Shown here one piece after another: positions 1 to 64,000 of a stretch of 64,000 nucleotides of DNA (positions are counted from its first letter, which is position 1; every line of letters begins with the position of its first letter). The notes beneath the pieces are model-generated. The model did no database searches. It saw only the letters and a list, made by a program, of their open reading frames with translations, and was not told the origin of the DNA. The stretch lies in sequence record NC_070950.1; one strand, written 5' to 3'. The position numbers and the translations under genes are program-made.

Positions 1-1
1 G

Positions 2-1066
2 GCTTACTATCAGAAAGCTTGGACTTTGTTATGGGTGCCAGGGAAAGAGAGTATTATAGCTCCTATGCTGATCGTAGAGTGGATGGGTACGGGTTCTGAT
101 ACTAATGCTTATATCGGCGTGATGACGTTAAACGTGGTTAAAAACCCAACGCTGGCTGCTAACCAAACTACGACTGTGAATGGTGTAAAAACCTGCGTAA
201 TGAATGTAGGTGATTTGACAGTAGTCAACAAATATACTGTGACGAACGGAACCTATTCTGGTGATCGTTCTTGGTTTGATGCGATTGGTAACCACTACAT
301 CAACTCAGGATATTTTACTGTTTATCGCAATGCGTCTGGCGAAGTCTCTTTCTATTGGGGTTCTACCAATTCTAAGAACTACGGAAGCGCGACCAGTTAT
401 GGTGTTGCTAAAACGGCGTACCTGTCTGGTAAAATGTCGTCAGCAACCGTCATTTCCGCTATTAACAATTACCCTGGCGGAAGAGATATGTTGGGGTCTG
501 TCGTCTATGCATTAAAAGGCGTCGGTCTATTACTGATTTCCGATACGATGGCTACCGATATCTTTGTGGGTGGCGGCATTACTCCGGCTAAGCTGGCGGG
601 TAGTACCTACCAGTCAGTTCTGGATGGATATGCTAACACAGCGCTGTTAGGATCGTTCTACATCGTTGCCGACATCATCCCGGTCAATCAATGGACGTTG
701 TTCTTCTCAGCGAGTAAGATCGTTTTGAAAGGAACCTATTTCGAACTCCCCGTTGGTACTCTGACATTAACAGATTACTTCACCAATGTTCAAAATAAAA
801 CGTTCTACTTGTTTTTAAAACTCACTGAAGGTAGTCCTGTGTATGAACTGTCATCAACCATGTTGTCGGAAACTTCGACATGTATGTTGATAGCGACGGT
901 TACTACTGACGCCTTAAGCATTGTTTCTGTAGATACACAAAAGGTCTTTTCAATGACCGGCTATCGCGTGTCGTCTCAAGCTATCGGTTCGATCATACCT
1001 GGGTCGACCGGGGGGATCAACGAATTGGGCGAGACACCGTGGCTGTCGTCTACCTTGGTTGATTAA
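2..1066 (+). CDS. Virion tail/baseplate structural protein, 5'-truncated (phiKZ gp131-135-like paralog family)
   Basis: Frame is open from the window edge. C-terminal domain (FYLFLKL...MLIATVTTD..SI......GYRVS....GSIIP) is shared with the next two ORFs. Confidence 0.7.
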   Translation, partial: AYYQKAWTLLWVPGKESIIAPMLIVEWMGTGSDTNAYIGVMTLNVVKNPTLAANQTTTVNGVKTCVMNVGDLTVVNKYTVTNGTYSGDRSWFDAIGNHYINSGYFTVYRNASGEVSFYWGSTNSKNYGSATSYGVAKTAYLSGKMSSATVISAINNYPGGRDMLGSVVYALKGVGLLLISDTMATDIFVGGGITPAKLAGSTYQSVLDGYANTALLGSFYIVADIIPVNQWTLFFSASKIVLKGTYFELPVGTLTLTDYFTNVQNKTFYLFLKLTEGSPVYELSSTMLSETSTCMLIATVTTDALSIVSVDTQKVFSMTGYRVSSQAIGSIIPGSTGGINELGETPWLSSTLVD

Positions 1067-1072
1067 CCCTTT

Positions 1073-1097
1073 AAAAGGAGGGAGTTTCCCTCCTTTT
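1073..1097 (+). terminator. Intrinsic terminator
   Basis: AAAAGGAGGGA-GTT-TCCCTCCTTTT hairpin followed by a T-rich run. Confidence 0.8.
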
Positions 1098-1114
1098 ATT
1101 TTCATAGGTGTAAT

Positions 1115-4100
1115 ATGTCTGACTTTAAAATCCTATCTTTCGATCCCAGAGGGGATAACGCAGATAATCTGTTAACCGAGCAGGTGACGTTGGATGACAC
1201 CACCCTCGATTACATTAAACCGGATTACAGTCCATTTTATTCTAACACTGTGGTTATTACTGATAAAGATGGTCAAGTGAGGAATGAAGGGACAGATTAT
1301 GTTCTGGAAGGTTTAGTCGTCCCACTGGTAAAAACTTCCGGTAAGGATGTAAAGGCTTACATCAGAATCGTCAATACAGAACTCTATGCTAAGTCTCCAC
1401 TGAGCATTCGGTATCATTCTTGCGGGATTAACCACTTTCCGAGAGATATGGTTAAGAACACTCCAACCGGGTCAGAAGGTAACAACCTCCCCGTCGATTG
1501 GAATACGCAAGTTTTAGGCAAGCCCGATTCTTATCCTTTTAAACCGCATATTCATAACGTTGAAACTGAAATAGCGGCGTGGACTGATTTGGCCGATGAA
1601 ATAGAAGAAATTTATCAGTACAGAAAAAATCACATCCTCAGCAAATACCAAGAGTTAAAAGGTCTGAGCGATGCAGTTTGGACTGCGACTGATCTCACCG
1701 CCAAGCAGCTCCGCGATAATGTGATGAATCACGATCGTGATCTCGATAACCCTCATGACGTTGATGCGGCTGACGTTTTACTCGGTAACGTAGACAACTT
1801 TGCTACAGCAACCGCCAATGACGAACTCCTGGGCTCGGCTGATAAGTTCTCTACCCCCCTAGGAGCGCAGTCTATACTTAATAATTCATTACAAAGTACG
1901 GACAGTTATCATCACATTGGTCGTCTTCCCCTTTCTTATTACGGAACTGATTTTTATATCCCCCCTCCGATAGAGGGAGACTTTAAAGGGATGTGGACTA
2001 ACTGTGAAACGGCCGGATTCTGTTTGGAAGATAACGGAACGTTAATGATGCTCGCCAATGCGTCTGACGGAAAGCACAACGGTCTGTTTTACACCACTAT
2101 TGAAAATTGGGATAGCACCAATCCAAAAGTCAGATATACCGGCTATCCTTACCAATGGGGGAATTTGGATTACCGTAAACTCAACGCCATTGTTGAAGGC
2201 TCTGGTAAAGACGTGATGATCGTAGGGAACCGTGTTTCTCAGGATTGGTACATTACTCTGACCAAAGGGACCTTCGACCCAGCGAAACACAATCTGCACA
2301 AAATCTCTTTCGATACCACCCCTCCTGGGATGTGGGACAATTATGTCGTTAACGAAAGATTCCCTTGGTTCGATATCAGCAAGGTTTTTGTTGCAGGGAA
2401 CTATGTTTGGCTGATGTATCTCAACCATCAGTATTTTAGCAATGAGTTGAGGATGGCTAAGGATCTTTATTTTTATCGCATCCCTTTATCAGCCTTTGAT
2501 ACTGACGGTCCGTTGGTATTCCAGGCGGTAACTCTGACAAGCGCGCATAACGTTTTCGGGACATTATTCTCTAACGTTAAACCGCTTAGAATGACGGATC
2601 CTGTTAAGAAGTCCAACGGGTATTATAACAATAGTTGGTGCAGAACTTCCCTGGATCTAACGTCTTCATTCCAGTGGATAAAATCAGTTATTATCCCGAC
2701 AGATTACGATACAACGTCTAACAAGAAGCTGATCTATTTAGAAACTAGAATGCATGACTATTATTATAATGGTTCTGTTTATAGTTTCTATTCTCCGGCC
2801 CTGCAGTTCATTTATATCTTTGATCCTGACAATAATACGTTTTTACTCCATCCTGATAGCGGAAGAAACTACCTAATTGATTTGGGGAATACCTCCAATA
2901 ATCCCCAGAGAGTAGAGGGAAGAATGGGTAATGGGGATGACTGGGTCAACATAGGTAGGAACCAAAGACCTAGTATCTACGCGATGAATGGCTATATTCT
3001 TAAGTCACAAATAAATCAGACTTACACCACCTTTAAATTAAAAACTGATTTACTCAGTTGGTTCAAAGACCCTTATTCGGGAGCAACGGGTGGGACTAAT
3101 GCTCTGACGGTAGTTAAAAAGTCTTATCCGATGGTAGAGCCCCCTGGCGCGGTTCAATCAAGCTATTTCGATGGCGCTGAAATATATGGAGTTTATGGTC
3201 CCCTTCCATCCAGCTCCACCAACGTCGCGACCAAAATGGGTTTATACCTCAGAACCGGATTGGGGGACTACGCCAATCACCCTGAGATGAGATGGGACAA
3301 CACTAATCTCATGATACGTCTGCCCAGCAACCAGGACTTTAAGATAGCGGGTGGTGGAAACTATGCAAGATGCAGTGTGACCGGTGATGCCGCAGCATTA
3401 ACCGCAGCAGGGACAACGATAGGGTGGACTGGATTCAGCGTTTATGAGGATAGGGGTGTTTTCGATAAATTCACCAACTGGCCCGCTCAGCCAAGTAATC
3501 AGGTTGCTTTACCCGGGAACATCACCTGGGATACAAGTGTTCCTGGAGTAGCGACAGCCCAGGTGAATTCTACAGTAAATTACCCAACCACCATTATCAA
3601 CCAGATTAAAGCGGTGTTGACTAATGGTATCGGGGCGACGAAATATTCGTCGTTTACACTTTACGATTTCACCTATTCCCCGTTTGCGGACGTCTATTCG
3701 GTAGCCACCCTTTTCTATACGAAGCCGGGATCTGCTGGACTGTGGACAAGGTTTATTTTGTTTAAACCTACGGTAACAACGTCCGGTACCGTAAAAACTG
3801 TGACCGCTTATTCCGTTCTGTACAACTCCGGTGAAGTGGTTAACGATGGTCCGAGGTTCTTCGCGAACATTGACATGAGCTATTCTAGAGGATTCGACAC
3901 TTATCCCATAGTGGAAGTCTATGTCAATCGAACCACCGGGATCCATTATTACAACATTTATCCGGGCGTTTGTTTCTATCCGGCAGGAAGTACTGGGGCG
4001 TACGCGGTTTCTTATATCGTACAGTCTCGTATACAGCTACAGCGGGCGACATCCAATAACGCGATTACTGTTACCGAAAACACAACAAGACCTACTTGGT

Positions 4101-4627
4101 ATAACGACGAATATTACGTTACCATGATTCCTAAGGTAGGGAGGGTCACTGTTTACGGCATTGATGTGCTAACTGAGATGGCGAATACTGGATCGATCGC
4201 AACAGTAAATGGAACGCGATATGTGACCGCTCACACTTATCCGGCGGATAACTGGTATGTGTATTTTACCAATGCGATTAACGTAACGATAGAAGGCGGC
4301 AGTTATCTCATGCCGACGGGCAGTATATCACTTTACGACATTGTAAGTAATCCCGTTGATAAGACGTTCTACGTTTATATCAGGTTGAACGGAACCAAAG
4401 CGGAATATTTCGTTACTACCAAAAAGCTTTACGTTTCTAGCAAAATGTTGTTTGTTGCAACGATAACGACTAACGATAAAGGGATCAGCAGCATCGATCT
4501 TCTCCAACCGATGATGGTGGGGGATTTGGTTCTCTCTAACGTACGTCGTGGTCAAGCAATTCCTGTTGTGGACGGGTCGCTGGGTCAAGAAGCAACTGTG
4601 GTATGGAAACGCAGCCAAGATAATTAA
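1115..4627 (+). CDS. Large virion tail/baseplate fibre-type protein (phiKZ-like)
   Basis: 1170 aa, Thr/Gly/Asn/Tyr-rich. H..D.DNPHDV.A.DVLLGNVDN fibre motif and the shared family C-terminal domain. Confidence 0.7.
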   Translation: MSDFKILSFDPRGDNADNLLTEQVTLDDTTLDYIKPDYSPFYSNTVVITDKDGQVRNEGTDYVLEGLVVPLVKTSGKDVKAYIRIVNTELYAKSPLSIRYHSCGINHFPRDMVKNTPTGSEGNNLPVDWNTQVLGKPDSYPFKPHIHNVETEIAAWTDLADEIEEIYQYRKNHILSKYQELKGLSDAVWTATDLTAKQLRDNVMNHDRDLDNPHDVDAADVLLGNVDNFATATANDELLGSADKFSTPLGAQSILNNSLQSTDSYHHIGRLPLSYYGTDFYIPPPIEGDFKGMWTNCETAGFCLEDNGTLMMLANASDGKHNGLFYTTIENWDSTNPKVRYTGYPYQWGNLDYRKLNAIVEGSGKDVMIVGNRVSQDWYITLTKGTFDPAKHNLHKISFDTTPPGMWDNYVVNERFPWFDISKVFVAGNYVWLMYLNHQYFSNELRMAKDLYFYRIPLSAFDTDGPLVFQAVTLTSAHNVFGTLFSNVKPLRMTDPVKKSNGYYNNSWCRTSLDLTSSFQWIKSVIIPTDYDTTSNKKLIYLETRMHDYYYNGSVYSFYSPALQFIYIFDPDNNTFLLHPDSGRNYLIDLGNTSNNPQRVEGRMGNGDDWVNIGRNQRPSIYAMNGYILKSQINQTYTTFKLKTDLLSWFKDPYSGATGGTNALTVVKKSYPMVEPPGAVQSSYFDGAEIYGVYGPLPSSSTNVATKMGLYLRTGLGDYANHPEMRWDNTNLMIRLPSNQDFKIAGGGNYARCSVTGDAAALTAAGTTIGWTGFSVYEDRGVFDKFTNWPAQPSNQVALPGNITWDTSVPGVATAQVNSTVNYPTTIINQIKAVLTNGIGATKYSSFTLYDFTYSPFADVYSVATLFYTKPGSAGLWTRFILFKPTVTTSGTVKTVTAYSVLYNSGEVVNDGPRFFANIDMSYSRGFDTYPIVEVYVNRTTGIHYYNIYPGVCFYPAGSTGAYAVSYIVQSRIQLQRATSNNAITVTENTTRPTWYNDEYYVTMIPKVGRVTVYGIDVLTEMANTGSIATVNGTRYVTAHTYPADNWYVYFTNAINVTIEGGSYLMPTGSISLYDIVSNPVDKTFYVYIRLNGTKAEYFVTTKKLYVSSKMLFVATITTNDKGISSIDLLQPMMVGDLVLSNVRRGQAIPVVDGSLGQEATVVWKRSQDN

Positions 4628-4639
4628 TCGTTTTCACAC

Positions 4640-4658
4640 GGGGGAGTAACCCTCCCCC
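4640..4658 (+). terminator. Hairpin, probable terminator
   Basis: GGGGGAG-TAACC-CTCCCCC between genes. Confidence 0.55.
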
Positions 4659-4672
4659 TAAGAGGTCAGATA

Positions 4673-7600
4673 ATGATCATTTTAGATGAAACCATTCCTC
4701 CTAATGGTCAAGAGGATGAGCGCTTCGGTCTTTTACTTTACGCGTTAACCGACTACGGGATTAAAAGGGAGTTACAACACGTCGCCAGTGTGGCGGTGTT
4801 GACCGATAAAGTTGCCGAAGCGAATGCTAAGATGACATCGGTCAGCTCAGCGGTAAACGATGCTCTTGACGCCCACATTGCGACAAAAGGCCCCATCCAT
4901 GGGGAGACCAAGGAAACGATAGGTCTGGGTCTTGTTGACAATTTACGGACAGCCACGTTAGAAGAACATGTTGACGGTAGCGACGACCTGTTCTGTACTC
5001 CTGCTGGAGTAAAATACGCGGCTCAGTTTTTGGTTGAACCTGATTACACCGGGTTTATTCCACAGACTGTACTCCCTATTGCTTATTTCAAAAGACTGAC
5101 TGGGGATCTGAGCATTAACTCAATCTCTTTCAGTCCATGGACTCAGAGTAATAAGAAAGGTAACCTGTACATCACAGACGGTGCTTATTACGTCAGCTTG
5201 TTAAGTAAGAACGGCGGCGGGGTTAATTACCTGAGTGATCTTTTAACATCAAGGGATTTGATGTACTTCACACCTAGTGGCGGTACGATTGTACCTAAAC
5301 TGGCATACGGCTGGAACGCTAAGACGGGATACCAAACCCTGAGTGATGGTTCGAAACAGCTTACCTTTTTCGATTACACTCATAATGGCACTGGTGGGGA
5401 GTTCGCTCTTAATTTTTCGGGGTCTGTAACAGGCGACTATCTGTCGACCTTATTCGATCCTTTACTCGACACGTCTTCTTTAATAGGCGGGCTACGCTTA
5501 ACTCAGGCTGGATTAAATGTCACACTGACGACCATTACCCAGCCAGATGAGTCGGTCGCAACGCTACTGGTGGACAACACTACCGGTTTCAGTTTTAACG
5601 CCACGGGACCGAAGGGAACGGTTAGAACAGGGACGATTAATAACCTCATTCCTTTAGCCGACTTCATCACGGTAACTGACGCTACGGCGGTTACAATTGA
5701 CCCGACCTACACAGCCATTGACCAAACCCACGGCTATGGGAATATGGAATGGGAGGTTAAAGGGAAATCTGCGATTCTTTACACAGATGCTATCCTGAGG
5801 ACAACATTCCAAGGAGTCGTTAAGAAGATCGTCGCCAGAATAGCGTTAAGGTTGACGATAAGTGGGTCCACTTACACGATCGCTCCCTTATCTCAAGTGA
5901 GTATGGCGACGATAACTGCTGGCGCTGTTGCTGTATCCGGGAACATCCTTTTTGAAGAAGAAATTGATGGCGCTTTACACCCAGTTTACGGAAAAGGTCC
6001 GTTCTTAAGCGAGGGCGGGCACGCTACGTCAATGGCTTCCAACCAAAGCTTCTTCTTAAGGGCATTTACTCACGATCTAACCAGCCTCGTTGACCTGGCT
6101 AAAAACTATCACGAAACCCTTTCTCTCTCTGGAGAGTATACAAAGGAATATCCGGGTAGTTTTGCGGCTCCGATAGGGGTGAACATTAAACGCTTCATAC
6201 CGTTTAATAGTACCGCTTCGGGGTTAAAGGTTTTAACCTATCCGATGGCCAATACCTCAGAAGACTACTACGGGGTATTAAGTTGGGATAGTCCTCAGAT
6301 TCTCCAGTCGTCTAAGAACAAGCCGCTGTATTATCGGTTCAAGCAGGCGAGCTCTTTAACCAACTTTACATTAAGCTCCACCATACCGACCAGGCTGATT
6401 GTTAACTCCGGTGCTGATGGCAGCGTTACTGTGAGGGGGTTGAGTTTCTTACGCAGTGATTATACCGCCGGTACGGGTAAACTGGTCATTACGGAGAATG
6501 AGGTTAAAGCGTCTGAAACTTGGGCGTTGGACGCCGACTCCATTACCACAATGGAATCTATCTTGTCGACGTTCTCCACCAGAAGCCACACAGCGTATAC
6601 TTCTGCTGGGGTGGCGTACGACGCAAGTAAACAGTCAATGAGTTGGTCTGTTGGGATTTTGACGACCTCTGACGACATTACCGCAGTAACAAGATGTGTT
6701 GTGTTATTATCGGATGGTTGCGGTTATGTGGGGTGTCAAATCGTTCCTACGACGCCTAATAGCGGAACAAGAACGTTTACCATCAACAGAGCGTCATTGG
6801 GCACACTGACATCCATGACTTTTGGGATGGCTGCTGTTCCTGATTTTAGTGCGGCCGAATATCTGACACCGCCGGCGTACAACGACATAATGGTATTAAC
6901 TCGTTCCGATAATTCGTTAGAGATCGCATTTAATAACGCGTTTAAAACGAAATACGGGATGGCGTCATTCTTATATTCCGGAACAACGCTGGCACTGGAT
7001 AAAATAGAAAATCCAAGAGTCAGTGTAGGGAATTTCCCCATCATCGGGAAACGTGGGTGTTGCCCTATCAGTATTCCTTACTACGGTATTTTCAGGATGA
7101 CGGATAACGAGGAGGAGTTTTTCAACGCCAACCTCAATCGTTATCTTAACCAGTATGGCGATTTAACGGACGACGTAGTCACTATGGGGGGTTCGGATTA
7201 TCACCTAATCAGAATCCCTGCCGGGACCAAAGTGTTCTTGGATGGTCGAGAATTCCAAATGATCTCCGGTTTAGTCGTCTACGCTCAGGTAGGAGTGACG
7301 TCGTATATTTATCTCACAGCGGCGGCCGATAACGTGATGGCCGAGGCCAGAACCGTAAAATCAGAACCTGCCGTTGATGAAATCATTTACGCAGTAATGG
7401 ATGAAGCAGGGAATCTCGTTATCAACGACACGTACACTGTCATTGATGGGTTCGCGGTATCCTACACTCGTCAGGGTAGTTCTATCCCGTATACTACGGG
7501 TTACCCTATGGATCTTGGCGAAACACTCTTCTTTAAAACAACCTTCGGGGATCCTGATCTTGATGTAATCATGAACTCAACCATGCCAGAGTTTGGCGGG

Positions 7601-7888
7601 ATGGAGTACATGCCTGACCTTGATGAGGAGATCAACGACATTATTCCTTCTTGGGATAATCTCGAAGATCAAGCCATGGACCTCATGATGAACCAGATTC
7701 TCCCAGAGGATATTGGAACATTGGAGGAAAATATCGATGAGTGCATCAACGAAATTCAACCTGAGTACGTCGAAGACTACAGAGATTCCAACGACATCAT
7801 TGTTAACCAATTGATGCCGGAAATCGGTATGTCTCGATTTGTATTGACGGATTATATCGTTAACCAGATCTTACCTGATTCGGAATAA
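4673..7888 (+). CDS. Large virion tail/baseplate protein paralog with an acidic repeat extension
   Basis: 1071 aa. H....GPIHGETKETIGLGLVDN motif and family C-terminal domain, followed by 113 extra acidic residues. Confidence 0.7.
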   Translation: MIILDETIPPNGQEDERFGLLLYALTDYGIKRELQHVASVAVLTDKVAEANAKMTSVSSAVNDALDAHIATKGPIHGETKETIGLGLVDNLRTATLEEHVDGSDDLFCTPAGVKYAAQFLVEPDYTGFIPQTVLPIAYFKRLTGDLSINSISFSPWTQSNKKGNLYITDGAYYVSLLSKNGGGVNYLSDLLTSRDLMYFTPSGGTIVPKLAYGWNAKTGYQTLSDGSKQLTFFDYTHNGTGGEFALNFSGSVTGDYLSTLFDPLLDTSSLIGGLRLTQAGLNVTLTTITQPDESVATLLVDNTTGFSFNATGPKGTVRTGTINNLIPLADFITVTDATAVTIDPTYTAIDQTHGYGNMEWEVKGKSAILYTDAILRTTFQGVVKKIVARIALRLTISGSTYTIAPLSQVSMATITAGAVAVSGNILFEEEIDGALHPVYGKGPFLSEGGHATSMASNQSFFLRAFTHDLTSLVDLAKNYHETLSLSGEYTKEYPGSFAAPIGVNIKRFIPFNSTASGLKVLTYPMANTSEDYYGVLSWDSPQILQSSKNKPLYYRFKQASSLTNFTLSSTIPTRLIVNSGADGSVTVRGLSFLRSDYTAGTGKLVITENEVKASETWALDADSITTMESILSTFSTRSHTAYTSAGVAYDASKQSMSWSVGILTTSDDITAVTRCVVLLSDGCGYVGCQIVPTTPNSGTRTFTINRASLGTLTSMTFGMAAVPDFSAAEYLTPPAYNDIMVLTRSDNSLEIAFNNAFKTKYGMASFLYSGTTLALDKIENPRVSVGNFPIIGKRGCCPISIPYYGIFRMTDNEEEFFNANLNRYLNQYGDLTDDVVTMGGSDYHLIRIPAGTKVFLDGREFQMISGLVVYAQVGVTSYIYLTAAADNVMAEARTVKSEPAVDEIIYAVMDEAGNLVINDTYTVIDGFAVSYTRQGSSIPYTTGYPMDLGETLFFKTTFGDPDLDVIMNSTMPEFGGMEYMPDLDEEINDIIPSWDNLEDQAMDLMMNQILPEDIGTLEENIDECINEIQPEYVEDYRDSNDIIVNQLMPEIGMSRFVLTDYIVNQILPDSE
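7547..7885 (+). repeat. Six protein-level tandem repeats, D-x3-N-x3-P, period 19-20 aa
   Basis: LDVIMNSTMPE / LDEEINDIIPS / MDLMMNQILPE / IDECINEIQPE / NDIIVNQLMPE / TDYIVNQILPD. Confidence 0.85.
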
Positions 7889-7892
7889 CGTT

Positions 7893-7928
7893 TATAGCGG
7901 AGAGGGGCTCACGCCCCTCTCCGCTATA
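7893..7928. terminator. Bidirectional terminator between convergent genes
   Basis: 16-bp stem TATAGCGGAGAGGGGC / GCCCCTCTCCGCTATA with a TCAC loop. Confidence 0.85.
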
Positions 7929-7935
7929 TTTATTG

Positions 7936-8922
7936 TTAACCGCCGCCAACCGGCATACCGCCTGTACCGCTGCCACCTGAATTGCTATGACGATGTTTCA
8001 ATAGGGATACTGCTCCGCCCCCTGCTGTTACATCACCTTTCGCATTTATAGATTCTTCTGCGTTAATGCTTCCAGAACATTCCATAGTTCCATCGCCACC
8101 TTCACCCGCAATTGTGGTAATGTTACCCGCCACACCCAAGTTACCGATAACTGACGTGTTAGCCTTTATGTTTACGCCTTCTGGGGCGACGACGTTGACG
8201 TCTTGCGCACTAACTAGCATTTGTTTACAGATTATGCTTAATAGTTTATCGGCACTAATTCCAAATGTGTCCGCGCACTTAATTAAGATGTTCATCTTAG
8301 CCAGTGTAATTTCTGACCCATCCTGATTTCGTACGCTCGTGGTGTGTGACATCGAATCAGTAGCGATAATGTTGCCTTCGCCATCCCCTAGGAGAACAGT
8401 ACCTGCCTGAGCATCTACCTGGAACTGATATTTGGTCTTCTCTCCATTAGCTTGGGATGTCATAAACCCAACCTTACCCGTATGAGTGGAGATCTCAAAC
8501 GTGTAATAGTTATCCAGAGAGAATTCAGCATTCTCGTCTAAATTAGGATTGGCGGAAAATCCCCAAACTACTGTCTCCAATCGTTTAGTCTTCGTATCGA
8601 CCCCATGGAGTGTCCAGAGTAATTGATCCGAATCCCCATACCGATATATGGCGACCGGGGTCCCTTCTCTGACATCCGGAGCCGTCATTCGGTTACCGCC
8701 GTCACCCATCCACTTAGCCGTAACTGAGTTAGATCCCAAAACCTGAGAAGTTTTGTTAGTTCCGTCGGCAGTTTGCGAAGTTTGAACAGAGGTTTGGGCT
8801 GTGGCCACTTCCCTACCGTCAGCCATCATGTTATACGATGGAAGGGAAACGGTAATTTCTTTTGAGTCAGTTTGTTTAGTCGATGTTACCGTTCCGACAC
8901 CTAAACAATTCAGTAAATTCAT
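7936..8922 (-). CDS. Baseplate central spike (phiKZ gp164 / P2 gpV-like)
   Basis: N-terminal OB-like region (RMTAPDVREG..V.IYRYGD), beta-helix-like repeats, C-terminal apex motif VSLLKHRH (HxH). Confidence 0.8.
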   Translation of the reverse strand: MNLLNCLGVGTVTSTKQTDSKEITVSLPSYNMMADGREVATAQTSVQTSQTADGTNKTSQVLGSNSVTAKWMGDGGNRMTAPDVREGTPVAIYRYGDSDQLLWTLHGVDTKTKRLETVVWGFSANPNLDENAEFSLDNYYTFEISTHTGKVGFMTSQANGEKTKYQFQVDAQAGTVLLGDGEGNIIATDSMSHTTSVRNQDGSEITLAKMNILIKCADTFGISADKLLSIICKQMLVSAQDVNVVAPEGVNIKANTSVIGNLGVAGNITTIAGEGGDGTMECSGSINAEESINAKGDVTAGGGAVSLLKHRHSNSGGSGTGGMPVGGG

Positions 8923-8972
8923 ACCCTGTCCCTTTATTTATAAGACTTTGTCATTTAAAAAATGGTTACTAT

Positions 8973-11447
8973 ATGATCGTTAAGCTGATATTAAAAGGTT
9001 ACATTCCTTTGAACACCAAAGGAGTAGAATATTTTGAAACGGATCAATTGGGCTTAATGAATATCCTGATTGGACGCAATGGGCATGGGAAGAGTTCCAT
9101 ACTCAACGAGGCGTCGCCGATGCCTCCTGAAAACGCCGACTATGTAGAAGATGGCTATAAATACGTCGAAATAATTAATAAGGGAAAACGGTATTATTTG
9201 GAATCTTTCACGGGATCAAAAAGCAAACACTCGTTTAAAGATTCAGAAGGTAACGAACTTAATTCAGGCGGTACCCAAGCGGTACAAAAAGAACTGGTTA
9301 AACAGTATTTTGACCTCACCCCGTTGTACTTTAAAGTTCTTACTGCAATCAACGAAAACTATCGTTTCACGGCATTAGGGGTGGCAGAAAGGAAGTTCCT
9401 CTTAATGGACCTCTACCCTAACGATACCAAATACGCGCTGATTGTCTATAACAAAATCAAATCGGCGTATAGCGATACCGTAGGGGCGTTAAAGAACCAA
9501 AGTCAGAGATTGATTGAGGAACAGCAACGCGTAAGTGCCTTAGGAGGAAAAACCAAAGAAGAACTTCTTCACGATATTTCTCAGCTCGATAAACGCATTA
9601 ACGAAATTGTTTACCTGCAAGGAGAACTCAACGGAACTGCTAACGTTAGCGGGGATCTTCGTTTAGAAATTGAGGATTTCAATAGCAAAGTAAAATCTCT
9701 GCTCGTGATGGGAATGACCACAGGGACACTGTCACGTCAACAGTTAATAGCGAGCATTGAGAGTTTAAAAGCCTCGTTGGTTTATCACGAAACCCAGCAG
9801 AAGATGTATCAGACACAACTCAATGATATTTCATCCGCGATGAGTGGGCTAGAGTTGAAGGACCACGACCCTAAACAATTTGAAACGCAACTGTTGGATC
9901 TCGAGTATCGTCATGCCGTACTCGAAACGGTATTGAACGACTCGGAAGAACTCATCAAACGAGAACCGTTTATATCTGAACACCGGGAACGGCTGATTAA
10001 CCTCGCTCCTGGTTTTAGAACCTTGATAGATCGGATAAACTTAATCCCCCTTTGTTCTAATCCAGAGTTAACCACGAGTCAGTACCAAAACTGGTTAGAT
10101 AAGTCCGAACAGATTTTTAACGAAGGTAAACAATCCAGGGTTGAGTTGGAACACGTCCAACATCAACTCAAACATTATCGTGATGCTTCGGAAGTCCAGT
10201 GTCCTGAATGCTCTTCTCAGTTTAAACCTGGGTTCGATAAGACCTACGAATCTAAATTGATTAAACAGGAAGATGGATTAAAATCGACCATCGCTCATCT
10301 AACGAGTAAGTATAAGCAATACAAACAAACCCTCGCTTTGGATCAAGAATGGTTCAGTCAAATGAGGGCTTTGGAACAGTACGTAGAAAGCAGTCATGAA
10401 GCGAAATTCTTGCTTCATCTGTTAAGCGAGTATAAGGTAGGTTATGAACCAGCCGATAGGCTCATAAACGTCATTAAAACGCTCACTACGACGCTGGATT
10501 ATAAGAAACAACAGGATGCCTTGACCGAAGAAATAAACGTCTTAAAAACCCGTATAAACGTGTTTAAAACGAATAATATGGAAGAGGCTCTGGCCGCGTA
10601 CTCACTCAGCGAAGAAAGGCTGGGTGATAGTAATCGTGCAATTCGTCGTTGTATGACGTTGATGAGGGAGCATCAGAAGACCTTAAAGGATTATGACGCT
10701 TACGAAATAACGATTGATGCGGTCAGAGAAGGTCAGGCAAGAATCCTTGATTTGTTACGGGATGAGGGTAAAGTCAGTTTGCATAGAAGACTCAACGAAG
10801 TAATGTCAAGTCTTCTCCCTCAGAAAGATGAAGTCATGTCTCTGATGATCAGACAGGAGTCGTTAAAGACTCTGGTCGGGTCTATCGAAGATAACATCGC
10901 GAACCTTAAGAAAAGACAATCTGATCTTAAGATCTTGATGGACGGACTCTGCCCTAAGAAAGGATACATCGGGGAATTGATGAAGGACTTTATTACCGCG
11001 ATTTGTGCGAACATGAACGCGGTAATACGGGACATATGGAGTACGCCTCTCTTTGTTAAACCGTGTGTTAATAAGAAAGGTGAAATGGATTATAACTTCC
11101 CAGTTATTAATGGCGACTCTAGCAGAACAGCTTCTGACGTGGCTAAATGTAGCGGGGGAGAAAAGGAGATTATTAACTTCGCATTTCGGTTAGTTGTCTC
11201 TCGGTACGTGAAATACGACAGTCCTCTTTTCTTGGACGAGGTTGGCGTTAACATGGACGAATACCATCGAGGTCGATTCTTTGATTATGTCAAGCGGCTG
11301 ATGGCGACGGGTAAGATTGATCAGTGTTTTATGATCAGTCATTACTCTTCACAGTATGGGCTCATGGACAATGCCAACATTATTGCTTTAAATACAGAAG
11401 GTTTAACGGTTCCCCCTAACGTCAATCTCAGTACAACGATAAGGTAA
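8973..11447 (+). CDS. sbcC: SbcC/Rad50-like SMC ATPase (phiKZ gp165-like)
   Basis: Walker A GRNGHGKSS, coiled coils, Zn-hook CPEC, signature CSGGE, Walker B LFLDE, H-loop ISH. Start moved to ATG 8973 because the tool start at 8883 overlaps the spike gene. Confidence 0.9.
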   Translation: MIVKLILKGYIPLNTKGVEYFETDQLGLMNILIGRNGHGKSSILNEASPMPPENADYVEDGYKYVEIINKGKRYYLESFTGSKSKHSFKDSEGNELNSGGTQAVQKELVKQYFDLTPLYFKVLTAINENYRFTALGVAERKFLLMDLYPNDTKYALIVYNKIKSAYSDTVGALKNQSQRLIEEQQRVSALGGKTKEELLHDISQLDKRINEIVYLQGELNGTANVSGDLRLEIEDFNSKVKSLLVMGMTTGTLSRQQLIASIESLKASLVYHETQQKMYQTQLNDISSAMSGLELKDHDPKQFETQLLDLEYRHAVLETVLNDSEELIKREPFISEHRERLINLAPGFRTLIDRINLIPLCSNPELTTSQYQNWLDKSEQIFNEGKQSRVELEHVQHQLKHYRDASEVQCPECSSQFKPGFDKTYESKLIKQEDGLKSTIAHLTSKYKQYKQTLALDQEWFSQMRALEQYVESSHEAKFLLHLLSEYKVGYEPADRLINVIKTLTTTLDYKKQQDALTEEINVLKTRINVFKTNNMEEALAAYSLSEERLGDSNRAIRRCMTLMREHQKTLKDYDAYEITIDAVREGQARILDLLRDEGKVSLHRRLNEVMSSLLPQKDEVMSLMIRQESLKTLVGSIEDNIANLKKRQSDLKILMDGLCPKKGYIGELMKDFITAICANMNAVIRDIWSTPLFVKPCVNKKGEMDYNFPVINGDSSRTASDVAKCSGGEKEIINFAFRLVVSRYVKYDSPLFLDEVGVNMDEYHRGRFFDYVKRLMATGKIDQCFMISHYSSQYGLMDNANIIALNTEGLTVPPNVNLSTTIR

Positions 11448-11451
11448 TACC

Positions 11452-11736
11452 ATGTTGACCTTTACCACCACGGTGCGTAACAAAGCCGATAAGCTCGCAG
11501 CGGAACTCGATAAGGTTATCAGTAACTCATCGATAAACACCCGTAAAGCGACTTGGTTATTGCGTTACGCCAATGTCATTAACTACGCAAACGTCAATGG
11601 ATTAAAATTAGTTGAATTCAATACCAGAGCCGAAACTATTCGCAAATGGATAGCGACGGGGCATGTTTTCTTTGAGGGTAACAAAGCCATCTCTCTTGAA
11701 GAAATCGGTATGGATTTCAATACCGGTCGCCGGTAA
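11452..11736 (+). CDS. Hypothetical protein
   Basis: 94 aa ORF 4 nt after the sbcC stop. Confidence 0.75.
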   Translation: MLTFTTTVRNKADKLAAELDKVISNSSINTRKATWLLRYANVINYANVNGLKLVEFNTRAETIRKWIATGHVFFEGNKAISLEEIGMDFNTGRR

Positions 11737-11747
11737 AATAAGACAGA

Positions 11748-11757
11748 TCTATATTAT
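11748..11757 (+). promoter_or_regulatory. Putative phage-RNAP early-type promoter motif
   Basis: TCTATATTAT. Recurs intergenically at 25005, 43415, 45036 and 53125, and resembles the phiKZ early consensus TATATTAC. Confidence 0.45.
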
Positions 11758-11826
11758 CTTAGAGAACCGTGAAGGGTGTCTCATTTTCTCTTACACCCTT
11801 CACTTTTTACTACGAGGAAATAAAAA

Positions 11827-12495
11827 ATGAAGACCGCATTTGGTTTAATGTTCATTCTTATCATGGGGATAAGTAGCGCATTCGCATCAGTGAGTACATC
11901 TCAGTCGGATTACCACTATTTTAATAAACAGAAAACTTATATTTTCGAAGCATCCAAACTTACGGGGATCTCCCCTGAATTAGTTACCGCAATAGGTTCC
12001 ATTGAAAGTGGCCTGGGGCGTAATAAAGTTAATCGGTATTCTAAAGTCAAAGGTGTGATGCAAACCACCAAGCGGACTTATAACTCTAACCTTAAGAAAC
12101 ACCACGAAAGACTTGGGTTATCTCCTAACGCTTCTATCAAAAACGATAGAGCAAATATCTTAGTTGCTACCGCAGCATTAGCAGATAACAAACGTTACTT
12201 AGAGAAAGTCACGAATAAAAAAATCACAGATGGGGATGTGTTCATTTCTCATCTGGTAGGTTTAGGTGGCGCAGCTAAAATAATCAAAGGTAAACCCAAC
12301 GCCCCTATAAGCCGTTATATCACGCTTCATAAAGGTAACATGCGACTCTATACTGACAAAGGACGGGTATTGACCGTGGCGCAGTTTAGGAGGAATATGG
12401 ATCGGTTGGTAAAGAGAGAAAGCGCGAAGTATGCCGTGGTTATCAATCAGAACAAGTTGGATCGTTTGATAACAGCTGTCGCGTATAATCAATAA
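11827..12495 (+). CDS. Lytic transglycosylase (SLT family) with signal peptide
   Basis: SPELVTAIGSIESG (catalytic Glu) and GVMQ motif. N-terminus is K plus a hydrophobic core plus an AFA cleavage site. Confidence 0.8.
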   Translation: MKTAFGLMFILIMGISSAFASVSTSQSDYHYFNKQKTYIFEASKLTGISPELVTAIGSIESGLGRNKVNRYSKVKGVMQTTKRTYNSNLKKHHERLGLSPNASIKNDRANILVATAALADNKRYLEKVTNKKITDGDVFISHLVGLGGAAKIIKGKPNAPISRYITLHKGNMRLYTDKGRVLTVAQFRRNMDRLVKRESAKYAVVINQNKLDRLITAVAYNQ

Positions 12496-12585
12496 ATTTC
12501 CACCGATCGAATCCTTTATATAGGAGGATGTTTACTGTGGGTTGAGCGTGGTAACTTAACCCACTCTTTTTAAAGAGGCAGTATT

Positions 12586-12843
12586 GTGAACAAGACAATG
12601 CAATTTTCCCTTAACGACAAAGGGGTTTTAGTACAAGACGACAACGGTAACATTCCCGTTCAAATTATTGAAAATCAGACTGAGGACGGGCGTAAAACAG
12701 CCGCTATCGTATTCGGTGGAGAAACCCAAGGTTTCGCTTGTTTCGATTCTAATCAGAATAAACCGATAAGCGTAATCCCCTCCAAACCGTTTCAAGATCC
12801 AAATCTCGATGAATCGCTGTACAATATTTGTAAAGCCATCTGA
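12586..12843 (+). CDS. Hypothetical protein
   Basis: 85 aa, GTG start, GAGG RBS. Confidence 0.65.
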   Translation: MNKTMQFSLNDKGVLVQDDNGNIPVQIIENQTEDGRKTAAIVFGGETQGFACFDSNQNKPISVIPSKPFQDPNLDESLYNICKAI

Positions 12844-12847
12844 TTTA

Positions 12848-12872
12848 ATAGGGGAGGTTCTTCCTCCCCTAT
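12848..12872 (+). terminator. Intrinsic terminator
   Basis: ATAGGGGAGG-TTCTT-CCTCCCCTAT. Confidence 0.7.
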
Positions 12873-12902
12873 CCCTTATACCGCATTTTCGGAATTCTAA
12901 GA

Positions 12903-13313
12903 ATGAATAAAAATGAAATTATTGACCTCCGTTTTGGTCGCAGCGAATTCAAAGTCAATGGGTATTTCGTAGCCTTTACTGCCGGGATGACTAAGCAATT
13001 CGGCAGGGTTGTTAAAATCGAATTTAAAATTAAAAACTCTGCCTCTCGTTTTAGGCTGATCGCTCACGCATTGACGGTTATTGAAGAAACCGATCTCATT
13101 CTTTTGCATGGCGGAGATTCAAATATTATGGAATTTGTACTCGACGCTTGTGAGCAAAGCAAGAGTATTGTTGAATACGGCGGTGAACAGTTCGAAGCCT
13201 TTAATGTTTTGGAACGTGCTATCAAAGAAGACCCCGTTAATTGGGAACGGATGTTAAGTAAAGTGCAGTCGTCCTTGTTAACTAATAGTCCTTTGAGACA
13301 ACATTATCACTGA
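12903..13313 (+). CDS. Hypothetical protein
   Basis: 136 aa ORF in a co-oriented run. Confidence 0.75.
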   Translation: MNKNEIIDLRFGRSEFKVNGYFVAFTAGMTKQFGRVVKIEFKIKNSASRFRLIAHALTVIEETDLILLHGGDSNIMEFVLDACEQSKSIVEYGGEQFEAFNVLERAIKEDPVNWERMLSKVQSSLLTNSPLRQHYH

Positions 13314-13332
13314 CTTTAGATGGGAGTGTGCT

Positions 13333-13803
13333 ATGGATACGACGGTTGCTTCAGAGATACCATTAGATCAGACCCCTCAGTACGCAGACGATGTAGAGTG
13401 CACGGATGCGTATATTTTTGAAACCGACGAAGACGGAGTAGGTTTAGAACTCGCTTTGTTCTCTCCCCTGCCCGATAGCTTTACTCCCGTATTAAGAATG
13501 GCTCTGGTCAAGTTGGATACCGCTATGCCTATTGACGGTATAGAGGGTTTATACCGGGATCTTGACCAGACATTTGTTAACAATTACATGACCGGGTATC
13601 TGGAAGATGATTTCGAACGCTTCTTTATCCATTTAGCGGAGCATCTAGAAAGATATGGCGGGGATACTCACCCGGCGATGATTGCGACGATTGAACAGAT
13701 AGCCTGCATGACTGAGATCTACGAGCTAAAGGATTTCAGAGAGTTCATTTACGGCGTGACCGTTATGGTCAAACTCTTTAATCCAGAACCCACCATCCAC
13801 TAA
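13333..13803 (+). CDS. Hypothetical acidic protein
   Basis: 156 aa, GGGAG RBS. Confidence 0.75.
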   Translation: MDTTVASEIPLDQTPQYADDVECTDAYIFETDEDGVGLELALFSPLPDSFTPVLRMALVKLDTAMPIDGIEGLYRDLDQTFVNNYMTGYLEDDFERFFIHLAEHLERYGGDTHPAMIATIEQIACMTEIYELKDFREFIYGVTVMVKLFNPEPTIH

Positions 13804-13811
13804 AGGTTTTT

Positions 13812-14438
13812 ATGGACACCAAATCCCCGGATTTTTATTTTGATTTAGACGACACCCTGACCGGCACCAACCCTTATTTATATCGCCGCGCTAAAACGTT
13901 TACTAAGCTGAATGGAGAACATGACGTTCACGACGTTCTCGTTCAATCAGAAAAGAATGGATTAACGACCCTACAACTACCTAAACCAATAGGTGATTAC
14001 ATTTTTACCCACTTCCTGGAAGACGGTAACTTTATGTTATCTGTTAACCGGTCTCCGTTATTAGAAGGGAATCTGGGTGCTTTTATTTGCTTGCTTAAAA
14101 CGATAAGAGCCAAAGGTGGGAAGGTAGGTGTTTGTACTCATCGCGGGTTTCATCCCAAAGCCAAGTCTTACTCCGAATATTGGCTAGATGCCAATATTGG
14201 AATGAAGTATTTTGACGAAGTTCATGTCCTCGACCCCAAGGCTCATCCTGATAAGCTGAAGTACCTCGAGACACAGTCAGAATCCTTTAAGTTGGTTGAT
14301 GATAATCCGTTCCATGATTTGAACAAAGTTCATCCCAGGGATAATCGAATCTTGCATTATAACGGGATTTCGGATTACTCAGGTTACCGCTTTCAACGCA
14401 AAGTCAAATCCGTTTCTGATATCATGCAATTGCTTTAA
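13812..14438 (+). CDS. HAD-superfamily phosphatase (5'(3')-nucleotidase-like)
   Basis: Motif I FYFDLDDTL, motif II VCTHRG, Lys motif DKLKYL, motif IV LVDDNP. Confidence 0.8.
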   Translation: MDTKSPDFYFDLDDTLTGTNPYLYRRAKTFTKLNGEHDVHDVLVQSEKNGLTTLQLPKPIGDYIFTHFLEDGNFMLSVNRSPLLEGNLGAFICLLKTIRAKGGKVGVCTHRGFHPKAKSYSEYWLDANIGMKYFDEVHVLDPKAHPDKLKYLETQSESFKLVDDNPFHDLNKVHPRDNRILHYNGISDYSGYRFQRKVKSVSDIMQLL

Positions 14439-14452
14439 ATTTAAACGATACC

Positions 14453-14482
14453 TACTATCTCTTGGGAAACCAAGAGATAGTA
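14453..14482 (+). terminator. Intrinsic terminator
   Basis: 13-bp stem TACTATCTCTTGG / CCAAGAGATAGTA with a GAAA loop. Confidence 0.75.
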
Positions 14483-14516
14483 AAACCACTATTTTTGCAT
14501 TTAGGAAATTTTTACC

Positions 14517-16421
14517 ATGAGAGAGCAACTAGCTGAACAAATCAGGTATCATAATAAACGTTATTTTTTAGATAACGATCCGGAAATATCCGACGATCAA
14601 TACGACGAATTAAAACGGCAATACGACGCGTTGGGCGGTAATAAAAGTACTTCCCCCATCTTGTTAGACATGGAGGGGAGTGCTCTGCACAAGGTAGGGT
14701 TAGACATCCCCATGCTATCTTTATCTAAGAAATTGAACTTATCGGAATACGAAGCCTGGGAATCCGATTACGAAGATAAGGATAAATATCATTCTTACAA
14801 ACTGGACGGTCTGGCGATTGAAGCCTGTTACGAGTTTGGTTTGTTGACTAAACTCCGTACACGAGGAGATGGGTTAACTGGCGAAGATATCTTAGATAAT
14901 GCCGGGGTCTTCTCACCAGATCAACTCCCTTTAGAAAATCCAGCTTTAAAGGATTTCCACCGAGTTTGGTTACGAGGGGAAGGGTATGTCAGACTCGACG
15001 ATCTGGTTGTTATCAATGAGATCAACGCCAAGAGTTATCCCAATTGTCGTAGTGCGGCATCGGGCCTTATTCGTAGAAATCCAAAAGACAACGAAGATCT
15101 GGCAGGTAAGATTTCTTATAACGTTTATTGGTGCAGTGAACGTTTTGGTTTAGAGACTTACTCCGCCGTTATGGATAAACTCCGTGACTTCGGTTTCAGT
15201 ACTGCCCCGGAATGTCAGTATGAAGACATTGTCAATAATAACCGTCCCCCACTTCTTCCTACTGACGGAATCGTTTCCGTTATCGATAGTTTTTCTGATC
15301 AAGATGAATTGGGTTCGACTAATGAATACCCTCGCTGGGGCGTTGCTTATAAGTTCCCCCCAGAGCAAGCGGAAACCATTGCCGAAAACGTTTCGTGGGA
15401 AACGGGTAGAACAGGTCGGGTCACTCCTGTCCTCACCTATAAGGCGGTCACATTAGGTGGTAACACAAATACGGAATGTTCTTTGTTTAATTATCGTCAC
15501 TTCATCAAAACGGGTGTGCGTAAAGGGAGTCGGATTATCATTGCCCGTAACGGTGACGTCATTCCTTATTTCGTTAAGGTTGTGGAAGCCGGATTAGGGG
15601 ATGAGTTTAAAACCCCTAAAGTCTGTCCGTCGTGTTCGTCCATCCTGATGTACGAAGGGAAAGACGAGAAGAACATCTTCTTAACCTGTAAAAATACCGC
15701 GGATTGTCCAGCGCAGCATATCCAGCGATTCATTAATTTTGTCAGTCGTAAGGGATTGGATATCAAAGGTTACGGCGATAAGATGATGGAGAAACATGTC
15801 GGGGAAGGGAAAGTCAGCACGCTTTCTGACATTCTTAACTTAGGAGAAATCCTTTCAGGGGAGGGTTTGGATAGGAATACTGAGAAGGTTATTGAGAAAC
15901 TCAATAACTTAGGAAGTTACCCGGCATATAAGGTACTGGGTGCTTTGGGTATTCCTGGTGTCGCCGAAGGAACAGCTAAACTCATTACCGCTCAAGTCGG
16001 CAGTGTGGAAGATCTAATCGCTCTGCTTAAAGACGTTAAACGTTTGCTGGAGATTGAAGGTGTTGGAGTGAGTACCGTAAATGAGATCCAATCGTTTTTA
16101 AGTAACCCGGCTCTCCTTACGGATGTCGAAAACGTACTGAATAAACTCACGTTAACATTTGAAAAAGGGCAAGAACACGATATCAAAGTTTGCGTTACCG
16201 GGGGGTTATCCATTCCGAGAAAAGCAGCAGAAGAGAAGTTCAATCTTTCTGGGATTGAGTTACTGGACGGTGTAACTAAAAAGATGGATGTTCTCGTCTT
16301 CGCACCTGGAGGGAGCCAGGGTAAGAAGGATAAAGCTATCGCCATGAATAAAGTGGTTATAGAAGCAACCGACGTTCACACTGTAGAACAAATTATCGAT
16401 CAAATATTAACAGCCATTTAG
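14517..16421 (+). CDS. ligA: NAD-dependent DNA ligase
   Basis: Domain Ia YHNKRYF..DPEISDDQYD, adenylation KLDGLA, RGEG, AYKFP, GRTGRVTP, Zn finger CPSC...C...DC, HhH repeats, BRCT-like end. Confidence 0.96.
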   Translation: MREQLAEQIRYHNKRYFLDNDPEISDDQYDELKRQYDALGGNKSTSPILLDMEGSALHKVGLDIPMLSLSKKLNLSEYEAWESDYEDKDKYHSYKLDGLAIEACYEFGLLTKLRTRGDGLTGEDILDNAGVFSPDQLPLENPALKDFHRVWLRGEGYVRLDDLVVINEINAKSYPNCRSAASGLIRRNPKDNEDLAGKISYNVYWCSERFGLETYSAVMDKLRDFGFSTAPECQYEDIVNNNRPPLLPTDGIVSVIDSFSDQDELGSTNEYPRWGVAYKFPPEQAETIAENVSWETGRTGRVTPVLTYKAVTLGGNTNTECSLFNYRHFIKTGVRKGSRIIIARNGDVIPYFVKVVEAGLGDEFKTPKVCPSCSSILMYEGKDEKNIFLTCKNTADCPAQHIQRFINFVSRKGLDIKGYGDKMMEKHVGEGKVSTLSDILNLGEILSGEGLDRNTEKVIEKLNNLGSYPAYKVLGALGIPGVAEGTAKLITAQVGSVEDLIALLKDVKRLLEIEGVGVSTVNEIQSFLSNPALLTDVENVLNKLTLTFEKGQEHDIKVCVTGGLSIPRKAAEEKFNLSGIELLDGVTKKMDVLVFAPGGSQGKKDKAIAMNKVVIEATDVHTVEQIIDQILTAI

Positions 16422-16431
16422 GAGAAAAGCA

Positions 16432-16758
16432 ATGCGAATTATTAAAATCGTAACTGTTTTTGTAGATGCGACTATGGAGGAGATCAAAGCGATCGTGAAA
16501 CAACACGTCGAGCGTAATTTATACGAAGATCATATCCTCGAATACAAAGAAGGTTCGGCCGTTTTCTTGGTTGCCGAAAACCAAGCCGGATTGGTTGCGA
16601 CCTCTTTGCAAGGCGCTTTCGATAATTCGGAATACACGCCTCGCTCTACGTTAACGGATACTGACAAGGGATTGATCGTATTGCGTTACACCAAACTCAC
16701 TGGGGACCTGCGCGCTTCTAACGGTACTCGTAATCAAGCCAAAGCCATGTTTAACTAA
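16432..16758 (+). CDS. Hypothetical protein
   Basis: 108 aa, AGGAG RBS. Confidence 0.75.
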   Translation: MRIIKIVTVFVDATMEEIKAIVKQHVERNLYEDHILEYKEGSAVFLVAENQAGLVATSLQGAFDNSEYTPRSTLTDTDKGLIVLRYTKLTGDLRASNGTRNQAKAMFN

Positions 16759-16773
16759 TCGGATATCAACAAA

Positions 16774-18054
16774 ATGACCAAAGAAACTAAAGCAGAAAAC
16801 AAATCTGACGTTATCTTTTTCGGAGATGAGAAAAAAGAGGCGGATGGATTTAAAGTTCGAGAGAAACAGATACAGGTTGCTAATCCTAAACGCGACTATC
16901 ATCTGATGATCGACGGAGAGGATAAAACTTCCGAATTAGTTGACGTGGATAAAGCGGGCATGGACGATTTCCAATTTCGGTTCGGATTCTTTATGTACAT
17001 CCGCGATAAAAACAAGAAGCTAAAAAGACTCTTTGAATACGGTTCTGCTGAGGGTTTGAAAGAGTTTACGTTTAAGCAATCTGATAAAGAATATCGGATC
17101 GTTTTAAGCAAGGGCTCCTCCGTGACACTTCAGACTAAATCTGGTGGCGGGATGTTCGATGAGGACTTCATGCCCATGGGAGAGGACGTCTCAGTGAACG
17201 ATTACCGATTACGTGATGCGTTCCACCCCTCTTTTAACCTTAAACCTGAGACAGGAAACAAAACTACTCTGGTAGTTCTTAACTCCACTGTTTCACTCAA
17301 ATATGTTTACGGGATTAATCTCGTTATCAATCAGGATATCACAGAAGGAACGCTGATATCCTCCTATGTTTACAATTCTCGGTATTCGGATTACCATAAG
17401 CTGGTTAACCCGACCATTGTGCGGTCAGAGATTGATGAAGGGTCGTTATCCGAATCACCTTATATTGTAAAAAGTGTTATTCGTGACTCCGGACTGAGAG
17501 GAAAGAGGGTTTCCGTCGTCAACTCTGTGTTTCTTAAAACCAGAATTAATGCCGAAGGTGGGATCACAGCAAGTAAAGTTAGTTTAGAAAACTCCAACAT
17601 CAGCTCCAGAAGTTCTAACGTAGATTTCGACGGGAGCTCTTTCAACGTTTACTCAGGCGTACAGCTTAATACGGTCGCCGGCGTTCTAATCAAACGTAAA
17701 GTAGATTTTTTAGAGTACTCCATCGGTGATGTCACTCTGATAGCGGTACGTAAAGGCGGGCTTTATCCTCGCACCTATGAATCCGACAAGGGTGTTGAAA
17801 TGATTATCTCGACACCTTATCGTTACGTCGATATTAGGGATGAAATTGTTGTTAGAGAGAAAGATTCCCGCAGTGAAATCACGGCTAAAGTAGCTAAGCT
17901 CATTTTCAATAGGGATACTGAACAGACTATTTATCAGGGTCCGTTCCAGAGTAACACTGTGGAGTCGACTATCGTTGAATCTTTCTCTGACGCCATTATG
18001 TCCCGTCTTCGTCTGTTGGGGATGATTGATACAGCTTTAAGTGTGGGGATTTAA
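16774..18054 (+). CDS. Hypothetical protein with a probable beta-solenoid segment
   Basis: 426 aa with repeated hydrophobic-x-x-S pattern (TIVRSEIDEGSL, YIVKSVIRDS, SLENSNISS). Confidence 0.7.
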   Translation: MTKETKAENKSDVIFFGDEKKEADGFKVREKQIQVANPKRDYHLMIDGEDKTSELVDVDKAGMDDFQFRFGFFMYIRDKNKKLKRLFEYGSAEGLKEFTFKQSDKEYRIVLSKGSSVTLQTKSGGGMFDEDFMPMGEDVSVNDYRLRDAFHPSFNLKPETGNKTTLVVLNSTVSLKYVYGINLVINQDITEGTLISSYVYNSRYSDYHKLVNPTIVRSEIDEGSLSESPYIVKSVIRDSGLRGKRVSVVNSVFLKTRINAEGGITASKVSLENSNISSRSSNVDFDGSSFNVYSGVQLNTVAGVLIKRKVDFLEYSIGDVTLIAVRKGGLYPRTYESDKGVEMIISTPYRYVDIRDEIVVREKDSRSEITAKVAKLIFNRDTEQTIYQGPFQSNTVESTIVESFSDAIMSRLRLLGMIDTALSVGI

Positions 18055-18057
18055 ACC

Positions 18058-18663
18058 ATGTTAAAAATTCGTTTCGAAGAATTAAAGACGTTTAACAAAC
18101 TCATTGTTAACGACTTTACCATTAAGGTCGATAAAGGCCACGAGAACCTTCCTGCTGAGCTTTACGAAGGTAAGACGCTCATCGCTACCATACCGACAAC
18201 AAAATCGTCCTCAGGCGTTCCTATTAAGCCTATGGGGTTATTCCCGTTCGTTACTTTAATGGCCATGGGTGGGGCTATTATCAGTCAACAGAAAGAAGGC
18301 GTCTTTGATAAACTCCAGGGTTTATCCGAAGAAATCTTTTCTCACGCGGTTCATCGTCAAACGATGGGGGAACAGTTCTGCGACGATCCTAAGAATCACA
18401 AGTACCTTCGTGTGTGCTTGGATAATGGGGCGTGGTCAACTGAGAAGGAAATCCAACCCGGTATTTTTGTGAATAACGAGTTTTACGTGTCGTCCAACGT
18501 TAATTCGAAAAATCAGCGTTTTATGAAGGTTATTTCTATAACCGACGTCGCCTCCCCTAATCGTAAAAATATCGTTAGGCAGGAACTCCGTCAGGTTTAC
18601 GTCTTCACTGTACCGTTTGGGGAATTCGGATTTAAACACGAATTGGTCCAGTCGATTAAATAA
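18058..18663 (+). CDS. Hypothetical protein
   Basis: 201 aa ORF 3 nt after the upstream stop. Confidence 0.75.
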   Translation: MLKIRFEELKTFNKLIVNDFTIKVDKGHENLPAELYEGKTLIATIPTTKSSSGVPIKPMGLFPFVTLMAMGGAIISQQKEGVFDKLQGLSEEIFSHAVHRQTMGEQFCDDPKNHKYLRVCLDNGAWSTEKEIQPGIFVNNEFYVSSNVNSKNQRFMKVISITDVASPNRKNIVRQELRQVYVFTVPFGEFGFKHELVQSIK

Positions 18664-18670
18664 CGTTGAG

Positions 18671-18692
18671 AGGGGAGATTAAGTTCTCCCCT
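18671..18692 (+). terminator. Probable terminator
   Basis: AGGGGAGA-TTAAGT-TCTCCCCT followed by ATTT. Confidence 0.6.
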
Positions 18693-18715
18693 ATTTAACC
18701 AACGAGGATAAGATT

Positions 18716-19237
18716 TTGGATCAAATTATTATCTACACCGACGGCAGTTGTCTTGAGAATAGCGCGGCCGGAGGACCGGGAGGATGGGCGTACATTATCG
18801 TAGGCAAGGATGAAAAATATTCGATAGAGCAAAACAAAGGTTATTTTAAAACCACAAATAACCGAATGGAAATGATGGCGTGTTTAGAAGCGTTATTGGA
18901 GTTCGATTACCCGAAAAGAATTATCATTCATACCGATAGCCAATATCTCATCGACGGGATGACCAAATGGATTTACGGTTGGAGAAAAAGGAATTGGGTG
19001 ACGGGTTACGGAGAAGCAGTTAAAAACAAAGACCTTTGGCAGGCGTTGATTGACGCAAGCAAATTTCATAAAGTCACCTACGTGAAAGTTAAAGCACACA
19101 ACGGCGATAAGTATAATGAACGTTGCGATGTTCTCGCTAAAGAAGCGGCGAGAAATCCAGAACTCGACGACGTAGGTTTCGTCCCCGTACACAACCCACC
19201 CAAAATTAAATATCCTTATTACTTTAGGAAAAGATAA
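18716..19237 (+). CDS. rnhA: Ribonuclease HI
   Basis: IYTDGSC...GPGGW, TTNNRMEMMA, TDSQY, VKNKDLWQ, KVKAHNG...NERCDVLAK. TTG start. Confidence 0.96.
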   Translation: MDQIIIYTDGSCLENSAAGGPGGWAYIIVGKDEKYSIEQNKGYFKTTNNRMEMMACLEALLEFDYPKRIIIHTDSQYLIDGMTKWIYGWRKRNWVTGYGEAVKNKDLWQALIDASKFHKVTYVKVKAHNGDKYNERCDVLAKEAARNPELDDVGFVPVHNPPKIKYPYYFRKR

Positions 19238-19239
19238 TC

Positions 19240-20580
19240 ATGGTTTCAATTGATGATGTGCAGAAAAAACTCACTGCTTATTTTGACGACCGTTTAATCG
19301 GACAACCTGAATTAGTAGAGGGTATTGTAACCAATATCAAACTACGAGAAATCTACCATAACAATTTAGCCTTTGCTAAAGAAACTGGGATTTATATCCC
19401 CCCTTTAAATATGCTGGTTAGGGGGAAATCTGGCAACGGTAAAAGTCATTCGATTAACTTTATTTGTCGATCTTTGGGATTACCTTTCGTCAGCGTCAAC
19501 GCCACGGATTTTACTTCTTCCGGTTACGTTGGCGCTTCGTTGTCAGATATTCCTAAAATGCTGATCGATGAAGCGGAAAGGATTCTTAAAGAGAAAGATC
19601 AAATTAAGGGTGGGTTCGACGTTCCCCCTCCTACACAGGACGATAAAGATATTGAGGAAGCCGACAATCGTTTTAAAGCGATAGAAAAAGAATTAATCGA
19701 CTTGGGCGTTCGTATGGATAAAATGGGCCCTAAGCGACCTGCCTTCGCCCACTCTATACGTTTGTATGAAAAGGGGATACCGTACAGAATCAGACTTTGT
19801 TTCCGTAACAAAACACCTAAGAAACTTTATGCCGAATTAACCGAAGGGAAGGAATTTACGGATAAAGAGAGGACTAAGATTAATAGTCTTTTAAACAAGC
19901 TATCCACCCCATATAAACCCTACTCGTTTAAATTCGATACAAGTTTCATTGATAAGTTCAGGTTAGGTGGAATAAAAGATTCTAATCCTGGAGTCAAAGA
20001 GTATGCCCAAAATAAGGGCATCGTTATGATCGATGAGATCGATAAAATCCTTATGGGTAAGAACGGACAATACAACGTTGGCACTCACGGAATCATTAGG
20101 GAGATTTTAGCGTATCTGTCCGGATCGAACATTATGTGCGGAGGGGATATGTTTGATACGTCAAACATCATCTTTATCTGTGCTGGCGCTTTTGACATGG
20201 TTGACTTTAAAGACATCCCCACCGAACTCTTAGGTCGGCTCCCTACACGTTTAACTGTTAAGGACCCTACTGAAGATAGTCTTTACCGGATGCTGACTTC
20301 CCAGGTAGTCGACCCGTGGGGTATGGTCAAACTCATTCTTCGTAATAAAGGATGTGAGAATTTTATCATTAGTGATGAAATCTCTAGGCATATCGCCAAA
20401 CGTGTTATTGAGGACGAAAAGATCAAACCCATTGGGGTCAGACGTTTAATGGCCGTGATTAGCGAAATAGCTAAAATCTATTATCTCATGGACGAGATAG
20501 ATAAAGAGATAACTTTATCAGAGTTCGTAGCGGATAAAGCACTTAAAACGATTAGAGACGGTTTATTAGAATCGGTTTAA
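19240..20580 (+). CDS. hslU: HslU (ClpY)-like AAA+ ATPase
   Basis: Walker A GKSGNGKS, VNATDFTSSGYVG pore loop, long I-domain, Walker B MIDEIDKI, FICAGAF, PTELLGRLP, GVRRL. Confidence 0.9.
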   Translation: MVSIDDVQKKLTAYFDDRLIGQPELVEGIVTNIKLREIYHNNLAFAKETGIYIPPLNMLVRGKSGNGKSHSINFICRSLGLPFVSVNATDFTSSGYVGASLSDIPKMLIDEAERILKEKDQIKGGFDVPPPTQDDKDIEEADNRFKAIEKELIDLGVRMDKMGPKRPAFAHSIRLYEKGIPYRIRLCFRNKTPKKLYAELTEGKEFTDKERTKINSLLNKLSTPYKPYSFKFDTSFIDKFRLGGIKDSNPGVKEYAQNKGIVMIDEIDKILMGKNGQYNVGTHGIIREILAYLSGSNIMCGGDMFDTSNIIFICAGAFDMVDFKDIPTELLGRLPTRLTVKDPTEDSLYRMLTSQVVDPWGMVKLILRNKGCENFIISDEISRHIAKRVIEDEKIKPIGVRRLMAVISEIAKIYYLMDEIDKEITLSEFVADKALKTIRDGLLESV

Positions 20581-20582
20581 AC

Positions 20583-20614
20583 TTATATCCTGGGCGGATC
20601 CGCCCAGGATATAA
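20583..20614. terminator. Perfect 32-nt palindrome, probable terminator
   Basis: TTATATCCTGGGCGGATCCGCCCAGGATATAA. Confidence 0.75.
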
Positions 20615-20643
20615 TCTGTTAATTTAACTTTTGGAAACTCATC

Positions 20644-21162
20644 ATGCTTTTAGACGAATGGGCCAGAGAGTTTAACGTTCTACTACCACGGGAGGGTAAA
20701 ATGGATTTTATCGATTATCTTAAAGTACATGAAAGGACCATCGATTTATGTTTTTTAGGGGTTTTTATTATTTTGTTGGGAGCGTTAGGATTTTTCCTAA
20801 TGAAAATTAGAATTGACCTCGACAAAGAATATAAAAAGTATATGGACAGACGCGATTTTAAACTGGTTCAATCTATTCGTTTTTATTTGGCCTTTAAAGA
20901 ACCTCCGTCGGAATGCGACCGGACTAAACTCCTTATAAAGAATGAAAAAGAGCTTCTTATCGTGCTAGACCATTTTTTGAGAAAAGACGTTGTGTTACGC
21001 AAGAAGCTTAGGTTTAAAAGGCTCGGGGTTAAATTGTCAGACGGCAATTTCGAGATAAAAATCAAATCAATTTTTAGAACAAACCAATATGTGTTGGTCG
21101 CGGATTCCTCAAAGTTATTAATCTTCTTAGGTCTATTACTGGAGAAAAATAAAAATGGTTGA
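20644..21162 (+). CDS. Hypothetical membrane protein
   Basis: One TM segment (LCFLGVFIILLGALGFFLM). Alternative start at 20701. Confidence 0.7.
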   Translation: MLLDEWAREFNVLLPREGKMDFIDYLKVHERTIDLCFLGVFIILLGALGFFLMKIRIDLDKEYKKYMDRRDFKLVQSIRFYLAFKEPPSECDRTKLLIKNEKELLIVLDHFLRKDVVLRKKLRFKRLGVKLSDGNFEIKIKSIFRTNQYVLVADSSKLLIFLGLLLEKNKNG

Positions 21163-21541
21163 ATTGTCGTTAGTCTCTATCATTTTTGGAATTGGGTTAG
21201 GTATACTGCTGACTCTTTTTTGGATTAAATTTTTAAAGGGAGTGCTGGAGAAGAAAGAAGCTGAAAGGAAACTTAAAGAGGAAATAGATGAAAAATCTAA
21301 GGAGTTGGATTTACTGGTGTCTAAATTAAGAAAAGAGGTTCGTAGTCTTGATGAGTTACTTAACCATCCGGACTTCGCCGAACTGTACAGTTTTCTTAAA
21401 TGTTCGATAATAGTAAGGTCCGACGCCCTTTTCATTATTTCGCCGTATTGGAGTAATACCAAAGAATGCTTTGAACATATTCCGATTCATTTAAAGCGGG
21501 TTGACCGGATCTCCTCGCGCATTTTAGGCGAACTTATCTAA
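21155..21541 (+). CDS. Hypothetical membrane-anchored protein
   Basis: N-terminal TM segment followed by a coiled coil. Confidence 0.7.
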   Translation: MVELSLVSIIFGIGLGILLTLFWIKFLKGVLEKKEAERKLKEEIDEKSKELDLLVSKLRKEVRSLDELLNHPDFAELYSFLKCSIIVRSDALFIISPYWSNTKECFEHIPIHLKRVDRISSRILGELI

Positions 21542-21577
21542 GTTCGATTTCTAAAACATACACTCATTAGGCAAATT

Positions 21578-21817
21578 ATGAAACTCGAAGACTATCAGCA
21601 TCACGTTTCCATCGTCCAACACGAAGATGGAAAGGAACTCCCCTATTTCAAACAAAAGACTTACTGTGGCGCTAAACCAGAACCTTGGATGTTTCAAGGG
21701 GCTGGACACGCCATACTGGCGATTTCTAATCAAAGCTACACACAACCCTGCCCGGAATGTATTAAAGCCATACAGGCGATTACAGAAGGGTATTTAAAGG
21801 AAAATTCCAATGACTAA
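21578..21817 (+). CDS. Small putative Zn-binding protein
   Basis: H...TYCG...GHA...PCPEC. Confidence 0.7.
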   Translation: MKLEDYQHHVSIVQHEDGKELPYFKQKTYCGAKPEPWMFQGAGHAILAISNQSYTQPCPECIKAIQAITEGYLKENSND

Positions 21818-22703
21818 AAGTTGCGGTAAAAACGTTCTTTCAGCAAAACAGGTCAAGAAAAATCTCGAACATTTACACGACACCCACCTAGTCAAATTAG
21901 GGGCGGTGTCCGACCAACTATTCAGCGTGCAATCTTTAAAAGCCTCATTATCTCGATTATTTGAAGCGGGTGAGTTGGGTGAAGTTATTGCCGACCCGGA
22001 TTATTTTAATGACGGGGTTTGTTTGGATCGTGATACCATTGAGTTTAAGAACCTCTGCGGGTTTATGGTGTCTGATTGCTTTTTCGATCTTGACGATGGC
22101 TTTTTCCATATTGGGTGTAAAGTAAGGTTTTTAAATAGCTTTAATGTCAGAACTGAAGACGAAATAGAATTCATTCCTAGGGTTTTGTTCGATGGCCAGG
22201 GAAGACCTAAGATCGTCGCATTTGATGTTAAGATTCATCCATTTATCGACGCTATAACCGAAGCAGTTAAAAGCCATTCTTACGGTTACACCCATGTCAA
22301 GAACTTCCTGTCCCAAACCGATTCCAACACACATACTTTAATACTAGGTTATTTTGATAAAAATAAAATCGCCCCTATCGAGCTCGAGAGAGTGTTGTCT
22401 CGCCTTTCCTTAAGTGGGGCGCCTATAGGGGAAGGTTCTAGACCGCCTACCGGAAGATCTAAGAAGAGATGGAGGACAGTAGATCATAATAATTCGCTTG
22501 GGCGAGTTATTTCATATGCGATAAATGACCATAGCGAAGACGCTTATTTTGTGGCGGGCGTTATTGAATTGAACTTGAATAATCCTCTAGTACTAGAGAC
22601 CTTTAAACAAGGGGCATTAACTATCGCCCCCAGAGTTTCTATGAATGTGGATATCTTTTCTTCCTGCACGGAACTTATCTGCTTTGATCTCATTCAGGAA
22701 TAA
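21810..22703 (+). CDS. Hypothetical protein; C-terminal half may be a degenerate prohead-protease fold
   Basis: 297 aa; IGEGSRPP...TVDHNN...TIAPRV...LICFDLI. Confidence 0.65.
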   Translation: MTKSCGKNVLSAKQVKKNLEHLHDTHLVKLGAVSDQLFSVQSLKASLSRLFEAGELGEVIADPDYFNDGVCLDRDTIEFKNLCGFMVSDCFFDLDDGFFHIGCKVRFLNSFNVRTEDEIEFIPRVLFDGQGRPKIVAFDVKIHPFIDAITEAVKSHSYGYTHVKNFLSQTDSNTHTLILGYFDKNKIAPIELERVLSRLSLSGAPIGEGSRPPTGRSKKRWRTVDHNNSLGRVISYAINDHSEDAYFVAGVIELNLNNPLVLETFKQGALTIAPRVSMNVDIFSSCTELICFDLIQE

Positions 22704-22706
22704 GTT

Positions 22707-22811
22707 ATGGCTAAATCCAAAATGTCCGACTTTATTGATATTGCCGTGCTGTTCCTGGTAATATCTCTCGTCTTAACCTTTTTCTTTTACGCTATTATTA
22801 AATATGGATAA
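22707..22811 (+). CDS. Small membrane protein (34 aa, not in the ORF track)
   Basis: MAKSKMSDFIDIAVLFLVISLVLTFFFYAIIKYG; stop overlaps the next start. Confidence 0.55.
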   Translation: MAKSKMSDFIDIAVLFLVISLVLTFFFYAIIKYG

Positions 22812-23154
22812 AACTACTATGTTTGACCTTATTAAGCTTCTCGAGATCTTCCTGGGATTCTTTATTTGTATTCTGCTGATCGTTCTGCTCATCATAACGG
22901 TACGGAAAAACAAATACCCTCAACTACCGCCCACCCATGAAACGATACGTTACATCATCTCTGGGGCTCTCCAGACGAAGAAATACGACACGCCTGATCT
23001 TTATACCTATCTCGGTATAAAACTCTCTAAAGAGTATGGAGAGTTCTTAAACATAAAGATAGAGTACGATCTATTATCCCCTCCCGGGCAAGTAACCTTT
23101 TACATAAAGGATTATAGGCTTAAACGAGTTTACCCGCTAACCTTTAACGCATAA
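22804..23154 (+). CDS. Hypothetical membrane protein
   Basis: N-terminal TM segment, 116 aa. Confidence 0.7.
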   Translation: MDKTTMFDLIKLLEIFLGFFICILLIVLLIITVRKNKYPQLPPTHETIRYIISGALQTKKYDTPDLYTYLGIKLSKEYGEFLNIKIEYDLLSPPGQVTFYIKDYRLKRVYPLTFNA

Positions 23155-23164
23155 AACATAGTCC

Positions 23165-23196
23165 TACTCCTACTCCCGTAATAGGGAGTAGGAGTA
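23165..23196. terminator. Terminator of the repeated CTCCTACTCCC hairpin family
   Basis: TACTCCTACTCCC-GTAATA-GGGAGTAGGAGTA. Confidence 0.75.
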
Positions 23197-23249
23197 CTCT
23201 TATGAATTTATTTTTAATTAATTAATGTTAAACCTAGGATAGTATAGTA

Positions 23250-23450
23250 TAAATAGCTCTAGCGTAATATATTAGGCCTTCGGCCTAAAGGGCTAGGGTA
23301 AGTCAATTCGTTCGTTTCAGCATCAATCAAGGTATTCGCTACGCTCATACTTTCTTATGCTTACACTCACCCATGCAACCTGGAGAGAAACCCCGACTGA
23401 ACAAAGTTGTTTATTCCTTCTCAGGGGAATAAACAGTTCGTCGGCTAAAG
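23250..23450 (+). ncRNA. Candidate structured non-coding RNA or leader
   Basis: No credible ORF. Nested helices 23257-63/23292-98, 23272-77/23283-88, 23393-402/23436-44, 23408-17/23426-35. Strand is assumed. Confidence 0.4.
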
Positions 23451-23530
23451 ACATAGGATGTTTTATGATCAGTAAAGAAATACGATAATCTAAACTTATT
23501 AGTTCAAACACTGTAATCTAGGAGATAACC

Positions 23531-23647
23531 ATGAATATCGTAATGCCATTAAAGTTACTCGGAGGGTTACTTATCCTGGGGGTGAGTTTTGGATTACTGG
23601 TTTATCTCATTGTTAAACTCTCCGTTAAAATGGCGTATAAAAAATGA
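23531..23647 (+). CDS. Small membrane protein (38 aa, not in the ORF track)
   Basis: AGGAG RBS; MNIVMPLKLLGGLLILGVSFGLLVYLIVKLSVKMAYKK; ATGA overlap with the next gene. Confidence 0.65.
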   Translation: MNIVMPLKLLGGLLILGVSFGLLVYLIVKLSVKMAYKK

Positions 23648-24111
23648 GTGAAGAAGAGCTGTCATTAGGTTATATTTCGGTTAAAGTCATTCCCACTCAG
23701 GAAGGGATTCTTAAAGATAAGGTGTTGGATGCAGGCTGTCTTCCGTTAGATGAAGGGTCGTACCACGCTACGCTTATTTTTGATATTCATCAGGATGGTG
23801 TCATTCCCAACGTACCTATGATTCCTGAAAAGATCTTCGAGGGAAAGGTTATTGGAATCAAGGAACTCGGAGAGCGTAAAGGAGATATTATCTCAGCCGT
23901 TGTACTCGAACTGGATTCTCCTGAACTGATAGAAGAACACGATCGGTTAATACAATGTGGGTATGGTCATTCCTATCCGGATTACATCCCCCATATTTCG
24001 CTCGCTTACAAGGTCACAGAAGAGCAAATGGAAGATCTCAAACGACAGTGTGAGTCGCTTATTGGTAAAACGTTCTACTTATCCGGAGAAAGCATCGACT
24101 GGATAGATTAA
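23644..24111 (+). CDS. acb1: 2H phosphoesterase, Acb1 / T4 gp57B-like (putative anti-CBASS nuclease)
   Basis: HxT motif YHATL and HxS motif YIPHISLAY. VVLELDSPELIEEH...GYGHSYPDY parallels T4 57B LVLDSEYLRCRH...GATHDFDDYTPHITL. Similar size. Confidence 0.8.
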   Translation: MSEEELSLGYISVKVIPTQEGILKDKVLDAGCLPLDEGSYHATLIFDIHQDGVIPNVPMIPEKIFEGKVIGIKELGERKGDIISAVVLELDSPELIEEHDRLIQCGYGHSYPDYIPHISLAYKVTEEQMEDLKRQCESLIGKTFYLSGESIDWID

Positions 24112-24124
24112 GAGGTAAAGGGGT

Positions 24125-24553
24125 ATGTCTGATAAACTTACTGTATCACTTTTTAAGCTTATAAAAAACCACACTGGGTTAACGTTAAAGGAAGGCGAAT
24201 TCTCTTTAACGGGAGAAAGACCCTTTTGGTTCAGAATACCTCCTTTTCCCCTTAACCCCAGTTCAAGAGAGAGATTGAGAGATCTCTTTCAAGATAACTT
24301 TGATGTGACTGTAGTTGATTATGTTGACGATTACCAGATCATATTCAGCCAAATTGAACCAACAACTTCTCGTCGTATAAAACGCGTCAGGAACATCCTA
24401 GATGTGTTAGAAAGAGAGTACGGTAGAAACTGTCTCAGACCAGAAACCGGTAGAATCTTGAGCGGATATTACTCTACTCATAAAGACAGAATAGAACAGG
24501 AAGAACTTGCTTATAATAAAAAGATTTTAAATGAAGCGTTACGAAGACGCTAA
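24125..24553 (+). CDS. Hypothetical protein
   Basis: 142 aa, GAGG RBS. Confidence 0.75.
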   Translation: MSDKLTVSLFKLIKNHTGLTLKEGEFSLTGERPFWFRIPPFPLNPSSRERLRDLFQDNFDVTVVDYVDDYQIIFSQIEPTTSRRIKRVRNILDVLEREYGRNCLRPETGRILSGYYSTHKDRIEQEELAYNKKILNEALRRR

Positions 24554-24594
24554 TCTTATGCGATATTTTTAATCTTAAAACGTGGGGTGGGTAA

Positions 24595-24918
24595 ATGACG
24601 TACGATGAAGTCGAGAAATATCTGGAAATGGGAGAGGCTATCTCTAAGGGTAGTTGGAAAGCTAACGAAGCGGTTTATTTAGAGCCGACAACGTTACTTA
24701 ATCCAGCTCACTATCCTGAGTGTTTAAAAGCCGCAGGTATTAACTCCCTTTTGAGAGTCGATCGGCATTTAGTGCGTGTTACCGCGAGTAACACTGTTGA
24801 GCGTTTTATTCCCAACATTGTAGAAAGAAAAGAAAACGATTGGTACGTTAAGAGTTACACCTTCGAACAAAATAAAGCATTGCCAGAACACAATCAAACC
24901 CAAGAAGAAGCTGCATAA
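24595..24918 (+). CDS. Divergent DUF2829/Tad2-like protein
   Basis: MTYDE...L..G..I...SW N-terminus and TASNTVERFIP....ENDW end follow the Tad2 spacing, but WNG and SQxD are missing. Confidence 0.5.
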   Translation: MTYDEVEKYLEMGEAISKGSWKANEAVYLEPTTLLNPAHYPECLKAAGINSLLRVDRHLVRVTASNTVERFIPNIVERKENDWYVKSYTFEQNKALPEHNQTQEEAA

Positions 24919-24923
24919 TAACA

Positions 24924-24935
24924 CCCCCCCCCCCC
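24924..24935. repeat. Poly-C homopolymer (12 C)
   Basis: ACA-CCCCCCCCCCCC-TACAC, intergenic. Confidence 0.8.
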
Positions 24936-24949
24936 TACACTTAGATTTT

Positions 24950-24979
24950 AACCAGGAGAGGCGTAAGCCTCTCCTGGTT
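24950..24979 (+). terminator. Intrinsic terminator
   Basis: AACCAGGAGAGGC-GTAA-GCCTCTCCTGGTT followed by T-rich sequence. Confidence 0.85.
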
Positions 24980-24981
24980 TA

Positions 24982-25026
24982 TTTTACATGTATTCTTTTT
25001 TGGATCGATATTATTAAAGTGTAAAC
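24982..25026 (+). promoter_or_regulatory. Conserved 45-nt promoter-like element, copy 1
   Basis: 36/45 ungapped identity to 53102-53146; core GATC..TATTAT.AAAG.GTAAAC. Confidence 0.6.
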
Positions 25027-25053
25027 CTCAATAACTTTTTAGGAATTAACATC

Positions 25054-25269
25054 ATGAATGGTCTTTTTGGAACAGGTTGTTTGCTGTTAGGTGCTGCGGT
25101 GTATTTCTTCCTGAAGTACCTGGAACTGCGTAAAGATTTTAAAGAGAATAAGATTAAAGACAAGGGTCGGGCGTCTGGGTATAAAAATGCCTATTTCTCT
25201 TTAACCATTTGCGTTTTGGGCCTGGGCGTCTTTTTAATGGTTAATGGGACTCTGTTGGAGATCAGATAA
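25054..25269 (+). CDS. Small two-TM membrane protein
   Basis: Two hydrophobic segments, TTTAGGAA RBS. Confidence 0.75.
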   Translation: MNGLFGTGCLLLGAAVYFFLKYLELRKDFKENKIKDKGRASGYKNAYFSLTICVLGLGVFLMVNGTLLEIR

Positions 25270-25736
25270 TGGATATCGTTATGCTGACCGACGCAGAAAC
25301 AGTTTTGGATGTCGTCGATGCAGAGGAATACTATCTTCCTACGGGAATTATGCGGCATTGGATACAGATGGCTATCCGAAGAGGGCCTGGGCATTGTAGG
25401 GCATTTTGGTTTGAAGGTGGGATCTTTGTTTTGACCAAAATACCCTTAACGAATAGTAATACCTGGAACGCTTCGATTTGGATTTCTGAAGATTACAGGC
25501 GAAAAGGACTGGCCAAGCGAATAACCGTTTTGGCTTTGGATATGTTCAGACTGGCTAACGCGACTCTACGTTTCCATCCTTGGGATCAGCGTAGCGTTGC
25601 ATTCTTTTCTAATTTGGTTAACGAGGGATTGTTGACCGGGAAGAATTTTGGGGATATTGGGTCAAGACGTCTTTTATCTTCTGAACTCCTTAAAGACCCT
25701 GAGACTTTTACATCCCAGCGCGTTGAGTTAGTTTAA
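25269..25736 (+). CDS. GNAT-family acetyltransferase
   Basis: Motif A IWISEDYRRKGLAKRI; later SVAFFSNL. Confidence 0.65.
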   Translation: MDIVMLTDAETVLDVVDAEEYYLPTGIMRHWIQMAIRRGPGHCRAFWFEGGIFVLTKIPLTNSNTWNASIWISEDYRRKGLAKRITVLALDMFRLANATLRFHPWDQRSVAFFSNLVNEGLLTGKNFGDIGSRRLLSSELLKDPETFTSQRVELV

Positions 25737-25760
25737 TCTTTCATAGTAAGAGGTAATAAA

Positions 25761-26141
25761 ATGGACCGTAACGAATTAGCGATTATTCTCATCGATCAAC
25801 TTAACAAATTCCTTTACCCTAAACTTGAGAAAACCAATATGACGAAATTTTGTCTATTGGGAACGCTGAGCCTTGAGGTCGTCACCGGTCAGTTTTATGA
25901 TCATAAAACATGCGTGGGGTCGGAGGATATCCTTGCATTGCTCAAAGAGCACGGGATTAACAACGACGGATTCTTAAGCGTAGAAAAACGACTATCGGCC
26001 TTTGGCGACATTTTGACATCCTATTCCTATAGAGTTCTAGGGGATCGTTATGGCGATTCTTTTGTTACTGTGAATTTCAATTTGAATTTAACCAATCTTA
26101 ACATGCTTGAGTTTACTAACGAACTAGCGCGGTACGAATAA
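25761..26141 (+). CDS. Hypothetical protein
   Basis: 126 aa, GAGG RBS. Confidence 0.75.
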   Translation: MDRNELAIILIDQLNKFLYPKLEKTNMTKFCLLGTLSLEVVTGQFYDHKTCVGSEDILALLKEHGINNDGFLSVEKRLSAFGDILTSYSYRVLGDRYGDSFVTVNFNLNLTNLNMLEFTNELARYE

Positions 26142-26186
26142 ATCATAGTCCCGCCAATTTATTTTATACTTTTAGGAAACGCCATC

Positions 26187-26927
26187 ATGAACATCAATCA
26201 GTTGCCAGAGAACCATCACGTCATTTCTTCTATGGTCAATCCGTTTGACGCTAATGAGGAATTGTTCTTCGTTACCCATGCTCGTGTAAATACTTACTTG
26301 GATCTCGATGTTTGGTTCTGCGATATGGGTACCGGGGATATGAGAGTTGTCGAGCCCTACGGCAAAGTATCCGACGTTCGGTTGCATGATTACATGGAAA
26401 GACATGTTGCGAACAATTCGGATCAATTTCTTTATCCCACCGTGATCGCCCCGCTGAGTTTGCAGGATACCGTTCTAAAGGTGGAGGGTATTCTCGGTGG
26501 TGATAAACTTAACCCATTTCCGTTATCTGGAAGCGGCGCCGACCCGATGACCGGATGGTACACCGACCCTCACGGAGTGAAAAGGAATATTCGAAAATTA
26601 CCGGATATTTTTGATTTATTAAAGGATGAACAACAAGAAAACACTCACCCTCTCGAAAGTACTAACACCAGTAAATCCCTTCATCGCCCTTCGCCAGAGG
26701 AAATATCAGCTGGAGCGACTAAGGAGTACGAAGCGAGGAAAGCGGCTTTAAAAGAACTTCTGGAAACCGGAGGTGAAATTAAAGCCATTCCTAAAATTGT
26801 TCATTACACTAAATTGGTGAGTTACGATGAAAAGGCTCATATCCCTACTCCAAGAAAAGGGAAGCTCAAGAAACCAAACCATAATCTTAACGCGATCATG
26901 GGGTTGTTAGCGAGGACCAAGAAGTGA
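26187..26927 (+). CDS. Hypothetical protein with a basic C-terminal tail
   Basis: 246 aa, TTTAGGAA RBS. Confidence 0.8.
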   Translation: MNINQLPENHHVISSMVNPFDANEELFFVTHARVNTYLDLDVWFCDMGTGDMRVVEPYGKVSDVRLHDYMERHVANNSDQFLYPTVIAPLSLQDTVLKVEGILGGDKLNPFPLSGSGADPMTGWYTDPHGVKRNIRKLPDIFDLLKDEQQENTHPLESTNTSKSLHRPSPEEISAGATKEYEARKAALKELLETGGEIKAIPKIVHYTKLVSYDEKAHIPTPRKGKLKKPNHNLNAIMGLLARTKK

Positions 26928-27298
26928 CAGAAGCGTATCAGAGTTGGGCTGCTGATTTTAAAAAATCCGTGGGTCGACTCAAGGAAGTAAAATCGGCCGG
27001 CTACGGTAAATATCGTTTAGGTGTGCAGGATCCGCCAGGAAAGCCCTACGTTCTGGTGGAAGTAAAAACTTCCGATTGTGCGTACACGCCCAACTATTCG
27101 TTGGATCTTGTGAAAACGATTAAGATTCCAAAACCTAAAGGGTTGCGGTTATCGGTAGAACGTCGTATTCGATTAGTAGGGTACCTTTTACAAATCGGCG
27201 TGTTTGATTTACTCACTCAGGCAGAATGGGGGATGGTCTTTAATGTCTCTCGTGGGTCCATCTGGCATTATAAGAAACAGTACGAGGAATCGTTATGA
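26924..27298 (+). CDS. Putative HTH DNA-binding protein
   Basis: C-terminal LTQAEWGMVFNVSRGSIWHY has HTH spacing; GTGA overlap with the upstream stop. Confidence 0.55.
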   Translation: MTEAYQSWAADFKKSVGRLKEVKSAGYGKYRLGVQDPPGKPYVLVEVKTSDCAYTPNYSLDLVKTIKIPKPKGLRLSVERRIRLVGYLLQIGVFDLLTQAEWGMVFNVSRGSIWHYKKQYEESL

Positions 27299-27609
27299 AG
27301 ATTTATGCTGTAGTTAGTAAGGAAACCGATAATGTGATCGCTCAGTTTCTCGATCACGGGACGGAGAAAGTCAAGTTCAATGGGATCAAATTGGGGATCT
27401 TGGATCAACAGGTTCATCCAGATGAAAGAGAACTGCTGAAAGTTGTAGAGGTTTATCTTTCGTCGTCAAAAGGAAAGATGGATCAGACGAAACAACTCGA
27501 TCCAGACACGTTTATTGTTGAGACGCTCAGTTATTATGAGGAGGTCGATTTTGTCTATCTATCTCGTAACCCTGAGCATGACATCGCTCTGTGCACACCA
27601 AAGGAATAA
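27295..27609 (+). CDS. Hypothetical protein
   Basis: 104 aa, ATGA overlap. Confidence 0.75.
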   Translation: MKIYAVVSKETDNVIAQFLDHGTEKVKFNGIKLGILDQQVHPDERELLKVVEVYLSSSKGKMDQTKQLDPDTFIVETLSYYEEVDFVYLSRNPEHDIALCTPKE

Positions 27610-27611
27610 CG

Positions 27612-27977
27612 ATGCCCGAGATTGTAACCGCTTTTAGTGCTTGGGAATCGAAGTTCGTCTCCAGCTTAAATGAAATGGAGAATTTTCTGAAGACTCCGCC
27701 CGAGCACACCAAAATCGAATCGATGATCAAAGGGACGAAACACGGTGTTTGGATTACGTTACTTTATTTCAAAGACCGGGACGTTGTTCTAGGGAGAAGT
27801 TTCTCTATCACCAAGTGCCCTATCTACGTTGCGAATAACGTCGTGAGAACCAAACTGATTCGTCATATCGCCGACCGTGGATTAGAGTCAATTGTTTCGA
27901 TGACTCGGTGGGGCGGTATCTTAGGAATGAGTTCCGCCACCACCATTCGATGTTTTAAAGAAACTAAAGCACAATAA
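27612..27977 (+). CDS. Hypothetical protein
   Basis: Start moved to ATG 27612, which follows an AAGGA RBS. Confidence 0.7.
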   Translation: MPEIVTAFSAWESKFVSSLNEMENFLKTPPEHTKIESMIKGTKHGVWITLLYFKDRDVVLGRSFSITKCPIYVANNVVRTKLIRHIADRGLESIVSMTRWGGILGMSSATTIRCFKETKAQ

Positions 27978-28008
27978 CCTTTCAATACCTTTATTTAGGA
28001 AAAATATC

Positions 28009-28536
28009 ATGGTCAAACATTTTGCAGAAGATTTTAAATTAATGCTAGATCTTCACCAGCGCGTACCAGTTGAAGTGCTCAGGACCTCAGACCAGGTTAA
28101 AGCCGCAGTTAAGGTTATCGTAGACACTGTGTCTAAAATCAACGAAGCTCACCCTAGCAAACTCTTACAATCAGGGTTTGCTATCACGGGATCTCATATT
28201 GCAAAAAATACTGATTTTGTTATTGAGCAAACCGAACTTAAGTTGGCATTATCAGAAATAGTGAGTTCTTCTTGTTACCGTGTAAAGATTGATCTGGTGA
28301 ACACGAAAAATGACTGTCCTTCCTCGGCGGACCACCACATCTTATCCGAAGCTATTTTACTAGCTTTGGATATTTATGCCGTCTCCCCCTCTGGGGTTAG
28401 AGTGAATGATAAGCCTAAACCCAGCCTGTGTTTAGCAAATCATTTACAAGAAAGTTTTAAAATGTATTCTTGCGAAGCTTTCGTCAATATCAACCCCTAC
28501 GCGATAGACATCCTCTTCCCTATCGTTTCATTATAA
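28009..28536 (+). CDS. Hypothetical protein
   Basis: 175 aa, TTTAGGAA RBS. Confidence 0.75.
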   Translation: MVKHFAEDFKLMLDLHQRVPVEVLRTSDQVKAAVKVIVDTVSKINEAHPSKLLQSGFAITGSHIAKNTDFVIEQTELKLALSEIVSSSCYRVKIDLVNTKNDCPSSADHHILSEAILLALDIYAVSPSGVRVNDKPKPSLCLANHLQESFKMYSCEAFVNINPYAIDILFPIVSL

Positions 28537-28567
28537 TCAAAAATCTCCGTGCCCTACCTAAATAAGG

Positions 28568-28921
28568 ATGAATAAAATGAGTACATTTCTGTTAGTTGTA
28601 TCCGGCTGGTTCGCTCTGTCTGTTATCTGTGTCGCTGGCTACTCCTTCGTAAGAGAGGGGTGGAAAAAAGAAGATCTCTCTTGGTCGGAGTTTATTAAAC
28701 AAAGCACGATCTGCGCTAACGTCATTAAAGACAAAGCGGCACATAAACCTCACGATGTGACGTTGGCGGATTTCTTAAGCTCCGAAGAAGTTAAACCTTG
28801 GTTAAAAGGTTTTGACTACGACGTTGAAGAGAAAACCGATTCTTACGTTATTACGTTGAGAACCCCGTCTCACGCAAGAGATTTTCTGTTACCACGACAG
28901 CTCTTTCCTAATGCCGCATAA
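28568..28921 (+). CDS. Hypothetical membrane-anchored protein
   Basis: N-terminal TM segment, AAGGA RBS. Confidence 0.75.
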   Translation: MNKMSTFLLVVSGWFALSVICVAGYSFVREGWKKEDLSWSEFIKQSTICANVIKDKAAHKPHDVTLADFLSSEEVKPWLKGFDYDVEEKTDSYVITLRTPSHARDFLLPRQLFPNAA

Positions 28922-28924
28922 AAC

Positions 28925-28958
28925 AGTATAGTCCATCCCCTAGGGGATGGACTATACT
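28925..28958. terminator. Perfect 34-nt palindrome, probable terminator
   Basis: AGTATAGTCCATCCCCTAGGGGATGGACTATACT, with T10 downstream. Confidence 0.8.
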
Positions 28959-28987
28959 CAACATTTCATTTTTTTTTTCACTAACGA

Positions 28988-28997
28988 ATTTTATGCT
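28988..28997 (+). promoter_or_regulatory. Putative late promoter (TATG core)
   Basis: ATTTTATGCT. Identical 10-mer at 32441-32450, and ATTTTATG on the minus strand at 43392-43399; all lie 65-76 nt before tailspike starts. Confidence 0.45.
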
Positions 28998-29070
28998 TTG
29001 AAAACCGAGTATGTGGGACGCCGCATAAACGTAATCATACATGTATGCTTATTGGTGAAAAGAGGACATT

Positions 29071-30708
29071 ATGACCACACCAACCAAATTACCGATTCCC
29101 AGCAATAACTTGCTGGATTCGAGATTTAACTTTGAGAAGTTAGACCAGATAGTTAATTCCGATGCCAATTATTATACCGATAGATTCGGTAAGAAAAGAT
29201 TTACTTTTAATGGAATATATCTCGCTTTAAAAGGATACTTTGATACTTTAAAATCAAATTTATCTTCAGACGAAGGATATAAAGAAATAGGCGGGTTTTT
29301 TAGTGCTGAGGGACCGGAACAGATAGGCTATCAAAAATATTCCATTTTTGATAGAGTTTTCAAAAGAGGGATGTATGAAATTGATCAAGGGCCTGGAGAT
29401 CCAAAAGGAATTGCCGGAATAACATTTGGTGGGGAAAATAATAAAGGGACGATCCTACTGGATGAAAGAGGGCGTATTCAAACCTATTCCGTAAAAGAAA
29501 ATGTTATTACCGCCGCAAGGGTAGCCATTCCCTATGGAGAACTCTTTGGTCAAGGACCTAATGCCAGTAACTACGACGGGCACATCGTCCATTTCCCTTT
29601 TCCAGGAGGAGAAGACGACAGCCTACATTCGTCTTTAGTTTTTATTCCAAACCAATTAGGCGGTTCTGACGTATGGGTGCGGGGACCGGGGGCGTACGGA
29701 AATTACGACGTTCCTTATCCTAATGCTAAAAAAGTGATGTCTAAACTCGCCAAAGTTAATGATCTTCCACCGGCTATATTAAAATCGAGTACCAACTATA
29801 GCAGCTTTGTTAGCTCGGTAAGTTGGAGCCTGCTTTTTGTTTTAAGAACCGATACTGTTGGACCTATTTTTACCGGTGTTTATATTTCTGGAAACGTTCT
29901 TAGTAATGCGGTATATAGTTATCTCATAGAGGTTAACAATGTCGGAACTTTAGCCCCAACTACAGCGACAGCTAAAGATGTGATGAGGGTGACTTGTCTT
30001 AGGGACCGAGGCGACGCCCAGTGGAGTACCGATAACCAGACTAAATTCGGTTACGTTTACGATAGTGCTAATAACACGCTTTCTTTTTATGCTAAAGATG
30101 CGATACGCAGCGATAACGCGACCTTTATTCCTTGGCGTTACACCGATCAAAATAGTGCAGGTGTTTTAGGCGTAGATGTTAAACAACCTAATAACACTTA
30201 TGTTAGCGTGGAGCCCACTGGAATTGTTTATTTAGATGTCAACGACGCATTAACGAACAACACTTATGTGGATCTAAATGATGGGACTGTCGTAAAGACC
30301 ACCGGTGCAGTGATAAGACTCACTAATGGCATTACTTCAAGCACCAAAACACCCATCACGGGATTATTCAAAAAGAACGATGATTATTGCGCTATTAACC
30401 GAGGATATTCCGGGTTAAATATTGTAACGGCAACGAAATTATCTACGGGAACCTATCAAATTACTGGGGCGACAACTAATAAGACGGGTATAGGGTGGAA
30501 ACTCAAATCCCCGGTTTTTTCTGGTGGGAGCGGGATTCAAAATATAGTTGGGAACATAGTTTCTGATACGGGAACTGTGATTACAATCGAAGTAAGACAA
30601 GTGGTCTACACACTTAATACTACGACTAATGCGATCACCCAATCTCTTGGTGATTTGATTGATATTCCTGCTGATTCATGGGTTGATATCCACACGTCAT
30701 TGAGGTAA
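29071..30708 (+). CDS. Tail fibre / receptor-binding protein with the shared N-terminal module
   Basis: MTTPT..IPS..D..FN.EKLD..VNSD..YTDRFG..R.T module. C-terminal KLSTGTY.I.G...GDLIDIPADSWVDI resembles enterobacterial prophage tail-fibre ends. Confidence 0.8.
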   Translation: MTTPTKLPIPSNNLLDSRFNFEKLDQIVNSDANYYTDRFGKKRFTFNGIYLALKGYFDTLKSNLSSDEGYKEIGGFFSAEGPEQIGYQKYSIFDRVFKRGMYEIDQGPGDPKGIAGITFGGENNKGTILLDERGRIQTYSVKENVITAARVAIPYGELFGQGPNASNYDGHIVHFPFPGGEDDSLHSSLVFIPNQLGGSDVWVRGPGAYGNYDVPYPNAKKVMSKLAKVNDLPPAILKSSTNYSSFVSSVSWSLLFVLRTDTVGPIFTGVYISGNVLSNAVYSYLIEVNNVGTLAPTTATAKDVMRVTCLRDRGDAQWSTDNQTKFGYVYDSANNTLSFYAKDAIRSDNATFIPWRYTDQNSAGVLGVDVKQPNNTYVSVEPTGIVYLDVNDALTNNTYVDLNDGTVVKTTGAVIRLTNGITSSTKTPITGLFKKNDDYCAINRGYSGLNIVTATKLSTGTYQITGATTNKTGIGWKLKSPVFSGGSGIQNIVGNIVSDTGTVITIEVRQVVYTLNTTTNAITQSLGDLIDIPADSWVDIHTSLR

Positions 30709-30711
30709 ATA

Positions 30712-32391
30712 ATGAATTTTTATTATGTCGATCCTTCTCTTAAAGTAGATGGAAACGGAACGCTGTCATCTCCTTTTAATTCGATGGATTCCTTGGTTGC
30801 TTCCAGCTGGGCGCATCCGATGACCATTCTTATTAAAAGAGGGACATCTTTTAAATGGTCGTATTTAAATAATTCCTTAGCTAATCTTAACTCTGTCTTA
30901 TTTTGTAACCAATCTGGAACGCAAAGCGTTCTTTCTTCTTATGGCGATGGTCCTCTGCCAATATGGTATCCGGCAGATGAAACAAAAAGACACACTTATA
31001 CCATATTTCAAAATTTTTACATAGGTGATCTTCAACTATCTCCTACCCCTGGCGTGGTGCAAACAATGGGGTATCTTTATGGTTGGATAAAGGGAGACAG
31101 TAATGGGTTATGTAACATGGAAATCGGTAATTTAAGATTTATAGGAACGCCTGAATCTATCGGTAAGTCTGCTGGAATGAATGAGGTGGCGTGTATATTG
31201 TTACAGGCGGATTACGTCAGTAGGACGAATATCGCGCACAAAATTTACATCCATGACATATACGGAGACCATGTTAATTGTGGAATAATGGTAAGAGGAA
31301 ATCCACATCTTTCCGATACCACTACTTTTTATGGTGATCAAAGAAAAAGTTATGGGGTAAGAATACTGGATATCTCTTTTACAAACATAATCAATTACGG
31401 CATCAAGCTCTGTGGCGCAACCAGTAAAAATAAAAATAAAAATGTGAGGGGGGATGAATGGGAATCCGGATTCGATGGGGTTTATTACTCTTCTTACAAA
31501 ACAAACGTTTATAATCCAAACACCGATCCAAAAGGTTCAACTGGTCGTGCCGATGTTCCCATTTGGATTACTATGTGTTCTTATATCACGGGGCAGAATT
31601 TCGAGATTCACGGATCAGGGCCTGGTCTTCCCGATAGACAATCGTTGGATTTTGATTATCATACCAACAATTGTACTTTTCGATATGGGTATTGTACTAA
31701 CAACGCCAGAGGTCCGATGTTTATACAAGGCCCTTATAGCAACTCTTGGTATGCTGCACAAGGATATACTGCGCCGAGCTCGGATCCGTACACTTTATAT
31801 AAGACATTAGGGTGCGGTGTAATAAATAATGTCATTGAATACGTGACGTTCTATAACGACGGAATCGGCAGAACCGACGAGGTTAGTACATTTAAATGGA
31901 CGAAACCACAAGTTTATCGGTATTGCTATGACAACACCATCAGAAACTGTCTTTTTATCGATTCAGCCACCAGAACGGGTGATAACATTGTAGGGGCGAA
32001 CCCTCAGACTGATGATGATGCAACCGCTAATTCTCTTAGCATCGATAGCTGTATTTTTTATTGGAGAATAAGAGACGAAAGCGATTTAATCTCATCGTCT
32101 GTTGTGACGTCATTTGGAGCCTTACTCCAAAAAATCAGTTTCAAAAACTGTTTGATTTTTTCTAAGTCGTGGGCTACCACGCCATCATTACCTGGCGTGG
32201 TTACATCGGGAATCCTTTACGCAGATCCTAAATTTAAAAATGAAATCCCAACTGTTCCTCCTTCCGGATTTAAAGAAGCGATGAATATTTTGAGGTTATC
32301 AAGTAGTTCTCCTGCTTTATCCGCGGGTACCATTAATCCGAATCCAGATAGTTGGGGCAACACAGGAAAAAATATAGGGTGGGAACAATAA
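30712..32391 (+). CDS. Right-handed parallel beta-helix protein (putative depolymerase), lacking the N-module
   Basis: YYVDPS...GNGT..SPF, ILIKRGT, SSYGDGPLP start; Asn-ladder repeats; ADPKF...LRLSSSSPALSAG end. Confidence 0.75.
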   Translation: MNFYYVDPSLKVDGNGTLSSPFNSMDSLVASSWAHPMTILIKRGTSFKWSYLNNSLANLNSVLFCNQSGTQSVLSSYGDGPLPIWYPADETKRHTYTIFQNFYIGDLQLSPTPGVVQTMGYLYGWIKGDSNGLCNMEIGNLRFIGTPESIGKSAGMNEVACILLQADYVSRTNIAHKIYIHDIYGDHVNCGIMVRGNPHLSDTTTFYGDQRKSYGVRILDISFTNIINYGIKLCGATSKNKNKNVRGDEWESGFDGVYYSSYKTNVYNPNTDPKGSTGRADVPIWITMCSYITGQNFEIHGSGPGLPDRQSLDFDYHTNNCTFRYGYCTNNARGPMFIQGPYSNSWYAAQGYTAPSSDPYTLYKTLGCGVINNVIEYVTFYNDGIGRTDEVSTFKWTKPQVYRYCYDNTIRNCLFIDSATRTGDNIVGANPQTDDDATANSLSIDSCIFYWRIRDESDLISSSVVTSFGALLQKISFKNCLIFSKSWATTPSLPGVVTSGILYADPKFKNEIPTVPPSGFKEAMNILRLSSSSPALSAGTINPNPDSWGNTGKNIGWEQ

Positions 32392-32399
32392 TCTAACAA

Positions 32400-32432
32400 T
32401 TACTACTGGTCGGTATTTCCGACCAGTAGTAA
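32400..32432. terminator. Intrinsic terminator
   Basis: 14-bp stem TTACTACTGGTCGG / CCGACCAGTAGTAA. Confidence 0.8.
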
Positions 32433-32512
32433 CCTTCTCGATTTTATGCTGATCTAAATTCAGTAGACTTGCGCAAGTCTTTACAATTTATTTATTCATA
32501 AGGAGTAACCTC

Positions 32513-34627
32513 GTGGCTACAACTCCAACTACGGGTGATATCCCCAGCAATGCTGCGGTGGACCTCAAGTTTAACTCGGAACAATTCGACCGAGTGATGA
32601 ATTCTGACGATCTGACTTATACAGATCGGTTTGGTAAAAAACGCATTACGATGAAAGGTGTACAAGAACTAGCTAACGGGTTCCAGGATACTTTCACTAA
32701 TCTGCTGGGTTCTCCTGACGGGTTCAAATTAATCGGCGGAGTTAAATCTTTTGATACTTTAAGATCGACCCCGGTGAAAACGGAAGGCCAGCGTATTTTT
32801 CTTAAGTCTTATTATGAAAACGGCTCTACCGGCGGTGGTATTTTTATTGGTCATATCGGCACTAAGTTAGATGACGGCGGTACTGTTGCCCAGGGCGTGG
32901 GCTTTTATTGGGAAAGGGTTGGGTCAGAAATAAAACTCGCCGATTACGGGATTTACCAGCAAAATATTTCCGTGGGAACCCCCGTCGACATGTCCGGATT
33001 ATTGCAGAGTGCAATAAATCAAGCGATTTCTCGCAAAACCCATATCGTTACAGGCATGGGAAACGAAAACCATTATATAAAATCAGGGATTTATATAAAA
33101 AATGGGATTACCATAACAGGACTCAAAGGGATCACGGGTCCGCTCCCATTATTTCTAGACTCATCTGTTTTCTCAGGAATAACAGCGCCTGGGTACAGTG
33201 TTCCATGGGCCCTAACTAACCTTAACGCCACGTACGACGCTACAGGAATGATCTTCGGGACATCGATAGGAAACCAGTTAATCGATTCAATAACGATAAG
33301 AGATATTAACTCAAGACATTCCAAATTGGGCGGGCAGCTTCATACATTTAGCGGAACGGTAATTAGAGGGGCTTTATGTTCAACTGGTTTCGACGGGCCA
33401 GGGGTTTACTTGTCGAGCTGTTATGATTCGTCAATTCTTGATGTCCGGGCCATCAGTTGCGGTAACACGTCTTATTGGGGTGTTTCTTTCGAGAGTTATC
33501 CGGCATCAACAGCGTCAACATTGGATACTTCCAATCACTTAACCGTTGGGTCTGTTGAAGTTCACGATTGTTACGACAAATGTTTAAACCTGAATGCTTC
33601 TTCAAGCATGATATCTCATATCCATGAAGAGGCTTCTTACGTCACCGACACCACTACTTGGTCTTCGGCGACGGTCTCGACTAATGGATTTGGATGGACC
33701 AACACCATTCTTTCCGGAGCCTGGTCCGTTTATGGAACAGTTAGAATTCTTCCTACTTCTTCTACTGACAGTAATCACGTAACGACGATCGTTTCTGATC
33801 AGCTAGAAATAGGGTCGATTAACACCACGGGTAATGTCAGTCTCCATTTCTCGTACACGACCGTAAAAAGGGGAATCTCCATAGGTACGGCGGATATAGC
33901 AAAGAATCTCTATGTTACTTCCGATGTTCCTGGAGAAATAGGTTACTGTCAATTGATAGGCGATGCGTCCGTAGCCACCATCTTATCTAACTCATTAAAT
34001 TTTGAATATCTTAATATTCCTGGATCTTCCGGATCGGTTAGTTCCGCCGGAGGCGTGTTTGGAAAGGTCGTGTGTAAAACGGCCAGTTTTAGTTCTTCCG
34101 TAATTCATAAAGGGTCATTTACGACATTGAATTTGTTAGGTAAAACTTACGTTAGGGATGTTGGGGCGGCAGCACTGGTCGTTTCAGGAGGAAAAAATAA
34201 AATAGAGGATTCCTATATTTCTGGGAATGCAACTTTAGACGGCGGCGGAACAATATTTAACACGGACATAGCCGGACCCGCATCCTTTACTGGATCGTGG
34301 GCGTCGAGAATGAATAGAGTTAATGGAAATTACTCTATTGGATCTTCCTCAGCTGAGACGTACGCGTCAGAACATAGTAACATTTTCGTAAACGGTCAGC
34401 TTTCAATCAATGGATACGCTAAAGCATCGTTAGAAAAAATGACCGTGGGTAACATCTACTTCAATGTTACTGGCGGATGGTGTACTTTAGAAAAAATAAA
34501 GATGGCCGGGGCTTTAAGTGGAAACCCAATAAGCGCAACAAATATTCCTGGGTACGGGTCGGTAACAACCAATCCTTCTACCGGGGCGATCTATGTTTAT
34601 AAATCCACAGGATGGACGGAATTATAA
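32513..34627 (+). CDS. Tailspike / putative depolymerase with the shared N-terminal module
   Basis: GTG start after AAGGAG. N-module, then tailspike neck motif (IFLKSYYE..STGGG.F...DDGGT...G.YWER), then D.S.LLQSAIN.A beta-helix cap. Confidence 0.85.
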   Translation: MATTPTTGDIPSNAAVDLKFNSEQFDRVMNSDDLTYTDRFGKKRITMKGVQELANGFQDTFTNLLGSPDGFKLIGGVKSFDTLRSTPVKTEGQRIFLKSYYENGSTGGGIFIGHIGTKLDDGGTVAQGVGFYWERVGSEIKLADYGIYQQNISVGTPVDMSGLLQSAINQAISRKTHIVTGMGNENHYIKSGIYIKNGITITGLKGITGPLPLFLDSSVFSGITAPGYSVPWALTNLNATYDATGMIFGTSIGNQLIDSITIRDINSRHSKLGGQLHTFSGTVIRGALCSTGFDGPGVYLSSCYDSSILDVRAISCGNTSYWGVSFESYPASTASTLDTSNHLTVGSVEVHDCYDKCLNLNASSSMISHIHEEASYVTDTTTWSSATVSTNGFGWTNTILSGAWSVYGTVRILPTSSTDSNHVTTIVSDQLEIGSINTTGNVSLHFSYTTVKRGISIGTADIAKNLYVTSDVPGEIGYCQLIGDASVATILSNSLNFEYLNIPGSSGSVSSAGGVFGKVVCKTASFSSSVIHKGSFTTLNLLGKTYVRDVGAAALVVSGGKNKIEDSYISGNATLDGGGTIFNTDIAGPASFTGSWASRMNRVNGNYSIGSSSAETYASEHSNIFVNGQLSINGYAKASLEKMTVGNIYFNVTGGWCTLEKIKMAGALSGNPISATNIPGYGSVTTNPSTGAIYVYKSTGWTEL

Positions 34628-34643
34628 ATTTAAAATCAATCTT

Positions 34644-34669
34644 ATTTCCCTGACGGACGTCAGGGAAAT
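34644..34669. terminator. Hairpin, probable terminator
   Basis: ATTTCCCTGACG-GA-CGTCAGGGAAAT. Confidence 0.65.
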
Positions 34670-34692
34670 GGCTATTAAAGAAAGGCTAGAAC

Positions 34693-37600
34693 ATGACCAC
34701 GCCAACCGATAAAGATATACCGAGTAACTCGGTACAAGATAGACTGTATAACGCCGAGAAATTTGATGAGTTTATGAACTCGGATAATGTCAATTACACT
34801 GACCGTAAAGGAAAAAGCAGATGGACATTATCGGGTATTAGACAAGCCGTCCAAAATTGGATGGATACTCTGAAAACCAGTTCAGGGGCTTCAGCTATCG
34901 GCTACGGTACGAGCACAGTCGCCGATGAAATCGCTAAGACGGTCAAGCAGCAGATCACTTTCTCAACCGGCGGCACACTGAATACACCGTTAGATCGTAT
35001 AAGTGACGGAACGTATTTGTATTACTGGACCGGTGTATTCCCGAAACAAATCCCGGCGAATTCAACAATTGATTCAACCGGCGGCATGGGAGTTGGTGCG
35101 TGGGCCGCGGATACCGATTCATTATTGAGAAAAAAATTATCAGATGAGGGCGGTTCTCAGCTTATTTTCGGGTTAGGAAACATAATCGGGACAGTCGTCG
35201 AGATCCTGAATTCCACAGAATCCCCCCAGATATATCAGGCAAATGGGTTTTATGCGCAGAATGACGGCGGCGAAGGCGTTTGGGTAGCGACGGGGAATAC
35301 CTCTCCTGAATTATCAGGTAAACACGTGCCATCAAGCGCGGCGGTATACAACGCAAATGGCGTCGAATATCAACTGAAAGTACAATCTGGATTTGAATTA
35401 TCAGCAAAAGCTAACGGATCTAAGCCAGTCAGCAATGTCGATGCTCAAACCGAAGATTTCGTATGTCTTGGTGAAGTAGTGAACGGTATCACGTCGCGTG
35501 TCAAAACTATGAGCAATGACGACGATTTTTGGACGTACCTAAAAGTCACCATACCGTCCGAGACCCCATTACGTATCGGGAAAAGCAGTATCAAGGCTTA
35601 TTCGCGCTTGACGTTAGATTTTCAGCAGGCTTCAATTTACGTCAGGCCGAGCCCGTCAAAACGCCAGGAAGTCACCGGCGTTTATATGAACGCCATCGAG
35701 CGCGGTATTGAAGATATCAAGGCGATATCCGCAAAGTATGCCGGTAAGACGTCTTACTTTAATATGACCGTTTCGAATTTTCACATCATCGGTGGGAAGT
35801 TCTTCGGCGACCATAACACTGATAAGGGGGTTGCGAATTGCAGTACCGGCACTGGATTGCTCACTTACAATTTAGAAGAGTCCAGCGTCACTAATACGTG
35901 GTTCCAGGGATTTGCTTGTGGGCGTCAATACGTCCGCACCGTGTCCGGTTATTATTTCGATAACCTTGGGCGCAAAATAACGGGCACGCTGGTTCCAGAA
36001 GTTGCTTCTTCAGCCACTGGTTCTTATGAGGGCGTTAAGGAATGGTCCGTCACGGCTTATGGCTGCCGTTACATGTACCTGAGAACTGTCAGTAACTGGG
36101 CGAGATTCGAGAACTGCAAATTCGGTACCTACGCTGACTGGGGGTCAAGCCCTGATGGCAACCAGTGCGAATACTTCATTGAGAACCGAGGAGCCGGTGT
36201 AGTATTCAGTGGCGGTGTGATTGAAGCCAATACCTCGGCCGCCAACCCAACAAAAGGCTTTGTGAGGGACTTCGCCCGCGGGTGTACGTTCACAGGTATC
36301 TACTACGAGAACTGCCTGTCGGCTGGGTGGGTCATCACCACTCCTGAAAAGAGCCAGTACAACCGAGCTAATGGACTGTTCCTTACAGCTATTGGGAGTC
36401 AGTATACTGGATCGTCGAAGGGCGCCCCCCTGGTTAAATTTGAACCGGGATACTTTGGCTCATACGACGCTACTACGGGGCTGTATAAAACAGGTGGTTG
36501 GGAAACAAATTACCAGTATTCGGGTGGGGTTAACACCTGGTCTGTAGGTCAACCTGTTTTAGATTCCGGGGCTTTCCCTCACGGTGGGTATGACTTTAAA
36601 TATGGGACTTACGGGATCCATTATTCTGGAGCTGCGCCGGATGTAGACTCGCTTCGGGACACCCCTGAAGGTAATGAGTTTCTGTCTCAATATGGATTAC
36701 TGGTTAACTCCGGAGTTTTGTTATTCCCTGAATTATCCCCGGCATATCACTCTAACATCGTAGTTTGGTATAAAGACCTGACGGGTAACTTTGACCCAAG
36801 GGGTATTGTTGTTGGTGATTTCGACAATAACAACGTGTCTGATGGGACCAGCAATGCGCTCTACCGTACTAATGGGTTTAATTACTATGACTACGGTAAT
36901 GGGTATAAGGCGGCCATTGTGCCCTACGTTAACCCGCGCCCACTCGATAACAGGATGACAACGTCTGCCGGACGCAAGTTAAAAATTACTGTAACCAGTG
37001 ACGCTCCTATTATCCTGAAAAGCATTCAGGCGTTCGTAGGGGGGACTCCGATATTCCCGCCAGCCGTTAAGGAATATGTGCCTCGTTCACAACGAGACCG
37101 CATATGGGGTACTATGACTGGTGCCTCTACGAATTCTGGTGCGTATTACGGTCCACTGATTGGCGGCGGTATCTTCCGACCAGGTGATGTAGTGTTACCT
37201 TTTACGCCGTTCCAGAACCCCTTGTTGCTGGATCCGCTAACGTACACAGATATTTCCGGGACCTTTGGCTCGAGCGCAGAAATCGTTACTATTACCGGTG
37301 GTGCGACCTGGGGAGCTGGATTATCCGGTAAAACCATCGCCCTTACAGTAGTAGACCAAGACGCAACCCATGGCTGGACAACCGTCTCGGTACCGTCTGA
37401 CAGTTTGGCATACATCTTAACCGGGATGCCGGTTAACATAACGGCAAACTCCTCCGGGGGGGGTACAGGGTTTATAAATATTGTACGCAGGATTATTAAT
37501 TCCGATGGGACTCTGAGCAATAATTACGTGTTGTCCGGTACCCTTGGGGCCCCTGGTACGACCCTAACAGCGTCAACAAACGGGAGTTATACATTGCGCT

Positions 37601-38334
37601 CTGGGGTGTCTTCGACGCTTTCTGGTGTTTCTGGTTCGTTCAGTTCTGGATCGTGGTTAGGTTCGTCATCTGGAGATTTGCGCGTAGGGTATGGGGCTTC
37701 ATCTTCTAGTACGCGTCAAATACGTTACTACTACAACGGCACGGATGTGTCCGCCGGGATAGGGTCTAATGGTCTTACCTCCTTGTACTTAACAGGTACA
37801 GGCGGGATCACCCTCAATGGGTCTTTACTAACAAGTACAAGCTACTCATTTGGTAGTGCGTCGGCATACCCAGCGAACATCTACTCTCAAAACGCCGTAA
37901 CAGTAGTCTCTGACGAGAACTACAAAACCGACATAGTAGAGTTAGAAGATGCTGAGATTGAGTGCGCTAAAGCCTGCGCCAAGTTGTATCGCCGCTATAA
38001 GTTGAAAACAGCCGTAGCTTTAAAAGGTGAAGATGGGGCCAGATACCATGTGGGTACCATTGCTCAACTTGTTATGCAGGCTTTCACTGACGCTGGTCTG
38101 GACTGGACGAAGTACGGGATCATTACTTATGAGTCTTGGGAAGATTCCGATGCAGTTTTTGAAACTGTGGGTGCTACCTATGATGAAGAAGGTAATGAGT
38201 TAACTCCTGAAACTACTGTAGAAGTTACTCCTGCTAAAAAGGCCGGGGAAATCTACATGGTTCGCTACGACGAATTTAATAGTTTCGTTATGGCTGGACT
38301 AGAAGCGCGGATTCAAGACCTAGAGATTAAGTGA
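34693..38334 (+). CDS. Large tailspike with N-module, TSP1/gp66-type N-domain, beta-helix and C-terminal S74 intramolecular chaperone
   Basis: GGTL.....DG..YYWTG.FPK.IPANST..STGG.G.GAW domain; VSDENYKTDI Ser-Lys autocleavage site; HVG.IAQ.V..AF...GLD..KYG; RYDEF..F. Confidence 0.88.
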   Translation: MTTPTDKDIPSNSVQDRLYNAEKFDEFMNSDNVNYTDRKGKSRWTLSGIRQAVQNWMDTLKTSSGASAIGYGTSTVADEIAKTVKQQITFSTGGTLNTPLDRISDGTYLYYWTGVFPKQIPANSTIDSTGGMGVGAWAADTDSLLRKKLSDEGGSQLIFGLGNIIGTVVEILNSTESPQIYQANGFYAQNDGGEGVWVATGNTSPELSGKHVPSSAAVYNANGVEYQLKVQSGFELSAKANGSKPVSNVDAQTEDFVCLGEVVNGITSRVKTMSNDDDFWTYLKVTIPSETPLRIGKSSIKAYSRLTLDFQQASIYVRPSPSKRQEVTGVYMNAIERGIEDIKAISAKYAGKTSYFNMTVSNFHIIGGKFFGDHNTDKGVANCSTGTGLLTYNLEESSVTNTWFQGFACGRQYVRTVSGYYFDNLGRKITGTLVPEVASSATGSYEGVKEWSVTAYGCRYMYLRTVSNWARFENCKFGTYADWGSSPDGNQCEYFIENRGAGVVFSGGVIEANTSAANPTKGFVRDFARGCTFTGIYYENCLSAGWVITTPEKSQYNRANGLFLTAIGSQYTGSSKGAPLVKFEPGYFGSYDATTGLYKTGGWETNYQYSGGVNTWSVGQPVLDSGAFPHGGYDFKYGTYGIHYSGAAPDVDSLRDTPEGNEFLSQYGLLVNSGVLLFPELSPAYHSNIVVWYKDLTGNFDPRGIVVGDFDNNNVSDGTSNALYRTNGFNYYDYGNGYKAAIVPYVNPRPLDNRMTTSAGRKLKITVTSDAPIILKSIQAFVGGTPIFPPAVKEYVPRSQRDRIWGTMTGASTNSGAYYGPLIGGGIFRPGDVVLPFTPFQNPLLLDPLTYTDISGTFGSSAEIVTITGGATWGAGLSGKTIALTVVDQDATHGWTTVSVPSDSLAYILTGMPVNITANSSGGGTGFINIVRRIINSDGTLSNNYVLSGTLGAPGTTLTASTNGSYTLRSGVSSTLSGVSGSFSSGSWLGSSSGDLRVGYGASSSSTRQIRYYYNGTDVSAGIGSNGLTSLYLTGTGGITLNGSLLTSTSYSFGSASAYPANIYSQNAVTVVSDENYKTDIVELEDAEIECAKACAKLYRRYKLKTAVALKGEDGARYHVGTIAQLVMQAFTDAGLDWTKYGIITYESWEDSDAVFETVGATYDEEGNELTPETTVEVTPAKKAGEIYMVRYDEFNSFVMAGLEARIQDLEIK

Positions 38335-38473
38335 TTAATAACTCACAATTGATGTGGGGACCGGTGACGAGTGATAGAATCTGTAAGAGGTGACATCGTT
38401 ACAGATTTTTTGTTACCGCACCGGTCGATGTTATGAAAGGATCATGGTTTTATCACACACAGCAGGTACTTAT

Positions 38474-39247
38474 ATGCATAATCGTAGTGTTAAGCGTGCT
38501 AACCGCGACGCTCGTCGCGAAGCAAGACGTCAAGATAAGTCCCAAAGTAGTCAACTGAAACTGGTGGACAACAATTTCAGTGAAGTAAACCTACCTCTTG
38601 CAAAAGCTGATCGGAGTAAGATTGAGCCGAAAACCCCAATGCAACAAAAATATTGGGATGGGTTACACGCCCACGATGTCGTCATCGGTATTGGTGAAGC
38701 GGGTAGCGGTAAAACGTTCCTCCCGACTTGTTACGCTGCAGAACGTCTGCTGGCTAAAGACGTGGAAAAGATTATCGTTACACGACCAGTCCTACAGGCC
38801 GATGAAGATCTGGGTTTTCTCCCCGGGGATGTTAATGAGAAATTCGCACCTTACTTCCGACCGGTCTACGATATCTTACTGAAGCGCCTGGGTGGTGGAA
38901 TGCTTAACTATTGCATGAAGCCTGGCGTGGAGAAAGTTGAAGTCGCCCCCTTTGCTTTTATGAGAGGTCGTACTTTTTCTGACTCAGTAGTGATTCTTGA
39001 CGAAGCGCAAAACGTTACAGTTATGCAGATGAAAATGTTCATCACTCGTATGGGTGAGAACACTACGGTAATCATCAACGGCGACCTTACCCAGTGCGAT
39101 CTTCCTAAAGGAGTTAAATCCGGTCTGGAAGATCTGCTGGAACGCATTGAACGAGATCCTGAAAATGGATTCCCGATTTATCGTTTCAATGCGGCTGATA
39201 GTGTGCGGTCAGAGATTTGTTCCAAAGCCCTGAAACTTTATAAGTAA
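38474..39247 (+). CDS. phoH: PhoH-family ATPase
   Basis: GEAGSGKT, VTRPVLQADEDLGFLPGD, FMRGRTF, ILDEAQN, NGDLTQCDLP. Likely start is ATG 38474; the tool start is 38390. Confidence 0.95.
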   Translation: MHNRSVKRANRDARREARRQDKSQSSQLKLVDNNFSEVNLPLAKADRSKIEPKTPMQQKYWDGLHAHDVVIGIGEAGSGKTFLPTCYAAERLLAKDVEKIIVTRPVLQADEDLGFLPGDVNEKFAPYFRPVYDILLKRLGGGMLNYCMKPGVEKVEVAPFAFMRGRTFSDSVVILDEAQNVTVMQMKMFITRMGENTTVIINGDLTQCDLPKGVKSGLEDLLERIERDPENGFPIYRFNAADSVRSEICSKALKLYK

Positions 39248-39252
39248 GTTCT

Positions 39253-39289
39253 AATAACTCCTACTCCCGATAAGGGAGTAGGAGTTATT
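39253..39289. terminator. Terminator of the repeated CTCCTACTCCC hairpin family
   Basis: 16-bp stem AATAACTCCTACTCCC-GATAA-GGGAGTAGGAGTTATT. Confidence 0.85.
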
Positions 39290-39337
39290 TTAAACGCACC
39301 ACGACCATTTATGAACTTTTCATAAGAGACTGTAATC

Positions 39338-39805
39338 ATGAACCTCATGTACGACAATTACTACGGAAAAGAAATACTTGGATTGGGTTTAGAGGGTGAA
39401 GTCATCACAATGCTAAATTTGGCGATGGCTGATATTAATCACTTCGCTAAGAAAAGTATCGCTAAAGATATCAACCCCTATCCGTTCAATCTGGAAGATT
39501 TTAAGCACAACCGTTTTAACGAACACTACTTCCTCGTTTTTGATGGGAAGAAAATAGTGTCGATTCTATCCGTCGTTTACGCTTTAGAGCATCATCTCAA
39601 AATAGCTAAAATCTTTAACGTTTATACGTTACCGGAGTATCGCCATAAAGGGCTTGCTAAACGCAACCTAATCGCCGCTATCGTGTCGGCAAGATCAAAT
39701 GGGTACATTGTGCAGTTAAACGTTTACAGGTCTAATAAAGCCGCTCAGAGGCTTTACAAGAGCCTTAAATTTAAACCCGTCGAATACACTATGCAGCTCG
39801 GTTAA
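39338..39805 (+). CDS. GNAT-family acetyltransferase
   Basis: IFNVYTLPEYRHKGLAK (motif A); LNV...NKAAQRLYKSLKF (motif B). Confidence 0.85.
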   Translation: MNLMYDNYYGKEILGLGLEGEVITMLNLAMADINHFAKKSIAKDINPYPFNLEDFKHNRFNEHYFLVFDGKKIVSILSVVYALEHHLKIAKIFNVYTLPEYRHKGLAKRNLIAAIVSARSNGYIVQLNVYRSNKAAQRLYKSLKFKPVEYTMQLG

Positions 39806-39917
39806 TTTTAACGACCATAATGTTTTATTGGTAATAAACGAGAATACGTTGTTTTAAACATCGGTTTGAAATAACACGTTCTCATTTTAAACAATAAATA
39901 AAAAGGTAATAGCCGTT

Positions 39918-40706
39918 ATGAAAATCACGAAACAAGAATTATTATCCGCTTATGTTAACAACGGCACGTCAGATGTCTTAATTATCAATAAAGATAATGA
40001 CACGTTAACTCTTCGTCTTCGTCAGTCTGATACCGATTACGACGATTTCAAGAACATCATAGGTTGGTTAGAAGAAATCACCTTCGTTGGCCATAATGAA
40101 TTACGTCTAAATCCAGGATCCTCACTAACCGGTAAGATCCATCTGGATAACGTGAGTTCTGACGTAGCGAAACTTAATATCGGCCACAGCTCTCTTGGTG
40201 TAACTAAGATAATTGGACGTGGTAGTGTGGAACTCACTAACGCCAGGATACAAGCGGCCACGATCATCTCCAATGCAGGTGATGATGTTACGACAATTAA
40301 AGATTCCGAAATCATTAAAGTTGATGTGGGGGCGAGTAAGATAGCTAATAGTTCTTTGGTTTGTAAAGACATCGTAGGATCGTCCCTCAAAGTCCATAAC
40401 TCCGATATTTGTCATTCGGTTATTTACGCTAACGGGGGAGAGATATTGGATAAGGCGATACGTTCTATTGTCGTCGATACGGACTTATTCGAAGGGAAGT
40501 ATTTATCCATTGGATTCAACGGTTGTCAGATCGTTTGTTATACAAATAAGAACGAGAAGATCGTCGTTGTAGGCGATAAACGATACAACCTAGGACTGTG
40601 GGAAGAACAATTCGTTAATAAAGAGCAAAATTCATTCATTAAAATGGTGAATCAAAAGAAATTAGAAATGATGAATATGTTCTTCGATAGTTTGGCGTTT
40701 AAATAA
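39918..40706 (+). CDS. Hypothetical protein with a probable beta-solenoid segment
   Basis: Repeated I-x-D/N-S-x-I pattern (TIKDSEII, KIANSSL, VHNSDICHSVI). Confidence 0.7.
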   Translation: MKITKQELLSAYVNNGTSDVLIINKDNDTLTLRLRQSDTDYDDFKNIIGWLEEITFVGHNELRLNPGSSLTGKIHLDNVSSDVAKLNIGHSSLGVTKIIGRGSVELTNARIQAATIISNAGDDVTTIKDSEIIKVDVGASKIANSSLVCKDIVGSSLKVHNSDICHSVIYANGGEILDKAIRSIVVDTDLFEGKYLSIGFNGCQIVCYTNKNEKIVVVGDKRYNLGLWEEQFVNKEQNSFIKMVNQKKLEMMNMFFDSLAFK

Positions 40707-40712
40707 TAAAGT

Positions 40713-40748
40713 TTTACTCTACCTCGCGATATCGCGAGGTAGAGTAAA
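40713..40748. terminator. Perfect 36-nt palindrome, bidirectional terminator
   Basis: TTTACTCTACCTCGCGATATCGCGAGGTAGAGTAAA between convergent stops. Confidence 0.85.
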
Positions 40749-40752
40749 TTGT

Positions 40753-43323
40753 TTAACTTACATAAATGGAAGTTAACGATAGCTGGGAGAATATCCCTGA
40801 AATGTACGCCTGAACACCTCGCGTCCCTACGGTGTAGCGATCAATAAAACTATTCATTTGGGTCGAACTAGTTCCTGAATAGTCAGTCCCTGAAACCGAC
40901 ACGGAGGTTGTTCCCGATAGAGTATTGACTGAACTGGTAATATTAGTGGCGATGGATCTCGCCAAAATACCACTTCCGGGATAGTCAATTTTAAAAACAT
41001 CAAAAAAGGTATTACCGGATTGCAAATGGGTGGCCTGCAGACAATTTCCTTTGGCCACATATAAAGCCCCGGACCAACTACTATTATTTACTCCGGTGTT
41101 CCAGATCATCAGAGAAGAAATTGGCGTACCTGAGTTATTATAATAGGAGCAGTCACTTAACCGGAACCATTGGGCTAAATTCAAATTAGATGATGTGACC
41201 GAACTTAACGAGTAGTCGCCGGAAAAACTTACCCCTGACGCTTTCAGTCTGTGAAGGAACGCCGAATCGGCGGTCGTTAAAGGCAAATTAGTCCCTGATT
41301 TGACACTCCCTCCCCTCATGTTAATTTCTACACGTTGATTGGCTTCCTGGGTGCCGTCGTTGGTAATGAACCTTGATAACTCACAGTCGTTGAAATTATA
41401 GGACCCCCTTTGTGAGATTCTCACTAGGGTGGGGGTGCCGTTGTAATTGGGGTTGTGTAATCTCCTAGCGTCGAGCCTAATATTGTGTTGAAATCCGTAA
41501 GATGGACGTTTGATAATTAAATTATCCACCCCTACGTTGTTCATACTGACTTTCATGTCGATAGGTTCGAACATAGTGTCGGTCGATGCAGAAGTATTGC
41601 TTGCCCTGGGCTTCGTGTTGGTGAAATCAATTTTTAACGTCCCGCCGGCGGCGTAGGTAACGTTGTCAAATCGAATATTCATAGGAGGGGTAACCGTTCT
41701 GTCGCGGTTTATCCAATAAATATTTTGAAGGCAACTAGAAGCTTCCGGAGTCTCAATAGTCAAGCCGTCAATATCTATTTTATTAAATAGCTCCCCAGCC
41801 ATCTGAGACCCAGTAGGTAAAGAAGTGTAATTATCGGCGGCTCCCTGTACAATGGACCCTTCTCCATTGGACGCTAAACTGTAATATTTCCAAAATCCTC
41901 TGACCCTGACGTTACGCATAATCAGCGTCCCATCGGTGATTCCTCCGGAAGTAGTCCTGGCCTGCACAAGTGAAGGGAAAAGAAATTTTCCGTAGTAAGG
42001 GTCTCCGGATCCCCTCCCCAGTTCGTATACTGTGTCAAGTATCTCGAGAGTTGAGTTTTTAGTACCTAAGAAAACAGCAGCTCCGTCACCAATCTTGCAG
42101 TTTACAAGTTTGTAATATCCGATGCTTGGGTTATGACTATCGAAGTTGTTGGCCGAGCAATTATCAAAAATGGTATCGGCTATCCAACCGGCCGCGGATA
42201 TCGACCCCCATCCGTAGCCAAACGCGTTTACGTTTCTTACGTATAACTTCGCCCCCCACCCATGGTGGAGTGTGTAAGATGCATAAATGGTCGTTTGATC
42301 CGAGGAAGAAAAGGAAGCGGTTGGGTGAGCGTCGTAGATGAAATCCACGTAGGTGTTGTAGTAATACTGAATGTCGATAACGTGACGTGATCCTATTTCC
42401 GTAATCGGTTTATTGAGTATTCTCCCCTCTTTTATGATCAAGTTGGACACATAAAAGAACTGGAAGAATATAGGTCTAGGTCCATAACGATAGTCGACGT
42501 CCGGCATAATAAATTCACTGAAACCAGCCTGGATAGGTAGCGCCGATATGCTAGTAATCGACGTCCCGTTGTAAGGGAAGACGTTATCCATTTTGCCGTT
42601 AGCGCTTATCCTGGTTACGTGAGCGAGTTTCTGAGTTTTTGCGCCAGCTTGGGTTTGTGTGCTATTATAAACATATAGGTCGTCTGAAAAATTCATAATG
42701 ACCATGCTGTCGTTTAAAGTCGTGTCCGATCCCAACGAATCTAAACAACCGTTTCCGCTTAAGAAGTCTGTGGAGGCATTAGCATTTAACTTAGTTACCA
42801 CGGAAGATCCGGAGGCATGGTTAACTAATCCGCTCGATTGAGAGATCCAGAAAGTCCCGGTAAAATCAGCCGCCGGAATAATTTTCATTCCCCCTAAATC
42901 GGTCTTCTTATTATCGATGATCCAGTTAAACTTGGCGTTACCGGAAATCAAGTACTCACCAGATTTTTGTTTTATAGGAATGCCCGTCAATGTCGACAAT
43001 TGAATAAGGGCTAAAAGTTTGTCGGTGACGTCAACATCCCCCGTGTTCTCTATACCAAACATGTCACAGGAAAGAAATGTTTGAAGGTTAGAGACTTTAC
43101 CTCCATAAGGAAGATTTATAATTGACGACCCGTCCCCTCCGGTTAAAACATTCAGGGTTTCCTGGACGGCCGCCGCTACCCCCTTAGCGGTCAATCTCTG
43201 GTTACCAAAACGATCAGTATAGGTATTCTCATCGGAATTAATGATCTCATCTAACTTTTCGGCATTAAATCTAACATCTATAGCGGTGCTACTGGGTATA
43301 CCATTTTGTGTTGGAGTCGTCAT
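40753..43323 (-). CDS. Tailspike / putative depolymerase with the shared N-terminal module
   Basis: MTTPTQNGIPS..D.RFNAEKLDEIINSD..YTDRFG module, then DMFGI..TG.VD.TD cap and a beta-helix-like body. Confidence 0.85.
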   Translation of the reverse strand: MTTPTQNGIPSSTAIDVRFNAEKLDEIINSDENTYTDRFGNQRLTAKGVAAAVQETLNVLTGGDGSSIINLPYGGKVSNLQTFLSCDMFGIENTGDVDVTDKLLALIQLSTLTGIPIKQKSGEYLISGNAKFNWIIDNKKTDLGGMKIIPAADFTGTFWISQSSGLVNHASGSSVVTKLNANASTDFLSGNGCLDSLGSDTTLNDSMVIMNFSDDLYVYNSTQTQAGAKTQKLAHVTRISANGKMDNVFPYNGTSITSISALPIQAGFSEFIMPDVDYRYGPRPIFFQFFYVSNLIIKEGRILNKPITEIGSRHVIDIQYYYNTYVDFIYDAHPTASFSSSDQTTIYASYTLHHGWGAKLYVRNVNAFGYGWGSISAAGWIADTIFDNCSANNFDSHNPSIGYYKLVNCKIGDGAAVFLGTKNSTLEILDTVYELGRGSGDPYYGKFLFPSLVQARTTSGGITDGTLIMRNVRVRGFWKYYSLASNGEGSIVQGAADNYTSLPTGSQMAGELFNKIDIDGLTIETPEASSCLQNIYWINRDRTVTPPMNIRFDNVTYAAGGTLKIDFTNTKPRASNTSASTDTMFEPIDMKVSMNNVGVDNLIIKRPSYGFQHNIRLDARRLHNPNYNGTPTLVRISQRGSYNFNDCELSRFITNDGTQEANQRVEINMRGGSVKSGTNLPLTTADSAFLHRLKASGVSFSGDYSLSSVTSSNLNLAQWFRLSDCSYYNNSGTPISSLMIWNTGVNNSSWSGALYVAKGNCLQATHLQSGNTFFDVFKIDYPGSGILARSIATNITSSVNTLSGTTSVSVSGTDYSGTSSTQMNSFIDRYTVGTRGVQAYISGIFSQLSLTSIYVS

Positions 43324-43436
43324 CTCTCCCTCCGACTATAAAAATTAACGGCCACACATATTACTATGCATGACTCCTAATGAACTTGGGTCATAAAATT
43401 CAACATGATATTAATCTACATTATTGAGGTTTTATT

Positions 43437-43712
43437 ATGAAATTTACTTCTGCTGTTGCAAAACTCAAACCCGGTTACGGGATTCAGTGCACCGATTGGA
43501 ATGGTGCTAATCAATTTGTTTTTGATGCCTCTTTGACCATGTCTCTCGTTGAAGCACGCAAGCAGGGCTTCCCCGGCCCGGTTAAACTGAAACCGGTTTA
43601 CGTGTTGCATAACGCTAAAGGTGAGCTGCAACCTGGTTGGGTGCCTTCTCAGGGTGATCTGCGCAACGAGAACTGGGTCGTTGTCAAAATCAAAGACGCG
43701 CTGGCGAAATGA
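43437..43712 (+). CDS. tad2: DUF2829 / Tad2-family protein (putative immune-signal sponge)
   Basis: MKF..A...LKPG.....WNG..F.F ... GWVPSQGDL.NENW matches the Tad2 pattern F..A...LK.G...WNG...WVPSQ.D...EDW. Confidence 0.8.
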   Translation: MKFTSAVAKLKPGYGIQCTDWNGANQFVFDASLTMSLVEARKQGFPGPVKLKPVYVLHNAKGELQPGWVPSQGDLRNENWVVVKIKDALAK

Positions 43713-44035
43713 ACTACCATCTCTTCTTCGTCGTAGGATTGACGGTTTGTTTGATCGTTTTTAGTGTCTTTGACGATTACTACACGAAAAGAGCGATTGG
43801 ACTTAAAGGTTACGTTCCTTTCTGGGCCGTCGCAGTAATTCCAGGAAAATCCAAACTTAGTCTTAAACTGATTAAGTTTAAGATGGCGTGTTATGTTTTA
43901 GTTTGGATTGCGTGGCTGGTCATTCTATCATCTCCGTTACCTTTTCTTGTTGCGTTGATGATGACGATCTTGGGATTACTCAGTTGTATCATGTTAGGAT
44001 CGTTGCTTCACAACATCGCTCAATCTAAAAAATAA
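43709..44035 (+). CDS. Hypothetical three-TM membrane protein
   Basis: Three hydrophobic segments; ATGA overlap. Confidence 0.75.
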   Translation: MNYHLFFVVGLTVCLIVFSVFDDYYTKRAIGLKGYVPFWAVAVIPGKSKLSLKLIKFKMACYVLVWIAWLVILSSPLPFLVALMMTILGLLSCIMLGSLLHNIAQSKK

Positions 44036-44039
44036 ATCT

Positions 44040-44068
44040 AAGTAGGAGAGGTTTCCCCTCTCCTACTT
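44040..44068. terminator. Hairpin, probable terminator
   Basis: AAGTAGGAGAGG-TTTCC-CCTCTCCTACTT. Confidence 0.7.
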
Positions 44069-44086
44069 AATAAAGGATGATCTTTT

Positions 44087-45010
44087 ATGCCTATCATTAT
44101 CGTTCCAGTTAGCGGTGGGGTGGAATCCACTGCTTTACTCCATAAAGCCTTACAAGGTGACAACGAAGTTCATCCCGTATACGTTGCCGTCAACGGCGAT
44201 CCCAGATCATCAGTATTTGATTTAACCGCAGCCGAACATATAGTGAATTGGTTTGAAGAACATAAAGGTGGTTACGTCGGGAGATTAAGACCCTTAACGT
44301 ATATGATCAATCCGGTTTTCTTTCATCTCCATAACAACAACAAAATAGAAAACACTCCGGCTAATTATGGAGTGACCCAACAATTTCAATTGGTTTACAA
44401 CATTAGTCTTCTTCGATCTAAATTTTGGGATTGTAATCCAGGTGTCTGGATTGGTTGGTTAAAGGAGGATGGCAATGAATTTTCTTTTAACGAATACGAT
44501 TTCTCGGCAGAGGAGTATAAGGAACTATTAAAATTACCCGTGACACTAGGGACGTTATCTAATATAGATAGAACGTGTAAGCCTTTTAGAGCCCCCTTCT
44601 GGGAAATGACTAAATCGGATGTTTATCTGAGCTTACCTGAAGAACTTAAAACTTTAGTCGTTCCTAACGGTTCCGAGTATTATAACGGAGACGGTGACTT
44701 GGTCAGAACACCTTGGAAAGCTAAAAGGAAAGAATGGATCAATGCGAACATACCTATTAAAGACAGTTATGTATTTTCAGCAGCTCAGATTTCCCGCATA
44801 GGGCGATACGCCGGAAAGAAACTCTTGGGGAAAGATTTCAATCTCTCTCCTAATTACGACGCTTTAATCGAATTAGTTTATCGAGACTCTCGATGGCACC
44901 CCCTCCCCTTTACCAATAAAGACTTCTACACCATTTGTAGTGCGAATAACTTAAAAGACATCGTCAGGGAAGCCCAACACAACATCCCTGCTATCAGACC
45001 AATCGGTTAG
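44087..45010 (+). CDS. PP-loop ATP pyrophosphatase, QueC-like
   Basis: IIVPVSGGVESTALL (SGGxD/ES loop after the first strand); later PFWEMTKSDV matches the P(F/L)...TK..V motif. Confidence 0.65.
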   Translation: MPIIIVPVSGGVESTALLHKALQGDNEVHPVYVAVNGDPRSSVFDLTAAEHIVNWFEEHKGGYVGRLRPLTYMINPVFFHLHNNNKIENTPANYGVTQQFQLVYNISLLRSKFWDCNPGVWIGWLKEDGNEFSFNEYDFSAEEYKELLKLPVTLGTLSNIDRTCKPFRAPFWEMTKSDVYLSLPEELKTLVVPNGSEYYNGDGDLVRTPWKAKRKEWINANIPIKDSYVFSAAQISRIGRYAGKKLLGKDFNLSPNYDALIELVYRDSRWHPLPFTNKDFYTICSANNLKDIVREAQHNIPAIRPIG

Positions 45011-45061
45011 TTGGATGGCTTTATCTATTTTCAGTTCTACATTATCTTTTCGGAGTAATCA

Positions 45062-45250
45062 ATGAAATGTAATCACGATTTTGAAAAACCAACTTACGAA
45101 TTCTTAAAGAAGGAGCTGGGTTTCTTTCACTGCTTTAAACGAACGTGTAAACTATGCGGTCATGTTCACCAACAAGAAGTGAAACGTAAATCAGATGCGC
45201 CTCTCTGGGCTAAAGAAGCGGAAGAGGTATTTCACTATCACAAATTTTAG
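45062..45250 (+). CDS. Small Zn-ribbon protein
   Basis: CNH...CFKRTCKLCGH. Confidence 0.7.
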   Translation: MKCNHDFEKPTYEFLKKELGFFHCFKRTCKLCGHVHQQEVKRKSDAPLWAKEAEEVFHYHKF

Positions 45251-45262
45251 GAGTCAATATCA

Positions 45263-45658
45263 ATGGGTATGATCGATTATGTTTACGTTGAGGGAGATAA
45301 TAAGGTCGGAATCCCTAAACTAATCGGCGGTGAGCACTATCAAACCACGGAAATGGATTGTCTTTCGGTTAAATACAAAATTAATGAAAATGGTGTATTT
45401 TCTGTCGTGGGAAAGGGTAATTGGGAAGGTGATTACGAACAAGATGTTTTGGGTGGGCGTTTAACCGAAACAATTGCGCTCGTAGGAGAAACGGAAGAAG
45501 GTAATAAAGAGCTTTTTCTTTATATCGAGAATAACGTTGTTAAATTCGTTTTCGAATACGGTAACATTCGGTATAGAGCCGAAGATATTAACCTTGACAG
45601 CATGTATCGAAAATTCACCGATGAATTCTTGGGTGAATTCGAATTCTTATTAGAGTGA
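45263..45658 (+). CDS. Hypothetical protein
   Basis: 131 aa, AGGAG RBS. Confidence 0.75.
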   Translation: MGMIDYVYVEGDNKVGIPKLIGGEHYQTTEMDCLSVKYKINENGVFSVVGKGNWEGDYEQDVLGGRLTETIALVGETEEGNKELFLYIENNVVKFVFEYGNIRYRAEDINLDSMYRKFTDEFLGEFEFLLE

Positions 45659-45665
45659 GGATAAA

Positions 45666-46232
45666 ATGGCTTTCTCTATTTCTGGAAATGGTCTAAAGAC
45701 AAAGGGTTTAAGGACACCTAATTGCTCTTGGATTAAAAATGCAAATGATCGATTCTATTCAATCGATAATGGTTGGGAGCGGTATATGAAAGCCTCTACA
45801 GAAGAGATCATTAATGGGGTAAAACGCATTAACCTCAGTTCACCTGATTTTGGCATTAACGATATTTTGATTAGTTTAATCGTTAGATTCAATACCGATA
45901 TTCGTTTGAGCAAAATCTTCAAGAAGGTTAACAATAACGATGTTCCTTCTTTGTTTAATGACAGCGACTTCGTAAAGCATTACACTCAGCGACCTCATAT
46001 AGAAAACGGGTTATTGAAATATAACAGTTGGACAGTGGGGGCGGGCCGTCTGCCAAAAATCCAGTCTTTTGATTGGAGAGTGTATGGGTCTGAGGGATTT
46101 AATATCATAACCATCCCCAACCCAAAACCTAAACTAAAGATCCGGTTTACAAGAAGTAATAAGCCAGGGTACGTTAATTTTGTTGTTAAAGAACAACCGG
46201 AACTTAACGAATGGGAGAAAGTTTATGGGTAA
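45666..46232 (+). CDS. Hypothetical protein
   Basis: 188 aa, GAGGA RBS. Confidence 0.75.
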   Translation: MAFSISGNGLKTKGLRTPNCSWIKNANDRFYSIDNGWERYMKASTEEIINGVKRINLSSPDFGINDILISLIVRFNTDIRLSKIFKKVNNNDVPSLFNDSDFVKHYTQRPHIENGLLKYNSWTVGAGRLPKIQSFDWRVYGSEGFNIITIPNPKPKLKIRFTRSNKPGYVNFVVKEQPELNEWEKVYG

Positions 46233-46443
46233 AGCGGATCGAATTAAAGTTAAACGGGCCGCGAAGTCATTGGCCTCGATGAAAGACGAGATGGCACGGG
46301 CGTTAGACAGGTCGTTTTTAGCCGCAATCGAAGCGTTAAAATCGGTTACGGCCCCACCCCAACCGGCTTTGGTGAAAAAGTCGGAAGCAGAGGACCTGGA
46401 CGAAGGTACGATCGTTGAGGAACGCAGTAATGACAAAACGTAA
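46225..46443 (+). CDS. Hypothetical protein
   Basis: Start moved to ATG 46225, overlapping the upstream stop. Confidence 0.65.
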   Translation: MGKADRIKVKRAAKSLASMKDEMARALDRSFLAAIEALKSVTAPPQPALVKKSEAEDLDEGTIVEERSNDKT

Positions 46444-46735
46444 GTTACTCTCTGGTCAAGGCATGACACGATCTGAAAAGAAGATTTTCAGATATTTCGA
46501 GGGTCGTGTTTTAAGGGGTCGGCGTAAGTATATTAAAATTACTCGTGATGAGATTTTATCTCGGAAATATGACGGGTCTTTCATGCCCGAATCGGCATTC
46601 GTCAAGATGTTGGAAAAATCCTTCGGTCACGCCTTCGAAGGAAAAATAAACGAACGCTGGTCTGCGAGTTTAGCCAACTATTCTTCTCTCAACAAAAAGG
46701 TCGCTCTTCGCGGACATTTAAGAGATTCTGTTTAA
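46430..46735 (+). CDS. Basic hypothetical protein
   Basis: K/R-rich; start moved to 46430 after a GAGGA RBS. Confidence 0.7.
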   Translation: MTKRKLLSGQGMTRSEKKIFRYFEGRVLRGRRKYIKITRDEILSRKYDGSFMPESAFVKMLEKSFGHAFEGKINERWSASLANYSSLNKKVALRGHLRDSV

Positions 46736-46761
46736 ACCTAATTACCGACAGGAAATAAAAA

Positions 46762-47151
46762 ATGAGTAAACGAGGATTATCATCCAGCCCCTATAGGAGT
46801 AGACTCGAAAAGAAAAAGTTGGATAAGAGGAGAGCCGATCTTTTCACAGGACCTAAACTGAGGGGCCGTAAAGCTATTCAACAGAAAATCCGGATTGAAT
46901 CATATTTTAAAGACATTTGTTGGAATCCCGACGGATACTTATTAAGTCAAAATCACACTCGTAAATTTAGACAAATGCTCTCCGCCACCCCAATTCTTAG
47001 TGCTTCAGCGGAAGCGCTTAATGGTTCCGCTAACCGACAAGAGAGTATCTACGAAACATTCTCTTTTTATACCCACAAAAATATTGACCTTAGAGATTAT
47101 CGCAAGGCTCATGGTCGTCCTTTAACTACTAACGGATTCCAACATGGCTAA
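46762..47151 (+). CDS. Basic hypothetical protein
   Basis: K/R-rich, AGGA RBS. Confidence 0.75.
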   Translation: MSKRGLSSSPYRSRLEKKKLDKRRADLFTGPKLRGRKAIQQKIRIESYFKDICWNPDGYLLSQNHTRKFRQMLSATPILSASAEALNGSANRQESIYETFSFYTHKNIDLRDYRKAHGRPLTTNGFQHG

Positions 47152-47692
47152 AAGTATCTGGAAACCGGGCGTTAAGATCACCCGTAAAGAAAAGAAAGCG
47201 CTTCGTCGTTTAATGCCGCATCCTAATAAGGGTCGTAAGCACTACCAGTGGCGGGTAGAAAACTTACGCATTAGTCACATCATGAAAAACGTATTGAATG
47301 ATGACGGTACGCTGAATATCGTTCAGGTTGCTAAACACTCGGTTCGCGTTTCGGCTAAACTCACGATGAAGAGAGAATTCGCGATATCGCGTGTCCAGGG
47401 TAAAGTAAAGGGTCCGATCTTTACAGAAGTCGATAACATCGGTCAAAATCAAGGGGAGGTCACCGAGAGACTGAGAACCGGATACCAATTCACCGTGACC
47501 TCCCCAGAGTTAGCGAAAACGATTAGGGAACTCCCCGCTGATATCGATCCGGTCCAATTCAAAGAAACCTGTGATAAGGTTATCGAACAATATCTCAGTG
47601 ATAACATTAAGAACGGAACCACCAATCCAGAAATAAAAGGAGTGCATCTTTGTGGCAAAGCCAGTAACATACCGCCAGTTCCTAAAGAATAA
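47144..47692 (+). CDS. Basic hypothetical protein
   Basis: K/R-rich N-terminus, 182 aa. Confidence 0.75.
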   Translation: MAKSIWKPGVKITRKEKKALRRLMPHPNKGRKHYQWRVENLRISHIMKNVLNDDGTLNIVQVAKHSVRVSAKLTMKREFAISRVQGKVKGPIFTEVDNIGQNQGEVTERLRTGYQFTVTSPELAKTIRELPADIDPVQFKETCDKVIEQYLSDNIKNGTTNPEIKGVHLCGKASNIPPVPKE

Positions 47693-47906
47693 CGGCATCC
47701 CTAAAGATAAGAAGGAACCCCTTATCCCACCCACAGCGACATTGCTGCCTAAACCGGAAGTTCCTAAAGGATTGGATTCTAGTCTTCGCGGTACAGATGG
47801 AATCGGGATTGATACGTTTGGGGACGTGGATGGTCGTTCAGGGAGGATTCAAATCATTAATGCTAAGAAAGCCCACGGAGAATGGTTTACTTGGCCTAAC
47901 AAATGA
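47652..47906 (+). CDS. Hypothetical protein
   Basis: 84 aa, GTG start after AAAGGAG; overlaps the upstream gene by 41 nt. Confidence 0.55.
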   Translation: MAKPVTYRQFLKNNGIPKDKKEPLIPPTATLLPKPEVPKGLDSSLRGTDGIGIDTFGDVDGRSGRIQIINAKKAHGEWFTWPNK

Positions 47907-48811
47907 GGTCCGCAAAGGTGGCAGTTAAAACAATCCCGCTTCACTCCCTCACAGTCTCTGAATTGAAAATAGATTTGGGTAAAACCACTAAAGACCGACC
48001 CGTTATCTTCCATCTCCTGATAATGGTGGCGGCTAACATCAGGTTTCCTTATTTAAGGACGGAACTCACCTACGGGGATAAAATAAAACACAGCTCTAAT
48101 TTCTCCATCCATATAGACGCTTTAAAGGAGATCGTAGCGGGAAAACAAAATGTGTTTAACTTTTTCATCAGTCACTTAAAAGAGACTCTTAATAAAGAAA
48201 CTGAATCGGCTTACTTTAGGGGCTTAAAAGAAGGTTGTGATAAGATAAAAATTCTTGGGAACAAGCTTGATCTTTTTGAAGAAGAGCCGGTGTGCTTCAA
48301 TCAAGTTTTCATTGAGCACGTTAATCGTATTTTTATGAAAAAAGAAGCGTCCGTGCGGCGTAGAATGCTATTCCACAAGGAACCTTTTAGATTAGTAGAA
48401 AGTTTCTCTTTCCCGCTAGAAACCAACGGACCGACTTTGTCCTTTTACATGGTTACGTCAGGAGAGAGGCAGCTGCCTTGGGTCCTTTGTATTATTGAGT
48501 TAGATTATCTGGTTAATAAAGAGTTTGACATTTATCTGACAAACGAAGATTTTCAGCTCATCATTAACAAAACGGTAAGCGCCGAAGAACTTTGTATTGG
48601 GAAAGCCATATTAGTAGCCAAAGGGATTTTTGGTGAGGAGTCATCTATTACGGGAAGGCTGAAAACACTATACGAGGCTTTCTTCCAGGTAGGGGTCGGG
48701 TCTGAAACATTAATCAGTTCTGGGTTTTATCAGGCAACGGTAAAAACATATTTGGATTGTGAAAATATCCAGAAAGCGCAGTTTAGTCAAAATTCAGAGA
48801 TGAAGAAATAA
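47903..48811 (+). CDS. Hypothetical protein
   Basis: 302 aa, ATGA overlap. Confidence 0.75.
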   Translation: MRSAKVAVKTIPLHSLTVSELKIDLGKTTKDRPVIFHLLIMVAANIRFPYLRTELTYGDKIKHSSNFSIHIDALKEIVAGKQNVFNFFISHLKETLNKETESAYFRGLKEGCDKIKILGNKLDLFEEEPVCFNQVFIEHVNRIFMKKEASVRRRMLFHKEPFRLVESFSFPLETNGPTLSFYMVTSGERQLPWVLCIIELDYLVNKEFDIYLTNEDFQLIINKTVSAEELCIGKAILVAKGIFGEESSITGRLKTLYEAFFQVGVGSETLISSGFYQATVKTYLDCENIQKAQFSQNSEMKK

Positions 48812-49110
48812 TGGAAACGTTAAAACTAGCACATAAATCTGGGAAGATGGATGTCTACACTTTTTCTTTTGGGACTAAATCCTTCTCGATTAGAACCACA
48901 CAACCTTTAACGAGGATGAATAGACTAAATAAATTAATCGAATATTTGAGTTCGTCTAATTCAGCAGTTAAAATTTCTCCCAAGGATGTTTGCGATCTTT
49001 ATAAACTTCGCGTAATGACAGATGATGGGAAGAACATTAGATTACTATTAACCATTAAAACTATGGTTGAGAAACTCATAGTCAAATTAGAGAAGGATAA
49101 CCAAAAATGA
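48811..49110 (+). CDS. Hypothetical protein
   Basis: 99 aa, TAATG overlap. Confidence 0.7.
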   Translation: METLKLAHKSGKMDVYTFSFGTKSFSIRTTQPLTRMNRLNKLIEYLSSSNSAVKISPKDVCDLYKLRVMTDDGKNIRLLLTIKTMVEKLIVKLEKDNQK

Positions 49111-49628
49111 TCATTAGTCTTATTATCGCATTGGACGAAAATAACGTTATTGGTCAAGATGATCATATTCCTTGGAATGAACCAGAGGATATGATGTGGT
49201 TTGTTAATAAAACCCGTCATAAAGCCATCGTAATGGGTCGTAAGACGTTTGATGGATTATCTAACCCATTACCAGATCGTTTGAATATCGTGCTCTCTAA
49301 GGACGGTAAAGATCGCCCTGGAGCCATTACGGCTAAAACACCATGGGATGTTCAGAAAGCGGCTATCGACTCAGGTTATAACGAATTGGTTATTTGTGGC
49401 GGCCCTGGGTTATACGACTACGCGCTGAATAACAATATTGTCGATAAGATTTACCTTACACGGGTTTTGAAAGAACACGAAGGTAACGTTAAATACGAAC
49501 ATCCTCTTTTGGAAGAACTCTTAGGCAGTGATAAAGTTGGTAATCTGTATGCCGATAAGTGGGTTCTGGATCAATTCGTCTCAGCACCGGGTTTGGTGTT
49601 CCGGACCTTAACCAAAGTAAGGAAATAA
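49107..49628 (+). CDS. folA: Dihydrofolate reductase
   Basis: IIALDENNVIG....IPWNEPEDMMWF..KT....VMGRKTFD....PLPDRLNIVLS; VICGGPGLY; IYLTRV. Confidence 0.95.
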   Translation: MIISLIIALDENNVIGQDDHIPWNEPEDMMWFVNKTRHKAIVMGRKTFDGLSNPLPDRLNIVLSKDGKDRPGAITAKTPWDVQKAAIDSGYNELVICGGPGLYDYALNNNIVDKIYLTRVLKEHEGNVKYEHPLLEELLGSDKVGNLYADKWVLDQFVSAPGLVFRTLTKVRK

Positions 49629-49629
49629 A

Positions 49630-50091
49630 ATGGGGCTGGTCATCAGAATAGGTAATGCGCGAATAAGACCTCAAGATCCGATGTTCCCGCATTACGAAAT
49701 GGATGTCGAGACGGAGGTTCTGGCAAGAGACGACAGTGCTCCGTTCACAGTTGGGATATGGTCGAGTAATGAGATTGAACCACGTTACTGCGATTGGATA
49801 TCCTTTTGTGGAGAGGTTGGTATATTCGAAGCATTTTTTTACATAGACCGTAATGGAGATCCTTGTGCTTACGGAGATCCGGGCGCCGTTTTCCTTTCTA
49901 ATGATATTTTGGATAGTTTTAAAGAAGCGTTAGAAACTTATCAAGCCAAATATCCCGATGTGGAAATAAAGGACGAACTGACGACCGATACAGTTAAAAC
50001 ATATCTTCATTATTTGAATTGGTTGATTTATTGGTCTGAAAGGGCTTTAAAAAACGAAGACATTCCGGCCATTGGGATTGGGGTTGAATAG
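49630..50091 (+). CDS. Hypothetical protein
   Basis: 153 aa, adjacent to folA. Confidence 0.75.
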   Translation: MGLVIRIGNARIRPQDPMFPHYEMDVETEVLARDDSAPFTVGIWSSNEIEPRYCDWISFCGEVGIFEAFFYIDRNGDPCAYGDPGAVFLSNDILDSFKEALETYQAKYPDVEIKDELTTDTVKTYLHYLNWLIYWSERALKNEDIPAIGIGVE

Positions 50092-50100
50092 GGGTAAGAT

Positions 50101-50661
50101 ATGAAACAGAAATTTCATCAAGGCGATTTAGTTTTTATAAAAGAAGACCTCGGCCCATACATGTCCCATTTCGAAAGTGGGTGTCTGGCCATCGTTCAAT
50201 ACAGTTACAATGATCGTTACGGCGACAAAGATAAATCAAAAGAGTTTAAAAATGAGTCTGGCATCAGCTATTCTCTTTGGTTGGAAGGGAGGGGAAGTGT
50301 TGCTTGGTATCATCAGAACCAACTCATTCTCATTGAAGCGGGGAGAGGTGATCTCTTAGAACGGTGGGAAAAGGAAGAGGAAGAGAAAAAGGTTAGGGAA
50401 TCCGATCTGGATTATATCTTTTCCATTAAAGATCCAAATCAACTAGGCTATTACAGTCTGCAGGCCTTGGCTGACGTTATGGAACTGGGCTCGCTTTGGG
50501 GTTCAAGAGGAGAGGGCGTGGATTTGGTCCGTAATCAACACTGCATGCGTATTCTCTTTAGCCGATTCGTATCGTGTGAAAACCCAAAAGAAGAATTCCT
50601 GAAAGCCGTAGCCGAGTTTAAAGAGAAAGTTCGGTCTGACAAAATCGACACACAGATTTAA
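50101..50661 (+). CDS. Hypothetical protein
   Basis: 186 aa; SH3-like start KFHQGDLVFI is tentative. Confidence 0.75.
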   Translation: MKQKFHQGDLVFIKEDLGPYMSHFESGCLAIVQYSYNDRYGDKDKSKEFKNESGISYSLWLEGRGSVAWYHQNQLILIEAGRGDLLERWEKEEEEKKVRESDLDYIFSIKDPNQLGYYSLQALADVMELGSLWGSRGEGVDLVRNQHCMRILFSRFVSCENPKEEFLKAVAEFKEKVRSDKIDTQI

Positions 50662-50716
50662 TCAGGTCTTTAATATCTCTTCGTAAATCCAATTACTAAT
50701 TTTAGGAAAAAATATC

Positions 50717-51151
50717 ATGAGTGACGAAATCGAAAAACCAGATTGCTTTTATATTGCTGAAGGTCATCTGTCAGGATGCAGTTCTACGTCTTTCGACAAA
50801 GAAGGGTTCTTAAGTAATACCGAGGTCGATGAAACGCTGATTGAAAGTCTGGTCGGCGGGTATCTCGAAATAGAAGATCACGAAGATGGGCTTAGTTATT
50901 TTGAGGCGTTGGTGACCGTCTCGGAAGAACGGATTGGATGTGGATTTAAAACCCATACGGTAAAACGTCACACGCTCCATATCGAAGCCGTCAATGACGA
51001 ATCAGACACCCTGAAATTCACCATCGACAACGTTGATACGAAAGACTTCGACGCGCTAATCGAACGTTACAACGGTGTGATCTCCGCCTTTGATGAGAAT
51101 CGTCAACACTCTCTGTACTCGGCCTTTGCAACTGCTTTACAATACTGCTAA
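50717..51151 (+). CDS. Hypothetical acidic protein
   Basis: 144 aa, TTTAGGAA RBS. Confidence 0.75.
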   Translation: MSDEIEKPDCFYIAEGHLSGCSSTSFDKEGFLSNTEVDETLIESLVGGYLEIEDHEDGLSYFEALVTVSEERIGCGFKTHTVKRHTLHIEAVNDESDTLKFTIDNVDTKDFDALIERYNGVISAFDENRQHSLYSAFATALQYC

Positions 51152-51178
51152 TTAACATCACTTTTAGGAATAAATATC

Positions 51179-51682
51179 ATGTCTGACATCAAACGTATCG
51201 CTGACCTTATGTACCAATCGGTTATTCAAAGAAACCCGGATATTCTGAAAGCCGGTCTTATCGTGCTGGCCACCGACCAAAAAGTAATGGTAAAATCATC
51301 GGTTTATTTTATCCCCAGACCGATCACCGCCGGGAAGGACGAAGTAGAAGGAGAAGTTGAAGAAGCGGCTAAGGAATTCGATTTCCACGTCTATCATCTC
51401 GATAAGGTTAAGGTTATTTTGGATGAAGGGCTTAAAATAAGAGCCGTGATCATCAGTGGCGGGAGTGATAATTTCCCTGGTTTCCAACAACAGCATCTCG
51501 GATATGGCCGGTTCCCTCAAATGGGGGAAATCCACCCTACTGACGTGTTCGAGGTTATTGGGTTTTCTGACGCCGGAATGTATCCAGGAAACGTTTTCGG
51601 TTTATACGATGCGCTTTGTAAAATTTACGATGGTAAGGCGGTTCCCGGGGGACGCCGGGCTGACCGACCAGTTCCTTTCTGA
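51179..51682 (+). CDS. Hypothetical protein
   Basis: 167 aa, TTTAGGAA RBS. Confidence 0.75.
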   Translation: MSDIKRIADLMYQSVIQRNPDILKAGLIVLATDQKVMVKSSVYFIPRPITAGKDEVEGEVEEAAKEFDFHVYHLDKVKVILDEGLKIRAVIISGGSDNFPGFQQQHLGYGRFPQMGEIHPTDVFEVIGFSDAGMYPGNVFGLYDALCKIYDGKAVPGGRRADRPVPF

Positions 51683-51725
51683 TTGAACGAGAACATCGTG
51701 AAAACTACAATTATTAGGAATAAAA

Positions 51726-52091
51726 ATGATAGTAAGACTCGTAGTTAACCAACATTGTCGTCTAGGTTGGTGGTTTGAAAGAGAATATTTCTCCCACCTT
51801 AATCGTGATCTGAGAGACCTCGCCCCTAAGAATAGTGAGAAGTATTATTCTGGCGGGGAACATGGTGTTAACCTACTCACGGATGAAGGTGATGAGATCA
51901 GGGCGTGGTTAGAACTCGTCAAAGAAACTTATCCGGTTATTGAAGAAGAGATCGGTTTACTTCTTAAAGAAATCGGAAACAGTAAAGGTGGTTTTTACGA
52001 CATGCGTAAAATACTGCAGGATCGTAAACCCTCTTTACTTTGGCGGTGGTCTCCATTGAACAAGGACTTCTTACCCCCTTCTGTATTTTGA
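51726..52091 (+). CDS. Hypothetical protein, paralog of 55716-56108
   Basis: Shared RLG, DLxDLAP and WLxLVxExxPxxxEExxL motifs. Confidence 0.75.
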   Translation: MIVRLVVNQHCRLGWWFEREYFSHLNRDLRDLAPKNSEKYYSGGEHGVNLLTDEGDEIRAWLELVKETYPVIEEEIGLLLKEIGNSKGGFYDMRKILQDRKPSLLWRWSPLNKDFLPPSVF

Positions 52092-52176
52092 TCTGCAGTA
52101 ATACCCAGACAAGGATGTCGTCAACACAGCTTAGTGCTGTTTCGAGTCAACTAATTAAACTCAACGAGGAATAAAC

Positions 52177-53052
52177 ATGTTAAGAAATATTCACGAATGC
52201 ATCCGCGCTATCGATATTCATTCTGGTGTAGTGATGTCACTCAGACTCAACGCAGATGATCGAGTAGAACGTCTCACTGCGTCGATCATGATCTCAGATA
52301 GATACGATAACCGGTTCTTAATATTACCGGATGAAATTAGAACATTCACACAAACCATCCGTGAGTTTGTGCACGGAATTATACCAGGATTTAATCCTAA
52401 CGCACCTAAACTTCAATATGTCGTAGTAGAAAACCTGAAAGAAAAACGGGTCAACATTTCTTTTAAAGGAACGACGATAAAAGTGGGCGGGGATAGAGAC
52501 CCAAGAATCAATCTTACTGAGATTCTTGAAACAATATCACTCTGGCACCCTTTCATTCTCCAGTGGGAATCCACCGGGATAATAGATCACTCTGCCCTTG
52601 ATCTGCTAAACAGAATGCTGTTGCTTCATCGAGACTCCGGCAACTTCCTTAAAGTTCTAACTCGGCAAGGAAATATGTCCAATCCGTTGACGACCATTAC
52701 TGTAAGAGATGGTCGAGGATCTCGCAAGGAGCTGGTGATTTCTAACAGAACCCAATTCTCGATGATTATTTCTGGTACTGCCGGTAAAGACATCTTGGAG
52801 TTGATTATCGAAACGCTCCAATCTAAACCAATGTTAGGTAATCGGAAAGGTCACATCAAAGAGCTGGCAGGGAAGTACGTTTTTGTCTGCTCCTTGATAA
52901 AAGCCCCTCGTAAAGAAAACTTTGATCGACGCCAGCTCACGATTATGAGTGAAGCCGGGCCCTATCCTCAAGCGATCCGTTTAAATTTTGAAACAGAAGA
53001 AGAAAGAAATGAAATTCTTTCTGGGTTAGAACACGCCTTAACAATCGTTTAA
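52177..53052 (+). CDS. Hypothetical protein
   Basis: 291 aa, GAGGA RBS. Confidence 0.75.
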   Translation: MLRNIHECIRAIDIHSGVVMSLRLNADDRVERLTASIMISDRYDNRFLILPDEIRTFTQTIREFVHGIIPGFNPNAPKLQYVVVENLKEKRVNISFKGTTIKVGGDRDPRINLTEILETISLWHPFILQWESTGIIDHSALDLLNRMLLLHRDSGNFLKVLTRQGNMSNPLTTITVRDGRGSRKELVISNRTQFSMIISGTAGKDILELIIETLQSKPMLGNRKGHIKELAGKYVFVCSLIKAPRKENFDRRQLTIMSEAGPYPQAIRLNFETEEERNEILSGLEHALTIV

Positions 53053-53054
53053 CC

Positions 53055-53089
53055 TATACTCCTACTCCCGATAAGGGAGTAGGAGTATA
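53055..53089. terminator. Terminator of the repeated CTCCTACTCCC hairpin family
   Basis: 15-bp stem; 29-nt core identical to 39257-39285. Confidence 0.85.
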
Positions 53090-53101
53090 AACCTTATTAT
53101 T

Positions 53102-53146
53102 TTTTACTTGTATTTATTTATAGATCTTTATTATCAAAGCGTAAAC
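53102..53146 (+). promoter_or_regulatory. Conserved 45-nt promoter-like element, copy 2
   Basis: 36/45 identity to 24982-25026. Confidence 0.6.
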
Positions 53147-53247
53147 TAAAACAACTGTTGACCTTATATGGTTGTTTTTTCCTAACCGAGGAAATGGAAG
53201 TCCTCGGTCTTTTTTAATACGGAATGCAAATTTAGGAAACCCACATC

Positions 53248-53664
53248 ATGAAAAATATCTTTATCGCCCTCTCTCTGTTCGTTTTCTCTTTCTCTGCACT
53301 GGCTGAAGATTTTGTCTGTAAGACGGAAGCCTATGTCGCTGATCCGAAAGGAACTGATCCGGCCGTAATAACTCACGGTGTTTACAGTTTTGATTACAAT
53401 CGCTCTACCGATGTTTTAACCAAAATTGATGGTAAGAAAGATGACTTCGCAGTCCCTACCTTTGCAGTAGGTAAGGACGACAAAGGCATCACCGTCCGCG
53501 TGGGGTATAAAGGCAAAATGGTATATTGGTTTGGGTTTAACGGCCGTGCTATCGATTCCGTCATTCTGGCGGAACATAAAACCATGATAACCCGAGATTC
53601 TTTTAAAGGGGATACCATGGCGAAAACTGTTTATTTGAAAATGTACAGCGACTGTTCTTATTAA
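53248..53664 (+). CDS. Exported hypothetical protein
   Basis: Signal peptide MKNIFIALSLFVFSFSALA; one Cys near each end. Confidence 0.75.
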   Translation: MKNIFIALSLFVFSFSALAEDFVCKTEAYVADPKGTDPAVITHGVYSFDYNRSTDVLTKIDGKKDDFAVPTFAVGKDDKGITVRVGYKGKMVYWFGFNGRAIDSVILAEHKTMITRDSFKGDTMAKTVYLKMYSDCSY

Positions 53665-53673
53665 GGGACGACG

Positions 53674-54369
53674 ATGAAAAGAAATGTGTTTGTCGAAATG
53701 CTCGACAACGGAGTGAGGATAAGAGCGCTTTCAGAAGATGGTAAATCCACACTGATCGACCACACGTTCACCACTCAATCGTTGTTGACTTCCGAACAGT
53801 TTCGACACCTAGTGGACATCGCAGAAGAGAATTGGGAGATCGAAAGCCAGTTTAGAAGGTCTGTTCAGCTGTCTGTCCACTGGGGGGTAGTTACCAAGGA
53901 AATTGTAGACGGGTTAACTGAATACATCGGCGATCGTAAAGTTGCTGAACTGGGTTGCGGGCACGGTTATCTTCTTTCTTGTTTAAAAGAAAAAGGAGTC
54001 GATATCCGAGGATACGACCTGGGGATCGAATCAGGAGAGGCCGAAGAATGGTTGGGGTCTAAACTCGTAACTGATAAAAAGCACCATTTGTTTGCTTCTT
54101 ATACTTCGGGTAATTATAACGAACTCTCGTTCGATTATTACGATATCATTCTCATGGTCTGGCCTCGTAATGCCGACCAAGCATTACTCAAAATGAAGCC
54201 TGGGCGGACGCTCATTCTCATCGGGGAATTGGACGGCTGCACCGGAGGTCCTCTTCAAGAGAGGATTTTGGATGAGCGTTTTGAAGTCATAGAAGAAAAT
54301 TTCTTAGGGGAGCATTTTATTCGTTGGCCTGGATTGTACGACAAGATTAACATTTATCGTAAAAACTGA
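53674..54369 (+). CDS. Class I SAM-dependent methyltransferase
   Basis: Motif I VAELGCGHGYL, acidic GYD, DIILMVWP, MKPG..LILIGE. Confidence 0.8.
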   Translation: MKRNVFVEMLDNGVRIRALSEDGKSTLIDHTFTTQSLLTSEQFRHLVDIAEENWEIESQFRRSVQLSVHWGVVTKEIVDGLTEYIGDRKVAELGCGHGYLLSCLKEKGVDIRGYDLGIESGEAEEWLGSKLVTDKKHHLFASYTSGNYNELSFDYYDIILMVWPRNADQALLKMKPGRTLILIGELDGCTGGPLQERILDERFEVIEENFLGEHFIRWPGLYDKINIYRKN

Positions 54370-54396
54370 CATCAACTTTATTTAGGGAAACGTATC

Positions 54397-54852
54397 ATGT
54401 CATTACTGAAAAACATCGTTATTAAATCTTCTTCTATTTCCGCCATCTGCGGGATTCCGACTTATAAGGATAAACCTTGCGCTTACACCAACGTGGGGTT
54501 CAATCGCAAACTTTACGGCACTGGCGTGGATTACGTCCTTGATAATTCGGATGGGATCCTCAAACAAACTAATCTGGATGAAGCCAGTTCTGATCAGCCG
54601 ACTAAGCTTAACGGTGTTTTCATTATTAAACACATGACTGGGTTGGTTGACGGCAATTCCTGCGTAATCGGGGTTAAGGATGACGTTATCCTTTGCGTAG
54701 CGGATAGCAAGGGTCTTATTTGGACCCACCCCACCCATTCCACAATGACCATTCAGGATGAATGCCTCAAAGAGGTGATGACTCCGGATGGATTCGAGCA
54801 GTATAAGCTGGGGCGCAAACGTCGCTTCTCTGACGATCTGGCTTTCTTTTAA
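54397..54852 (+). CDS. Hypothetical protein
   Basis: 151 aa, TAGGGA RBS. Confidence 0.7.
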   Translation: MSLLKNIVIKSSSISAICGIPTYKDKPCAYTNVGFNRKLYGTGVDYVLDNSDGILKQTNLDEASSDQPTKLNGVFIIKHMTGLVDGNSCVIGVKDDVILCVADSKGLIWTHPTHSTMTIQDECLKEVMTPDGFEQYKLGRKRRFSDDLAFF

Positions 54853-54864
54853 AGGAAACGAAAA

Positions 54865-55179
54865 ATGCACTCGCAACTCACGACCATTATCGACACGGTA
54901 GAACGGGTTAAAAACGATCGGTTTAATCCCGAGACCTTCATCACCAGTCGAAAAGTAAGCACCAACGATATGGTGTTTTCTTACAGTTATCTTTTGGGTA
55001 ATCTTTACATCAAAGGTGCGTTCGACGACGGCGAATTCGAAATCTTCAAAGATCACGCTACCTGGCAGGTTTGGATCTGGGGTGAAAAGAAACCTGATCG
55101 CTGTCAGTTCTCCTGTCCTGAACACGGGTACGATAAAGTAAAACACTTTATCGAAACCACTTTCCCAGAAACGAAATAA
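54865..55179 (+). CDS. Hypothetical protein
   Basis: 104 aa, AAGGA RBS. Confidence 0.75.
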   Translation: MHSQLTTIIDTVERVKNDRFNPETFITSRKVSTNDMVFSYSYLLGNLYIKGAFDDGEFEIFKDHATWQVWIWGEKKPDRCQFSCPEHGYDKVKHFIETTFPETK

Positions 55180-55182
55180 CTT

Positions 55183-55204
55183 AATCGGGAGGAAACTCCC
55201 GATT
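55183..55204. terminator. Hairpin, probable terminator
   Basis: AATCGGGAG-GAAA-CTCCCGATT. Confidence 0.65.
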
Positions 55205-55225
55205 GATAGATTAGGAAACCACGCC

Positions 55226-55690
55226 ATGTCCGATATTTTTGAAGCTAAGACTTATATCGAAATCGTTTCTTGTTCTGATGACGAGGTGATTCTTAGAGAT
55301 ACTCGCCATGACGGGATCTTGAAAATTAAATGCCTCGGTGATTTAAAAGGAACCGCCGTCTGTTCTGAAATCCAACATGCTTTTATTTACGGTAATCTGT
55401 TGCTGAGAATCAAAGGAGAGAATACTTTCTTCTGCAAAGAAGGGTTTGACCTATCAGGTAACGTTCAAATCCATAACGTTGTTCTTCTCGACCCTATTTT
55501 GGAAGATGCTTCTCTGATCGACGTTGAACTCCCTAATGCAGAGTTAAGCGTCCGTTTTGCTTCTCTTGAAAACGTTCCTTCTTATAAGCGACCAAAGAAA
55601 ATTACCTTGGCTTACGGGTTGTATGCAGGAAGCGATCTTTGTGGTTCTTCAGATATTAACCGTATTAACAGATCGAATGTAAGAGTCTAA
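55226..55690 (+). CDS. Hypothetical protein
   Basis: 154 aa, TTAGGAA RBS. Confidence 0.75.
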   Translation: MSDIFEAKTYIEIVSCSDDEVILRDTRHDGILKIKCLGDLKGTAVCSEIQHAFIYGNLLLRIKGENTFFCKEGFDLSGNVQIHNVVLLDPILEDASLIDVELPNAELSVRFASLENVPSYKRPKKITLAYGLYAGSDLCGSSDINRINRSNVRV

Positions 55691-55715
55691 AATATTTATA
55701 TCACGGGAGATTAAA

Positions 55716-56108
55716 ATGGTTACTGTCGATTTAACAATGGGCTGTGTGACTCGTCTGGGTCTAATCATCAACAGAATCCAAAATTATCCGCGTCGTAAGG
55801 ACCTCAAAGATTTAGCTCCGCTATTTATCTTTGATGAAACCAATTGGTTTTATCCGCGTTGCGAAATAAAGTGGAATAACTCGGAAGCCTTAATCACCTG
55901 GTTGGGGTTGGTGGCTGACGAATTTCCCGAAGTCGGTGAAGAAGTCGAATTGATCGTTCGTGCGATCGAGGGTAAAACGTCCGGTCGGGTCAGTATTTTT
56001 GATTTACTCAATACCCCCACCCACCAACACCTTCTCCTGGTTTGGGATATCCATGAGAAGAAAACAACGGTTAAACATCCCGGCGGGGACCATCCCTATT
56101 CGAAATAA
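55716..56108 (+). CDS. Hypothetical protein, paralog of 51726-52091
   Basis: Shared motifs RLG, KDLKDLAP, WLGLVADEFPEVGEEV. Confidence 0.75.
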   Translation: MVTVDLTMGCVTRLGLIINRIQNYPRRKDLKDLAPLFIFDETNWFYPRCEIKWNNSEALITWLGLVADEFPEVGEEVELIVRAIEGKTSGRVSIFDLLNTPTHQHLLLVWDIHEKKTTVKHPGGDHPYSK

Positions 56109-56127
56109 CAAAATAAGGAGATGAGAA

Positions 56128-56460
56128 ATGGGCTTACCCTCTCGTTTCGCAGAAGAAATGTTTACCCCTATTACAGGGTATGCATTTTCAGAGAAAATAA
56201 ATCCCGGATATTTGGTCTCGTTGAAAGGGATTTCATACAAATCGGATATCTCGTTTTTAGAAAACCTCGGCGATATCGAGGAGTTCACTAAAGAGTTTAT
56301 CGATCAGGATTTCCAGTTCACGCTGGGGGTCGTCGTCGGAGTGACCGATTTGGAACTCATCGTAAAACTTCGGACAGGGGACCACGTTAAGATCTCTGAC
56401 ATAGGTGACGGAGAAATCGTCATTGCTCCGACAGTAAAAATCGCCGAGCGTTGGATATAA
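56128..56460 (+). CDS. Hypothetical protein
   Basis: 110 aa, AAGGAG RBS. Confidence 0.75.
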   Translation: MGLPSRFAEEMFTPITGYAFSEKINPGYLVSLKGISYKSDISFLENLGDIEEFTKEFIDQDFQFTLGVVVGVTDLELIVKLRTGDHVKISDIGDGEIVIAPTVKIAERWI

Positions 56461-56484
56461 GACAACCTTTTAGGAATTGACACC

Positions 56485-56862
56485 ATGTCTAAGTTATCAT
56501 CTTCAGCGGTAAATGATTTATTTTGTGACTGTTTGGCTGAATCAGAAGAAGATCCCGACGTAAAGGTCGTAGTGGGTATCGTAGGGGTCTTTATCTTCGA
56601 TCCCGCTAAACTTATTGAAAACAAAGAAAGTATCGTTTCTTTTCTCATGGAGCTTCCTGAGAAATTTCAGGAAGAGAAAGGAGGCGGGTGGAGTTTCCTC
56701 GAAGCTTGTATGGACAAAGAGGGAAACCACTGGGCAGAACATCCAACCATCGAACGGCTAATGGGTCTGGGGATCGCCATAGATAAAGTAGAATACGTTC
56801 TACCGCGCGAAATGTGGTCCGTCCTCCCAGGCGGAATGCCGTATTTTGTTATTAAGAAATAA
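56485..56862 (+). CDS. Conserved hypothetical phage protein
   Basis: GGGWSFLEAC.D..G..W and PREMW..LPGGMPYF motifs, recalled from a widespread uncharacterised family. Confidence 0.8.
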   Translation: MSKLSSSAVNDLFCDCLAESEEDPDVKVVVGIVGVFIFDPAKLIENKESIVSFLMELPEKFQEEKGGGWSFLEACMDKEGNHWAEHPTIERLMGLGIAIDKVEYVLPREMWSVLPGGMPYFVIKK

Positions 56863-56891
56863 CCAAACCTAACTTTTGAAAGGAACATCCA

Positions 56892-57350
56892 ATGAAAAGC
56901 ATCGTTTTAGTTTTACTCTCTTTCTTTTCCGCTTCCGTATTTGCTGGTGCAATGGGAATGGTCGATCCTCTGGACGTTGTAGGTGATCGTTGTGCCCCAG
57001 GTGATATCGTCTTTTACGGTCAAACTGAAAAAGGACATAAAGAAGTTCTCGTCTGCCGTTGGGACAATGATGTCTTTTACTCCTACGGTAAGATCGGTCA
57101 GAAACCCGAGCTGTATCTCAAAGTCAACGTTCGCGACGTAAGGGCTCAGGTTGAAGACACCGACAACACCAGCGGCGAACAAGTCATTATCAAAAATGGT
57201 AATGTGCTTTATTACGTTGGCGCGAAATCTTACTTCAACGAAGCCAAAGATGTAGGTTGGGTTAACGTTACCGATACCGATGGTAAAAAGATCGTTAACA
57301 TTCCACTGGTAGGCAGCGGAACCATAAGCGATATCCGTAACCAATTTTAA
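56892..57350 (+). CDS. Exported hypothetical protein
   Basis: Signal peptide MKSIVLVLLSFFSASVFA; Cys pair; YSYGKIGQKPEL. Confidence 0.8.
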   Translation: MKSIVLVLLSFFSASVFAGAMGMVDPLDVVGDRCAPGDIVFYGQTEKGHKEVLVCRWDNDVFYSYGKIGQKPELYLKVNVRDVRAQVEDTDNTSGEQVIIKNGNVLYYVGAKSYFNEAKDVGWVNVTDTDGKKIVNIPLVGSGTISDIRNQF

Positions 57351-57364
57351 CTGAGAAGATTAAG

Positions 57365-57712
57365 ATGACGTATAAAGAGCTCAACGAACTACTCTCTACC
57401 AAAACACCGACCGAACAGTTTGTTTGGTTGGAAGCTGAAGTTAAACGCCTCGGTCTCGAGATCACCGATAAGCGCCACGCCGATTGGATGACTGAAGGAA
57501 AGCAAGATCCTTTCGGAGGACAGTATGACGGCGATGACCGCCCGCATCAGTCTCAACGTACCGACTATGTCGTAGGGAACGCGGTTTACCTGGCGGATCG
57601 GCACGACCTCAGTCTCATCGCTCAACAAACCGAAGCTAAAGAACGCATCCGCTGGCTATCCCGGCAGTTGTATAAACATCGATTAATCCAGGCCATCCTT
57701 TTAGCCGAATAA
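57365..57712 (+). CDS. Hypothetical phage protein
   Basis: 115 aa; DW...G..DP.G..YD and AKERIRWLSR motifs. Confidence 0.75.
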   Translation: MTYKELNELLSTKTPTEQFVWLEAEVKRLGLEITDKRHADWMTEGKQDPFGGQYDGDDRPHQSQRTDYVVGNAVYLADRHDLSLIAQQTEAKERIRWLSRQLYKHRLIQAILLAE

Positions 57713-57725
57713 CAAAGGTATCACC

Positions 57726-58079
57726 GTGAAAAACATTTTAGGTCTCATCATCCTGTTCTTTCTGGCAACAACCCCGGCCCGAGCCCACTTGTTTGGACCG
57801 GTGGACCAAGTCAACATCCGTGGTTACGAAACGACTCTGATCAACATGCGGTTAAAATCGGATCGTAACGACTACTACGCGTTTAGCGTCGGAGACGTCA
57901 CTAAGGTGGACAGTAAGGGCAATCCGGTTAAGATGTACGTGATGGCTGGCATGGAAGCCATTTTCCCGATGACCATCAGTAACAAGTACATTAAAAACGA
58001 CCACATCAAGATCTGTTCCTGGCCTCTTGATGCCCACTCGCAATTCACCGGAAAGGTATGCTTCGATGTTCGCGTATAA
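57726..58079 (+). CDS. Exported Ig-like / pilus-chaperone-like protein (gene 1 of trio)
   Basis: GTG start after AAAGG; signal peptide ending ARA; alternating beta strands; C-terminal ICS...KVC Cys pair. Confidence 0.7.
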   Translation: MKNILGLIILFFLATTPARAHLFGPVDQVNIRGYETTLINMRLKSDRNDYYAFSVGDVTKVDSKGNPVKMYVMAGMEAIFPMTISNKYIKNDHIKICSWPLDAHSQFTGKVCFDVRV

Positions 58080-58461
58080 AACACTCATCATCCTCATTGC
58101 AGCGTTTTTCACTAACCTGGCGTTAGCTGACGCACCCTACATGACTAACAACACCGCCTCGTCTTCTGAACGAGTACAGGTCGGTGATGTGAGTTGCGAT
58201 TCTTCTAAACCACAGTCGACTATTAATATAGGAGCTTACGGTAACAACGGCAATCGTTACAGTTACGAAGATTCTGATAAAGGCGGGTTCGTATCCATCT
58301 CCATCCCTATCGGGGAATCTGCCGTAAAGACGGATTGCTCGCGCCTCTATGACTTAGGCGTGAAGATGAAAGAAGTTGAATTAAAACAGCGTGAAATGGC
58401 TGTTGCTGCCGCCGAAGAAAACCTTCGGCTCCAACAGCAGCGAGCTTTAGATTTCAAATAA
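58066..58461 (+). CDS. Exported protein with a beta region and C-terminal coiled coil (gene 2 of trio)
   Basis: Start moved to ATG 58066 after GAAAGG; signal peptide ending ALA; GDVSC...SISIPIG...DCSRLY then heptads. Confidence 0.75.
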   Translation: MFAYKTLIILIAAFFTNLALADAPYMTNNTASSSERVQVGDVSCDSSKPQSTINIGAYGNNGNRYSYEDSDKGGFVSISIPIGESAVKTDCSRLYDLGVKMKEVELKQREMAVAAAEENLRLQQQRALDFK

Positions 58462-58506
58462 CCAACCTTAACGTTATACCAACCAACCCAACAGGAAAAT
58501 TCCTAA

Positions 58507-58998
58507 ATGAAAAAGATCATGATCGCTATTGCTCTTCTGTCTACCACAGCATTCGCCAACGCCGCTTCTGAGCAGGTATGGAACGCGTCTCTCACCAACA
58601 GCCAAATCACCTGCGGCATCGACTACACCGGCGGCACCCAGGTTGAAGGCGGTATTCTTACCGCTAACGAAAGCGGGACGAATACATCCAAAGCGATTTC
58701 CTTCACCCTGATCGCGAACACGCAAAACGTCAACTGGCAGATCACCGAAGCCAAACTGGTTCAAAACACCGGCCGGTTTGATTTCAGCGATAACCTGCTG
58801 AGTGTAAACGATAAGACCAAAACGTCGGTCTACATCAACGATCAGGAATACGCGTGGCCTGACGCCGCTCAAGCTAAAGCGTTGGCCAGCAATTCTCGCG
58901 TGATCAAACTGGCGCCGAAAATCAATCTGGAACAGTCGGTCTTCCCGATTGGCCAAACAAGGATCGCTGGGAAAATTGTGATTACGTGCACGCAGTAA
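58507..58998 (+). CDS. Exported pilin/fimbrial-subunit-like protein (gene 3 of trio)
   Basis: Signal peptide ending ANA; Cys near each mature terminus (ITC ... VITC); terminal alternating strand. Confidence 0.75.
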   Translation: MKKIMIAIALLSTTAFANAASEQVWNASLTNSQITCGIDYTGGTQVEGGILTANESGTNTSKAISFTLIANTQNVNWQITEAKLVQNTGRFDFSDNLLSVNDKTKTSVYINDQEYAWPDAAQAKALASNSRVIKLAPKINLEQSVFPIGQTRIAGKIVITCTQ

Positions 58999-59012
58999 AT
59001 TAGGTTTACTTA

Positions 59013-59048
59013 TTTTAACCTACCGACCGGTTGGTCGGTAGGTTAAAA
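59013..59048. terminator. Intrinsic terminator closing the trio
   Basis: 16-bp stem TTTTAACCTACCGACC-GGTT-GGTCGGTAGGTTAAAA. Confidence 0.85.
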
Positions 59049-59069
59049 ACTTTTAAGTAAGGATATGAA

Positions 59070-60089
59070 ATGGGGCGGCTACCAACGAAATCTAAACATG
59101 AAATATACCTTGAAAGAGTTAAATTAAAACATAATAATTTTTATGATTACTCTAAAACTATCTTTACCGGGTCTCTGAACACAGTAAAAATAATTTGTCC
59201 TATTCACGGTGAATTCGAACAACGAGCATCCAAACATTTAGAGGGGTGTGGGTGTAAACAATGTGGAACCGACCGACAGCGAAAGGCTCTAAATAAAACA
59301 ACGGAAGATTTCATTAAAGAAGCCAAGGCAATTCACGGAGAAACATACGACTACTCACAAACGGTTTACTCAAATGGCCACTTCCCGGTAAAAATAATTT
59401 GCAGAACTCACGGTGTATTCTATCAGACGCCCTCCAATCACATTGGAGCGCATAAACATGGGTGTCAAAAATGTGTCTATGATAGCTTACGACTCGGATC
59501 TAAAATATTCATTGATCGGGCGAAAGAAGTGCATGGCGATAGGTACGATTATTCTAAAGTCGTTTACAATAAAAACTCTGAAGAGGTCGTCATCGTTTGT
59601 AAAGAACATGGGGAGTTCAAACAAACACCAAATACCCACACTGTCGACAAATCAGGGTGTCCCAGCTGTTCCAAAAAATTCACCAGAATGGTTCCGCTAA
59701 CGGTTTACTTTATAGTAAGCGAGGACCTTAAATTCATCAAGATAGGTGTTACACGATCTTTAGTAGGTAGATTAAAAACTCTCTTCTCTGCACGCCACAC
59801 CAAATTAATAGGATTCAATTCTTTCTTTTACACTAGAAAGTTTTATTCTGATGGTTACGAGGCTGGAGAAGCGGAGCGTAGTTTCAAAAATATGTTTTCA
59901 GAGTATAACGCCGGTTTCCTTATTGAAGGCTACTCTGGATCAACAGAATGGTTCAAGCTTAACCAAATAATTCTTAACTGGATAAAGGAGAATATAGACG
60001 ATCAACTCGATTTAACAGCACCGCCCTCTAACGCACGGTTAGGTTTAGACTCGATTCCTGGACAACCCGCATCCAAGGCAAGATTGTGA
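59070..60089 (+). mobile_element. Free-standing homing endonuclease: three Zn-ribbon repeats plus a GIY-YIG-like (T5orf172-type) domain
   Basis: 3x F....K..HG..YDYS...Y......V.I.C..HG.F.Q....H....GC..C; then VYFI.....IKIGVT....RL..L. Confidence 0.8.
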
Positions 60090-60126
60090 TCAACTGCATT
60101 CAGTAATCGTCATCTGTACTTCTTCA

Positions 60127-60149
60127 ATAGGGGGAACGCTTCCCCTATT
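60127..60149 (+). terminator. Intrinsic terminator
   Basis: AATAGGGGAA-CGC-TTCCCCTATT followed by T residues. Confidence 0.65.
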
Positions 60150-60179
60150 TTTCTCCATCTCACTTTTAGGAAAACACAA

Positions 60180-60578
60180 ATGTCTACTATCTCTCAAAAC
60201 TCAACTACTGATATGAACGGCAAAGTGACTTTTAATAAAGGCGCTTTCCCGCAGCTGATGACCCCAACTTTCATGATCTTCATCTGGGCCTATCAGCCGG
60301 TTATGAACGCCATCCAGGGCTGGAACCCGGCCATCGGTTTCATCTTCGCCTTTGTCGTCTTCCTGATCTGGTTTTGTCATGACCGCGCATTCTTGGCTTC
60401 ACAAGGTGCGTTCGTCCCTCACTGGCTTTGGTTCCTTTTCGTTCCGGTGTATATCTATAAACGCCAGAAACGTAACGGTAATAGCCGTTGGTGGGTTGTC
60501 TTCTGGCTGATCAGTGTATTAATGGGTCTGGTGGTTTCCGCCGCCACTATGGCAGTATTCCATCCCCAGGGTTACTAA
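60180..60578 (+). CDS. Multi-pass membrane protein
   Basis: About four TM segments; WLWFLFVPVYIYKR motif. Confidence 0.8.
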   Translation: MSTISQNSTTDMNGKVTFNKGAFPQLMTPTFMIFIWAYQPVMNAIQGWNPAIGFIFAFVVFLIWFCHDRAFLASQGAFVPHWLWFLFVPVYIYKRQKRNGNSRWWVVFWLISVLMGLVVSAATMAVFHPQGY

Positions 60579-60585
60579 TTTCATA

Positions 60586-60609
60586 TGTGAGGCGGAATTC
60601 CGCCTCACA
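60586..60609. terminator. Perfect 24-nt palindrome, probable terminator
   Basis: TGTGAGGCGGAATTCCGCCTCACA. Confidence 0.7.
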
Positions 60610-60653
60610 AAAACTCTCTTTTATTTTTTATTTATTTCTTAGGAATAAACATC

Positions 60654-61298
60654 ATGGCAACTCCACGTAAAAAGAAACCTGCAACAAAAAACCGCATGAC
60701 TTTCGAACAAAAACGTCTGTCTGAAATCATTAAGAAAGTCTATCACGAGCTTTATTTTGTCGGGGCGTCTTTTTATAAACCGACGGCGGTCAACGCCAAT
60801 AAGCTCTTCTTGGGCGCTCAGGGCAAGGAAGTGCATACCGCCAGGAGAATTCTATTAGATCATTTGATCAGCCTTAAGACGAACTGGCCTTTATGGGTTG
60901 GGTGTTTCTTCAATACCCCTAATGGAATCTCTGTGGCTACCGCAGACTCTTTATGGGAAGCAGAGACGATGTTATCCTTCGGGGGACAGTTCAATAAAAG
61001 AATAGAGACTGTGGTAGATGGCATCATCGAAGCTGAAAATGACCCCGACTGCACTCGGGAAACATTGATAGGCTACGGATATTTCTTTAGCCACTGCGAC
61101 ATCTACAACATGTCTGGGACAGACGAACGTTTAGTAAAACTGATGCTCCCCTATATGGATAAACATTTGGCTAAAGAAGTTAAACCAGAAGACGTCGTCG
61201 TTAGCACAGACCTTTTGATCGAATCAATAGTCAAACGTGGTGGGGTCGCTAAAGATGGCAAAATCGAAGAATACATCGAGGTGTCGGAGGAGTGGTGA
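60654..61298 (+). CDS. Hypothetical protein
   Basis: 214 aa, basic N-terminus, TTAGGAA RBS. Confidence 0.8.
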   Translation: MATPRKKKPATKNRMTFEQKRLSEIIKKVYHELYFVGASFYKPTAVNANKLFLGAQGKEVHTARRILLDHLISLKTNWPLWVGCFFNTPNGISVATADSLWEAETMLSFGGQFNKRIETVVDGIIEAENDPDCTRETLIGYGYFFSHCDIYNMSGTDERLVKLMLPYMDKHLAKEVKPEDVVVSTDLLIESIVKRGGVAKDGKIEEYIEVSEEW

Positions 61299-61852
61299 AA
61301 CGATTATACCTGTTACTCATTTTGCTCGGATTAAGTTTTAGTAGTTTGGCCAGAGTCGACATCGTCCTGGTCTGTAACAAAGTTGGAGAGACCAAAGGAA
61401 CTGGGGTTGTTAAACCGACTCTTTACAACACCGACATCAATTATTTTATAATTTCCAAAAATAAAATCTCGTTACTTAATGGGCGTTACGGTGGGGTTCT
61501 TATGGAACTGCCTTTTTTCCTTTTTCATGATAAAGGAAAAATAGAAGGTAGTGGGACTGCTGGGTACGATAAGATCGATCTCGGTTTTACTAACGGCGAC
61601 CTCGTCATAAACCTCACTAGGTTCACGAAATTCATAGCGACCCCGGATAACAAAGAGAACAAAGTAGATAAAACGATTGAGTTCTCAGAATGTTATATTT
61701 TGGATCGGATTATCACGCCTGATGTAGAAGAAGCAGTACCTTTCTCTGAAACTGATAATAGTGATGTTAAAGGCAGAAGAGGTCCTGGTCCGGGACCTGG
61801 TCCGGCTAATCCAGGCGGTCACCCCAACGGTCCTCCGGGACCACCCCGTTAA
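61292..61852 (+). CDS. Exported hypothetical protein with a Gly/Pro-rich tail
   Basis: Signal peptide ending SLA; Cys near each end of the domain; ends RRGPGPGPGPANPGGHPNGPPGPPR. Confidence 0.75.
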   Translation: MVKRLYLLLILLGLSFSSLARVDIVLVCNKVGETKGTGVVKPTLYNTDINYFIISKNKISLLNGRYGGVLMELPFFLFHDKGKIEGSGTAGYDKIDLGFTNGDLVINLTRFTKFIATPDNKENKVDKTIEFSECYILDRIITPDVEEAVPFSETDNSDVKGRRGPGPGPGPANPGGHPNGPPGPPR

Positions 61853-61870
61853 TTACTCAAAGGAAATATC

Positions 61871-62488
61871 GTGGAAAAAACTATTTTTGACAAGATCGTC
61901 GACTGGTCTACTGAACGCAATATCATCACCGCGGGCAAGCCTTCCGGCCAAGTCCTTAAAGTCATGGAAGAAATGGGAGAAATCGCGGGCGGCGTTGCTC
62001 GCAATAAACTCGATTTGATCAAAGATGCCGTAGGTGATGTTTTGGTCATCATGACCAACGTCGCTAAGATGTACGGGGTTGAACCGTCTTCTGTTATTAC
62101 CTTTGACGAAGATGAACGAGGAGGGCATTTTGAATGGAGCGCAGGTACGATTGGGTTGATCGCGGACATGTACGCCTTTTGGGGGGAAGCTTTTAGCCTT
62201 GTAGAAGATCACGACGTCGAGCGCAATTTTACCGACCTAGACGCCGTCTATTATCCGGTACTCAATATCCTTTATGAGATCGCCCGCCGTTATAACTTTA
62301 CGTTGCAGGAAGCCATCGAAGCGTCTTACGACGAGATTAAAGATCGTAAGGGGGTTTTCTATAATGACGTCTTCGTTAAAGAAGCTGACTTTACTCCGGC
62401 TTGGGCGGTTGAGACGTTAGTGGATAAAGGTCTGTCGATGTCGGCTCGAGGATATCTCTCCCATTGGTTGGCGAGACAAGCCGGTTAG
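61871..62488 (+). CDS. mazG: MazG-like nucleotide pyrophosphohydrolase
   Basis: Q.LKVMEEMGEIA...IKDAVGD; EA.EASYDEIKDRKG.....FVKEAD; internal insertion. Confidence 0.85.
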   Translation: MEKTIFDKIVDWSTERNIITAGKPSGQVLKVMEEMGEIAGGVARNKLDLIKDAVGDVLVIMTNVAKMYGVEPSSVITFDEDERGGHFEWSAGTIGLIADMYAFWGEAFSLVEDHDVERNFTDLDAVYYPVLNILYEIARRYNFTLQEAIEASYDEIKDRKGVFYNDVFVKEADFTPAWAVETLVDKGLSMSARGYLSHWLARQAG

Positions 62489-62534
62489 TAATCTTTGTGG
62501 GTGGGGCTTCCCACCCCCTATTTAGGAGAAAATT

Positions 62535-62810
62535 ATGGCTCAGGCGCCATCCATAGTTTATTATGCTGCACGCACCACACCGACGGGAATTCTTTTGGTT
62601 GGTCAGGATCCTGACACCAAAGAGGTTCGTAAGTTCGATGTACCTAAAGATAAGCTGAACGCCAAATTAGGCGAGAAGTTTCGTTTGAGTTTCGGGGAGT
62701 TTCTCAGGGAAGATGAGCCTGACCCGATTATCTTCAGGGTTCATGATCTGAGTAAACCCAAAAAGAAACTCAATCCAAATAAGAAACATGCTAAAAGGAA
62801 AAGAAAATGA
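62535..62810 (+). CDS. Hypothetical protein with a basic tail
   Basis: 91 aa, AGGAG RBS. Confidence 0.75.
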   Translation: MAQAPSIVYYAARTTPTGILLVGQDPDTKEVRKFDVPKDKLNAKLGEKFRLSFGEFLREDEPDPIIFRVHDLSKPKKKLNPNKKHAKRKRK

Positions 62811-63016
62811 TCACGGAGATAGTAACTATCGTACTATGTTACTTCGCCGGAGGGTGGTTTTTACATTTACTCTGGTGGCGTAATCAGAGAGCTCCAAAAG
62901 AAGGCTACGTCAAAACGTTATTCAAAGCCTGGCTTAGTCCTATATGGCATCTGTTTATTCTTATCGGCCATGCGTTCAAACGGGTAAGTGAATTCTTTTT
63001 GGAAATCTTTAAGTAG
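62807..63016 (+). CDS. Small membrane protein
   Basis: Hydrophobic, ATGA overlap. Confidence 0.7.
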   Translation: MITEIVTIVLCYFAGGWFLHLLWWRNQRAPKEGYVKTLFKAWLSPIWHLFILIGHAFKRVSEFFLEIFK

Positions 63017-63018
63017 TC

Positions 63019-63243
63019 ATGTTAGAGTTTAAAATTAAATGCGTCAGAGGAAGACGGATGTATAAACTGTTTTCCTTTTTAAGGGAAGTTCTTTACGGGA
63101 GAGGGGTGATTTCTTCTACAGCGATTGACTGGGAGTTGGGAGAAATCACTTTGAGTATCTTTGCGCCGGGAGAAGAAGAAACACTGACAGAAGAAATAAA
63201 ACAGTATTGCGAACAACACAGCTCATTGACTTTTCTATCCTAG
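63019..63243 (+). CDS. Hypothetical protein
   Basis: 74 aa in a co-oriented run. Confidence 0.6.
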   Translation: MLEFKIKCVRGRRMYKLFSFLREVLYGRGVISSTAIDWELGEITLSIFAPGEEETLTEEIKQYCEQHSSLTFLS

Positions 63244-63267
63244 TCTATCTTTTTAGGAACCAACATC

Positions 63268-63516
63268 ATGATGAATAGGTTGAAGTTAAGACTAAAGAAA
63301 AACCTTTCTAAGACCTATCGACAATCCATTAGGTTTGAATCAGATTACCGCTATAGGGTTATCGACCTCGGCAATCATTTTCGTATTGAAAAAAGGATCT
63401 CCGGATATTGGATATTTGCACACTGGATGCGTTTACCGGTTATTTTTAATACCTACGACAGGGCTAAGAACAAGATCATTATTCTCGGCATTCATCACAC
63501 GTTTAAACTCAACTAA
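63268..63516 (+). CDS. Hypothetical basic protein
   Basis: 82 aa, TTTAGGAA RBS. Confidence 0.65.
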   Translation: MMNRLKLRLKKNLSKTYRQSIRFESDYRYRVIDLGNHFRIEKRISGYWIFAHWMRLPVIFNTYDRAKNKIIILGIHHTFKLN

Positions 63517-63545
63517 TCGATTCACTACTAATTAAGGAAACAAAA

Positions 63546-63968
63546 ATGTATTTATGGTTATTTCGCATTTTAATGGTAATTGCTGTTGCGCTCAATCTTT
63601 ATGGGACGTCGGTTGGTAGCGAGCAAATCGTTTCGTTCGCTGACTGGTTATTTTTACTCTTCACGTCATTCACGATAGGTTGTGTTATCGCTTTGTGTTT
63701 AGTTTACGCCACCCTATTCGCAGCGGGTCAAAAAGTCAAAGATATAGCTAAGAATATCTTAGCTAAAAACGAAGAACGTAAGAAAAAATCATGGTACGGT
63801 CTCAGGGTATGTGTCGGTCGTATCTGGGTATTTGGTTTCATGGCGTTTATGGCTTACTCAGGTTCACCTATTTTGGCTACGCTCAGCATCGTCTTCGTAT
63901 TGATGTCATATGGGCTGAGTTCTTTGATCATGACAAAGGTAAAAGACGTTGTCGCTAAGGAGATTTAA
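63546..63968 (+). CDS. Multi-pass membrane protein
   Basis: About four TM segments, AAGGA RBS. Confidence 0.75.
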   Translation: MYLWLFRILMVIAVALNLYGTSVGSEQIVSFADWLFLLFTSFTIGCVIALCLVYATLFAAGQKVKDIAKNILAKNEERKKKSWYGLRVCVGRIWVFGFMAFMAYSGSPILATLSIVFVLMSYGLSSLIMTKVKDVVAKEI

Positions 63969-64000
63969 TGGAGAATATCTCTTTCGGCGATTACCGAAGA

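Follow-up and report, generated by a model that had tools for sequence, protein, structure and literature searches.

A conserved three-gene cassette for exported, probably envelope-directed proteins in Klebsiella jumbo phage Miami and unrelated phages

To our knowledge, only few proteins are exported by virulent phages into the envelope of their hosts, i.e. exclusion proteins, spanins and lysis regulators. Llp of phage T5 and Cor of phages T1 and phi80 are small exported exclusion lipoproteins that are encoded beside tail-fibre or receptor-binding genes and protect the infected cell as well as the progeny, and positions near tail-fibre and lysis genes are frequently occupied by exclusion genes and morons. 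The polymers of TasA, of the archaeal 0406 pili and of the ZP proteins illustrate that donor-strand assembly is possible without a chaperone-usher machine. Among the fimbrial subunits, DraE has an N-terminal extension of 16 residues, and a disulfide between strands A and B, which is checked by the chaperones, is present in 90% of the subunits (PMC5625045). Pilin-type proteins are also encoded by prophages, as illustrated by the FimU-like pilins (P-FimU) of Pseudomonas phages, which join the type IV pilus of the host and block rival phages (PMC12952977).

A cassette that can be compared with these systems is present in the Klebsiella jumbo phage Miami, where it consists of three genes annotated as hypothetical (Table 1). 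The trio appears to be undescribed so far. No account of it was found in the literature, and scans of the three proteins against Pfam, NCBIfam and PADLOC gave nothing above threshold, in line with the preliminary description of the locus, whose author knew of no described function. In a PHROGs scan of the enteric trio no family was recognized, save a weak match of gene 2 to phrog_37374, and PDB sequence and profile searches with all three families returned nothing relevant.

Table 1 Features of the trio in phage Miami and their positions in the 64,000-nt window
Feature	Position	Strand	Details
Gene 1 (Miami gp130)	57726..58079	+	ORF, GTG start, 117 aa; annotated 'hypothetical'
Gene 2 (Miami gp131)	58066..58461	+	ORF, 131 aa; annotated 'hypothetical'
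Gene 2, amphipathic beta-hairpin	58213..58314	+	aa 50-83, per-column analysis
Gene 2, C-terminal helix, putative coiled coil	58339..58449	+	aa 92-128
Gene 3 (Miami gp132)	58507..58998	+	ORF, 163 aa; annotated 'hypothetical'
Gene 3, mature N-terminal extension, candidate donor strand	58564..58611	+	aa 20-35, 16 residues before first Cys
Hairpin 3' of gene 3	59013..59048	+	stem 16-bp, loop 4-nt, short T run

Locus and distribution of the cassette

The window, i.e. the whole stretch of 64,000 nt that was analysed (NC_070950.1), is from phage Miami (MT701590.1; record coordinates equal window coordinates + 62000). Genes 1 and 2 overlap by exactly 14 nt and the gap between genes 2 and 3 is exactly 45 nt, so that the tight coupling given in the preliminary description is correct. 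The same holds for the terminator and the GC-rich character of the block that were noticed there. The hairpin behind gene 3, folded with its flanks, reaches -30.1 kcal/mol (z = -6.0; equalled by 0 of 200 shuffles), and GenBank annotates a terminator at the same place (window 59011-59054). Its T-tail is short. The GC content reaches 48.6% in the trio and 42.9% in the window as a whole, so that the trio ranks among the top 3.6% of windows of the same size (about +2 sd). The term operon, which had also been used, can be kept for the coupling and the closing hairpin but not for the upstream side: neither a promoter nor a terminator was found between gene 1 and the genes preceding it, and the closest annotated upstream terminator lies at window 55185-55204. 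Since nothing isolates gene 1 upstream, the Miami trio is the distal end of the co-directional string gp124-gp132 and not a stand-alone operon. The product of gp128, further upstream in this string, is secreted as well; it was rejected as a fourth member because it is confined to Miami-like phages.

Synteny of the trio is strict. At all 17 complete loci that have an enteric-type gene 2, this gene is immediately preceded by gene 1 and immediately followed by gene 3. Besides one Providencia contig, these loci represent six or more phage lineages that are unrelated to each other, the carriers being the Miami-like phages, Eowyn, the FBKp24/KpLz group, the Erwinia phage pEp_SNUABM_01 (Vequintavirinae), a 360-kb UViG and several metagenomic phage contigs. 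The preliminary description mentioned similar trios in other large phages and proposed a synteny survey; both this statement and the expected co-occurrence are thus borne out, as is the epithet usher-less, with no usher or PapD-type chaperone gene linked to the trio at any of the 17 loci. The flanking genes differ between carrier lineages. In jumbo phages the cassettes sit among non-structural or tRNA genes and not close to tail or lysis genes. At one metagenomic locus, cell-wall hydrolase genes are present 2-3 kb downstream. On the Providencia contig the trio is located between IS fragments, and a separate PapC/PapD operon is found at 3.2 kb; IS fragments and a toxin-antitoxin gene intervene between the two. 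The trio was not found in 5,426 E. coli genomes or in 72,556 plasmids, and was essentially lacking from 185,579 species genomes, save one 592-bp contig.

The three exported proteins

Signal peptides were called with a heuristic that uses a K/R-containing n-region, a strongly hydrophobic core of 10 residues and small-x-small cleavage sites. By this measure a signal peptide is present in every member of the three families (12, 11 and 23 sequences for genes 1, 2 and 3), as the preliminary description had claimed for the Miami proteins with its cleavable Sec signals. Invariant sequence starts directly after the Ala at position -1 in all three families, and the mature N-termini are conserved in all three proteins. 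No lipobox is present at the signal peptide ends of the Miami proteins. The Cys pair that had been noted in each protein is also a family trait, each having exactly two cysteines that are all invariant (C97/C112 in gene 1, C44/C91 in gene 2 and C36/C161 in gene 3). The genes are under purifying selection: among Miami-like phages dN is 0 with a dS of 0.08-0.14 for gene 1, dN is 0.003-0.007 against a dS of 0.03-0.08 for gene 2, and dN/dS is 0.09-0.22 for gene 3.

A confident structural prediction was obtained for gene 3, in which a signal peptide (aa 1-19) is followed by a domain that is predicted to have a pilin-type Ig fold. The AF2 model (pLDDT 87.7, pTM 0.76) has seven strand segments according to DSSP. 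In a Foldseek comparison with the PDB, which had been suggested in the preliminary description, the top nine matches are CfaB or CS17 pilins, the best being CfaB 4y2l (E 2.6e-4, prob 1.0, TM 0.43-0.47), followed by the donor-strand filaments of Csu, Pap, Fim, TasA and uromodulin. The TM-scores against pilins are moderate (0.40-0.47), and the best match in BFVD is a viral protein of 157 aa (E 1.3e-7, TM 0.56-0.58). The pilin-like Ig fold that had been supposed thus finds support in the model, and the likeness to Csu-type subunits extends to Csu being among the structural matches, but it is without support at the sequence level. Among the 23 members of the family the best E-value for the pilin families of Pfam (Fimbrial, Fimbrial_CS1, SCPU) is 0.69, PDB profile searches gave no pilin, and when 1.84 billion representatives were searched exhaustively by HMMER with the profile of gene 3, only 10 clusters were recovered, all of the same family and none a pilin.

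The cysteines of gene 3 had been described as lying at both ends of the mature protein, which is accurate: the first strand begins at C36 and the last one ends at C161. The disulfide pattern of chaperone-usher subunits that was ascribed to it does not apply; an A-B disulfide was rejected, since the sole pair joins the first and last strands. Before C36 lies the mature N-terminal extension, which is as conserved as the core of the domain. In an alignment of 19 sequences no variation occurs at E22, W25 or A27 and hardly any at Q23, V24 and N31, and the aromatic-x-Ala motif is kept in the most distant relatives. The extension is modelled at a pLDDT of about 86, without a strand by DSSP.

A pilin-like fold with such an extension, encoded by phages whose hosts are fimbriate Enterobacterales, could indicate that gene 3 is a pilin mimic. 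It would enter or cap a chaperone-usher pilus of the host, or titrate its chaperone, and thereby alter or remove a surface structure used by rival phages, much as a phage-encoded FimU replaces a component of the host type IV pilus (PMC12952977). We consider this distinctly improbable. Gene 3 does not resemble any family of host pilins in sequence; its disulfide is not of the A-B type, which is the one inspected by the chaperones and occurs in 90% of fimbrial subunits (PMC5625045); and the strict linkage with genes 1 and 2 would be left unexplained. The neighbouring PapC/PapD operon in Providencia, which could be taken in favour of a mimic, is a single case with other genetic elements in between.

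The product of gene 1 consists of a signal peptide (aa 1-20) and a mature part of about 96 aa. Because a word-indexed protein search gave only two homologs, its structure was predicted from an alignment of three sequences; the resulting AF2 model has seven strands and a pLDDT of 72 overall and about 80 in the mature part. In this model gene 1 is a generic, complete seven-strand Ig-like sandwich with the C97/C112 pair in the last two strands, in agreement with the small beta-rich protein with a C-terminal Cys pair that had been described earlier. F53, V72, F80, P81, C97 and C112 are invariant in the family alignments. Foldseek returned only generic Ig-like matches, with the curli-modulating periplasmic proteins CsgC and CsgH among those at weak E-values. 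The label chaperone-like, in contrast, could not be upheld. No PapD-type chaperone occurs among the best 50 PDB matches of gene 1, no PapD signal was obtained from Pfam with the 12 homologs, and hhalign against the Providencia PapD chaperone gave nothing; with a single domain of about 96 aa, gene 1 was rejected as a PapD-type chaperone.

Gene 2 was earlier read as a beta region plus a coiled coil, and this layout can now be specified. A signal peptide (aa 1-21) and the conserved mature N-terminus are followed by a beta-hairpin, which is stapled by C44/C91, and then by the C-terminal helix. The strands of the hairpin are 9-10 residues long with strict alternation. On one face the residues are polar or small and do not vary (T52, N54, G56 and Y58; S79 and P81), the opposite face is hydrophobic but variable, and the connecting loop has the invariant residues Y65, D71, K72 and G73. 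The helix has hydrophobic residues at a 3-4 spacing (106/109/113/116/120), and an indel of exactly seven residues, i.e. one heptad, occurs in 4 of 11 homologs. An embedded lipoprotein partner of gene 2 was rejected for Miami, where no lipobox ORF of at least 20 aa occurs on the + strand between 58150 and 58650. A role of gene 2 as a two-component i-spanin was rejected as well, since by the heuristic the small-x-small sites before the mature N-terminus are kept in all homologs.

Five of the 11 gene 2 homologs match the Pfam family OEP (PF02321) at 14.6-18.6 bits, below the cut-off of 22, and all do so in one register (residues of about 44-122 against model positions of about 33-110) that includes the hairpin. 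The Miami protein itself does not match PF02321. As a control, the families of gene 1 (12 sequences) and gene 3 (23 sequences) have no comparable recurrent weak matches. Furthermore, 6 of 15 gene 2 homologs align best, in local alignments, to residues 269-317 of E. coli TolC, its second hairpin region (comparator accession NC_000913.3; Pfam match at residues 232-427, given together with a second matched stretch). Together with the length and alternation of the hairpin strands and the pilin-like fold of gene 3, this is consistent with a minimal export-assembly pathway in which gene 2 would oligomerise into a TolC-like pore of hairpins and helices in the outer membrane and gene 1 would escort gene 3, which would polymerise by donor-strand exchange into a surface fibre or cap. 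Neither an usher nor a PapD chaperone would take part, and the Vibrio phage module described below would be a lipoprotein-assisted variant. Such a pathway is rather improbable. Direct comparisons of gene 2 with TolC were not significant, neither by hhalign with TolC alone or with six repeats of TolC, CusC and MdtP (E 0.3 and 0.62), nor by hmmsearch (no match), nor by Smith-Waterman alignment of the enteric gene 2 proteins to TolC with shuffles (z <=1.2). The OEP matches may reflect coiled-coil composition alone, and each chain has one hairpin and one helix, for which no solved precedent as a pore was found.

The three proteins may also form a soluble periplasmic hetero-complex that does not make a fibre and blocks an envelope component of the host or of a rival phage, e.g. 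an ejection protein, a periplasmic enzyme or the periplasmic face of a receptor, with the pilin-like fold serving as a scaffold. Ig-like sandwiches are frequent binding scaffolds, gene 1 resembles generic Ig domains only (including, weakly, CsgC and CsgH), an usher or other known outer-membrane exporter is not encoded, and three conserved mature N-termini are what would be expected for peptide-mediated binding. We nevertheless regard such a binder as unlikely, because the best matches of gene 3 are subunits of donor-strand filaments and not generic Ig domains, and because the combination of a variable hydrophobic and an invariant polar face in the gene 2 hairpin is unusual for a soluble core.

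A parallel module in Vibrio phages and the proposed role

A related arrangement exists in Vibrio phages, where a pilin-like gene A is present in 179 records and a homolog of gene 2, gene C, in 153. In the five loci that were read, which represent four lineages, pilin-like A is followed by beta-rich B, C and a small lipoprotein gene D, in this order. Gene 2 and Vibrio gene C are demonstrably homologous by profile comparison (hhalign 96.4%, E 1e-9). The alignment of gene 3 with gene A (prob 35%, E 4e-4), in which the first Cys is matched, is no more than suggestive of a relationship, and gene 1 and gene B could not be aligned significantly (E 0.1 and 0.033).

The surroundings of the Vibrio module bear on two further explanations. 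In all five loci the module directly follows a large ORF that probably encodes a tail fibre, which would fit with the trio being virion components or tail-fibre assembly factors. This is extremely unlikely in view of the cleavable Sec signal peptides and disulfide pairs of all three proteins, which place them outside the cytoplasm, the site of virion assembly, and of the non-structural and tRNA genes that surround the cassette in jumbo phages. In two of the five loci the module is also located shortly upstream of lysis genes; in pVp-1 the distance to the holin and endolysin genes is about 0.4 kb. Since the 3' end of gene C is overlapped by the lipoprotein gene D, in the manner of overlapped spanin pairs, and one metagenomic trio is followed by hydrolase genes, it could be argued that the trio is related to lysis, with gene 2 as a spanin-like or lysis-regulating periplasmic protein that would act in outer-membrane disruption or lysis timing. 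Several features make this very unlikely. Canonical small-x-small sites for signal peptidase are retained in gene 2 as well as in its Vibrio homologs, which speaks against a membrane anchoring like that of i-spanins; the periplasmic part of gene 2 is mainly beta with one short helix; and in Miami gene 2 is neither overlapped nor followed by a lipoprotein ORF, with no lysis gene annotated in the 15-kb region around the trio.

The explanation that we favour, tentatively and with somewhat less than even confidence, is that the trio represents an accessory cassette of lytic phages, self-contained and horizontally mobile, the three Sec-exported, disulfide-bonded products of which cooperate in the envelope of the infected cell, and this includes the following mechanism and use in competition. 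Gene 2 would oligomerise via its coiled coil, and its hairpins would attach to the outer membrane or insert into it, so providing an anchor. Gene 3 could dock onto a partner, or form short polymers, by placing its N-terminal extension into the Ig fold of that partner in the manner of donor-strand pilins. Gene 1, translationally coupled to gene 2, would serve as an Ig-like adaptor or escort rather than as a PapD-type chaperone. In this way the trio probably remodels the envelope of the infected cell, and the assembly may alter it to the benefit of the phage. The least certain part is the use to which this is put, for which competition between phages, by receptor masking or superinfection exclusion, seems most likely; this role is drawn solely from analogy and from gene position in the Vibrio phages.

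A conserved cassette for three exported proteins that moves between unrelated jumbo phages and rV5-like phages, and has a parallel form in some 150-180 Vibrio phages, points to a common, as yet unstudied function directed at the envelope. If gene 3 indeed uses a donor strand without an usher or a classical chaperone, this would add to the ways in which Gram-negative cells are known to deal with these subunits. A role in exclusion or in receptor masking would make the cassette relevant to phage-phage competition in Klebsiella and hence to the interpretation of phage behaviour in mixtures. For annotation, three families of hypothetical proteins can be described as a linked exported module.

Comparison with known systems

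None of the described systems resembles the trio in all respects. PapD-like chaperones have two Ig-like domains (PapD_N and PapD_C) in about 200-230 aa, whereas gene 1 has a single domain of about 96 aa. With the TolC/OEP channels gene 2 shares the order of elements, an amphipathic beta-hairpin and then a helix, which equals one half-repeat of TolC. However, TolC has two full repeats in about 430 aa and gene 2 one hairpin and one helix in a mature protein of about 110 aa, which scores under the family cut-off and gave no significant comparison with TolC, CusC or MdtP.

In structure, gene 3 matches best with the class 5 (alternate chaperone-usher) major pilins such as CfaB of CFA/I and the pilin of CS17 (E 2.6e-4 to 1e-2, prob >=0.97). 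These subunits are exported, adopt an Ig-like fold and carry an N-terminal extension before it, as is predicted for gene 3, and their size is similar to the approximately 145 aa of mature gene 3. They differ in that gene 3 has no sequence similarity to them that is detectable with Pfam, PDB profiles or exhaustive HMMER, that no CfaA-type chaperone, usher or tip adhesin accompanies the trio, that the Cys pair of gene 3 joins the first and last strands, and that the trio is encoded by the genome of a lytic phage. Usher-independent donor-strand filaments (Bacillus TasA, archaeal 0406/bundling pili, uromodulin/ZP) are weaker matches to gene 3 (E 0.03-0.07); they operate beyond a single membrane or in eukaryotic systems, whereas gene 3 would have to work within a Gram-negative envelope or pass it.

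Among phage proteins, Llp and Cor are comparable to the extent that the Vibrio module has a similar position and includes a small lipoprotein. The Miami proteins, on the other hand, have no lipobox, are three instead of one, and lack similarity to Llp and Cor in sequence or fold. P-FimU belongs to the type IV pilins, which have another fold and assembly route, and is encoded by single genes of temperate phages with a clear host homolog, while the trio is found in virulent phages and has no host homolog. Nevertheless, as a phage-encoded, exported, pilin-type protein that alters the surface of the host, P-FimU is the closest functional precedent for the role that is proposed here for the trio (PMC12952977).

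Gene organization in phage Miami

The window is identical to the deposited genome of Klebsiella jumbo phage Miami (MT701590.1, 253 kb) over the 3.4 kb that were tested (100% identity), record coordinates being window coordinates plus 62000. In the preliminary description, three coupled genes (gene 1, gene 2 and gene 3, here the trio) were considered an operon of exported pilin- or chaperone-like proteins. The 14-nt overlap between genes 1 and 2 and the 45-nt gap between genes 2 and 3 are both exact, and the closing hairpin is present and much more stable than its shuffles. A stand-alone unit does not hold: no boundary separates gene 1 from the upstream Miami genes, the preceding annotated terminator being 2.5 kb upstream, and the trio is thus the end of a longer co-directional string rather than a separate operon. 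The raised GC content seen by eye is real, with 48.6% for the trio against 42.9% for the window (top 3.6% of windows of equal size); the published value for the genome is 43.9% (PMC7844079).

Coordinates of the trio, its neighbours and related loci (window positions, or positions within the fetched locus where an L-number is given)
Feature	Position	Strand	Remarks
Gene 1 (gp130)	57726-58079	+	GTG start, 117 aa; deposited as hypothetical protein
Gene 2 (gp131)	58066-58461	+	131 aa; deposited as hypothetical protein
Gene 3 (gp132)	58507-58998	+	163 aa; deposited as hypothetical protein
Stem-loop hairpin	59013-59048	+	16-bp stem; z = -6.0 vs shuffled sequence
gp128	56892-57350		152 aa, signal peptide
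gp129	57365-57712		115 aa, no signal peptide; GC 50.6%
gp133	59070-60089		GC 39.6%
gp134	60180-60578		
Trio in pEp_SNUABM_01	L008 4649-5872		
Transposase-like fragments, P. rettgeri	L004 6219-6407, 8946-9188		one on each side of the trio
Vibrio A-D module	L009 2217-3472; L010 2208-3484; L011 2154-3433; L023 3986-5301		

Signal peptides were claimed for all three proteins, and a heuristic check found their signs (basic n-region, strongly hydrophobic core, small-x-small sites) in every homolog of all three families, with sequence conservation beginning immediately past the -1 alanine. These signal peptides argue against a role in the virion. The cysteine pairs also stand, as each trio protein has exactly two cysteines, invariant throughout its family.

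Another exported protein, gp128, is encoded shortly upstream. It was rejected as a cassette member because it is confined to Miami-like phages and never accompanies the trio elsewhere. Between gp128 and the trio, Miami and YC1 carry gp129. Raoultella phage VB_ZK_P1 lacks it, and there the homolog of gp128 directly adjoins gene 1. On the other side, the ORF gp133 (phrog_681, E 7e-50) resembles homing endonucleases and contains GIY-YIG/T5orf172, DUF723 and zinc-ribbon domains; it is present in Miami and missing from the same spot in YC1, KPN8, BUCTxx100 and VB_ZK_P1. Substitutions in gene 3 between Miami and the two relatives compared in detail (YC1, VB_ZK_P1) are concentrated in the last 40 residues, beside gp133, and may mark a co-conversion tract. 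Directly past the endonuclease ORF, gp134 is small, has several hydrophobic segments, is conserved in the two relatives checked (YC1, VB_ZK_P1), and is probably an inner-membrane protein.

Linkage and distribution of the cassette

A synteny survey, as proposed in the preliminary description, was done by running profile HMMs of the three families on every fetched locus, and it bears out the trio: in 17 of 17 complete loci with an enteric-type (gp131 family) gene 2, gene 1 lies directly upstream, overlapping or abutting gene 2, and gene 3 directly downstream. Carriers include the Miami-like phages YC1, KPN8, BUCTxx100 and VB_ZK_P1, among which purifying selection acts on each gene of the trio, as well as Eowynvirus, the ~300-kb FBKp24/KpLz group, the 147-kb Vequintavirinae phage pEp_SNUABM_01, a 360-kb IMG/VR genome, several metagenomic phage contigs and one Providencia rettgeri contig. 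Neighbour genes differ in each lineage, and in the Erwinia phage pEp_SNUABM_01 the trio is embedded in the tRNA gene array, which is one further sign of an inserted cassette. In P. rettgeri (JBEEVP010000011) it is flanked by IS200/IS605-type transposase-like ORF fragments. The trio was not found in 5,426 complete E. coli genomes, in 72,556 plasmids or in one genome each of 185,579 species, except for one 592-bp contig. We found the trio described nowhere in the literature that was searched, and it falls into no curated family. We firmly conclude that the trio is a mobile, phage-restricted cassette, of which the three predicted-exported, disulfide-bonded proteins function together.

The P. rettgeri contig, the sole clearly bacterial copy, looks like a plasmid or island; it has a PapC/PapD fimbrial operon 3.2 kb from the trio, and ParA/ParB and an integrase fragment nearby. 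The 592-bp contig (NZ_JANLCJ010000583.1, locus L017), with partial genes 1 and 2, belongs to an actinobacterial Herbiconiux daphne assembly and is most likely phage contamination. Names and hosts look inconsistent in OR529409.1 ('Stenotrophomonas phage BUCTxx100', ~97% identical to Klebsiella phages at this region) and in MN871447-MN871453 ('Serratia phage Kp...', listed host K. pneumoniae).

Genes 1 and 2 and the Vibrio phage module

Gene 2 is the best-conserved component, including its mature N-terminus. A hairpin is predicted from two strands with strict alternation of faces, at about aa 51-59 and 74-83; one face is invariant and polar or small (T52, N54, G56, Y58; S79, P81) and the other hydrophobic but variable in identity, with the invariant C44-C91 pair stapling the strands at their base. 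The C-terminal helix shows 3-4 spacing of hydrophobic residues, and 4 of 11 homologs differ in length by exactly seven residues, which together fit a coiled coil. Five of the 11 homologs match the Pfam TolC-family model just under threshold, in one shared register that includes the hairpin, and the families of genes 1 and 3, as controls, gave no comparable recurrent match. When E. coli TolC, CusC and MdtP (sequences from NC_000913.3) were compared directly, no test gave a significant result. The TolC likeness is a lead only; a rival explanation would make the trio a genuine, minimal pathway for export and fibre formation that uses a TolC-like pore.

For gene 1, the model made from only two homologs is nevertheless usable and is a complete seven-strand sandwich (pLDDT about 80 in the mature protein, 72 for the whole chain). 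Its PDB matches, none reaching E = 0.001, are generic Ig-like domains (HAP2 domain 3, GbpA, SYG-2, SiiE, CARDB, CsgC, CsgH). The label 'chaperone-like' finds no support: no PapD-type chaperone was among the best 50 PDB matches, Pfam gave no recurrent match on 12 homologs, and profile comparison with a genuine PapD chaperone gave none. An escort function through another binding mode would be compatible with the data.

Demonstrable gene 2 homologs (hhalign 96.4%, E 1e-9) also occur in Vibrio phages, in 153 records. In 60-kb, 79-kb and 83-kb siphophages and the T5-like phage pVp-1, a large ORF, probably a tail fibre gene, is followed by A (exported, pilin-like, cysteines close to both ends), B (exported, beta-rich, C-terminal cysteine pair), C (the gene 2 homolog) and D (a small lipoprotein, its gene overlapping the end of C), all in PHROGs of unknown function. 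A relationship of A to gene 3 is no more than suggestive (probability 35%, E 4e-4, first cysteines aligned), and the link of B to gene 1 is non-significant. Members of family A are present in 179 records of Vibrio phages. Among the OZ records that were read, deposited CDS calls disagree with gene C, and in D93 gene D was called too long. Holin and endolysin genes lie about 0.4 kb downstream of the module in pVp-1, and an annotated endolysin gene about 1.4 kb downstream in K249. A lysis-related role of the trio is argued against by its conserved cleavage sites and, in Miami, by the missing lipoprotein partner.

Gene 3, proposed function and comparison with pilins

The gene 3 model, based on a 19-sequence alignment, is confident (pLDDT 87.7, pTM 0.76). 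The first nine places among its PDB matches go to the CFA/I pilin CfaB and to the CS17 pilin (E 2.6e-4 to 1.4e-2, probability 0.97-1.0, TM 0.35-0.47), followed by other donor-strand filament subunits (uromodulin, TasA, the PapG pilin domain, Csu and Fim subunits, an archaeal filament); in the viral library the top match is a protein of 157 aa that carries no name (E 1.3e-7, TM 0.56-0.58). The mature protein has 16 residues before the first cysteine, and their conservation equals that of the core; E22, W25 and A27 are invariant in the alignment, and an aromatic-x-Ala motif is kept in relatives of only 23% identity. None of the sequence methods used links the family to any pilin, and an exhaustive HMMER search against 1.84 billion representatives gave 10 clusters only, all of its own family. 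The pilin-like character proposed earlier holds for the modelled fold, but sequence kinship to pilins is not supported. A rival reading is that gene 3 mimics a pilin and acts on the fimbrial machinery of the host.

The mechanism that we tentatively favour is a joint one, in which gene 2 would oligomerise and find its anchorage at the outer membrane or within it, gene 3 would dock or build short polymers via its N-terminal extension, and gene 1 would be an Ig-like adaptor; a soluble periplasmic inhibitor complex is a rival to it. Three considerations lead us to infer that the trio may alter the envelope for phage-phage competition: where the Vibrio module is placed, the biology of exported phage proteins in general, and the phage FimU pilins as a precedent, since these take the place of a component of the host pilus and keep out rival phages (PMC12952977).

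The gene 3 extension equals in length the 16-residue donor extension of DraE (PMC5625045). An A-B disulfide is present in 90% of fimbrial subunits (PMC5625045), whereas the gene 3 cysteines join the first and last strands. No gene for a chaperone or an usher is linked to the trio, in accordance with the usher-less module envisaged before. Sequence, disulfide and gene linkage all speak against placing gene 3 in the chaperone-usher pilin family. The trio can be described as a putative subunit of the donor-strand type in a genetic and mechanistic context that is new.
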